Shown here one piece after another: positions 1-40,844 of a stretch of 40,844 bases of DNA; position 1 is the stretch's first letter; every line of letters starts with the position of its first letter. This DNA is from a virus (taxonomy: Duplodnaviria; Caudoviricetes): positions 1-40,844 of IMG/VR virus record IMGVR_UViG_3300037485_001686, one strand, 5' to 3'. The translations under genes and the position numbers were made by a program. The notes under the pieces were generated by a model. That model saw nothing but the letters and a program-made list of their open reading frames with translations. It did no database searches and was not told where the DNA came from.

Positions 1-127
1 TTCACCGTGTCGCTGCCAGACTCCTTGATCCGAATGCTGTCCGGGAAGCCGGGCACGAAGGCGACGCACGGGTATCGGTCCAGCTTGGCGGTCGACGCGT
101 TTCCGCGGCCGACCGAATCAACAAGGA
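1..127. repeat. Direct terminal repeat (circular overlap), copy 1
   Basis: 1-127 is identical to 40718-40844; 127 nt is a typical assembler k-mer overlap. Confidence 0.97.
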
Positions 128-509
128 CGTAGACCGTGCTCGGGCTCAGGACGCCGTCCTGCGCGGTCGCGCTGCCGTAGAATGCCAGGAACGAAAACGG
201 CTGCCGGCTGAAGAGCTTGACCGTTTTCACGCGGCGCGTTTCGGTCATCGCGTTTCCGCTCCGGTCGCTTCCGACGGCGACCAGCGTCGGCTTGATCCAG
301 TCGGCCTTCTGCGCGGTGAACAGGGCGGCGTTCACGTTCGGCGTCGCCTTGGTAAACCACAGCGTGTCGGCGCCGACCGTCACGAACGGTCCGATGCGCA
401 CGACCGTGCATCCGGGGATCTCCGGCGTCAGCGGGTTGATCTGCGCGATGGCCGGCAGCGCCGTGAAGATTGCCAGGGCGGCCAGCAGGAGGATCGTCAG
501 TCTTTTCAT
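1..509 (-). CDS. Signal-peptide-bearing hypothetical protein (175 aa) directly after the capsid gene; spans the circular junction and ends at 40699
   Basis: ATG at 509 reads MKRLTILLLAALAIFTALPAIA-QINPLTPEIPG..., stays open through base 1 and continues 40717->40699 (...SGSDTVKTALGY*). Missed by the ORF track because it is split. Confidence 0.85.
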   Translation of the reverse strand, partial: MKRLTILLLAALAIFTALPAIAQINPLTPEIPGCTVVRIGPFVTVGADTLWFTKATPNVNAALFTAQKADWIKPTLVAVGSDRSGNAMTETRRVKTVKLFSRQPFSFLAFYGSATAQDGVLSPSTVYVLVDSVGRGNASTAKLDRYPCVAFVPGFPDSIRIKESGSDTV

Positions 510-538
510 CTCGTGACCTCGTTTCAGTCTTGGGGAAT

Positions 539-562
539 GGGCCGGCCGTGGTCGGCCGGCCC
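539..562 (-). terminator. GC hairpin after the major capsid gene (putative weak terminator or stabiliser)
   Basis: gggccggccg-tggt-cggccggccc, perfect 10-bp stem; only a weak U-tract follows (attccc). Confidence 0.5.
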
Positions 563-580
563 TCGGTCTGCTGGCTCTCG

Positions 581-2764
581 CTACGGAACGATGGACCCGA
601 ACAGGTTCCGGTACTCGATCGGCGCGCCGCCGTAGATGTGCCGGATCTTGTAGGTGATCTGGTCGTTCGAGAACATCGAGCCGTTGGTCGGCTGGTCCTG
701 GATGAAGATGTCGGGTTCCTCGTTGCCGCCCAGGAAACCGATCTCCAGGATCGGGCAGGCATCCTTGTCGCCCGCAATGAACCAGTTGTCGGTGTCGCTC
801 GTGTCGTGCGGGAACACCATCGGCTCGAGCCCGATCTTGCGCAGGAAGTTGGGCCGGGTCGCGGAATCCTGCACGCCGCCAGCGGCAGCGGCCGTCAGCA
901 GGACGGGCTGGCCGGTCGCGTAGCAGAGCTCGAAGGCCTGCTGCTCGAGGTCGGCCGGCACCATCAGGAACTTCGCCTCGAGGCCGAGGCGCTCGCTGCT
1001 GTTGGCTTCCGTCTGCTTGCGCATCGCCAGGCGGCCAGCGGTCACGGCGTCCATCGACAGGGCGCTCGTGCCGAGGTTCGCGTGCGATCCGTGGAAGAGC
1101 GCCACGCCGTCGGCGGTGTAGTTGGGGTTCGCGGTGATCAGGCCGAATGCGAAGGCGTTCAGCGTGCGCAGGGCGGCGCCGGTCATGAGCCGCGGGAACC
1201 GCTGCAGCATGGCCACGTCGTCATTCACGATCATCTCCAGGGTGAGGATCTGGACCGCGCCGCGCTTTTGCGCCTTGTAGTACGGGCTGTAGTCGTCCGG
1301 CGTCGCCGTGAAATTCTGGTAGGCGCCGGTTTCGTTCACCACGGCCAGGTCGCCGAAGCCGCCGATCTGCGGGCGGAAGTTGTACCGGAAATCGTTCACC
1401 GGCACGACGTCCGCGATCATGCGCCAGGGCTGCAGCGCCGTCTGCTTGCGGAAGTCCGCCTGCAGCTTGCGGCGGATCGAATCGCCCAGGGCGCCGCCGA
1501 ACATCAGCGCCTGGCCGGTCGTGATCGCCGTCTGGAAGTCGCTGGTCTGGAGGGCGGCCTCCGCCAGGCGGGTGCAGTTGCGCAGCTCGCCGGTCACGTG
1601 CTGGTCACCGGTGAAGTCGATGTAGGCCTCGCGCAGGGAGCGGTAGGCCGGCATCGTGTCGCCCTGCGACTCCGAGAGCTTGACCACGCGCTCGTTCGCC
1701 ACCAGGCCGTCCAGCGCCGCCTGGAACTTGTCCCGCTGGTCGCGCGTGACGGTGACGCCGGTCCCGGAAGACCCAGGGCCCTTCCAGCCCTGGCTCGTGC
1801 CGAGGTACTGGGCCTCCGCCGTGATGATGGCCTTGATCTCATCGCGGGTGGCCGGCTTGGCGGTGGCGCCGACCTTGTCCCGGACGCGGTCCAGGGCGGC
1901 GGCCGGCAGGCCGCTGCCATCAAACATCGCCTCCGCCAGGCGGACCGACTTGTCGCGCGCGATCTCGTTCGCGGCGTCGGCGGCCATCTGCGTGATGGAT
2001 GTCTTGAACCCGTTCATCGCCTCCTGCAGCTGCAGGACGACCTGGCTCGCGCCCTGGTCGCCCGCCTCGGCGGCCGGCTTGCGCGCGCTGTCGGCGGTGA
2101 TCGCCTCGACGATCGCCAGCAGGTCCGCGTCGGTGACGGCGTCCTTGTCGATGGCCTTGAACCGATCGGGCGCGATCGCCTCGATCAATTTCAGCAGCTT
2201 TTCCTTGTCCATGATCCAGCTCCCTCCGTCGTCTACCGATTCTGCGAGACTGACGATCTCGCCGCCAGCGGACGGGTTGATCACCACGTCCACGAAATTG
2301 ACCTTGCGGATCTTGGTCACGCGCGCGCCGCGGCGGCCTCCGCCGTGCGGCGTGCCGGAAGCCTCGGCGACGTGGGAGAGCCCCACGAGATCCTTCATGC
2401 CGTTCTTCCAACCGTCCCACATCATCGTTTTCAGCCAGGCCTGGGCCTCGCTGATGTGCATCGTCGCCTCGAGGCCGTCGGGCACGCGCTGCACGTCGCG
2501 CATCCAGCCGCCGATGTTCCGCGGGTTCTTGCCGCGGTCGGCGAGGTGCTCGTCGTCGCCTCGGACCAGGATCCGCGCGCCCTCGTAGAGCGGCGCCGCC
2601 TCATGCAAGACGGCGATCGGGTAGTCGTTCCCGTTCGCTGAAATGCCGGCCTTGATGAGCTTGACCCGGTACCGCGATGGCGCCGTGTCCTGGCTCTCGC
2701 CGTCCGCGCGCACCGCCTCGACCAGGGTGATCGTTTCGCAGGCCTTGAGGTTCCTGGGGTCCAT
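581..2764 (-). CDS. Prohead protease/scaffold-major capsid protein fusion (HK97 fold, Mu gpT-like C-terminal part)
   Basis: Start MDPRNLK with GGAGG RBS. N-terminal protease-like motifs (LIKAGISANGNDY, VGLSH, VDVVINPSAGG); C-terminal MCP motifs (NDDVAMLQRFP, DGVALFHGSHANL, FLMVPADLE, DQITYKIRHIYGG). Confidence 0.9.
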   Translation of the reverse strand: MDPRNLKACETITLVEAVRADGESQDTAPSRYRVKLIKAGISANGNDYPIAVLHEAAPLYEGARILVRGDDEHLADRGKNPRNIGGWMRDVQRVPDGLEATMHISEAQAWLKTMMWDGWKNGMKDLVGLSHVAEASGTPHGGGRRGARVTKIRKVNFVDVVINPSAGGEIVSLAESVDDGGSWIMDKEKLLKLIEAIAPDRFKAIDKDAVTDADLLAIVEAITADSARKPAAEAGDQGASQVVLQLQEAMNGFKTSITQMAADAANEIARDKSVRLAEAMFDGSGLPAAALDRVRDKVGATAKPATRDEIKAIITAEAQYLGTSQGWKGPGSSGTGVTVTRDQRDKFQAALDGLVANERVVKLSESQGDTMPAYRSLREAYIDFTGDQHVTGELRNCTRLAEAALQTSDFQTAITTGQALMFGGALGDSIRRKLQADFRKQTALQPWRMIADVVPVNDFRYNFRPQIGGFGDLAVVNETGAYQNFTATPDDYSPYYKAQKRGAVQILTLEMIVNDDVAMLQRFPRLMTGAALRTLNAFAFGLITANPNYTADGVALFHGSHANLGTSALSMDAVTAGRLAMRKQTEANSSERLGLEAKFLMVPADLEQQAFELCYATGQPVLLTAAAAGGVQDSATRPNFLRKIGLEPMVFPHDTSDTDNWFIAGDKDACPILEIGFLGGNEEPDIFIQDQPTNGSMFSNDQITYKIRHIYGGAPIEYRNLFGSIVP

Positions 2765-2780
2765 GTCGGTGGCCTCCGGT

Positions 2781-3236
2781 CTACTTCGCGTCCGGGAAGA
2801 ACCGCTCGTAGAGCTTGCGGTTCGGCAGCTGCCCGAAGGCGGCCTCGTACTTGTCCAGGGTGCAGCAGAAAATCTTGCGGCCGTGATTGGTGACCGCGAT
2901 CTGGACGCCATGCTTGGTGGCCTCCGCGATCACGGTTTCGCCGTCGGCCAGCCGCGGCTTGCCGCTCTTGCGGTCATAGTCGAAGGCCGGGCTGTTGGGC
3001 TTGGCCAGGTTCGGGTCGTGCAGGGTCGGGTGTTTCTTGGCGAAACGGGACGTGGTCATCACCTTCGGATCGACCGGCTCGTCGTCCTGGTCGTCCGGCG
3101 CCACCGGGTCGGCGCCTGCGCTGCCGATGGCCACGCTCTCGTCCTGGCCGGCCACCGCGGGCGCGCCGCTCGGCGCCTCGATGCCGGTGCCGCCGCCGCC
3201 GGTCTGCTCTCCTGCCTTGCTTGCCTTGTCCGCCAT
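2781..3236 (-). CDS. Hypothetical protein upstream of capsid gene
   Basis: Start MADKASK with GGAGG RBS; acidic low-complexity N-half; tightly spaced with the capsid gene. Confidence 0.75.
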   Translation of the reverse strand: MADKASKAGEQTGGGGTGIEAPSGAPAVAGQDESVAIGSAGADPVAPDDQDDEPVDPKVMTTSRFAKKHPTLHDPNLAKPNSPAFDYDRKSGKPRLADGETVIAEATKHGVQIAVTNHGRKIFCCTLDKYEAAFGQLPNRKLYERFFPDAK

Positions 3237-3328
3237 CTCTTCGCCTCCGGGGTTTGGTTTCAGCTGGCCGGCCCGGTGTGGTGTCGGGCCGGCCGGCTGT
3301 CGCTGATCGCCTGGGAGCGATCGCGGGA

Positions 3329-3356
3329 ATCGTAGCGGGCGAAAACGGGGCGTCAA
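3329..3356 (-). promoter_or_regulatory. Sigma70-like promoter for the capsid operon
   Basis: Minus strand TTGACG-16 nt-TACGAT, followed by a long GC hairpin (3261-3299) in the leader. Confidence 0.6.
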
Positions 3357-3443
3357 TGGAAATGTGGGGGATTTTGCGCAGGTGTTGGGGAAAAACGCGC
3401 AGTGTCGTCGGGCGGTGGCGGATCGGGAGGGCCCGCAACGGGT

Positions 3444-3471
3444 TGCCGGCTGCCGGCTGCCGGCTGCCGGC
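3444..3471. repeat. Tandem heptamer (TGCCGGC)x4 in a GC-rich intergenic region
   Basis: Read directly from sequence. Confidence 0.85.
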
Positions 3472-3623
3472 TGCGCGCCCTGGCTGCCGGCCTGGCGCCC
3501 GCGGGCGGGCGCGCCCTGCCGGCCGGCTGCGCGTCGGGCGCGTGGCGCCTGCGGGCCCTGGCCGGCTGCAGGGCTCCGCGGCCGGCCAGGGCGAGGATCA
3601 GGGAGATGGCGCCGCGGCTGGAA

Positions 3624-3986
3624 TCACTGGCGGGCCGGCTTACCGGGTGCAGCCGGTGCTCCGGCGTCCGGGACGAAAGGGTCCGAAACTTCGGACCATG
3701 ATCCCTGCCGCGTGCTCGCGTCCACGCCCGCGCATCGCACCAGAATGTTCACGCCGACCGGCGCCGCGATCGTGATCGAGAGGCCGGTCGTGGTCTGCGC
3801 CAGCGTGGTCCAGGCCGTTCCGTTGGCGCTGGTCTGCCAGACGTAATGGTGGACCGGGCTGCCGGTCAGCGGCGCCGTGGTCGTGTAGGTGACGTTGATC
3901 GTGGTGGTCTGTCCGCCAACCACCAGCGGAATCAAAAGCGCCGCGGCGAGGGCTGCGGCGATCAGGGTCCTCTGCGATCGGTTCAT
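3624..3986 (-). CDS. Secreted fibronectin type III-like small protein
   Basis: Sec-type signal (MNRSQRTLIAAALAAALLIPLVVGG) then FN3-like pattern (TAPLTGSPVHHYVWQTS, VRCAGVD, GSWSEVSDP, GAPAAPGKP). Confidence 0.75.
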   Translation of the reverse strand: MNRSQRTLIAAALAAALLIPLVVGGQTTTINVTYTTTAPLTGSPVHHYVWQTSANGTAWTTLAQTTTGLSITIAAPVGVNILVRCAGVDASTRQGSWSEVSDPFVPDAGAPAAPGKPARQ

Positions 3987-4201
3987 TCTGCGTTCTCCTT
4001 TGCCTTGAATTGGAGGCCGTTGTCGCCTGGGAACGGGTGGTCGTGGTCGAATTCATTCAGCAGGATCGCGTCCGGGATCACGTCCGGGAAGGCCTCGCAT
4101 CCTTCGGCGCCTGCGTACTTGCGGGCGCAACCTACGCACTGACTCACGGTCGGCCCGTCGCCGCCGAAGCTGAACCGCTCGCCCTCGTTTTTCTTGGCCA
4201 T
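3983..4201 (-). CDS. Small Cys/His metal-binding protein, candidate immunity partner of the MuF toxin
   Basis: CxxC...CEAFPDVIP...DHDHPFPGDNGLQF; starts 1 nt after the MuF-ART stop. Confidence 0.75.
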   Translation of the reverse strand: MAKKNEGERFSFGGDGPTVSQCVGCARKYAGAEGCEAFPDVIPDAILLNEFDHDHPFPGDNGLQFKAKENAE

Positions 4202-4202
4202 T

Positions 4203-6011
4203 CTACGCCTCGATTCTCACGTGGACAACGGTGCGCGGCTCGAATTGGCTTTCTCCGAAATATGAATCTTTCGTTTCCATCTGGACGCTGCGCTCGATCC
4301 TAATAACGCGCAGCTTGGTGCTCGGTGCCAGGATGAACTCGCGCTGATCCTGGTAGTCCTCATGGACGCCTGCCCACAGGCCTCTCGTTCCGGCCGGTGC
4401 CTCGATCCTGAAAACGACGCCGGATCCCGACCCGAACACGGAGGCCACCGCCTCGTTCAGGGACGTGGATGAGAATGCGGCGTCCCGAATCACGCCGCCG
4501 ACCAGTGAATCGGAAACGGTTTGCGCCACGAGCGTGGCATCCATGCCCGCGGCCACCTCCGCCGCGTTGGCCGGAATCGTGACGCCTGGCCATCCAGACT
4601 CCAGGCCTCGCCAAAGCACCACGCTGTCGTCCAGGGCAGGTGCGGCGTCCAGGGCCTGCATCATGCCGGCCTCGAATGTTTTGTAGTGCTCGGAAAATTC
4701 CTCGTCGGTCGCCACGATCCCGTCCCGGAATTTTTGGCGCCGCCGCATCCGGCGCGTCAGGCCCGACGAATCCTCCTGGTATTGATAAATGAACTCGTTT
4801 GCGCTCCCGCCGATCGCTTTTGTCTGCGCTGCCACGTGGTCCACGTAGAACCGTTCGCCCGTTGAACCGGCCTTTGTCGCAAACGTGGCCGGGTCCACCG
4901 CGTCGCGGGCGGCCTTCTTTGCCTTGGCCTTGGCGACGGGTTCGGCGACGGGCGCCTTTGGGATCGTGCTGCCGCCGGAGGTGTCCGCTTTCTTGACCGT
5001 CACCGGTCCGTCCGCGGCCGGCTTGGCCGCCTTGGCCTTGGCCGGTTTCTTTTCGGCCGCCGACTTGGCCGGCTTTGGCGCGCCCTCGGGCGTCGCCGCG
5101 GGCGCGCTGCTGCCGGACGGCGCCGCGGCGACCAGCGGATCCCCGGTCGCCTCGCTCTGCGTTGGGTTGTAATGGGCCACGACCTTGCATCGGCAATTGA
5201 TCACGTCGGCGGCCGGCAGGGCCGGGTCGTAGGGCCCGTCGATCCGGATCCCGCCGAGCTCGAATTTCTCGCCCTTGCCAGGGTAGATCACCTTGCCGTG
5301 CAGGGCGGCGTGGTCCGGCCTGGGGTCCGGTGAATAATAATGGACCCACTTCTTGCCGAAGCCGGTGTCTCGCTTGGCCAGGTCGTCCAGGCGCGCGGTG
5401 CTGGTCACGTTGGATACGCGGTTCATCTCGGTGCGGAAGATCGCCCGCGCGCGGACCTCTGCCCGCGGGATCACCTGGCCGGGTTTCATCTCGCCCTTGC
5501 CGAGGGGTCCGGTCAGGTTCCCGATCCGCTCGAGGACCTGCTGCCGGCTGGCGGCGCCGCCCAGGGCGAAACGCAGCAGCTCGCCTTGGACCTGCTGGTG
5601 AACCTGGGTGGTCACGTCGGCGATCATCGTCGGCGCCACCGACTTGATCAGGGCGATCTGCTCGGTCGGCAGGACCGGCCGGTACTGGGCCACGTTGACG
5701 CCGAAGGCGGTCAGCGGGTCGTCCACGGCCTGGATCGTGGCGCCGACCGCGGCGTCCATCGCCTGGTTGAAGGCCTGGCCCAGGTCGCGGTCCATCTGGT
5801 CGGCGGCGTCCCGCAGGCGGGCGATCGTCTGCTGCCGCTGCCGCACGCCCCAATCGGACGCCGGGTCGGCCAGGGTGGCGACGGCGGCGTCCCGGTATTT
5901 GATGATGGCAGCCCGGACGTCCGCGGCCATCTGCACGTCCGCGTCCGCCCAGGCTTTCATCGACTTCCGCAGGGCTGCGTTATATGCCGCCTCGCGCTCC
6001 TGGTCGGCCAT
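4203..6011 (-). CDS. MuF (SPP1 gp7-like) minor head protein with C-terminal ADP-ribosyltransferase toxin domain
   Basis: MuF motifs RTEMNRV, KKW...RPDHAALHG, PYDP...INCRC; Ala/Lys/Pro linker; ART R-S-E triad LWRG / FSSTS / QREFIL. Confidence 0.88.
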   Translation of the reverse strand: MADQEREAAYNAALRKSMKAWADADVQMAADVRAAIIKYRDAAVATLADPASDWGVRQRQQTIARLRDAADQMDRDLGQAFNQAMDAAVGATIQAVDDPLTAFGVNVAQYRPVLPTEQIALIKSVAPTMIADVTTQVHQQVQGELLRFALGGAASRQQVLERIGNLTGPLGKGEMKPGQVIPRAEVRARAIFRTEMNRVSNVTSTARLDDLAKRDTGFGKKWVHYYSPDPRPDHAALHGKVIYPGKGEKFELGGIRIDGPYDPALPAADVINCRCKVVAHYNPTQSEATGDPLVAAAPSGSSAPAATPEGAPKPAKSAAEKKPAKAKAAKPAADGPVTVKKADTSGGSTIPKAPVAEPVAKAKAKKAARDAVDPATFATKAGSTGERFYVDHVAAQTKAIGGSANEFIYQYQEDSSGLTRRMRRRQKFRDGIVATDEEFSEHYKTFEAGMMQALDAAPALDDSVVLWRGLESGWPGVTIPANAAEVAAGMDATLVAQTVSDSLVGGVIRDAAFSSTSLNEAVASVFGSGSGVVFRIEAPAGTRGLWAGVHEDYQDQREFILAPSTKLRVIRIERSVQMETKDSYFGESQFEPRTVVHVRIEA

Positions 6012-6015
6012 TGCG

Positions 6016-7554
6016 CTACTCCGGGCTGGTCGCGATGTCGCCGCTCATCGGGTTCGGCGCCGGTAGGTCCGGCTTGTCGGCCGCCTTCTTTTCGATGCCG
6101 GCCAGGGTCTTGCTCATGAGGGCGGACATCTCGGTTTCGCTTTGGGCCTTGTCGGCTGCGCGCGCTGCCTCGTCGGCCTCGATCTTGGTGGCCTCTTCCG
6201 CCGGGTCGACGGTGACGCCGGTCATGGAGGCCACGGCCGAAAACAGGGCGCGCCCGGTTTCGGTGCTGCAGAGCTGGTCGCTCATCGCCTGGCTGATGGC
6301 CTGGGTCATCGTCTGCATTGCGCTGCCGACCTTGGCCACGTCGGGCCCGCTGATGTCAGGCACGATCACGTCAAAAAGATCGCCCATCGGGTCCACGTCG
6401 ATGCCGGCCAGCATGCCGTTCGGGTTCGCGTGCGCGCGCACGATGGCGAAGCGGCAGATGTCGGTGATCAGGTACGTGAACTGCCGTGTTTTCCGCTTGA
6501 GCGCTTTCTTGGTCGGCTCGCTCATCTGCTCGGCGGTGGCCAGGCTCGTTTCGCCGCCGGTCCCGAACCAGTGCTCGGGGTAGCCGTGCCCGCCCATCAG
6601 GTGGCTCTTGACGTCCTTCAGGTGCCGGCTGGCCTCGTAGGCGCCGAGGTTCGGCTGCATTACGTTCCAGTGCACCTTGTCGTTGTGGACCTTCATCGTG
6701 CCCGGCTTTGGCGGGCCCTGGGCCCTGCGGAATTTCTTGATGTCTCCGTCGTCCGCGTCGTCCAGGGTCACGTCGAAGAAATGCGAGAGGGCCACCTTCG
6801 CTCGGTCGGCCTGCACTTTCATTGTCTCGTCGACGATCTCGAACCAGTCCGCTCCGGTGTAGAATTCGCTGATGCCGCGGCGCGCCGTCAGGACGTGATT
6901 GATCTGCGCAAAGAAGCAGTCGCCGACCAGGGTGCCGGCCTCGCGCGAGAACCGGATCACCTCGAGCTTCTGCTGGCCGACCTCTTTCGCCGCGCTGTCG
7001 GTCAGTTTGATGAAGGCCGGCCGTTGTGTCCTGGGGTCCGGCTCGATCTCGACGATCTGCGACGGGTCCACCCATCCGAGCTCGATGTCGCCGGTCAGCT
7101 CGTTCACCTTCACCGGCAGGATCGCCTCGCCCCAGAGATTCAGCTCGAGCAGGCGCTGCGGGTTCAGGCGGTCCATATCATTGATCGGGTCGTTCCAGAA
7201 CCGGTCGAGAACCTCTTGGATCAGGTCCTTGGTTTTGTCGTCGTCATGCTTTGCGACCACGCGCAGGCCGTCGCCCAGGACGAAATCGACGATGATCTCG
7301 AGCATGCGCTTGGCCATGTGATTGTTCCGGTAGAGGTGCAGGGCCACCTTTTGCATGCGCAGCTGGTCGTATCCCGGCAGGTCCTGGCGCGCGCCGTTCA
7401 GGCGCCGGTATCCGGTCGTGTCCTCTCCGAGCTCGTCGACCTCCGCCTCGCTCAGCGTGACCGGTCGTTCGCCGGCAGCGGTGATCTGCCACCCGCTGCG
7501 CATGGAGGCCACCGCCGCGGCGGCGCGCTCGATCAGGGTCATGTCCTTGCGCAT
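6016..7554 (-). CDS. Portal protein
   Basis: 512 aa, directly before MuF; motifs LYRNNHMAKRMLEIIVDFVLGDG, WGEAILPV, GYPEHWFG. Confidence 0.85.
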   Translation of the reverse strand: MRKDMTLIERAAAAVASMRSGWQITAAGERPVTLSEAEVDELGEDTTGYRRLNGARQDLPGYDQLRMQKVALHLYRNNHMAKRMLEIIVDFVLGDGLRVVAKHDDDKTKDLIQEVLDRFWNDPINDMDRLNPQRLLELNLWGEAILPVKVNELTGDIELGWVDPSQIVEIEPDPRTQRPAFIKLTDSAAKEVGQQKLEVIRFSREAGTLVGDCFFAQINHVLTARRGISEFYTGADWFEIVDETMKVQADRAKVALSHFFDVTLDDADDGDIKKFRRAQGPPKPGTMKVHNDKVHWNVMQPNLGAYEASRHLKDVKSHLMGGHGYPEHWFGTGGETSLATAEQMSEPTKKALKRKTRQFTYLITDICRFAIVRAHANPNGMLAGIDVDPMGDLFDVIVPDISGPDVAKVGSAMQTMTQAISQAMSDQLCSTETGRALFSAVASMTGVTVDPAEEATKIEADEAARAADKAQSETEMSALMSKTLAGIEKKAADKPDLPAPNPMSGDIATSPE

Positions 7555-7563
7555 GTCGTTCTC

Positions 7564-7974
7564 CTACGCGGCCGGGGTGTCCGGGGTGTCGGGCCCCAAT
7601 GCGCCCGATCCGTCAATCATCACCTTGGTCCAGATCACCGTTTCGGCGGTGACGTTCTTAAATCCTGGCGCGCTCGTCGTGCAGGTGTATTTGGCGATCA
7701 CCGTGATGCCGTCCGCGCAGGTTACGCCAGGCGGCGAGACCGGCGTCCCGGTGTAGGTGCCGGTCTTGGTCGTGCCGATTTGCGCTCCGCCTGCGGCGTT
7801 GTAGAACTTGATCGTGTAGGAGCAATTGGCCGCAAAAACGGCGTTAATCACGCCGATTTTCCCGAGGGTCATATTCGAGTAGGCCTCGGTCATGGCCGCG
7901 AACTGGTCCTCACCCGCGGCCACCGGCTGCCGCATCACCTCGGCGTTCGCTGCGCTGATCCCCATGCCGATCAT
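7564..7974 (-). CDS. Putative head-spike cargo protein 3 (unknown beta-rich, Thr-rich domain)
   Basis: True start MIGMGISAANAEV with GGAGG RBS; leader resembles those of the two upstream genes. Confidence 0.7.
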   Translation of the reverse strand: MIGMGISAANAEVMRQPVAAGEDQFAAMTEAYSNMTLGKIGVINAVFAANCSYTIKFYNAAGGAQIGTTKTGTYTGTPVSPPGVTCADGITVIAKYTCTTSAPGFKNVTAETVIWTKVMIDGSGALGPDTPDTPAA

Positions 7975-7990
7975 CTCAGGGCCTCCGTTG

Positions 7991-8764
7991 TCATGCCGCG
8001 GTCTGGACGGTGAAGGCGTCGACCGTGGATCCGTCGGCCGCCTTGAACGTGCAGGCCAGGCCGGCTGCCGTGGCTTGGACCTCGAGCCATCCGTGGACGC
8101 TGACCGTCGTGACCAGCGTCGCTGCCGTGCCCACGGTGTCAAGGTGCGCGCCGCCGGTCCCGATCACCAGGAACGTCCGCCCGCCGTACTCGTGCCGCTC
8201 GTAGGCGTGGCCGTGGCCGCCGATCACCAGGTCGACGGCGGCGGCCTCGACGACCGGCAGGAAGGCCGCGCGGATCGTGGCCGCCGCGGCGCCCACGCGG
8301 GCGTTCGCCGAGAAGAGGGGATGATGCAAAAAAAGGACCGTCGGCCGGCCGGCTGGCGCCAGCGACAATTCCAGGGCGGCCATCGCTGCCTGGTTTGTCC
8401 TGATGCCCGCGTCCGAGCCGACCAGGTGGATCCCGCCGTCGATCACGTCCACGCCCGTCGACCAGGGCCATCCCTCGAGGCCTGGCGCGTACCAGTCGTG
8501 ATTGCCTGGGACCGCGATCGCCTGCGGGTAGAGGGCCAGGTAGGTGTCGTACTCGTCGGGCCAGGCGTGCTCGGAAACGTCGCCCGCGTCGTAGACCACG
8601 CCGCCTCCGATGGCCGCCGCGATCGCCGCGGTCGCCGCCTCCGGGTAGGGGTCGGTCCGCGAGAGCTGCACGTCGCTGACGAAACGCAGCGGCGCGTTCG
8701 CCGCGGCTGCCGGCCCTGGGTCGCGCGCTGCGCATTGCGCCATGCCGAAGCCGAGGCCGATCAT
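7991..8764 (-). CDS. Calcineurin-like metallophosphoesterase (purple acid phosphatase-like) with a head-spike docking leader
   Basis: Start MIGLGFGMAQCAA (ATGA overlap with upstream stop); motifs FVSDVQ, AGDV, PGNHD, HHP, GHGHAYER. Confidence 0.85.
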   Translation of the reverse strand: MIGLGFGMAQCAARDPGPAAAANAPLRFVSDVQLSRTDPYPEAATAAIAAAIGGGVVYDAGDVSEHAWPDEYDTYLALYPQAIAVPGNHDWYAPGLEGWPWSTGVDVIDGGIHLVGSDAGIRTNQAAMAALELSLAPAGRPTVLFLHHPLFSANARVGAAAATIRAAFLPVVEAAAVDLVIGGHGHAYERHEYGGRTFLVIGTGGAHLDTVGTAATLVTTVSVHGWLEVQATAAGLACTFKAADGSTVDAFTVQTAA

Positions 8765-9363
8765 GGCCGCTCCTGGTATCCCGCGGGCGCCGTTCCCTCG
8801 TTCATCATGGCGCCTGCCATCCACCTGGTCTGCCCGACCGCCGCGGCGCCGTTGAAGAGCTCGAATCGCGCCTGGAGGTTCTTGGCGTGCAGGCCGCGGG
8901 CCTCGAGGTCCAGCCATGCCCAGATCCGGTACCAACCGCTGCCCACGTCGGCGATCCCTCCGCCATCGGCGGTGTTGGCCGCCAGGCCGAAGGTCAGATC
9001 ACCGAACACGGTGTAGACCTGCTGGAAAATCGCGGCATCGGTCGCGTTGTAAATCCGGACCGACCCGTAGCTGTTGAACACGGCGGCGCTCTTGAAAAAC
9101 GCGCTCAGGCAGATCCTGGGCTCGGTCACGTAGACCGCGCTTTGGCCGGCTCGCTGCGACCAGTTGGATCCGGCGCCCGTCGCAACCATCGCGGTCGCCT
9201 TGGTCCCTCCCCAGGGATCAGGCTGGCCGGCAACGGCCGAGAAGGCTGCCGGTGCTCCGCCCCAATACGCCGCGCTGAATTGCCAGGAATCGGCGAGCAG
9301 GTTCCCTCGCTGCAATGAATCGAGCGCTGCGCATTGCGTGACTCCCAGGCCGATCCCGAACAT
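8761..9363 (-). CDS. Head spike fibre protein (RcGTA Rcc01080-like, carbohydrate-binding jelly-roll type)
   Basis: Leader MFGIGLGVTQCAA; NLL..S.QF...W, PDP.GG, GWYR.W, GAM.NEG..P.GY pattern. Confidence 0.7.
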   Translation of the reverse strand: MFGIGLGVTQCAALDSLQRGNLLADSWQFSAAYWGGAPAAFSAVAGQPDPWGGTKATAMVATGAGSNWSQRAGQSAVYVTEPRICLSAFFKSAAVFNSYGSVRIYNATDAAIFQQVYTVFGDLTFGLAANTADGGGIADVGSGWYRIWAWLDLEARGLHAKNLQARFELFNGAAAVGQTRWMAGAMMNEGTAPAGYQERP

Positions 9364-9376
9364 GGCGGCGCCTCCG

Positions 9377-9622
9377 CTAGTAGAGGTAGAGCACGTCGTA
9401 GCCGGTGATCGTCACGGCGCCCCAGACCTCAATCGGCAAAACCTGGAAGGGCACGCGGAAGGTGATGTTCCCTGCGGTGGCCTTGTTGGGTGCGGTGAAT
9501 TGCGTACCGGTGGTCGCGGCCAGGGCGATCGCCTTGGTCCCGCGGTTCGTATCGACCGTGGTCCTGAAGTCGCCGCTCGGGCTCATCGCGCGGATTGCCT
9601 CGAGCTCGCTCTTGATCGCCAT
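9377..9622 (-). CDS. Head spike base protein (RcGTA Rcc01079-like)
   Basis: 81 aa; SP...TKAI...ITF.VP...LPIEV...T...VLYLY* pattern; lies directly before GxGxG-leader genes. Confidence 0.65.
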   Translation of the reverse strand: MAIKSELEAIRAMSPSGDFRTTVDTNRGTKAIALAATTGTQFTAPNKATAGNITFRVPFQVLPIEVWGAVTITGYDVLYLY

Positions 9623-9637
9623 GTCGGCCCTCCCTGG

Positions 9638-11221
9638 TCAGTAGCGTCCGCGCAGCTGCGGGCCGTGCTCGCGCTCGTTGTCGTCTGCCGGCTCGCCGTC
9701 CTCCGGGTCATCTCCCCAGGAGGCCGCTCGCCCGCTGAACAATGCCAAGGTAATAGCACCGACCAGGGCGTCCACGCAATCGTCATTATCGCCGTCCGGG
9801 AACGTGCAGAGCTCTTCGATCATCACGGCCATCGCGCGCCCGCGGGCGGTGTCGGGCATCGGGAAAAACACTTGCCCGCCCTCGAAGCAGGGCGCTACTC
9901 GCTGCGCGCGGAAGAACTTATCCGTTTCGACGGCCACCGGAATGATCCGCCTGTCGATCCGCTCCTGCAGCTCCTGGGCAAATCCGGCTTGCATGGCGAC
10001 GGCCTCGACGCCGTGGCGGGCCGGGTTCCACTTTGCGACGGCCTGCTGAATGTTCGCCCGCATCTTGCCCATGCCGCAGCGCTCGTGGATCAGGTCCAGG
10101 ACGTAGACCTGGCGCAGGGCGATCTCCCGGCCCTCGGTGACGCCGATCGTGACCGTGGCCATGAAATCGCCCGCGCTGGTCCGCTTGGCCGGCAGGTCGG
10201 TGTACTGGTAGATCGCCAGGCCTTTCGGCACGGCCACCTGGTCCGCGTCCGCGGCGCCGTACCACTTGAATTCCGGGTACCGAAAGACCAGGCCGTCGGC
10301 GCTGCTCGTGTCCTGCTGCATTTGGGCGTTGAAATGGTACCGGCCCATTTTGCGGCGCCTCTTCTGGAGGTGCTCGGTCGTGAACCGCTCCGGGTAGTTG
10401 CTTGTCTCCTGGCCGTCGGGCCCGACCACCAGCGCCGGGATCTTGAGGACGGTTCCCTGGAGGACGCCGCCGTCCTCATCGATCCGGCCCTGGTCGAGGA
10501 CCTGGTATTGGTCGTTCGGATAGTACCGGGTGCCCACGTAATGGGTGCGGGTCGTTTCGAGGGCGCATCCTAGCATCGTGCTGCCATGCCACTCGGTCAG
10601 GTTGTCGCGCTGCTTTTTTGTGCGGCTATTCCGGATCGTGACCAGGTCGTCGAGGATGATGACCTCGAAATGCATGGAGGCCGCCTGGCCGCCTACGCCC
10701 AGGCAGGTGAAGGTGGCCTCGCTGATCGTCGGGTCGGTGCGCAGGAGGCTGGTCGCGTAGCTGTCCCGGTACCGGCCCAGGTCGCTGTACCGGTCGGCGC
10801 CGAAAAACCGGCCGAACATCTCGATCATGTCGCGGTTGGTCTGGAGAATCGTGCGGATCTCGCGCAGCATGCGCTCGGCTGCGGTTTGGGTGTCCGAGAC
10901 CAGGAGGATCCGCGCGTTCGGGTCGTCCAGGTGATACTTGATGGCCCGGACGATCGTGCCCACCGTGCTCTTGCCGAAGCCGCGCGCGCCCAGGACCATG
11001 TCCGCGTCGCGGGCGCCGAAGGCGACCAGGTTTTGGTGCTCGATGATCTGCAGGTGCGGCCGGTGAACGAAATAGCCGCAGGTCCGCGCGAGCCAGTAGA
11101 CGGCCTCAGCCTGCCGGGTCTTGTCCGGTCCCTGGTAGCTGATCGTCGCCTTCAGGCGCAGCAGGTAGGCTCTCCGCTCTTGGCGCGCTAATTCCGACTC
11201 TTGTGCTCTCCGGGATGCCAC
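9638..11221 (-). CDS. terL: Terminase large subunit
   Basis: Walker A GARGFGKST, Walker B IILDDLV, VGTRY, nuclease FPDGDNDDCVDA; GTG start with GAGGA RBS. Confidence 0.95.
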   Translation of the reverse strand: MASRRAQESELARQERRAYLLRLKATISYQGPDKTRQAEAVYWLARTCGYFVHRPHLQIIEHQNLVAFGARDADMVLGARGFGKSTVGTIVRAIKYHLDDPNARILLVSDTQTAAERMLREIRTILQTNRDMIEMFGRFFGADRYSDLGRYRDSYATSLLRTDPTISEATFTCLGVGGQAASMHFEVIILDDLVTIRNSRTKKQRDNLTEWHGSTMLGCALETTRTHYVGTRYYPNDQYQVLDQGRIDEDGGVLQGTVLKIPALVVGPDGQETSNYPERFTTEHLQKRRRKMGRYHFNAQMQQDTSSADGLVFRYPEFKWYGAADADQVAVPKGLAIYQYTDLPAKRTSAGDFMATVTIGVTEGREIALRQVYVLDLIHERCGMGKMRANIQQAVAKWNPARHGVEAVAMQAGFAQELQERIDRRIIPVAVETDKFFRAQRVAPCFEGGQVFFPMPDTARGRAMAVMIEELCTFPDGDNDDCVDALVGAITLALFSGRAASWGDDPEDGEPADDNEREHGPQLRGRY

Positions 11222-11882
11222 GGCGCAATTCCTCGATCCTGTATTCGGTGGCCTCGAGCTCCTGGTATACCTCGTCGCCTGGCACGTCGGCGACCTTTCT
11301 TTCGCCCTCCAGCAGCATGCGCTTTGGCGCCTCCCGCAGCAGCCCGATGTCGAAGGCGAACCGCTGCCGGGCCTGCCGGCACGCGGCCAGCTGGTTGAAG
11401 AGGCCCAGGCGGACGTTCAGGAAACCGACCGCGGCCGGGCTGGATCCGTGCTCCGCTGCCTGGGCCTCGTTCGCTGTCAGCTCCGCCTGCAGGCGCTCTT
11501 CCAGGTCATCGTAAAACCCCAGGGCGTCCCGGATCTCGTCCTCCGCGATGAACTGGTCCTCTGCCACCGGCTTGATCTTGCGGATCCGGTGGCGGTCCGC
11601 CCAGACCTGGCTGGCGCTGCAGCCGACGATGTCGGCGATCTGCTGGCCGTTCAGGGCGTTCCGGTACCGGATCATCAGGTCCCGGATCGCCATCTGCCGC
11701 TCGTTCAGCTTGCCTGTTTTCCGGCGCGCGTTCGGGCTCGGCGGGCGCCGGGCTTTCTTTGGTTTCGGGATGCCGGCCCGCGGCAGGTCCGGCTCGATGT
11801 CGGTGATCGGTGCCGGCCAGGTGTCCGTGTGCGGCATGGAGACCGCCAGCGCCTTGGAGACGGGCTTTTTTCTCGGTGGCAT
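11106..11882 (-). CDS. Probable terminase small subunit (HTH plus coiled coil)
   Basis: HTH LNGQQIADIVGCSASQVWAD; directly upstream of and overlapping terL by 116 nt. Confidence 0.65.
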   Translation of the reverse strand: MPPRKKPVSKALAVSMPHTDTWPAPITDIEPDLPRAGIPKPKKARRPPSPNARRKTGKLNERQMAIRDLMIRYRNALNGQQIADIVGCSASQVWADRHRIRKIKPVAEDQFIAEDEIRDALGFYDDLEERLQAELTANEAQAAEHGSSPAAVGFLNVRLGLFNQLAACRQARQRFAFDIGLLREAPKRMLLEGERKVADVPGDEVYQELEATEYRIEELRRGIPESTRVGISAPRAESLPAAPEGDDQLPGTGQDPAG

Positions 11883-11955
11883 CAGTGTCTGTCCTCTGCC
11901 TCGATCGGCCGGCTGGCGCCCGCCTGGGCCCTGCCGGGGTCACGTCCGCCTTGCA

Positions 11956-12414
11956 TCATCGGGCCCGCCCTGCGGCGCCCTTGATGGATTGTGCTGTCTT
12001 TAGCTGGATGAACGTGTCGGCCTGGCCGTGGATCGTTCCGTCGGGCAGGGCCAGGCCGGCTGCGATCGCCTGGGCCATCTTTTCCCGGACCGGGAAGGCC
12101 TCGCCGAGGACGGCGCGCAGGGCCCGGATCGCCACCGTGCGGTCCAACGGGCGCGCGGTCCACGCCCAGGTGCGCAGCTCCCGCGGGTCGCGTTTCTCGA
12201 TGCCGGCCAGCTCGGCTGTCCTGGTCACGACCTGATCGACCGGGCCCAGGGCGCCGCGGGCCTCGCCCCAAAATGCCAGGAGGATCCGCAGCTGCGGGTC
12301 CTGCTCGAGCAGGAGGGTGGCGCCTGGAATGGATGCCGTCCGCAGGCGGTCGCAGGCCACGTCAAACCAGGCCGGCCCGTCGTCCTGGTCGCGGTCCTGG
12401 TCGGGCGCGCTCAC
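11956..12414 (-). CDS. Hypothetical protein
   Basis: GTG start (VSAPDQD) overlapping the methyltransferase stop (GTGA). Confidence 0.6.
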   Translation of the reverse strand: MSAPDQDRDQDDGPAWFDVACDRLRTASIPGATLLLEQDPQLRILLAFWGEARGALGPVDQVVTRTAELAGIEKRDPRELRTWAWTARPLDRTVAIRALRAVLGEAFPVREKMAQAIAAGLALPDGTIHGQADTFIQLKTAQSIKGAAGRAR

Positions 12415-13721
12415 GCCCGGACCTCGGGATCCGCGTCTGCCTGCCAGTCCGCCTCGCGCGCGATCCTGGTCGCCTTGCGGTCGGTGAACTCTTCCCACCT
12501 CCGGATGATCACGTCGCAATAAACCGGGCTCAGCTCGATCAGGCGGGCCTGCCTGCCGGTCCGCTCGCAGGCGATGGCGGTGGTCCCGCTGCCGGCGAAC
12601 GGGTCCAGGACGGTGGCCTCGCCGTCGGCCGGCTCGTCCTGCAGCGGCGTGCCGCCTCCCGCGAACGGGTCCAGGACCGTGGCGCCCAGGAGGGTGCTGT
12701 TACGGATGGCGCGCTCGACCAGGGCCACCGGTTTCATCGTCGGGTGGACGTCGTTCCGGCTTGGGCGGTCGATCTGCCAGACGTCGCCCTGGTCGCGGGC
12801 GCCGCACCAGAAATGGGTTTTGCCCGCGGCGGTCACCGGCCACCCGTAGAGGATCGGCTCGTATTGGCGCTGGTAGTCCGCGCGTCCCAGGGTGAACCGG
12901 TCTTTGGCCCAAATGATGAAGGTCGACCAATGGCCGCCCGCTGCGCGGAAGGCCGCCTGCAGGATGTCCAGGTTGCTGCTGCTCATGCAGACGTAAATCG
13001 CGCCCGCGGTGTTGTCCACGATCTGCCGCATCGCCCGCTGGAGGAAATCCTGGAAGTCGGCGCCCAGGTCATCGTTGGCGATCACCAGGCGCTCGGCGGT
13101 GCCGCCCTCGTAGTCGACATTGTAGGGCGGGTCGGTGAAGCAGGCGGCTGCCGGCCGGCCGCGCAGGAGGCGCCGGTATGCGGTCGGGCTGGTCGCGTCG
13201 CCGCAGAGCAGGCGGTGCGCGCCCAGGGCCCAGAGGTCACCGGGCTCGGTGATCGGTGCGGCTCCGCCTGCCGGCACGGCGTCCGGATCCCGCTCGCCAT
13301 TGTCGGTCGCGTCCTTCAGCAGGCGCCTGGTCATCTGCTCGAGGTCGTCCAGGCGGAGGGCTGCGACCAGGTCCGGCAGCTCGGTCTGGAGCTCCTGCAG
13401 GAGGGCGTGGATATCGGCCGTGAATTCGCCGGCAATGGCCGGGTTGTTCAGGGCCACGTTCAGGGCTTTTTCTTCGATCTCGGGCAGGTCGACGACCACC
13501 ACGTTGGTTTCGGTGTCGCCCATCTCCTGCAGGGCTTTGATCCGTTGGTGGCCGCCGACGACGTGCCCGGTCTGCCGGTTCCAGATCACCGGCTGCACGG
13601 TCCCGAAGCGCTCGAGGCTGGCGCGCAGGCCGGCCAGGGCCTCGGGGCTGATGGCCCGCGGGTTGTAGGGCGCCGGGGTCAGGTCCTCCAGGCGCATGCG
13701 CGTGATCTCAGCGTGTCGCAT
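12411..13721 (-). CDS. ParB/Srx N-terminal domain fused to an N6-adenine/N4-cytosine DNA methyltransferase (beta class)
   Basis: Start MRHAEIT; YNPR...GGHQR ParB motif; LLCGD, TDPPY, HPTMKP, DPFAGSGTT. Confidence 0.92.
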   Translation of the reverse strand: MRHAEITRMRLEDLTPAPYNPRAISPEALAGLRASLERFGTVQPVIWNRQTGHVVGGHQRIKALQEMGDTETNVVVVDLPEIEEKALNVALNNPAIAGEFTADIHALLQELQTELPDLVAALRLDDLEQMTRRLLKDATDNGERDPDAVPAGGAAPITEPGDLWALGAHRLLCGDATSPTAYRRLLRGRPAAACFTDPPYNVDYEGGTAERLVIANDDLGADFQDFLQRAMRQIVDNTAGAIYVCMSSSNLDILQAAFRAAGGHWSTFIIWAKDRFTLGRADYQRQYEPILYGWPVTAAGKTHFWCGARDQGDVWQIDRPSRNDVHPTMKPVALVERAIRNSTLLGATVLDPFAGGGTPLQDEPADGEATVLDPFAGSGTTAIACERTGRQARLIELSPVYCDVIIRRWEEFTDRKATRIAREADWQADADPEVRA

Positions 13722-14097
13722 CGTGGTCCTCCGGTTCGGTTGTTGGGTCGGCCTGCAGGCGGTCCTCCGCCGAGAGGATCCTGCGGCATCGCGGATATGG
13801 GGTCGGTGGCAGTTGGTACACGGCCAGGTGCAGGCGTGGCAGATGTCCCGCATCGGCCGGCAGAGGGCGCTCCGCCTCGTCCGGCTCCTGGTCCTGGTCG
13901 GGCCCGGCCAGCGGCCAGTCCGCGGTGTTCTCCAGGTAGGCCTCCCGGATCGACTGGACCGCCTGGTCCCGTTTCGCGTGCCAGCCGATCCGGAATCCCC
14001 GGCCTCGGGCCTCCGCGCAAATGGCGATCAGGGCGCCGAGGCCGAAGATCGCCAGGATGCCGGCCAGGGTCAGGAAGAACTTCAGGGTTTCCGGCAT
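13708..14097 (-). CDS. Hypothetical membrane-anchored protein
   Basis: N-terminal hydrophobic helix FFLTLAGILAIFGLGALIAICA; GGAGG RBS. Confidence 0.6.
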   Translation of the reverse strand: MPETLKFFLTLAGILAIFGLGALIAICAEARGRGFRIGWHAKRDQAVQSIREAYLENTADWPLAGPDQDQEPDEAERPLPADAGHLPRLHLAVYQLPPTPYPRCRRILSAEDRLQADPTTEPEDHDATR

Positions 14098-14128
14098 GCC
14101 GCCCTCCCGGTTGTTCCACGTGGAATGC

Positions 14129-15055
14129 TCAGCCGCCGTAATCGGAGGCCCGCAGGAATCCTGCTGTCTCGCGCGCCAGGCGGACCACCTCCGCTCTCGC
14201 TTCCAGCTCTTCCGCCGATGCCGGCAGGTCCTCTTCTGCCGGCTCGGGCCGGATCCTGGCCGCGGGCGCCGGGCCGGCCTTGACCGCCATCTCGGCGATG
14301 ATGGCCTCGAGCGCCGCCCGCAGCCGGCCGGGCGTCCGGCACCGGCTGGCCCAGAACGGGCTCGTGCCCAGGTAGGCGATCGCGGCGTTCACCTCTGCCG
14401 GGTCCCGCCCGTCCTGCGTCGTGATCTGGTCGACGGTTTCGACCCACTTCCACCAGGCGTCGGTCATCGGATCCGGGACCTTGGCTTTCGGGTCCCGCTG
14501 CAGGATCCCGCGTCGCAGCGCCTCCGCGGTTTTGGTCGGGCCCGTTTCAAAATCAGGGGTCGCGGGCGCGCCCTCGCGCGCTCGCGTGCTCCCCTCTTTT
14601 TCTAGATCTGCCCTCTGATCTCTGAACTCTGATCTCTGATCTCTGAGCGTAGCATTTTGGCTATCCGCTTGGCTATCCGCTTGGCTATCCAGCGGTGCGG
14701 GTTTCTTGCCGCGGCCTCTGCTGCCGCTGGCGCCGCGAAGCCTATCTCTTTCAAAGGCCAGGCATTCCGCGCGGGAGCTCAGAACCTGGATCATGCCCAG
14801 GTCGGCGAACACCTGGAGGTCGACGGGCCCGCTCGCGTGGATCTCTTCCGCGATGATCTCCGGGTGAAACGGCATTGTGTTTTCTCGCCGGCAGGCGAGG
14901 GCGATCAGGCGGAGCAGGTGGCCGGCCTGGCTGTCGGTCAGCCGGTAGACGTCGTTCTCCGGGTCCAGGATTTTCGCGTAGACCTTGGCCCAGGGCGGGC
15001 TCGGTTCGGTGTAATGCTGAAGCTGCGACCAGTTGGCGAATCTGAAATATCGCAC
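14129..15055 (-). CDS. Replication initiator / replisome organiser (lambda O-like)
   Basis: N-terminal NW..LQHY....PPWAKV pattern typical of phage initiators; central linker encoded by tandem repeats. Confidence 0.7.
   Translation of the reverse strand: MRYFRFANWSQLQHYTEPSPPWAKVYAKILDPENDVYRLTDSQAGHLLRLIALACRRENTMPFHPEIIAEEIHASGPVDLQVFADLGMIQVLSSRAECLAFERDRLRGASGSRGRGKKPAPLDSQADSQADSQNATLRDQRSEFRDQRADLEKEGSTRAREGAPATPDFETGPTKTAEALRRGILQRDPKAKVPDPMTDAWWKWVETVDQITTQDGRDPAEVNAAIAYLGTSPFWASRCRTPGRLRAALEAIIAEMAVKAGPAPAARIRPEPAEEDLPASAEELEARAEVVRLARETAGFLRASDYGG
14613..14692. repeat. Iteron-like repeats (candidate origin) inside the initiator gene
   Basis: CTCTGA(T/A/G) x5 at 14613-14647; TTGGCTATCC(GC/AG) x3 at 14657-14692. 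Confidence 0.7.
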
Positions 15056-15057
15056 GG

Positions 15058-15492
15058 CTATAGCTCCCAGAGGTGAATTTCGGCACGCTCGTTTCGCGGG
15101 TCCGGCTTGCGGCGGATGCCTAGCTGGAGGTCGACCTGGCTGTCGTCATTCCAGACCTTGGCTTTGGTCAGCGCATCCAGGAGGCCCTTCCACCGGTTGT
15201 CCACGTCCCACCGTCGTAGGTTGCTCGGGAAAATGTCCAGGACGATCGCCACGCGGCCGGCCAGCGGTTCGGCCGGGACGGTCCCGGCGCCTGCCGGCAG
15301 GCGGCGCTCGCTCGCTCTCCGGTAGGCCACGAGGCCCGCGATCACCTTCCGGTAGTGGCGCCCTTCCGCGGATATCAAAACCCGGCCGCCGACATGGCGA
15401 TAATACTGGTTCGCCGTCGGCGGCATCGGGATCTGGAGGGTGTACCAAACGGCCGGCACCGGGATCGTGATCTGGTCGGGCTCGCCGGTCAT
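15058..15492 (-). CDS. rusA: RusA-family Holliday junction resolvase
   Basis: Start MTGEPD; PPTANQYYR, RRWDVDNRWKGLLDAL, WNDDSQVD. Confidence 0.9.
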   Translation of the reverse strand: MTGEPDQITIPVPAVWYTLQIPMPPTANQYYRHVGGRVLISAEGRHYRKVIAGLVAYRRASERRLPAGAGTVPAEPLAGRVAIVLDIFPSNLRRWDVDNRWKGLLDALTKAKVWNDDSQVDLQLGIRRKPDPRNERAEIHLWEL

Positions 15493-15713
15493 GGCATCTC
15501 GAATCGGTTGACCGCGTCGTCCGCCACGCCGCGGGCCCGGTCGGCCGCCTGGCCTGCGCTGTTGACCGCTCCGCACTTCGGGCAGCGGATCCTGCGCATC
15601 TCCTGGCCGCTCGCGTCCAGCGGCCGGCCGCGGTTGGTCACCGCCTCCGCGTCCGCGATCGTGAAGGCCGCCGGGCACCGCCAGCACCGGCCGTCCTGCT
15701 CTTGCTCCGCCAT
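15489..15713 (-). CDS. Small zinc-ribbon protein
   Basis: MAEQEQDGRCWRC...RCPKCG; GGAG RBS; ATGA overlap with rusA. Confidence 0.65.
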   Translation of the reverse strand: MAEQEQDGRCWRCPAAFTIADAEAVTNRGRPLDASGQEMRRIRCPKCGAVNSAGQAADRARGVADDAVNRFEMP

Positions 15714-15784
15714 CGTCGTGGCTCCTTTCGCGCCGTTCGCGCCTCTGGTATTTGGTCCCTGGCGCCCGGCCTGGTCAAGCTGTT

Positions 15785-16102
15785 TTAGAACAGGGTTGGC
15801 GGCGCCTTGTGGATCAGGGCCCGGTAGACCTTGTGTTTTCCTTTGCCGGTCGAGGTATTCTCGACCTCTTTTTCCTCGTAGAGGCGCTGCTCGAAAGGCC
15901 GCGCGCGGTCCTCCGCCAGCATCTCGCGCATGGCCCGCGGCGTCCGCCGAACGGGCACCGCGATTTCCATCTCGTGCGGCGACCACCACCGCGGCCAGGT
16001 GGCGACGAGCAGGCTGTTGATCCGCTGCTTGATCGTGGGGTCGGGCATCGAGCCCTGGTCATCCTGCCCGGCCTCGTCGCGCTCGAAGCGGTCGTCACTC
16101 AT
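15785..16102 (-). CDS. Hypothetical protein (possible winged HTH)
   Basis: 105 aa ORF with GGAG RBS in the gene chain. Confidence 0.55.
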   Translation of the reverse strand: MSDDRFERDEAGQDDQGSMPDPTIKQRINSLLVATWPRWWSPHEMEIAVPVRRTPRAMREMLAEDRARPFEQRLYEEKEVENTSTGKGKHKVYRALIHKAPPTLF

Positions 16103-16164
16103 CGGCTCCTGCCTCCATGTAGGTTGGCGCCCGCGTGACAGTCGCGGGCGCCGTCGACGCTGGA

Positions 16165-16374
16165 CTACTTCTTGGCGGTCGCCTTCATGAAGGCGATCTC
16201 CGGGGTCTCCTTGCGCGCCCGCGCGTAGTCGATCTGCACGCGCATGCCGTTGATGATCTTACCGGCCAGGTTGGCGAGCGTGTTCCCCTCGTCCAGTGTC
16301 TTGTCGCCGTTTTTGATCGCGTCGATGGCCTGCGCCATCTCGTTCGTCAGGTCGGTCATGTTATTGATTTTCAT
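16165..16374 (-). CDS. Small helical phage protein
   Basis: MKINNMTDL...ANLAGKIING; ATGA-coupled to the upstream gene. Confidence 0.7.
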   Translation of the reverse strand: MKINNMTDLTNEMAQAIDAIKNGDKTLDEGNTLANLAGKIINGMRVQIDYARARKETPEIAFMKATAKK

Positions 16375-16829
16375 CCTGCGCTCTCCTTTTGTTTGCCCCT
16401 GTTGAGGGGCACCGTGTCGTCGCCGTTTGCGACGATTCGCCTGAGGCGTATGGTCTGCCTCAGCAGCTCCTTTAATTCATCCGGACACCTAGAACCGGGG
16501 CTGCGTTTTCTCCAGAACTCATCGAGGTACCCGTCCGATATAACCCGGCGTTCCATTTTCTTGTTCGCCTTCTCTGCCATCCTCGTGCAGCGCCGACCGC
16601 AGAAAACCTGCATAGTGTTTTTCCGGCGGATGAACGACTTTAGGCATTGCGGGCAGGTGCATGGCTCTTCTCGGCGAGCTGCTCGAATTGCAGCAAGGGC
16701 GGCGCATCGGGCTTTGCATCGAGGGTCGTTAATCCATCGCCAGGCATCCCTGCACTTTTCTGAACAAACTACCGATCCCCTATTCCGCGACTTAAAAAAC
16801 CGCCCGCACTTTAGGCACCGCCGGGTCAT
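16371..16829 (-). CDS. Double zinc-finger protein (CxxC...CSxxC), visibly lower GC
   Basis: CLKC...CSEKC and CPQC...CGRRC; C-terminal SDGY...PDELKELLR. Confidence 0.7.
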   Translation of the reverse strand: MTRRCLKCGRFFKSRNRGSVVCSEKCRDAWRWINDPRCKARCAALAAIRAARREEPCTCPQCLKSFIRRKNTMQVFCGRRCTRMAEKANKKMERRVISDGYLDEFWRKRSPGSRCPDELKELLRQTIRLRRIVANGDDTVPLNRGKQKESAG

Positions 16830-16832
16830 CGC

Positions 16833-17243
16833 TCACTCCCCCCCGCTCTTGAGATCGTCCGGCATCATCGCCTCGTATTCGGCCTCGAGGCGGATCAGCT
16901 GCCGTCCGCGGTCGCAGACGTCGGTGCCGGCCATCCTCTGCGCGCGCGCCATCAGGCCGTAGGGCCTGGCGGCGATCGCGCGGACCATCGCCCGGCAGTC
17001 GAATTCCCGGCAGATGGCCGGGCGTCGGTTGTGGATCGTGCAGCCCTTGTCGCGGTCCAGGTAGATGCAGTCGCCGTTCGGCTTGTGGGCCAGGACCCAC
17101 CGGCCGGCCATCCTCTGGACCTGGTAATCGCTCACCTTGTCGCCGTGCTCCGGGTGGAGCGGCAGGATCTCGCGCTGGCAGCAGAGGGTGCATCCGTTGC
17201 ATGGCACCTCGGTCGCTGCCGGCTTGCGCGCGCGGGCGCTCAC
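16833..17243 (-). CDS. YkgJ-family Zn/Fe-S cysteine-cluster protein
   Basis: CNGCTLCC...CIYL...GCTIHNRRPAICREFDC; GTG start overlaps the upstream stop. Confidence 0.8.
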   Translation of the reverse strand: MSARARKPAATEVPCNGCTLCCQREILPLHPEHGDKVSDYQVQRMAGRWVLAHKPNGDCIYLDRDKGCTIHNRRPAICREFDCRAMVRAIAARPYGLMARAQRMAGTDVCDRGRQLIRLEAEYEAMMPDDLKSGGE

Positions 17244-17530
17244 TTGCTCACCCGGCCCGGCCGGCCCGGCTGGCGCCGGTACGCGGGCTCGGCCGGCAGC
17301 TCGCCCTCGCGCAAGAACATCGTGTCGCCGTCGGCCACCCAAAACTGCGCGGCGGCGTGGGCTCGGTTGATCTCGCGCGCCCGGTCGACCTGCTCTTGCA
17401 TGTCCGCGAGGATCTGCTCGATCCGCTTGCTCGTGACGCGGTTAATCCACCGTCGGTCGATGGCGGCGCCCAGGGAAAGGACCGCCACCACGCCCATCGC
17501 CGCCGCTGCTATCCACAGGGCCTTTTTCAT
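17240..17530 (-). CDS. Hypothetical membrane-anchored protein
   Basis: MKKALWIAAAAMGVVAVLSLGAA hydrophobic N-terminus. Confidence 0.6.
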   Translation of the reverse strand: MKKALWIAAAAMGVVAVLSLGAAIDRRWINRVTSKRIEQILADMQEQVDRAREINRAHAAAQFWVADGDTMFLREGELPAEPAYRRQPGRPGRVSK

Positions 17531-17531
17531 C

Positions 17532-17693
17532 CTACCGCCTCCGGTTGATGGCCATCGCCAGCTCGAGAATTCCGCAGGTGATCGCGGCCACGGCGAGCGC
17601 CGCGAGCCCGCGGTCGGCCCGCGCGGATGGATCTGCGAAGGCCGCCACTACGGCCAGGCAAATCAAGATCATGCACGCGATCGTTCCGAACAT
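17532..17693 (-). CDS. Small two-TM membrane protein (53 aa)
   Basis: Translated by hand: MFGTIACMILICLAVVAAFADPSARADRGLAALAVAAITCGILELAMAINRRR*; AAGGA RBS; below the ORF-track cutoff. Confidence 0.55.
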   Translation of the reverse strand: MFGTIACMILICLAVVAAFADPSARADRGLAALAVAAITCGILELAMAINRRR

Positions 17694-17857
17694 TCCGCCG
17701 TCCTTTCTTTGCCGGCCTGGCGCCGCGGTCGTCCAGCTGCGCCAGGCCGGTCACGTCGGCGGGTCGCACATAGGCCCGCCTCGCTGGTCAAATGTCGCGG
17801 CGCCCACGAGCCGCCCGTACTTAGCAATCGAAGCCGGCCCGCGGGCGCCGACGTCGG

Positions 17858-18262
17858 TTACAGCGGCAGGCCGTTATCCTCTTCCGCTGCCTCGCCCTGG
17901 TCTGCCTTGTCGATGGCGTCGCAGCGGGCCTCGTCGTCATCGATGTCGGCCTCTTCCGCTTCCGGGTGGATCTCGCCGTCCCAGGGCAGCAGCCGCTGGT
18001 CCGGGTCCACCGCCACGCCGGGCGTGCCGTGCACGCCGCTGTTGGGATCATCCAGAGGGCTGCCGCGGTCCTTGAAGAGGTCCGGCTGCAGCTCTTCGAT
18101 ATCGACCATCACCTGGCTGCCTCCGGTGCAATGGGCCAGGGCTGCGCACTTCTCTTCCGTGAACCGGAAGTCCAGGGTCACGATCAGCCGCGGGTCCGGG
18201 CTACCTTCTTTGTCCACCCGGTTCTCAATCAGGAACTTTTTCAGCGTTCCGGCGGATCTCAT
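17858..18262 (-). CDS. Hypothetical protein with acidic C-terminal tail
   Basis: Start MRSAGTLKK with AAGGAG RBS. Confidence 0.65.
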   Translation of the reverse strand: MRSAGTLKKFLIENRVDKEGSPDPRLIVTLDFRFTEEKCAALAHCTGGSQVMVDIEELQPDLFKDRGSPLDDPNSGVHGTPGVAVDPDQRLLPWDGEIHPEAEEADIDDDEARCDAIDKADQGEAAEEDNGLPL

Positions 18263-18306
18263 GTCTGCTCTCTCCTTTGCGGTTTTTCGTCCTGTCGCCG
18301 TGCCGG

Positions 18307-18753
18307 CTAGAGGCCCAGGCGTCGGCGCTGCTCGCTCTTCGACCGGTCGTATTCCTCCTTTGCCACCTCGCGCGCGCGGGCCACGCTGCCGAACCTTTCG
18401 ACCAGGCACTCGACCATCTCCGGCGTCAGGTCCGCGTCGCCGCCGGAGGCCTCGATGCCGAGCTCGAATGCTGCCGCGCGGAATGTCCGCAGGCCTTTCG
18501 ACATCGGCGGTTCGGCCGGCTGCGGTTCGGCCGGCTGCGCGCGCGCGATCGGGATGTCGCACCGCAGGCACCACAGGGCGTGCCCGTAGAGGCGGCGCTG
18601 CGGTGCCCGGTCCAGGTCGAATCCCGCCCACCCGGTCTTGAGGACCAGGAGCCCTCGGATCTGCTCGCCCTCGCGCGCGAACGAAAGCAGGCGGATGTCC
18701 AGGTGCCAGTCGTGCGCGCGCATTACCGAAATCTGGATCAGGGTGGCGATCAT
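18307..18753 (-). CDS. Hypothetical protein
   Basis: GGAGG RBS, ATGA overlap. Confidence 0.55.
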   Translation of the reverse strand: MIATLIQISVMRAHDWHLDIRLLSFAREGEQIRGLLVLKTGWAGFDLDRAPQRRLYGHALWCLRCDIPIARAQPAEPQPAEPPMSKGLRTFRAAAFELGIEASGGDADLTPEMVECLVERFGSVARAREVAKEEYDRSKSEQRRRLGL

Positions 18754-19034
18754 AATCCCTCCCTATGCGTCACGTTGGTCGGCGACACAATCGCCGGGTC
18801 TGGCTCGCTCTTCGACCGGTCGCAGTCCCCCCTTGCTTTCTCCCTCGCGCCGGCAAACTCCGGGTTCCTGGCGTGCCACTTGACCAGAAACGATCCCGGT
18901 TGCGCCATGTCGATCGCCTTGGTCAGGTCGGCGATCGCATCAGCGGCGCGCTCGATCGCCGCGATCAGGGCGATCTCTCGGTTCTCCTGCATGCCGGCAA
19001 GCAGGACCCGTCTGCTCTTCGGTGCGAAGATCAT
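18750..19034 (-). CDS. Hypothetical protein
   Basis: Start MIFAPKS with GGAGG RBS, ATGA overlap. Confidence 0.55.
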   Translation of the reverse strand: MIFAPKSRRVLLAGMQENREIALIAAIERAADAIADLTKAIDMAQPGSFLVKWHARNPEFAGAREKARGDCDRSKSEPDPAIVSPTNVTHREGL

Positions 19035-19288
19035 GGTGCCACCACCTCCCTCAGCGTTTCGCGCCAGGCGCTGTACAGGTCGCCGTCGACCGTGGCCGTG
19101 TCCACGTACCACCAGTTGGCCTCTGCGACCATCAGGTTGCGCCCTTCGCTTTTCTCCCACCAGCTCCGGCCGGCTGTCGGTTTCGTTTCAAACGCCCAGA
19201 TCGACCCGGTCGCGTCGCAGGCCACCCACCGGGCCCAATCCGGCACGCAGAGATGCGTGGAAAACTGGATCACCCTGCTGCCGGCCAT
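19031..19288 (-). CDS. Trp-rich small phage protein
   Basis: VPDWARWVACDATGSIWAFETKP pattern; TGATG coupling to the SbcCD gene. Confidence 0.65.
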   Translation of the reverse strand: MAGSRVIQFSTHLCVPDWARWVACDATGSIWAFETKPTAGRSWWEKSEGRNLMVAEANWWYVDTATVDGDLYSAWRETLREVVAP

Positions 19289-22200
19289 CAGAGCACCTCC
19301 ACCCGGCTCGTGCCGCCGTCATCGACCACCCGCAGGACGTGGTCCGCGACTTCGCTCATGCCGGGCACGTGCGAAATCACCAGGAAGGTCCCGCGCTTGG
19401 CCGCGATGTTCCGCAGCGTCGCCTTGCTCGCCTCGAGGTTGTCCGGGTCCAGGGTCCCGAATCCCTCATCTTGGACCGCGAGCCACATGCGCGACCCGGT
19501 GGCGCGCGCCGTCAGCTCCGCGATCCCGTACCGGAGGCTGCCGCCGACGTGGAATCGCTGCGATCCGCTGGCCGCTCCTTTCGGGTGCCGGCCGCGGTGG
19601 TCGGTGTAGGTGATCTCGACCGCGTTCCTGCTCTCGCCCGTCTGCAGCTCGCGCTCGGCCTCGACCTGGACCGACAGGCCGGTGCCGGCCAGGTACTCGT
19701 TCGCCACCGCCTGCAGGGTCGGAATGCTGAATTGCTCGAGCATCAAAAACGGGATGCCGTCCCGGTTCACCGCGTCGCAGTAGAGCGCCGCGATCGCCGC
19801 GGTGTTGTCGTGCCAGGTGGCTGCCTCGCGCAGGACGGACACGCGATGGCTGTCCTCAGCCACGCTGGCCGCCCTGGCCTCGGCGCCCGCGATCGCGCCG
19901 ACCGTCCGCTCGATCTCGGTCCGGCACTCCGCGGCCGATGCCTGGAATCGCGCGGCGACGACCTCGCAGGCGTGGATCGTGATGCCGCTGCTGATCAGCG
20001 CCTCGTGCATGCTGTCCGCTTGCGCGGCCTCGGCCCGCAGGCGTTGGATCTCCGCGGCGAGCGGCGCCAGGTCCTGGCCGATCTGCAGGCGGTCGGCGGC
20101 CAGGTGCGACTTGCGCTCGAGCGCCTCCCGGTACTCTCGCGCCTGGCGGTCGGCGGCCACCGCCGCGGCCAGCTGCTGGAGCATGGCTGCGCGCCGGTCC
20201 TCCGCCTGCCGGCCAGCCGCGGCGATCTCCTGCTCGCGTTCCGCGATCTCGGCGTCGACCAGGGTCAGGGCCTCGGCCGCCCGCCGGGCGTCGGCATCGC
20301 GGTTGTCCGCATCCTCGATCGCGTGGTCATGTGCCAGGGCCAGCTCCGGGATCCGCGCCTTGGCCGCCTTGGCGTCGGTCAGGAACTGGCAGGCGCCGCA
20401 GTCGCGCTCGTCCGCGATCGGGTCCGGGTGGCTGTAGAGGCGGTCGCCCTCGCAGGGCACGCGGTCGATCAGGGCCGCCTGGCGGGCGGCCTCGACCAGA
20501 TCCCGGTTGGCCCGCTCCGCCGCCGTCGCTGCCGCCTGCGCTGCCCGGCTCGCCGCCTGCGCGGTCGATGTCCGCTCGGCCCGTACCCGCCGGCAGTCGT
20601 CCAGGTCGGCCCGCAGGAGGGCGGTGGCTGCCGCCTCGAGGGCCGGCAGGTCTGCCAGGTCGGCCTCGATGTCGGCCGTGGTCCGCATGCCTCCGGTCGG
20701 CAGGCCGCGGTCGACTACCGCGTCGCAGGCATCCTGGCCGGCCTGGAGCTCTCTCATGCGGTCCAGCAGGGCCCGCTGGCGCCGCTCAGCCTGGCCGGCC
20801 TGCTCGGCCGCCCGCTGCGCGGTCGCCAGCGTCGCCTCCCGCTGGCCGGCCCGCGTGCGCGCCGCCTCGAGCTCCGCCGTGGCCTTGGCCGCTCCGGCCT
20901 CGTGCTCGGCCAGGTCGGCCCGGCGCTCGTCCAGGCGGCTGCGCAGGGCCGGCAGCAGGTCCGGGCCGTCGGTGCGGGAAACGATCGACGCCTCGATCGC
21001 CGCGACCTGGTCGCGGGCCCGGCGCGCCTCGGCCTCGGCCGCCGTCCGGCAGGCGGTTCCCTCTTTCTGCCGGGACGCGAAATCGCGCTGGAGGACCTGC
21101 ATTAGGAGATCCTTCATCTCGCCTGGCGTCAAATCCAGGAGGGCGTCCACCTCGTTTTGGCCGGCAAAGGCCGTTGCCAGGAACAGCTCGGCCGGCCCGA
21201 TCAGGCGCTCGATCGCGTCCTGCGTTTCGCGGGCCGTTCCCTCCGCCACCGGGATCGCTCCGCCCGTCGCGGCGTCCGGCGCCGTGATGTCCAGGAAATG
21301 CAGGGCCGCCGTGGCGCCGCGGCTGGTCCGCTTGGCCTCCCGAATGATCCGGTAGGTCTTGCCGCCGCTCTCGAAATCGAAGGTGACTCGCATCCAATCG
21401 GCGCCCTTGCGGATCAGGTCGTCCAGCCGGTTTCCGCTCACCTGCCGCTTGTAGAGGGCGAAGAGGACCGCGCGGCTGATGTTCGACTTGCCGCTGTAAT
21501 TCGGGCCCTCGACCACGACCAGGCCGCTCAGCCGGCTGAAATCCACGTGCGCCTCTGCGTACTGGCACCAGTTTTCGACGGTCAGCGCGAGCGGTTTCAT
21601 CTCGTATCGCGCGTCCAGGTGCCGGTCCTTAACTCGCTCTTCGATCTCGGCGCCGAGCGCCTGCAGGCCGGCCAGCGGCGCGCCCTCGATCTTTTTCATC
21701 TCGGCCCACCGCTGCAGGGCGTCGAGGATCGAGGCCCCGGTGCCGATGTCGGTCCTGGCGGTCGAGCTGTCCGTTCGCTCGCTGATTACCTTGAGCGCCT
21801 GCAGGCCGAGGGCCTCGCCCATCTCCCGCGCGCGCGCGTGATCGATCGTGTCAATCACCGCGGCTGGCGCGTGCACGCACACGCGGGCCCGGTCGCCGCG
21901 CCCGGCGCGCGTGACCACCGCGTCCGCGACCATCTCGTTCACCTGGTCGCCCGCCTCGGCGTCGACGTCCATGTGGATCAGCTGCGAAACCACCGGCAGG
22001 CGCAGGAGGTCGACCCGGACGTCGGGCGTCCCGTCCAGGGTCACGACCCACATGCCGGGTTCCAGCTTTTGGTCGTTCCAGGTCAGCGGCGCCGGGGCTC
22101 CGCAGTAGAGGATCCGCGGCGCCGCCGCGGTGGCCGGGATGTCCTGGCGGTGATGGATGTGGCCGGCCAGCACGATGTCCGCTCCCGCGAATGCCGCGGC

Positions 22201-22809
22201 CGGCAGCTGCAGGTCGACGCCGCTCGGCATCTGCCGCTCGTCGCCCAGGGTGGCGCCGCCCAGGGTGCCGTGGTAGATCACGACGACGTTCCGGCAAAAC
22301 GGGATCATCCTGGCCTCGCCGATCAGGCCCCGGACCATCGTCGCCATCAGGTCGTTCACGTCTGCGCCCTCTTCCGCGCGCGCCTTGGCCCAATACTTGT
22401 TCGGTGTCGGGATGCAAACGAAGGCAGCCATCGCCGGGCTCCGGTCGTCTGTAAACGGGTGCGCGATCACGCGCGGCGTCGCGGCCAGCTGCAGGAACCC
22501 ATCGCCGTGCTCGTCCTGGCCGGCCAGGATCCCCTCGACCATGCCCACCCGTTCCGCGTGGAAGCTCTGATCATGATTGCCGGCCACGACGATGCCGCCG
22601 TGGGCCGCGGCGAAGGAGCCGCGCTGGATCAGGCGCCGGACCTCGCGGGAAACGTGCGGGTGGACGCTGGATCGGTTGACCACCAGGTCGCCCGCGTGGA
22701 CGAAAACGTCGAAGCTCGGCGCCGCCGCCAGGCCGGCCTCGATGGCCGGCACCGTGTACGGCAGGTTCCCCATGTCCAGGTGCCAGTCGCCTGTCATCAG
22801 GATTTTCAT
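19288..22809 (-). CDS. Single-chain SbcD-SbcC (Mre11-Rad50) nuclease-ATPase fusion
   Basis: Nuclease motifs GDWH, AGDL, GNHD, GHIH; Walker A GPNYSGKS, Q-loop AGQ, coiled coil with central Cys cluster (VPC...CGAC), signature ASGSQ, Walker B/D-loop QDEGFGTLD, H-loop VISH. Confidence 0.92.
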   Translation of the reverse strand: MKILMTGDWHLDMGNLPYTVPAIEAGLAAAPSFDVFVHAGDLVVNRSSVHPHVSREVRRLIQRGSFAAAHGGIVVAGNHDQSFHAERVGMVEGILAGQDEHGDGFLQLAATPRVIAHPFTDDRSPAMAAFVCIPTPNKYWAKARAEEGADVNDLMATMVRGLIGEARMIPFCRNVVVIYHGTLGGATLGDERQMPSGVDLQLPAAAFAGADIVLAGHIHHRQDIPATAAAPRILYCGAPAPLTWNDQKLEPGMWVVTLDGTPDVRVDLLRLPVVSQLIHMDVDAEAGDQVNEMVADAVVTRAGRGDRARVCVHAPAAVIDTIDHARAREMGEALGLQALKVISERTDSSTARTDIGTGASILDALQRWAEMKKIEGAPLAGLQALGAEIEERVKDRHLDARYEMKPLALTVENWCQYAEAHVDFSRLSGLVVVEGPNYSGKSNISRAVLFALYKRQVSGNRLDDLIRKGADWMRVTFDFESGGKTYRIIREAKRTSRGATAALHFLDITAPDAATGGAIPVAEGTARETQDAIERLIGPAELFLATAFAGQNEVDALLDLTPGEMKDLLMQVLQRDFASRQKEGTACRTAAEAEARRARDQVAAIEASIVSRTDGPDLLPALRSRLDERRADLAEHEAGAAKATAELEAARTRAGQREATLATAQRAAEQAGQAERRQRALLDRMRELQAGQDACDAVVDRGLPTGGMRTTADIEADLADLPALEAAATALLRADLDDCRRVRAERTSTAQAASRAAQAAATAAERANRDLVEAARQAALIDRVPCEGDRLYSHPDPIADERDCGACQFLTDAKAAKARIPELALAHDHAIEDADNRDADARRAAEALTLVDAEIAEREQEIAAAGRQAEDRRAAMLQQLAAAVAADRQAREYREALERKSHLAADRLQIGQDLAPLAAEIQRLRAEAAQADSMHEALISSGITIHACEVVAARFQASAAECRTEIERTVGAIAGAEARAASVAEDSHRVSVLREAATWHDNTAAIAALYCDAVNRDGIPFLMLEQFSIPTLQAVANEYLAGTGLSVQVEAERELQTGESRNAVEITYTDHRGRHPKGAASGSQRFHVGGSLRYGIAELTARATGSRMWLAVQDEGFGTLDPDNLEASKATLRNIAAKRGTFLVISHVPGMSEVADHVLRVVDDGGTSRVEVL

Positions 22810-22810
22810 G

Positions 22811-23929
22811 CTAGTTGCCTCCCTGGGCTGCGAGCTCCTGGTCCAGGAGCCAGTTGTAGATCTCGGTCACCTTGGCCGCGTCGCGCGCGGTGTAGGCGTC
22901 CAGGTACTTGCGCTTGATGTCGGTGGCTTTCGCGTGCCGGCACCGCGAGAGCAGGGCCTGGATGTCGGGCAGCGAGGGCTCGATGTCCGCCCACCCGGCG
23001 GCGCTCCGGCCGTCCGCGCGCACCTCTTGCGCGGGCGCCTCGCCGAGCAGCGCTCGCTGGTCGCGCACGCCCTGCGGCTCTTCCATGCGCGGCCTGGCGG
23101 CCTCGCGCGCCTCGTTCTCGGCCCGCTCCTGCTGGCTGCCGACGACGGCCTCGAGGCCGGCCGTGTCGTCCACCGGGTGGTACTCCGCGTCCGCACTGGC
23201 GCCCGCCTGCAGCTGCGGCTGCCGGTGCTGCGGCGCCGCGTAGAGCTGTCCGCGCACGGAAATGCCGGCCGAAATCACCGCGGCTTTCACGTCCGGGTCG
23301 CTCATGTCCGGGACCAGGACGTACTTGACCACCGCAAATCGGTGGCTCTCCAGGACGCCGCGCGGGAAGGCCCGCGGAATGCCGAGGATCATGGCGATGG
23401 CTCGGTTGATCGCCTTGCTCTCGGTCTTGGCTCGGCTGCTCTCGCGCTCGCGCAGGGCCTCTTCCCTGAACCGGCGCGCGACGGCGTTCTCAAATTCGGG
23501 CCCGGTCAGGCGTGGGGAATTCTTGGCGACGTGGGCCTCGCACTCGATCAGGATCCGGTCCATCGCGTCGCGGCCGTCCCATTCCCGCGTGGCCGTCCGC
23601 TCGATCACGTCGCCGCCCGGAAGGCGCAGCATGGCGCTGGCCTGGAATACGCAGAGGTCCCGGTTCGCGCGGTCGTCCACCCGCATCGACGAAACGCTCA
23701 GGCCGGCTGCCGCGGCGAGCCGGTCCAGCGAGACCTTGGTCAGGGCATCCTTGCCGTTGTTGTTGTAGACCGCGCTCGGGCTGTCCGGGTCGATCGTGAC
23801 TTCCGCCACGTCGAGGCCCCAGATCGGGCTGTCGGTTCCCATGAATTTGGTCACGGCCGGCAGGACATGAATCCACTGGTCCTCCGGGTAGAGCTGCTTA
23901 ATCCCTTCCATCGTCAGTCGCTGCGCCAT
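22811..23929 (-). CDS. Putative recombination/annealing protein linked to SbcCD
   Basis: Start MAQRLTME; LTKVSLDRLAAAAG and AKTESKAINRAI resemble Rad52/RecT-superfamily core helices; directly upstream of the nuclease. Confidence 0.55.
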   Translation of the reverse strand: MAQRLTMEGIKQLYPEDQWIHVLPAVTKFMGTDSPIWGLDVAEVTIDPDSPSAVYNNNGKDALTKVSLDRLAAAAGLSVSSMRVDDRANRDLCVFQASAMLRLPGGDVIERTATREWDGRDAMDRILIECEAHVAKNSPRLTGPEFENAVARRFREEALRERESSRAKTESKAINRAIAMILGIPRAFPRGVLESHRFAVVKYVLVPDMSDPDVKAAVISAGISVRGQLYAAPQHRQPQLQAGASADAEYHPVDDTAGLEAVVGSQQERAENEAREAARPRMEEPQGVRDQRALLGEAPAQEVRADGRSAAGWADIEPSLPDIQALLSRCRHAKATDIKRKYLDAYTARDAAKVTEIYNWLLDQELAAQGGN

Positions 23930-23973
23930 CTCGCACCTCTCTTCTTTCGGTTGGCGAACGGGCCGGCTGGCCC

Positions 23974-24444
23974 TCAGTCGTCGTGCTCGTCGTCCTGGTC
24001 GGCGCTCCCTTCGGCGCCCAGCTTGCTGTTGGCCTCGCGCGTGGCGATCCGCGCGTTGGCACCGGCCTCTTCCGCCCGGCGCTCCCATAGGCTGATGATC
24101 TGGTATCTTGAAACGATCCGGTCCGGGCTCACGACCTGCCGCAGCTCCCGCACGCGGGCGTTGGCGACGTCCATCTCGGCGCTGGCCTGCGCGGCCTGGG
24201 CCACCGTCGCCAGCAGCCGGATCTCGTCGGCGCCGTCGACCCACCGCTGGCCTTTTTTCTTTGGCTCCTGCAGGCGGACCTCGAGGCTCATGCGCACGTT
24301 GGCCGCCGTCCTGGCCGTCTGGTCGGCTCCGGAAAGCCACCCGCGGGCCCAGGCCTTGAATTCCAGCGACCGTCCCGCGCGGGCCAGCGCCGCCTCGACC
24401 GTGCGGTCCACGCCGTCCGCCGTGCTCAGCATCCGTGCCGCCAT
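23974..24444 (-). CDS. Hypothetical protein
   Basis: Start MAARMLST with GGAGG RBS; contains WARGWLSGAD. Confidence 0.6.
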   Translation of the reverse strand: MAARMLSTADGVDRTVEAALARAGRSLEFKAWARGWLSGADQTARTAANVRMSLEVRLQEPKKKGQRWVDGADEIRLLATVAQAAQASAEMDVANARVRELRQVVSPDRIVSRYQIISLWERRAEEAGANARIATREANSKLGAEGSADQDDEHDD

Positions 24445-24449
24445 GCCGC

Positions 24450-25001
24450 CTACCTCCGGTCCTGGATGAAGCGCCGCAGCGGCCACCAGGGCTCCCAGGT
24501 CCGGCGCGTGAAGGCCGGCCGCACCTGGTCCTGGTCGATGTAGGCGAACCAGGTTTCGCCCGGCTTGAAAAAGACCAGGACGTCGCCGTCGGCGAGCATG
24601 TCGTGGTCCATGTAGCTGCGGACCAGGGTCCTGATCGCCTCGTCGCGTTCGGCCTTGGTGAAGTCGAGGCCTCGCTGCCGGCGAACGTCCGGCTTGGAGA
24701 TCGTGGGGTCCAGGGCGTCGCCCTCTGCGCGCTCGACGATCAGCCGGAAGTCGCGGGAGCGGCTGGAGGTGGTCCGTTCCATCATCCAGCCGTATGTGAA
24801 GAGCCAGCGGTTGCGCCACCGGCACTGGATCATGGCGACCGCCTCTTCCGACTGCTGGCTCATCTCGCCGCCGCGGCGCCAGGCGCTCACCGCTGCCGGT
24901 GTCACGCCGAGCCAGGCGGCCAGGGCCTCGCCGCTGCCGGCGACGTCGATCAGGGTTTCTAGCTGCTCTCGTTCCACGTCGTGCTCCTTTCCTGGTTTCA
25001 T
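24450..25001 (-). CDS. Cro-like HTH protein with an extra C-terminal domain
   Basis: Start MKPGKEH; GSGEALAAWLGVTPAAVSAWRRG. Confidence 0.7.
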   Translation of the reverse strand: MKPGKEHDVEREQLETLIDVAGSGEALAAWLGVTPAAVSAWRRGGEMSQQSEEAVAMIQCRWRNRWLFTYGWMMERTTSSRSRDFRLIVERAEGDALDPTISKPDVRRQRGLDFTKAERDEAIRTLVRSYMDHDMLADGDVLVFFKPGETWFAYIDQDQVRPAFTRRTWEPWWPLRRFIQDRR

Positions 25002-25183
25002 GTCGGGTCCCTCGAAATCTTGAAGGCGGCCGGGGCGTCGATCCCGACCTTCGCGTGCCCGCGCGGGTTCCCGGTCAGCGGCTCCCTTGATGTGCTGGTC
25101 GCGCAAATCGTGATCACGATCTGCCGGCCGTCGCCGAGGTCGATCCGGATCCGCTCGCCGGTCTTGCGATCAATTAGCAGCAT
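24998..25183 (-). CDS. csrA: CsrA/RsmA-family translational regulator
   Basis: MLLIDRKTGERIRI...AKVGIDAP..FKISRD matches the CsrA pattern ML.L.RK.GE.I.I...V.IGI.AP....I.R.E. Confidence 0.8.
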   Translation of the reverse strand: MLLIDRKTGERIRIDLGDGRQIVITICATSTSREPLTGNPRGHAKVGIDAPAAFKISRDPT

Positions 25184-25460
25184 TCCCGCCCTCGCTTCCG
25201 GCCGCAGCCGTCGCTGCCTCGAGGGCCTCTCGCTGCACTCTGGCGGCGCTTGCGAGCGCCAGGATCAGCGTGCTGGCCGCCATCAGGAGCGCCGCGGCGC
25301 TTTCGCACCCGGCACGGTCGAGGCGGAACTCCTTGCCGCATTCCCGCTCAACGATCGCCAGCGATCGTGCCGCGATGTCTCCTGTCTGGTCGATCAGCCG
25401 GATGGCGCAAAGCATTACGTCGTCCGCCACCACCGTCATCCTCATGTCGGCTGGCACCAT
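25170..25460 (-). CDS. Hypothetical protein
   Basis: 96 aa ORF with GGAGG RBS in the chain. Confidence 0.5.
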   Translation of the reverse strand: MVPADMRMTVVADDVMLCAIRLIDQTGDIAARSLAIVERECGKEFRLDRAGCESAAALLMAASTLILALASAARVQREALEAATAAAGSEGGNAAN

Positions 25461-25461
25461 G

Positions 25462-25758
25462 TCAGCGCCCTCCCTCTCCGCCGTCGACCAGGACCGCGGT
25501 CAGGGCGCAGGTCACCGCGGCGATCGTGGCGAAGCCGGCCACCGTCGCGGCCTCCGGCGCCCGGCTCACCAGGTAGGTGGCCAGGGCCCAGAAGGCCGCG
25601 GTCGCAAACCCGAGGGCCATCAGGGCGGCGCCGACCACCGTCGCCCGGCCGGCCTCGGTCCGGCTGAACCGCCAGAGGGCCCGCTCGATCTGGAAGGCCA
25701 GGCGCCAGGTGGCGCTCCTGGCCGGCCAGCTGCCGCCATCGCGGCGGGCCTGGCTCAC
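25462..25758 (-). CDS. Two-TM membrane protein
   Basis: GTG start (VSQARR) overlapping the upstream stop; two hydrophobic helices. Confidence 0.55.
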   Translation of the reverse strand: MSQARRDGGSWPARSATWRLAFQIERALWRFSRTEAGRATVVGAALMALGFATAAFWALATYLVSRAPEAATVAGFATIAAVTCALTAVLVDGGEGGR

Positions 25759-25970
25759 AGCCCGACCGCCCGCGCCAGGCGCTCGCTCACGTCGGCCGGC
25801 TCCGCCAGGGCGCAGGCGACGGCGGTCCGGACCTCCGCCGCGAATTCGCGCATCGGCAGGGCGTCCAGGGTCGGGTGCTCGACCCGCATCCAGGCCTCGA
25901 CGTGTCTCGCTTGCACGCGGCTCTCCTGCAGCTGGCCCAGGACCGCGGTGATCATGCTCTGGTAGCTCAT
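25755..25970 (-). CDS. Small hypothetical protein
   Basis: MSYQSMI...RHVEAWMRVEHPTLDAL; GGAGG RBS, ATGA overlap. Confidence 0.65.
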   Translation of the reverse strand: MSYQSMITAVLGQLQESRVQARHVEAWMRVEHPTLDALPMREFAAEVRTAVACALAEPADVSERLARAVGL

Positions 25971-26227
25971 CGGTTTCCCTCCGCCAGCGCTGCCCATGCG
26001 CGGCTGATCCTGCCGTTAACGACGACCGTGACAAAATCGAAAGACTCCCCGGCGCGCGTGGCCTCCGCTCCCTCGGTCCAGACCGTGTCGCGGCGGCGGT
26101 GGCCGTTCCGGATCGTGGCGCCGTCGCCGTAGGCGGCGATGATCGCCGCCGCGTCCTCCGCGTACCGGCAGGAGGCGACGTATTCGCCGTCGGCGGTGTA
26201 GACCTTCAGGGCGGGTGCGGCGGCCAT
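25967..26227 (-). CDS. Small hypothetical protein
   Basis: MAAAPALKVYTADGEYVASC; TAATG coupling. Confidence 0.65.
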   Translation of the reverse strand: MAAAPALKVYTADGEYVASCRYAEDAAAIIAAYGDGATIRNGHRRRDTVWTEGAEATRAGESFDFVTVVVNGRISRAWAALAEGNR

Positions 26228-26613
26228 TACTTGACCTCCGCCCGGCCGGCCTTGCGGCCGACCTCGTAGGCGGCGCGCAGCGCCTGGGCCAGGTCGCCCT
26301 TGGCGATCTCGATGCCGTCCTGGTCCTCGATGCCGCCGACCGGCATGTCCTCGATGTCCAGGATCCGCAGGGCGATCGTCTGGATCTCCTGGTCCCGCCA
26401 ATCCTCCGCCGTGACCACCGCGTCCTCCCACCAGCAGAGGGCGGCGTCCATCGCCGCGTCGGCGACGTCCTCTTCCGCGGTGCTCAGGCTCTCGTTCACC
26501 CGGTCGACCATCCGGTCCATGTCCAGGCCGGCTGCCCAGGCCAGGCGGGCGGTTTCGGCGCCGCTCCGGTGCGCCCAGGCGATCCGGCTGTTGTCGCTCT
26601 CGTGCGTGCTCAT
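26227..26613 (-). CDS. Early protein with a degenerate DUF6900-like C-terminal module
   Basis: IALRILDIE...LAQALRAAYEVGRKAG. Confidence 0.6.
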   Translation of the reverse strand: MSTHESDNSRIAWAHRSGAETARLAWAAGLDMDRMVDRVNESLSTAEEDVADAAMDAALCWWEDAVVTAEDWRDQEIQTIALRILDIEDMPVGGIEDQDGIEIAKGDLAQALRAAYEVGRKAGRAEVK

Positions 26614-27329
26614 TACTTCGCCTCCGCCTTTCCCGCCGTGCGGCCGGCCATGTAGGCGGCGACCAGGGCGGCCTGCAGGTTCCAGCAGGCGATCTCGTGG
26701 AAATCCGCGCGGTCGCTGTTGACCGGCGCCAGGCTCTCGATCCCGAGGATGTCGGCGGCGATCTGGTCGACCTTGTTCTTGGCGGTGATCGTCAGGTAGG
26801 TCTTTTCGCGGGCGGTCATCTTGTCGTTCCGCGCGCGGCAGGCCTCGAGGTCGTCCCGGATCTGCAGGCTGCGCATCTGCGCGGTGTGGAGGGCGCCGTG
26901 CTGCGCGTCGGTCAGGCCGACGCCGATCGTGTCCCGCAGGACCTCGAGGCGGCCGATCGTCCTGGCGACCTCGATGTTTTCGTTCAGCAGCATCTGCTCG
27001 TCGGTCGGGCCCGCGGGCGCCGCGGCGGCGCTGGCTGCCTGGCGGCCGGCCTCCGCCTGCGCGGCGGCGATCGTGCGGTCCAGGAAGGTCCGCTCATTGG
27101 CGGCTTTCATGCCGGCCGCCAGGGCGGTGGTTTCGGTGTGGAAGAGCCGCGCGTTCCCGTTCCGGTCCAGCAGGAGGGCGCCGTTGACGCGGACGGTGTT
27201 GTACCGGCCGCCGCCGTGGCCGACCGGGCGCGTGATCTCGATCGTGCAGCCGTCGCCCTCGTGCCGGATGATCTCGTGCGTGCCGCCGTGGGGCGTTTCG
27301 AAGGTGCTGGTCGTGCGGGTCGTTTTCAT
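26613..27329 (-). CDS. First early gene; C-terminal DUF6900-like domain
   Basis: Start MKTTRTT with GGGAGAG RBS; IAADILGIESL...SDRADFHEIACWNLQAALVAAYMAG. Confidence 0.7.
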   Translation of the reverse strand: MKTTRTTSTFETPHGGTHEIIRHEGDGCTIEITRPVGHGGGRYNTVRVNGALLLDRNGNARLFHTETTALAAGMKAANERTFLDRTIAAAQAEAGRQAASAAAAPAGPTDEQMLLNENIEVARTIGRLEVLRDTIGVGLTDAQHGALHTAQMRSLQIRDDLEACRARNDKMTAREKTYLTITAKNKVDQIAADILGIESLAPVNSDRADFHEIACWNLQAALVAAYMAGRTAGKAEAK

Positions 27330-27380
27330 CGTGCTCTCCCTCTTCGGTTCGCTTGCGTGGCCGTCATTGGTCACGGGATC

Positions 27381-27409
27381 AGTATCGGCGCTCGGCGCCC
27401 GCGTATCAA
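27381..27409 (-). promoter_or_regulatory. Sigma70-like early promoter
   Basis: Minus strand TTGATA-17 nt-GATACT, about 50 nt before the first early ATG. Confidence 0.65.
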
Positions 27410-28038
27410 GCTGCTGTATCTCTCTCCCGGTGCGAATCCCGAACAAAGGCCACGGGCGGCCACCAAACCGCCAATCTGAAATCCGGCGAAATCGGATCTC
27501 GCGCCTGCCGGGCGCCTGCCGGGCGGGTTGGCCTTTCCGGTGTCACACGTATCTCGTTTACACGTGCGACGTTACGCGGGTTTGTGTCGCACCACTGGCA
27601 GGGCTCGTGTCCTGGCGCCCGGCGGCGTCCCGGATCCTGCCGGCCTGGCGCCGCGGATCCTGCCGGCCGGCTGCGCGCGCGGGCGCCCGAGGCGGTGGCG
27701 CCTCGAGGCCGGCCGGCAGCGCCGCTGGCCGCGGGCTGGACGTTCGGCCTCCCGAGCGGGCGTCTGGTCGCCCGCGGGCGGGCCTCCGCAGGCGGGCGCC
27801 CAGGGCCCTTCCAGACCGTGCCGGGTGCCGGCCGGCCTCGCGCTATTTTTTCGACGGGTGCCGGGGTCCGGATCCTGCCGATGTTCCGGCGGGCCCCGGA
27901 GGGCGATATCGGCCGGGGTGGCCGCAGGAAATGCCGGGCGGGCCCCGGCGCAGGGATGGCAGATGTCGCGCCTGGTCGCGCGCATCATGCTGCCGGCTGC
28001 GCGCTTGCGGGTGATCGTGTCGGAACGGGCTGCCCTCG

Positions 28039-28064
28039 CGCCCGAGGTATATATACCTCGGGCG
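28039..28064. other. Perfect 26-bp palindrome
   Basis: CGCCCGAGGTATA|TATACCTCGGGCG. Confidence 0.9.
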
Positions 28065-28155
28065 ATGGCGCCGCAGGGCCCCGGCCGGAAACGCAGAGCG
28101 GCCGGGCTCTCGCCTGGCCGCTCTGGTCGCCTGGAGGTCCGTCTGCTCGGCGAGG

Positions 28156-28500
28156 CTAGACCGTCGGCGGGTCGTCCTCGTCGTGGCCGGTGGCGATGTC
28201 CTCGCCCTGGTCGATCATCTCCTGGAGCAGCTCGAGGCCCTCCGCCGTTTCGAGGCCGTCGACCTTGCCGTCGACCACCATCGTTCTCAGGTGCGCGGCC
28301 AGGGCGTCCGTCGCGTCCGCGTGCTCGCGCTCTTCGCGGGCGGTGGCCTCGAGGCGGTCGGCGATCTCGAGGATCTTGGCCGTGTCCTTGGCCGTGATCG
28401 CGGCCTGCAGCTGGCCGGCCAGGATCGGGATGAACTGCCAGATCGACGGCTTGATCACCGCCTGCAGCTTTGCCACCAAAATCGCCAGGTAGTTTTTCAT
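28156..28500 (-). CDS. Lysis-region hypothetical protein (amphipathic N-terminus)
   Basis: MKNYLAILVAKL; last gene of the late transcript. Confidence 0.65.
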   Translation of the reverse strand: MKNYLAILVAKLQAVIKPSIWQFIPILAGQLQAAITAKDTAKILEIADRLEATAREEREHADATDALAAHLRTMVVDGKVDGLETAEGLELLQEMIDQGEDIATGHDEDDPPTV

Positions 28501-28525
28501 GCTCCCGTTTCCCTTCTGTCCGCGG

Positions 28526-28942
28526 CTAATCGGCCGCCGCGGGAATTCGCGGCGTGGCCGTCGTGACCGGCGCGTCCGGTTTCACCTTGCTCACGTTGTC
28601 GCCCAGGCCGAATCCTAGCATGGCGATCACGGCCGGGACCAGCGACTTCAACAGGTCCGGCTCCGCGCAAAGGCGCGAGGCCACTCCGCAGAGCTGGTCG
28701 ATCGCGTCCGGCCCGACGATCGCCGCGGCTCCGGCGGCACCGCCGATGGCCGCGATCGGGCCGGCCACCTTCTGGAGCTTCAGACCGGTTTCGCCCTCGA
28801 GGCGCTTGCCGGCCCACGTCGCTCCGGCGCCGCCCAGGGTCGCGCCGCCGACCACCGCTCCCGCCTCCGGGCCCACGAAGATTGCCGTCGCCACCGGGGC
28901 TGCGAACTTCAGGGCCGTGCCCAGGATTTTCAGAATGTTCAT
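28526..28942 (-). CDS. Gly/Ala-rich membrane protein (holin or lysis accessory candidate)
   Basis: Start MNILKILG; several hydrophobic, glycine-zipper-like segments; follows the endolysin. Confidence 0.55.
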   Translation of the reverse strand: MNILKILGTALKFAAPVATAIFVGPEAGAVVGGATLGGAGATWAGKRLEGETGLKLQKVAGPIAAIGGAAGAAAIVGPDAIDQLCGVASRLCAEPDLLKSLVPAVIAMLGFGLGDNVSKVKPDAPVTTATPRIPAAAD

Positions 28943-28956
28943 GTCTGCCTCGCTTT

Positions 28957-29355
28957 CTACGCTGCCGCCCAGACGCCGCGTGCGGACGGCGCCTGCAGGT
29001 GGAAATGTGGACCGGCGCCCACGTCGTGGAAGATCGCGCACCGCTTGCCGCGGCCGTAGGTAAACTGGCGGTTGGTCATCTCCAGCAGGATGTCGATCTC
29101 GTCGCCCGTGTAGATGGCCGAGCGCAGGTCCACGCCGCGGTGCAGGGTGTGGACGGTATCGTAATACGGGACGCCGAGCTCCCGGCAGAGGGCGATCTGC
29201 TCGGCCTGGGTGCGAACGATCCCGGTCACCACGACCTGCTTTCCCATCAGGCGGATCGAGGCCTCGGCCACGTACTGGACGACCGGAACAATCATGTATC
29301 CGCCCGCGACCAGCTCAGCCCACTCCCGGTCCTCTCTCGGTGTCTTGAAGATCAT
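28957..29355 (-). CDS. Endolysin, M15-family Zn peptidase
   Basis: VTGIVRT..EQ, H-x6-D (HTLHRGVD) and HFHLQ zinc ligands. Confidence 0.8.
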   Translation of the reverse strand: MIFKTPREDREWAELVAGGYMIVPVVQYVAEASIRLMGKQVVVTGIVRTQAEQIALCRELGVPYYDTVHTLHRGVDLRSAIYTGDEIDILLEMTNRQFTYGRGKRCAIFHDVGAGPHFHLQAPSARGVWAAA

Positions 29356-29654
29356 CAAACGCTCCTGTCGTCCCGCAGCCTATCGATCTCCAGCTGGTGG
29401 TTTGCCACCCGCTCCGCAATGGCGGCGCCTTCGCGCTCGTGAACGTCCAGCCGGCCGACCACCCGCTCGAGGGTCCTGGTCGCGGCGCCGAGGACCAGCG
29501 CTGTATCGCTCGTCGTTTTTTCCACGCCGACCATCCGGCTCGCCAGCTGCTCGGCGATCCTGGCTGTCTGCCTCGCCTGGAAGGCGAAGCCGCCGATCGT
29601 CATCAGCATGGCAACCAGGGCGATGGCTACCGAAATCCAGCGGGCGACGTCCAT
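29355..29654 (-). CDS. Holin-like protein (one TM plus coiled coil)
   Basis: MDVARWISVAIALVAMLMTIGGFAF; AGGAGG RBS; coupled to the endolysin. Confidence 0.6.
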   Translation of the reverse strand: MDVARWISVAIALVAMLMTIGGFAFQARQTARIAEQLASRMVGVEKTTSDTALVLGAATRTLERVVGRLDVHEREGAAIAERVANHQLEIDRLRDDRSV

Positions 29655-29665
29655 GTCCGGTCCTC

Positions 29666-31924
29666 CTACGCGGTCTGCAGGGCGGTGATCGAGATCGTGT
29701 CCTTGTCCGGGTTCGGCCGCGTGCCGGTGATCACGAACTGGCTGGCCAGAATGTCTTGCGCGAGGGCGGGCCATTGCGCTGGCGCAAAATCGAAGGTGTC
29801 GCCGAGCTCGTAAAACATCGACTCCAGGTCCATGTCGAATTCGATGGCCCACCGCCGCGCGGTCAGCCATGCGATCATCCTCTTGGCCCAGAGGACGGCC
29901 GTCGCCTCGTCCCGAAGCCAGGGCGCGTCCAGCGTAATCGGGATATCCTTGCCGTTGCAGAACCGTTCTTTTGCCGTGGCGCACATCGCCTCGTAGGTGG
30001 CGCCCAGGCTGGCGCTGCTCGAGGTGGCGGTGCACTCCAGGGTTTCGGTCAGCTCGTCGATCACCGGGTTGAACTTGTACCGGAACTTGAAACTGTCGGC
30101 CACGTCGCGCAGCGGCGTCTGCTTGGCCTTGCGCAAACTCGGGCCCACGATCATGCCGCGGCCGAGGGTGAATGTCGGCGCCGTCACGCGGTCCGCGGTG
30201 AAGGCTCGGTACCGGCCTTGGTTATCGCACCAGGTCCAGAAGCCGGCCATCTCTCCGAGCTCGTCCAGCAGGTCGTTGGTCTGCATTGCCTCATCGATGA
30301 ACCGGCCGACCTTCCAGCCGGCACGCTTGGCGGCGACGGCCTGGAAGTCGACGGTCGTTTGGACCGAGGCCCCGGCATTGGAAAGGGTGCGGCAAATGAA
30401 GGACGCGACGTGGGCCGGGTTCTCGATCAGTCCGTAGGCGGAACCGGTCACCTCGCCGCCGAACGTGTCCCGGTATCCCAGGACCGTCGCGTAGAGGCCT
30501 CGCTCTTGCGGGTACTCGATGTCCGCGTAAACCCGCAGGCTCCTGGCCTCGTAGATGTCGATGTTGGATCCGTCGCCCGCGCCGGCAGTCGGCACGGCCA
30601 CGCCGTAGAAGAGGTAGCCCTGGCCGAGCTGCTGCAGGGTGTCCAGCGATCCGGTCGTGCCGGCATGGCTGTTGAAATAAATTGTTTCGCTGCCGGCCGC
30701 GGTGTTCTCAATCGTCGGAACCAGGAACGTGCCGGTGGCAAAATCGTGGAAGAACAGGCTTGGCCCGTCGGTCATTGGCGCCACGTCGCGGTCCGCGCAA
30801 AATCCGACCCGGTAGACCTGCGGCGTCGCGTTAGAGCTCCAGGCGTTGATCTTGTGGGCCACGTAGATTTTCGGCGTCGTCCCGCTGATCCTGGGAATGT
30901 CACCGGCCAGGTTGATCGGCGGGATTTTGATCGGGATGGCCGACTCAAAATTCCAATCAGCCAGGCGCAGCGGCGTGTAGGTGGCATCGTCGTCATCGAC
31001 GCAGCGGGCCCACTCGGCATCGGTCACGCCCCACCATGGCGCGTAGGTGCCGCCCTTGACGAATTCGCCGAGGGCGATGTCCATGCGCACCTGGATCGTC
31101 GTGCCGTTCGCGTCCGGGTTGGCGAAATAGAGCTTGCTGTTGGTGACCTCGATCGTGAACGGCGAGACCGCGGTCACGATCGTGGCAAATCCTCCGGTCG
31201 CTTGGACCAGGCCGTCGCTGCCGACCTGCGGGCTGTAGATGTCCTTGATGCCGTCGGCGATCGTCGGGTCCGCGAAAAGGTAGGACGGCCCGCAGTCGCC
31301 TCCGCGCGGGAGAGGGCTGATGTTGGTCGTCCGCACGCCTGGGCAGGCGTCGTGCGTACCGAACACCAGCTGCTTTGGCTTGCCGCGGACCCACTCCGGA
31401 TCGGTGGTCCCGCTCGAGTACCGGTTCGGCGGCGTTTCTTTGTCGTTCTGGACGCTGGTATCCTCACAGCGGCAGGTGACCGTTCCGCCCACCGGGTCCC
31501 GTTCCACCTCGATGATGGATCCCGTCCAGAGCAGCAGGTCCTCCGCTCCGCTGGCGCTCGCTTTGAATGCCAGGTAGAGGGCGACCGCCCGGCCCTCGTA
31601 ATAAATGCCGGCTGCGTTCAGCGCCGCGTAGGCATTATCGTCATCGGCAACCTGAAATTCGAGGATGCCGACCTGGGCCAGGCCGCCGCCGGTCTTTTCG
31701 TCGATCGTCGTTTCGACGCCGCGGATCGACTGCTTGTCCATCCGGTTATGGAAGTACCTGGTCGTGGCGGGCGGGCTCGCGTGGGAGATCGTGCGGTTGC
31801 CGTAGGCATGCTTCGAATATCCATCAGGCCAGTTGCCGGCCGTGCTCTTGGTGATCACCACGTAGAAAATCGGATCGCTGCAGGTCCGCATCAAAGCCCG
31901 GTTGGCCTCGGTGATCGTGATCAC
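29666..31924 (-). CDS. Baseplate hub / central tail protein
   Basis: Probable GTG start VITITEA; GKPKQLVFG, IENPAHV, WLRDEATA, YELGD motifs; follows the Dit-like gene. Confidence 0.75.
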   Translation of the reverse strand: MITITEANRALMRTCSDPIFYVVITKSTAGNWPDGYSKHAYGNRTISHASPPATTRYFHNRMDKQSIRGVETTIDEKTGGGLAQVGILEFQVADDDNAYAALNAAGIYYEGRAVALYLAFKASASGAEDLLLWTGSIIEVERDPVGGTVTCRCEDTSVQNDKETPPNRYSSGTTDPEWVRGKPKQLVFGTHDACPGVRTTNISPLPRGGDCGPSYLFADPTIADGIKDIYSPQVGSDGLVQATGGFATIVTAVSPFTIEVTNSKLYFANPDANGTTIQVRMDIALGEFVKGGTYAPWWGVTDAEWARCVDDDDATYTPLRLADWNFESAIPIKIPPINLAGDIPRISGTTPKIYVAHKINAWSSNATPQVYRVGFCADRDVAPMTDGPSLFFHDFATGTFLVPTIENTAAGSETIYFNSHAGTTGSLDTLQQLGQGYLFYGVAVPTAGAGDGSNIDIYEARSLRVYADIEYPQERGLYATVLGYRDTFGGEVTGSAYGLIENPAHVASFICRTLSNAGASVQTTVDFQAVAAKRAGWKVGRFIDEAMQTNDLLDELGEMAGFWTWCDNQGRYRAFTADRVTAPTFTLGRGMIVGPSLRKAKQTPLRDVADSFKFRYKFNPVIDELTETLECTATSSSASLGATYEAMCATAKERFCNGKDIPITLDAPWLRDEATAVLWAKRMIAWLTARRWAIEFDMDLESMFYELGDTFDFAPAQWPALAQDILASQFVITGTRPNPDKDTISITALQTA

Positions 31925-31926
31925 GC

Positions 31927-32268
31927 CTAGACCTCGATCCGGAAGGAGGCCTCCGCCGACCAGAACCGCCCGAGCCGCGACTCGCCGCGCAGGCTGTCGT
32001 CCCAGTACCGGCAGGTGTAGGAGGTCCCGTAATCGTCGACCACGGTGATGGCCGTGCCGCTGAATTTCCAGGAGGCGGCGAGGGCCTTCAGCACCGTCCA
32101 CTGGGTGTTGTCCAACCGCGGGAACTTGAACGTGATGATCTTGGTCAGGGCGCCCGCGGTCCGGCTGCGCACGCTGCCGTCGCCCATCACGTTGACCACC
32201 AGCTTTTGGGTCACCTCGTCGCGCGTGCCCACGGCCGCGCGCCCGACGTCGTATCCTGCGATCGTCAT
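31927..32268 (-). CDS. Distal tail (Dit / lambda gpM-like) protein
   Basis: 113 aa directly after the tape measure; MGDGSVRS, WSAEASFRIEV. Confidence 0.65.
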   Translation of the reverse strand: MTIAGYDVGRAAVGTRDEVTQKLVVNVMGDGSVRSRTAGALTKIITFKFPRLDNTQWTVLKALAASWKFSGTAITVVDDYGTSYTCRYWDDSLRGESRLGRFWSAEASFRIEV

Positions 32269-32270
32269 GG

Positions 32271-34586
32271 CTATGCCACCTTCAGCCGCCGCTGAACGAC
32301 CAGGCGTTCGAGGGCCGGCACGATCTCGCGTTCGATGTCCAACCGCAGGCCGGCCTGGTCGGCGCCGCCCGGCAGGTTAAAGGTCGCCTGGAAGGTCCCG
32401 CCGCCTCCGCCCGCGTTCGCGCGCATGCCGTTCAGGGCGTCCACGAATGCGCGCCCGCCGTTCGCGTCCACCGCGCGCTTGGTCAGGATGCCCTCGCCGC
32501 CGCTCAGCAGGACATGCTTGTCGTCCGCGTTCCCACTGCCGCCGCCCGGCACGATGCCGCCGCCGGCAAAGGCCCCGAGGACCTTCATCATCGTGGCGAT
32601 CAGGCCGATGGCGATGGCGATGCCCACGAAGGGGATGCCCGCGTGGGCCTGCATTGTTTCGGCCGCGGCGGCGTGCGTGGCCGAGGCCGCCACCACTTCA
32701 TTCTGCGCTGTCTTGGCGGCGTTGATCGGGACCTCCGCCGCGGCTCCTGCGGCCTTGACGGCCAGCAGCTTTTTCTGGTTCAGGGTCTCGATCACCAGCA
32801 TCTTGGCCTTGGCCCACATCCAGCTGCTCACCATGTCCACGGCCGCCTGGTAGAACTGCTCGCGCATTCCCTGCCAGAGCTCGGTGATCGCCTGGCCGAT
32901 GTTCTTGTGGCTGTCCAAAATCATCGAGACCACGGTGTCCACGTAGAGGTCCTTGGCGAAGCCCTGCAGGCCCTGCCAGTAATCGGCCCAGAGCTGGCTT
33001 TGCGCCTGGCGGAACTGATCGCTCGCGTCGGCGATCTGCTGCATGATGTCGGCCTCGCTCTGGACCCGGTTCTCGCCGTCGGTGCTGGCGCCTCCGCGGA
33101 ACGTGCCCAGGGATACCGTTTCGCCTCCGCCTCGCTGCGTCTGCGGCCGGCCGCCCAGGATCTCCCCCAGGTTCCCGCCGCCGAAGCCGCCGTACGGGAC
33201 GTACATCGACCCTGGCGCCATGCCGCCGCGGCGTCCCTGCTCGCGCTGCAGCATTACATCTAGGCCGCTGATGTCGCCTCCGCCGCCGCCGCTCCCGCGG
33301 CCGAGCACGGCGCCGCGGTAATTCGCTGCCTCTTCTTTCATCGCCGCGCGCAGGCCCGACTGCTGCCATGCGTAGGACAGGGCGTCGACGAACCACTCCA
33401 GGTCGCCCTTTGCGTCCTTCAGGTCCAGCTCGATTTTCTTTGTCTCCGGCTTGGACCCGGTCCAGTCGCCCATTCTGGCGAAGGCCCGCTCAATGGTCAG
33501 GCCGACCACCTTGAAGGCGCTCACGATCACGTCCTTGACCGCGATCGCCACTTCTTTCAGCCAGTTGAAGCCGGCCACCAGGCTCTTGAAAAACCCAATC
33601 GTGCGGGTGATGCCGTTGACCATTCCCTCGAAAATCTTAGGCGCGTTCTCGACCATGCGGATGATCATGCCGGCTGCCGCGTCCAGCGGCCTGGCGAGGT
33701 AGCGCCCGATCGCGTCGGCCATGCCGGAATCGACCAGGCCCTGCAGGGCGCTGGTCATCTGGTCGATCCGCGGCTTGAGGCGGTCCCACAGGGCCTTGGT
33801 CGTGGCGCCCAGGAAACCCTTCCAGGTGTCGGCCAGCGTGCTCATCTTTCCCTGGAAGGTGCCGGCCAGGGTTTCCATCATGCCCATGAACCGCTCGTCG
33901 ATAATCGCGTTGATGCCGGCCATCGCCTCCGCCACCGACCCGACGTAGCTCCCGCCCTTGTCAAATTTCAGGCCTTTCGCCTCCAGCATCTCGCGCGTGG
34001 CCAGGCCCATCTCCGCCAGGCGCATGAAGGCCTCGCCGAAGGCCCCGGCCTTGATCCGGCCCAGGGTCATGGCGACCTCTTCCAGCGGTCGGTTCGCCGC
34101 GGCTGCCGCGTCGCCCGCCCGCCGCAGCGCCGTGGCGCCGTGCAGGCCGAAGGCCATCAGGATCCGCTCCGCGTTCGCCACCTCGCCGAGCTCGAAAGGT
34201 GTCTTGGCTGCGAACGTGACCAGGGCGCCCATCACCTGATTGGCTTTCTCGGCGCTGCCGGTCAAAACCTTGAACTGCATACCCAGGGTTTCGAGGGTGC
34301 TGTTGTATTCCAGGCCGGTCTTGATCAGCATGCCCATGCCCGCGGCGCCCGCGGCTGCGGCCATCTGCGCACCGAAACCGGTCAGGGCGTCCTTCAGCCG
34401 GCCCATCGCTTTGTGCGTTTTGCTGGCAGACTTTTCGGCCTTGTCGCCCATGTCGTCCCAGGATTTGCCGGCTTTCTTGCCGGTGGCCTGGGTCTTTTCT
34501 CCGAGGTCGCCGATCTCATCCTTCAGCTTGCGGACGACGGGCGTCGCGTCGTCCTTCATTCCCGCTTCCAGCCTGATGTTATCCAT
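32271..34586 (-). CDS. Tail tape measure protein
   Basis: FAAKTPFELGEV, TFQGKMSTLADT, FAGGGIVPG...LSGGEGILT; helical Ala/Gly-rich. Confidence 0.92.
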   Translation of the reverse strand: MDNIRLEAGMKDDATPVVRKLKDEIGDLGEKTQATGKKAGKSWDDMGDKAEKSASKTHKAMGRLKDALTGFGAQMAAAAGAAGMGMLIKTGLEYNSTLETLGMQFKVLTGSAEKANQVMGALVTFAAKTPFELGEVANAERILMAFGLHGATALRRAGDAAAAANRPLEEVAMTLGRIKAGAFGEAFMRLAEMGLATREMLEAKGLKFDKGGSYVGSVAEAMAGINAIIDERFMGMMETLAGTFQGKMSTLADTWKGFLGATTKALWDRLKPRIDQMTSALQGLVDSGMADAIGRYLARPLDAAAGMIIRMVENAPKIFEGMVNGITRTIGFFKSLVAGFNWLKEVAIAVKDVIVSAFKVVGLTIERAFARMGDWTGSKPETKKIELDLKDAKGDLEWFVDALSYAWQQSGLRAAMKEEAANYRGAVLGRGSGGGGGDISGLDVMLQREQGRRGGMAPGSMYVPYGGFGGGNLGEILGGRPQTQRGGGETVSLGTFRGGASTDGENRVQSEADIMQQIADASDQFRQAQSQLWADYWQGLQGFAKDLYVDTVVSMILDSHKNIGQAITELWQGMREQFYQAAVDMVSSWMWAKAKMLVIETLNQKKLLAVKAAGAAAEVPINAAKTAQNEVVAASATHAAAAETMQAHAGIPFVGIAIAIGLIATMMKVLGAFAGGGIVPGGGSGNADDKHVLLSGGEGILTKRAVDANGGRAFVDALNGMRANAGGGGGTFQATFNLPGGADQAGLRLDIEREIVPALERLVVQRRLKVA

Positions 34587-34592
34587 CGCCCG

Positions 34593-34946
34593 TCACCTCC
34601 CGCTTTTGTTCTTGCTCGCCTCGATCTTTTCGCGCTCGATCTCTCGCCCTTCCGCAAACAGGACCCGCAATTTCATCACCAGATCGCCGCGTTCCCAATC
34701 GGTCAGCTCCCTCGCATTCAGCGCCATCGCGGCCTCGAAGCCCATCAGGTTGATGTCGCTGAAAACCTGGACCGCGAACACGTTTTCCCTGGCCACCTCC
34801 GGCATGCCGAACTGGCAGGTTCCGTCCGGCAGGATCTCCTTGGAGCAGGGCGGTTGGTCGCTGGCCTCGTCGTAGGTCTTTCGGCACTCGTAGCACGACA
34901 GGCCAGCGTCCACCGCCCGGATCAGCTGCCGAAGGTTCAGGTAGGG
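34593..34946 (-). CDS. Tail assembly chaperone 'T' segment (probably reached by -1 frameshift)
   Basis: Open -1 frame without an obvious start: PYLNLRQLIRAV...CYECRK...C...C..PEVARENVFAVQVF. Confidence 0.6.
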   Translation of the reverse strand, partial: PYLNLRQLIRAVDAGLSCYECRKTYDEASDQPPCSKEILPDGTCQFGMPEVARENVFAVQVFSDINLMGFEAAMALNARELTDWERGDLVMKLRVLFAEGREIEREKIEASKNKSGR

Positions 34947-35269
34947 TCCACCCGTTGGTGCTCCCCATCCACGTTGCCGGCGATCACCTGGGCCAGCGCC
35001 AGCTTGACCTGGGCCGGCAGGAACTTGACCAGCTCCGGTGCGAACGGCGTCTGCTCGTCGACCTTGCCCATGTGGATCGGGCCCGACCAATTGAAGATCG
35101 AGCTCTCCAGGAGGGCCTCTGCCACCTTCGCGCCGTCCATCTCGCCGCGGCGCGTATGCTCTCGCTGCAGCTGGTCGATCTTGTCGGGCGCCACTCGCTT
35201 GTAGTGGAATTCCACGCCCCAAATTTCGCAGGTCAGGTGCTCGTCATCTCGGATGATCTGGATTGCCAC
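34937..35269 (-). CDS. Tail assembly chaperone (gpG-like)
   Basis: 110 aa, IFNWSG...TPFAPE, ends in DPT; lies before the tape measure. Confidence 0.75.
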   Translation of the reverse strand: MAIQIIRDDEHLTCEIWGVEFHYKRVAPDKIDQLQREHTRRGEMDGAKVAEALLESSIFNWSGPIHMGKVDEQTPFAPELVKFLPAQVKLALAQVIAGNVDGEHQRVDPT

Positions 35270-35287
35270 GGCTCTTCTCTCCTTTGG

Positions 35288-35623
35288 TTATTCGGCCATC
35301 GGGACGCGACCTTCGGTGTCGGTATCCCCGAAATAAACGGGGTCCCGAATGCCGACGGTCGTCAGGTACGCGGTGTCGGTCGGTGTCACCACGCTGTCCA
35401 CTTCCATTGCGAAAGGCGGCGCCGCGACGTCATCGGCCGTGGGGCCGGACAGGGCGACGGCGCCAATAACCGCGGTGTCTATTCCCTCTGCGACCAGCAC
35501 GCTGTCCACGGTCAGGGTCCCGGTGGTCGCCGTGTCCTCCGAATCGTCAAACGAGGTGCGCTCGAAAAGCTGCAGGACGATCCCGGTGGTCAGATCGTAC
35601 AGCGCTACGTGCGTGTTGGCCAT
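35288..35623 (-). CDS. Acidic hypothetical protein (possible fibre chaperone or adaptor)
   Basis: Start MANTHVALYDLTTG, 2 nt after the beta-helix gene stop. Confidence 0.6.
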   Translation of the reverse strand: MANTHVALYDLTTGIVLQLFERTSFDDSEDTATTGTLTVDSVLVAEGIDTAVIGAVALSGPTADDVAAPPFAMEVDSVVTPTDTAYLTTVGIRDPVYFGDTDTEGRVPMAE

Positions 35624-35625
35624 TC

Positions 35626-36657
35626 CTAAACCCCGTTGTTGTTGGTTCCTGGAATCGCGTAGGGCGCCGTCGGCACCGAGGCCGCGAGGGCGCCCGCCGG
35701 GATCGTGAAACCGTGGCCTGGGCAGCTGCCGCAGTTGATAAAATTGGTCCCGTTCCCGTAGGCCTGGACGCCTGTGATGATCTGCGAAAAACTGGCCGCC
35801 TGCAGGTGGACGCCTCCGCCCACGTTCGAGCGGACGCGGGCGCTGTTCACCTGCGACCGGGCCAGCGTCGTTTCTTGCGTGCTCAGGTAGATGCCGGCTC
35901 CGCCGTTCTCCCGGTAGTGGCCGGCTTGGACGTTGACCGAGGCGCGCCCGCCGCACCGGAGGCCGTGCGTGGTGTTCGTGTAGGCCAGGCAATCGCGCAA
36001 GGTCACGATCCGGCAGGCCGCGTTCACCGCGGCGACGCCGTTGGCGCAAACGTTGAATCCGTCGCGCCCGCTTGCGAACGAGCTGCATCCGGCCAGCAGC
36101 CATTCCAGGGCGTAGTCGTAGTCGCCGATGTAGAATCCGTCGTAGAGCGTGCCGCCGCAATCGTTCGCCACGCATCCGATCGCCTGGCAGTTGAAGGCGG
36201 CGGTGGTCGCGGTGCCTTGGTAGGCCAGGTAGAAGCCGGCCAGCGCCGATTGGTAGGCGGTGCAATCGATCAGGCGGATGCCGTGCCAGCCCAGGTCGGC
36301 CCTGAATCCGTAGCCGGTGGACCCGACCACGTGGCAGTTGGTGACGGTCACGAAATTGGCGCCGATCGTGATCTGCCCGCCGAAGGTGACGGCCGGGAAG
36401 GACCCGTCGTATCCTGGCGGAACGGCGCCCTCGATCCGCACGTTGTTTTGCGTGACCGTGAATCCGGCCGCGTAATCTCCGGCCTCGACGAAGATCGACC
36501 GCCTGCCGGCCGTCAGCGCCTCAGTGACGGTCGCGTATGTGCCACCAGAAGGCGATCCCGCGACGGCGCTCGCGCTCACGCGCGCGTCAAAGACGACGGG
36601 TGCGTTCAGGTTCGCCGCGGTGACGCCGGTCGTCCCGTCCCAGATCAGTCCGCCCAC
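35626..36657 (-). CDS. Right-handed parallel beta-helix protein (tailspike/depolymerase-like)
   Basis: TYATVTEAL...IFVEAGDY and repeated C.A..N...GF/GI rungs; N-terminal WDGTTGVTAANLN anchor-like motif. Confidence 0.75.
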   Translation of the reverse strand: MGGLIWDGTTGVTAANLNAPVVFDARVSASAVAGSPSGGTYATVTEALTAGRRSIFVEAGDYAAGFTVTQNNVRIEGAVPPGYDGSFPAVTFGGQITIGANFVTVTNCHVVGSTGYGFRADLGWHGIRLIDCTAYQSALAGFYLAYQGTATTAAFNCQAIGCVANDCGGTLYDGFYIGDYDYALEWLLAGCSSFASGRDGFNVCANGVAAVNAACRIVTLRDCLAYTNTTHGLRCGGRASVNVQAGHYRENGGAGIYLSTQETTLARSQVNSARVRSNVGGGVHLQAASFSQIITGVQAYGNGTNFINCGSCPGHGFTIPAGALAASVPTAPYAIPGTNNNGV

Positions 36658-36666
36658 GGTGGCCTC

Positions 36667-37923
36667 CTACGGCAGCGCTCCGACTCCGGTCGCCTGGTTG
36701 TCTCTCGACCAGCAATATTGCCGGCTGTTGCGGATCACCAGGTAGAGCTCGCTCGCCTTAACCAGCGTCATGCCGCCCGCCAGGGTGGTCACCCAGGTCG
36801 GCGCCGCTGCAGGGAAGGCCTCGAATTCCAGCGATCCCTCGATGATGCCGGTCCCGCTCACCGGGAAATTGGCGGCGGCGATCCGGACCAGCGGGCAAAT
36901 GAATTGCACCGTCGGGTACCAACCGGTCGAGGCCGGGGTCGGTGAATCGGTGCTCATCATCACGTCCGGCGCTGCGAATTTCAGCGAGAGCTGCAGGTCG
37001 GTGCCGGCCCGCAGGGCGGCCGGGAACGTATCGGCCGTGTACCTGGCCAGCTTGACCGTGCCTTTGACCTCCCGGCGCCCGCTGCGCATCGGCTCGCTCT
37101 TGTAGCGGCTGTTGGCGCCCGACTCGAATACCTCATCCAGCGGGTTGGTCAGGGTCAGGGTGATTTCCTTGACGCCGATCTCTGTCGGCGCGCTCGCGCC
37201 CGCGGCGCTCAGGCCCACGCGCAGGTGCGGGAACATCGCCTTGACCTTGCTGGTCGGCAGGACCCAATTGGTCAGGTTCATCGCGTCGGTGTCGTTCTTG
37301 TAGGGCGAAAGGTCCCACTCCACCGTCACGCCCTCGAGGCTCGCGCGGATCGTCATGCTCCGAACCATCGCGTTGATGTACCGCCAGGCCTCGCCTGCCG
37401 GCACGCCCTTGGCGATGCCCACGTCCACGCACCGGACCTTCTGGTCGCCCGCCACCCAATAGGTCGCGTCGCCTGCGACGCCGGAGCTGATCGCCCGCTC
37501 GCCGCTCGCCCAGGGCGACCGGTGCAGGGTGTCGTCCAGCTCGAAGAGGTGCTGGTAGGCGCCCGCCAGCAGGACCGTGGTCCCGCGCCAGGGCGCCGGG
37601 CTGCCGCCGCTGCCGGCACCGTGGGCCCCGGTGTAGACCGTCGGGCAGAGGTAGCCCATCGCCGCGTAGAAGAGGTACTCGAGGCCCTCGTACCACAGCT
37701 CGGTCGTCATCGTGCCGCCGGGGTTCTCCGCCACGACGTCCGCGTCGACGGTGGCCGCGGTTCCCTCGAGGGCGTCTGTCTTGTCCATCGTCACCGGGTT
37801 GGTCAGGCCCTCGCTCACGAATGGCACCTGGTTTGTCGGCGACGCAGCCACCGTTCCCCATGCCGAATTAACCGCGGGCCTCTTGACCACGCACTTTGTC
37901 AGGGCTCCCGAATATCCGCTCAT
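36667..37923 (-). CDS. Tail tube protein, paralog 2
   Basis: PFVSEGL, ELWYEGLEYLFYAAMG, VRSMTI, FPHL, PMRSGRREVKGTVKLARY. Confidence 0.75.
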   Translation of the reverse strand: MSGYSGALTKCVVKRPAVNSAWGTVAASPTNQVPFVSEGLTNPVTMDKTDALEGTAATVDADVVAENPGGTMTTELWYEGLEYLFYAAMGYLCPTVYTGAHGAGSGGSPAPWRGTTVLLAGAYQHLFELDDTLHRSPWASGERAISSGVAGDATYWVAGDQKVRCVDVGIAKGVPAGEAWRYINAMVRSMTIRASLEGVTVEWDLSPYKNDTDAMNLTNWVLPTSKVKAMFPHLRVGLSAAGASAPTEIGVKEITLTLTNPLDEVFESGANSRYKSEPMRSGRREVKGTVKLARYTADTFPAALRAGTDLQLSLKFAAPDVMMSTDSPTPASTGWYPTVQFICPLVRIAAANFPVSGTGIIEGSLEFEAFPAAAPTWVTTLAGGMTLVKASELYLVIRNSRQYCWSRDNQATGVGALP

Positions 37924-37935
37924 GTCGCCCTCCCG

Positions 37936-38895
37936 TTAGGCCGCGATGATCTGCAGCTGGTCGGTGATCGCCACCATCGGTGTGTTGTGGAGGTTCCGGT
38001 ACGCCTCGAGCGTGATGGCGCCCTCGATCATGGCCGGCCCGCCGACGTTGAAATCGGCGCCCTCGCTGATCTTGCAGTCCGGAATGTACATCGTGTAGCT
38101 GTCGGCGCCGGAAACCAGGACCAGCATCGCCTGCAGGCGCGTTCCGGCCGTTTTCCAACCGCGCAGGCTCGTGGTCGGCGCCGTGCTCAGGTATCGCGCC
38201 AGGCCGAGCTTGCAGGTCACGACCCGGACGCCGTTCCGCAACGGGTCCAGGACGTAGGCCGGGTCGCTGCTGTCCTTCGCGTCGGCCTGCAGGGCATTGT
38301 CCACGCTGACCTCGAAGCTCTTGACCGGCAGGGCGTCGCCCACGGCCAGGGCGTCGGCCTGGTCGCCGATCCAGACGCCGCTCACCGCGGACGCGATCAG
38401 GTGCGGGAAAAGGACCGGCGCTCCCGGCGCCGCCAGGGACGCGAAGGTCCCGGCGTTCGCCACGGTCACGCTGCGGGCCGTCACGTTCATCGTCAGCTTG
38501 ACGGGCTCTTCGCCCGCCTGGCCGCTGATCGTGAAGCTGTTCACCTTGACGCCTGCGAATTTGTAGACCTTGGTCACGCGGTCGATCGTCAGGTGGAAAT
38601 ACTTGGCCAGCTGCGCGGTGAAGGTGTACGTGCGGGTCGTCACGGCGCCCATGCAATACTCGAGGATCGGGTCGCCGTCGTAGCAAAGCTCGACCACGAT
38701 CTCGCCGCTCACCATCAGGTGCCCGACCTCGAATTCGTGCTGGCTCGCGTAGCCCAGGAGGGCCTGCGACCGCAGCTTGTCGTAGGCCTCGGTCATCGAC
38801 TCGCTCAGGATCCGCAGCTTGGCCGTTTCTTGCACGTGGGCCTGCGACCAGCTCGTGCCCGCCGCCCATCCCGCTTGCGCCAGTACTCCGCTCAT
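37936..38895 (-). CDS. Tail tube protein, paralog 1
   Basis: Start MSGVLAQ; ILSESM, ELCYDG...YCMG, VNSFTI, FPHL, PLRNGVRVVTCKLGLARY. Confidence 0.75.
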   Translation of the reverse strand: MSGVLAQAGWAAGTSWSQAHVQETAKLRILSESMTEAYDKLRSQALLGYASQHEFEVGHLMVSGEIVVELCYDGDPILEYCMGAVTTRTYTFTAQLAKYFHLTIDRVTKVYKFAGVKVNSFTISGQAGEEPVKLTMNVTARSVTVANAGTFASLAAPGAPVLFPHLIASAVSGVWIGDQADALAVGDALPVKSFEVSVDNALQADAKDSSDPAYVLDPLRNGVRVVTCKLGLARYLSTAPTTSLRGWKTAGTRLQAMLVLVSGADSYTMYIPDCKISEGADFNVGGPAMIEGAITLEAYRNLHNTPMVAITDQLQIIAA

Positions 38896-38896
38896 G

Positions 38897-39352
38897 TCAG
38901 ACGCCTCCCTGCAGCCGTTCCTGGACGACCACGGTTCCCTCCGCCACGTGGCAGAGTATCCCACCGAACATCCGATGGCTTGTCGTAAAATTGAACGGCT
39001 CCCGAATTTCGGCGGTGCCGCTCACGGTGTAGTCCGCGCGGAATTTCAGGGCGACCGCGTTCAGCAGCGCCTGAAATGTCCGCTCGCTCGCGCTCGAATC
39101 CTGGCAGCCGTAGACCGCCACGATCTCGTATGTGTCCCTGCTCTCGACTTCCACGTTGGTCAGCCAGCGCTCTTCGTGCCGGCCGCGGGAAACCATCCAG
39201 CCGTGCACGTGGCCGGCTGTCGTGAACAGGGAGATCATCTGGCCCCACTCGGCGACGTGGCGCTTGTAATCGTAGACGTTGGCGCCGCCGCCCGACTGGA
39301 TCAGGGCGACGACCGCGGCCAGGATCGCGCTGTAATTGCTGGCGCCCGCCAT
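38897..39352 (-). CDS. Tail terminator / neck protein
   Basis: 151 aa before the tail tube; HGWMVSR, MFGGILCHVAE. Confidence 0.65.
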   Translation of the reverse strand: MAGASNYSAILAAVVALIQSGGGANVYDYKRHVAEWGQMISLFTTAGHVHGWMVSRGRHEERWLTNVEVESRDTYEIVAVYGCQDSSASERTFQALLNAVALKFRADYTVSGTAEIREPFNFTTSHRMFGGILCHVAEGTVVVQERLQGGV

Positions 39353-39353
39353 C

Positions 39354-39908
39354 TCACGCGCTCCCGTTCATCCGGTCGGTGATCCGCTGCTTGGCCCGGC
39401 CCAGGATGAGCCAAATCTGCGGCCAATGGCCGCGGCGCTTGTCGGCCGCCTTTGCGTACATTCCCCACCCGCGGCCGGGCCCGTCGGGCGCCGACTTGAA
39501 TCCGTGCCGGCCGATGTTCCTGGCGATCACGAAGGCCAGGCCGGCCGCGTCCTCTTCCGTTTCGATGTTGAAATAATCCCGGTGGCTGTAAATCCAGGGG
39601 ATCAGGTCGGCGGCCGGTGGCGGTGCGGATCCTGGCGCGCGCCCGAGCTCGAGGACCTCGCCGAACGGGCAGCTGTCGCCGATCTGGACGACCACGCCTC
39701 CGGGCGTGGGGATCGCGTCGGTCCTGGTCACGCTGGCCACCGAGACGCCGTCGCTGGACGGGAACCGCTGCTTGACGGCGCCGACCAGGATCTCGCCCAT
39801 GCCCTCAACCGCGGCCACGAACTCTTCCCGGAAAATGGTCGGCGCCCGGCGCCAGGCGGCCAGGACGCTGTCTTTGTTCTCCCACTGAATGATGGCGTCG
39901 CCGCTCAT
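39354..39908 (-). CDS. Neck / tail completion protein (HK97 gp10-like)
   Basis: Start MSGDAII; VLELGRAPG..PP...LIPW, AFVIARNIGRHG. Confidence 0.7.
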   Translation of the reverse strand: MSGDAIIQWENKDSVLAAWRRAPTIFREEFVAAVEGMGEILVGAVKQRFPSSDGVSVASVTRTDAIPTPGGVVVQIGDSCPFGEVLELGRAPGSAPPPAADLIPWIYSHRDYFNIETEEDAAGLAFVIARNIGRHGFKSAPDGPGRGWGMYAKAADKRRGHWPQIWLILGRAKQRITDRMNGSA

Positions 39909-40600
39909 CGCTCGTTCTCCGGGTAGTTGTGCAGGCGCCCGTAGGGCCCGGCTGCCGGCAGCATCTGCAGGTCGGCGCTGGCGGCCTTGACCGGGATGTC
40001 CTTGCCCAGGCCCATCGCGTCCCGGTACTCCTGGGTCAGGTCCTTGGCGATCCTGGCCCAATCGCCCGCGGAAATGTTCCGGCCGAACGTGTCCACCGCG
40101 ATCGTATTGTCAGCGCTTTGCGCCATCCTGGCGCCGATCATGCGGGCCATATTTGCCGCGGCCAGCTTGGCGACCTTGTACTTCAGGATCGCCGGGACCG
40201 TGGCCTCGGTGTACTGGATCGTGAAAACCAGGCGCGCCGAGGTGCCGGCTGCGATCGTCCGGCCCTCGCGCAGCAGCAGGGTGTCGCCCATCGTGGGGTC
40301 CGCCAGGACCTCCCAATCCTCAAAGTCGACCTCGTGCTCTTCGCCCAGAACGTACGGGTTGTGGACCTCGAGGACGTCGCTCACGCCCTCGACCCACCCG
40401 GCGGCGCCGCTGCTCAGGTCGACGTAGGAAAGGCCGGCTCCGGCCACCAGCACGTTGGCCGTGCGCGGGCGGTCGCGGTCCAGCGTCAGCAGGGCGTCGG
40501 TGACCGCGCTGGTCATCGCCGCTGCCGGCAGGAGGTCGGTGACGGTGTTGCTGCCGTAGGAAATGAAATGCAGCGCAGGGGTTTTGATCTCGTCGGCCAT
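39905..40600 (-). CDS. Head-tail adaptor protein
   Basis: Start MADEIKT with GGGGAG RBS; DRDRPR, VAKLAAA, DNTIAVD...A.....YRDAMG. Confidence 0.65.
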   Translation of the reverse strand: MADEIKTPALHFISYGSNTVTDLLPAAAMTSAVTDALLTLDRDRPRTANVLVAGAGLSYVDLSSGAAGWVEGVSDVLEVHNPYVLGEEHEVDFEDWEVLADPTMGDTLLLREGRTIAAGTSARLVFTIQYTEATVPAILKYKVAKLAAANMARMIGARMAQSADNTIAVDTFGRNISAGDWARIAKDLTQEYRDAMGLGKDIPVKAASADLQMLPAAGPYGRLHNYPENER

Positions 40601-40717
40601 GTCGGCTCCCCTTGCTGATTGAGGTGGCGGTGGACGCCGTTCGCCAAAGCGCCCACCGCCCGGTGCGGCCTGCGAAGAGTAACAGGCCGCGCGCGCTGCT
40701 AATACCCGAGGGCGGTT

Positions 40718-40844
40718 TTCACCGTGTCGCTGCCAGACTCCTTGATCCGAATGCTGTCCGGGAAGCCGGGCACGAAGGCGACGCACGGGTATCGGTCCAG
40801 CTTGGCGGTCGACGCGTTTCCGCGGCCGACCGAATCAACAAGGA
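40718..40844. repeat. Direct terminal repeat (circular overlap), copy 2
   Basis: Identical to 1-127. Confidence 0.97.

Follow-up and report, generated by a model that had tools for sequence, protein, structure and literature searches.

A candidate head-spike base followed by three leader-bearing genes, one a predicted metallophosphoesterase, in a complete tailed phage

Between the terminase and portal genes of a tailed phage lies a compact cassette of four genes (Table 1), in which a small protein, very probably the base of a spike on the capsid vertices, is followed by three genes whose products begin with the same kind of short leader of alternating hydrophobic residues and glycines. One of the three carries the fibre domain of the head spike of the Rhodobacter gene transfer agent (RcGTA), one is a predicted metallophosphoesterase, and one is an orphan. 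The model we favor, with moderate confidence and by analogy to RcGTA, is that each of the leaders would plug its cargo into a pentamer of the base.

The window (the whole stretch of DNA analyzed, 40,844 nucleotides) is a tailed phage record with direct terminal repeats, i.e., a complete virus. Its tailed-phage genes include those for the large terminase subunit (terL), portal, MuF, a protease-capsid fusion, two tail-tube proteins, and the tape measure. The four ORFs of the cassette, their coordinates, and the three N-termini given in a preliminary description of this DNA were all found as described when the sequence was reread. The genes are separated by 15 nt (terL to base), 13 nt (base to cargo 1), −4 nt (cargo 1 to cargo 2), 16 nt (cargo 2 to cargo 3), and 9 nt (cargo 3 to portal). 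An RBS-like GGAG precedes all four ORFs, and their GC3 ranges from 0.82 to 0.90. The dataset that best matches the window sequence is a sediment metagenome, possibly the origin of the record. No RNA dataset containing the window sequence was found among the matches listed.

Table 1. Position of the cassette and its flanking genes within the window
Feature	Position	Strand	Basis or remark
Terminase large subunit	9638..11221	-	Upstream flank of cassette; phrog_38, E 7e-75
Spike base (putative), 81 aa	9377..9622	-	Divergent subfamily of Rcc01079 (GhsA) family; hhalign and structure search
Cargo 1, 200 aa: leader and GTA spike-fibre domain	8761..9363	-	NF048003
Leader of cargo 1, codons 1-13, F-G-I-G-L-G-V	9325..9363	-	Sequence; alternation score 13.8
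Cargo 2, 257 aa: leader, Pro/Ala linker, and predicted calcineurin-like metallophosphoesterase	7991..8764	-	PF00149/PF12850
Leader of cargo 2, codons 1-13, I-G-L-G-F-G-M	8726..8764	-	27/36 nt identical to leader of cargo 1; alternation score 14.0
Cargo 3, 136 aa: weaker leader (I-G-M-G-I-S-A) and orphan beta-rich domain, possibly Ig/FN3-like	7564..7974	-	Alternation score 11.3
Portal	6016..7554	-	Downstream flank of cassette; phrog_10963, E 3e-27

Several other features of the window are recorded here in their own right. The minor head protein MuF (4203-6011, -) carries a C-terminal ADP-ribosyltransferase domain (PF04233 and PF03496), a known type of polymorphic MuF. The two tail-tube genes (36667-37923 and 37936-38895, both -) stand in tandem and both match PF18906. 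A tandem pair of DUF6900 genes is accompanied by a CsrA-like gene (26227-27329 and 24998-25183, both -). A fusion of SbcD and SbcC (Mre11-Rad50) of 1173 aa (19288-22809, -) has in its first codons an 18-nt block in common with the start of the ORF at 18307-18753, and a 20-nt repeat is found at 18330/18803.

The RcGTA particle bears eleven spikes, each a base pentamer with one fibre, and residues 2-10 of the fibre, I-A-L-G-L-G-L-G-L, lie as a five-point star in hydrophobic pockets of the base (PMC7296036). The likeness of this spike (Rcc01079/GhsA and Rcc01080/GhsB; PDB 6TB9; NF048002 and NF048003) to the cassette lies in a small base followed by a gene with both the alternating hydrophobic/Gly start and the spike-fibre domain. 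The differences are that the base of the window belongs to a divergent subfamily below the family cut-off, that three leader genes are present rather than one (one of them a metallophosphoesterase and one an orphan), that their leaders are shorter (three to four hydrophobics), and that the genome is that of a complete tailed phage, with terL on one side of the cassette and portal on the other. Only cargo 1 has the spike-fibre domain, as in RcGTA; cargoes 2 and 3 are without NF048003.

Searches with the models of Pfam, PHROG, and NCBIfam give the base no name. NF048002, the curated model for spike bases (cut-off 28 bits), matches neither the base of the window nor the 16 + 4 members of its subfamily (the control, P0019, scores 106 bits), and an HMM built from canonical bases gives the window base only 1.7 bits. 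A search at E 0.001 collected 17 proteins for the subfamily, of which 14 (73-88 aa) were kept and three long repeat proteins dropped, and further finds brought the alignment to 22 rows. When the subfamily was compared by hhalign with 45 bases of the Rcc01079 family, gathered from the homologue in phage RcapNL, the match had a probability of 90.3, an E-value of 1.5e-6, and a score of 36.6, as against a maximum of 14.2 over 60 column shuffles. A second pair of alignments gave 93.2 and 2.9e-7. Homology of the 81-aa protein to Rcc01079, as the preliminary description had proposed, is thus upheld at the level of profiles, though NF048002 misses the protein.

The Rcc01079 family has a small jelly-roll fold. 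When an AlphaFold model of the window base (pLDDT 83, pTM 0.64) was compared with 48,161 chains by VIA-align, Rcc01079 (6tb9_E3) came out on top; the alignment pairs residues 1-81 with 1-84, the whole length, but is weak (Z 3.0, rmsd 7.3, 64 aligned). Foldseek of the same model against the PDB and BFVD gave no match at E 0.001. PDB sequence searches with the base, the base alignments, and cargo 1 gave nothing significant, and the leads from an Atlas search with the base all fell under 0.9. The PDB chain 8cjz_h, 'Spike Base Protein', we take to be from phage Carin-1. On the strength of the profiles and the model, we read the base as a divergent homologue that would work like Rcc01079, outside the curated family.

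The leaders are distinctive within the genome. The start motif M-x(0-3)-[GS]-h-G-h-[GS]-h matches three times in the six frames of the 40.8 kb, and the three are exactly the cargo ORFs, the bodies of which have no mutual similarity. All three show the hydrophobic-Gly alternation of the RcGTA fibre plug, with four, four, and three large hydrophobic residues in cargoes 1, 2, and 3, respectively, versus five in RcGTA; equally short leaders occur in many single-cargo loci of a survey encompassing 169 distinct base matches (164 canonical and 5 of the window-base subfamily). Alternation was scored by a home-made measure, set by hand, with the results in Table 1. As background, antisense starts reach 12 or more in 1 of 2936 cases and 11 or more in 3 of 2936, whereas in the survey 37 of the 150 first ORFs downstream of a base score 11 or more.

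According to the preliminary description, the leader was copied as a DNA module onto a new domain, as witnessed by a 15-mer that cargoes 1 and 2 have in common. The 15-mer is there, at 8725-8739 and 9324-9338, each 25 nt from the ATG, and it lies inside a 54-nt repeat (78%) that takes in the RBS. On its own, however, it amounts to no more than chance, because the genome (68% GC) has 61 exact repeats of at least 15 nt, and another pair of gene starts has an 18-mer in common, out of register; the 15-mer was therefore rejected as sole proof of copying. A comparison in register fares better. Over nt 4-39, cargoes 1 and 2 are identical at 27 of 36 nt, more than any other of the 1081 pairings that 47 gene starts allow (the next best has 21), and the identity takes in codons rare in the genome (CAA, 0.15; GCA, 0.08). 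Cargoes 2 and 3 are identical at 21 of 36 nt, which only ties with unrelated pairs of starts, so copying at the DNA level is supported for cargoes 1 and 2 but not for cargo 3. What survives of the earlier claim is the copying between cargoes 1 and 2, which has further support in the leaderless relatives of cargo 2 described below.

Cargo 1 matches NF048003 with 40 bits (cut-off 36) over residues 18-195, which bears out its earlier designation as a GTA-type spike fibre comparable to Rcc01080, and it has homologues after the base in two other loci, L001 and L075. It may bind glycans, by analogy to Rcc01080 only. That it docks on the base we hold to be highly likely.

Cargo 2 had been described as an enzyme, and as a prediction this holds: it exceeds the cut-offs of PF00149 (27.1 bits vs 21.5) and PF12850, and the five metal-binding motifs of a calcineurin-like metallophosphoesterase are present and conserved (D31, D59/D62, N88-H89, H147, and H184/H186). 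Its closest solved relatives are purple acid phosphatases (E 1e-5). A Pro/Ala linker joins leader and enzyme domain. Twelve close homologues at 40-67% identity were compared (nine proteins and three viral loci, with the fragment P0030 swapped for its full-length cluster mate). None of the twelve has the leader; eleven start with a short hydrophobic stretch and one starts at the domain. Ten end in a C-terminal tail, [TS]W-x-x-[VIL]K-x-[LM][YF], which cargo 2 is without; in the tree, cargo 2 falls together with two proteins that have the tail (91/91, not starred). Since the leader is absent from all relatives and the tail, present in most of them, is absent from cargo 2, a graft of the leader onto an enzyme of the exported type is the likeliest history; most simply, the graft would have replaced both ends of a probably exported enzyme. 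We consider it fairly likely that cargo 2 docks on the base.

The conserved tail is probably a secretion signal of the host, perhaps that of Latescibacterota/Krumholzibacteria-type bacteria, which would provide a lead to the host. Proteins P0022-P0029 and P0036 and loci L089 and L091 represent small phosphoesterases of one family, some of them phage-borne, with a conserved tail of the type W-x-x-V-K-x-L-Y-R. A 120-aa ORF in the head operon of the window (3624-3986, -) has a signal-peptide-like start, and its predicted cleavage exposes a Gln, a possible hint of a host in the FCB group. A look-alike of this ORF, judged by eye, adjoins the phosphoesterase gene of another phage (L091, 5409-5774).

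Perhaps, alternatively, the leaders are themselves export or membrane signals that took the place of the hydrophobic N-terminus of the enzyme family, with no role on the capsid. The leader of cargo 2 does stand in the same position as the short hydrophobic stretch of its relatives. However, the leaders have no basic n-region and a peak hydropathy over 11 residues of only 1.2-1.6, as compared with 2.9 and two basic residues in a signal-peptide-like ORF of the same genome. The same motif, moreover, is a solved docking peptide in RcGTA (PMC7296036) and shows a strong association with first ORFs downstream of a base. We regard export as a most improbable role for the leaders.

A more serious challenge to docking is that cargo 1 may be the only spike fibre, the RBS and first codons having been copied to express an inserted gene, with the leader of cargo 2 (and that of cargo 3) a mere passenger and the enzyme active in the cytoplasm or lysate. 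Since the copied segment includes the RBS (the 54-nt repeat covers both RBS and start), copying for the sake of translation alone could suffice, and cargo 2, without both ends of its relatives, would stay cytoplasmic. It also speaks for a passenger that the three viral homologues of cargo 2 are stand-alone genes (no base of the subfamily was found in their records, which are incomplete) and that Pfam finds no enzyme among 27 other leader-bearing cargoes. Yet the leaders of cargoes 1 and 2, while differing at 9 of 36 nt, have kept the Gly/hydrophobic alternation, the Pro/Ala linker sets the leader apart from the enzyme, and second leader ORFs occur in four other loci.

Close relatives of the window bear on the same question. 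At least two of them are present in an independent run, X2, with an identity of about 87-92% and with depth in each of the 30 bins from terL to portal. The coding indels listed for their cassette come to a net three bases. Within codons 1-13 of cargo 2, the relatives have L4F, F6L, and three synonymous changes, whereas codons 15-29 have D15E, P18L, A20S, two changes in N23, V29I, and the insertion of one codon. In other words, the plug positions swap only L and F, and the linker takes nonconservative changes and an insertion. The changes in the leader fit selection on the alternation, the events being few (five substitutions in three to four contigs). All told, we judge a passenger leader to be unlikely, though it is the strongest of the competing explanations.

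Cargo 3 belongs to no family in Pfam, PHROG, or NCBIfam. No relative was found in viral contigs (18 candidates, none confirmed) or in cultured phages, and an Atlas feature search gave no lead. A low-confidence model has a TM of about 0.5 to Ig/FN3-like parts, and the domain is beta-rich and possibly Ig/FN3-like. Its leader is the weakest of the three, and docking on the base is here only slightly favored. One might therefore suppose that all three cargoes dock but unequally, cargo 1 on most vertices and cargoes 2 and 3 as minor, low-occupancy, or conditionally expressed components, or that cargo 3 has another partner. The few large hydrophobics (three) and low score of the cargo 3 leader would agree with this, as would its DNA, not measurably closer to that of cargoes 1 and 2 than to unrelated starts. 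On the other hand, the leaders of cargoes 1 and 2 are nearly equivalent, and the cassette is part of a single late operon with little space between the genes and RBSs that are alike, which suggests co-expression. Unequal docking seems to us improbable.

The docking model gains from the recurrence of the arrangement in other loci. The subfamily was sampled at five distinct loci, with three leader genes after the base in the window, two in L001, two in L075 (where the contig then ends), two in L082, and one in the locus represented by L068/70/72/73. Among the canonical rows, 33 have a first cargo that is complete and bears a leader, with at least 300 nt of room; of these, only L145 has a second leader gene. 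Two or more leader genes are therefore found in 4 of 5 subfamily loci vs 1 of 33 canonical rows, a trend with a Fisher p of 3e-4 (2e-3 without the window) among loci that are not independent. The leaders of L075 and the second leaders of L001 and L145 were called by regular expression or by eye, below the score threshold; three later high-scoring starts were set aside, those in L017 and L132 because they lie at a distance from the cassette or overlap with other genes and that in L141 because it belongs to a second base. Pattern scans for bases were prone to false matches (5 of 10, 9 of 12, and 3 of 3 were not bases) and yielded no prophage in a named genome.

The second cargoes differ among L001, L075, L082, and L145. 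One conserved second partner was considered, because in the five subfamily loci the second cargoes that are small all measure 133-143 aa, but it gained no support: BLASTP finds no homology among them. Leaders usually resemble each other most within a locus. The top four scores for pairs of leaders (50, 43, 33, and 28) are within-locus, and all 48 between-locus pairs are lower (25 at most), indicating repeated local copying of leaders; the likeness is absent for L001 (13) and for cargo 3 of the window (17-20). In L145, a canonical base is followed by cargoes of 795 and 502 aa (6070-8457 and 8752-10260), whose first 70 nt are near-identical and whose products are about 30% identical over the first 170 aa only. 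This is, judged by sequence, an independent duplication of a leader. A survey of domains behind the leader, as suggested earlier, found lectin-like or Ig-like domains in five of the 27 other cargoes and a Pfam enzyme over cut-off in none, so the enzyme cargo does not recur in the sample.

Two further arrangements came to light in the survey. Micro-ORFs of 47-69 aa, mostly leader, stand directly after a canonical base in L010, L024, L042, L053, L185, and L203, some preceding a larger leaderless gene, and possibly encode adaptor peptides. In L141 (2731-4584), two complete units of base plus cargo stand in tandem on one contig.

Phages that bind teichoic acid carry virion-associated phosphodiesterases on their tails. 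These resemble the present case in placing a phosphoester hydrolase (here predicted) on the outside of the virion, and they differ in belonging to other enzyme families and in sitting on tail appendages instead of being plugged into a vertex of the head. The products gp29 and gp30 of Rhodobacter phage RcapNL are a base and a leader-bearing cargo with a body unlike that of Rcc01080. A prophage region of R. capsulatus has one base homologue with two fibre homologues (rcc02905 with rcc02899 and rcc02903; PMC5026251); the sections of that article at hand list the homologues and propose neither a common docking leader nor interchangeable cargoes. In phage phiM1, alpha-claw and alpha-paw have one capsid-binding module in two gene products, one of them with an added fibre, and differ in fold and site (the two-fold axes) and in binding the capsid directly, without a socket protein (PMC11440229). 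Neither multi-cargo spike cassettes nor enzyme cargoes were found in the literature searched, mostly open-access texts; the works compared were PMC7296036, PMC5026251, PMC11440229, PMC12796354, PMC7602432, bioRxiv 2021.08.04.455094, and bioRxiv 2025.06.11.659172.

Under the docking model, base pentamers would occupy up to 11 capsid vertices (the stoichiometry of RcGTA), and in each pentamer a single cargo would be held by its leader, following the RcGTA pattern. With one cargo per vertex and three co-transcribed cargoes, competition and mixed heads would result. Cargo 1 would bind a glycan of the host surface; cargo 2, brought to the surface of the virion instead of being exported by the host, would cleave phosphate esters found in the host envelope or in the surroundings; and cargo 3 would provide another small adhesin. 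More broadly, and with a little less than an even chance in our estimation, the tag of 10-13 residues may be a portable code for capsid display, repeatedly copied onto new domains by phages of the subfamily, by which an exported host-type phosphoesterase was captured through exchange of its export signals for the plug, leaving 11 vertices with a random mix of adhesins and an enzyme.

The spike-base family would gain a subfamily that current models miss. If the proposed mechanism is correct, then the copying of about 50 nt before any domain may be the single step by which a phage acquires a new surface function, and genetically identical virions can have different heads. The range of head spikes would extend from adhesins to enzymes, and the leader would offer capsid display a useful genetically encoded tag, very short and with one-to-five binding to a small pentamer.
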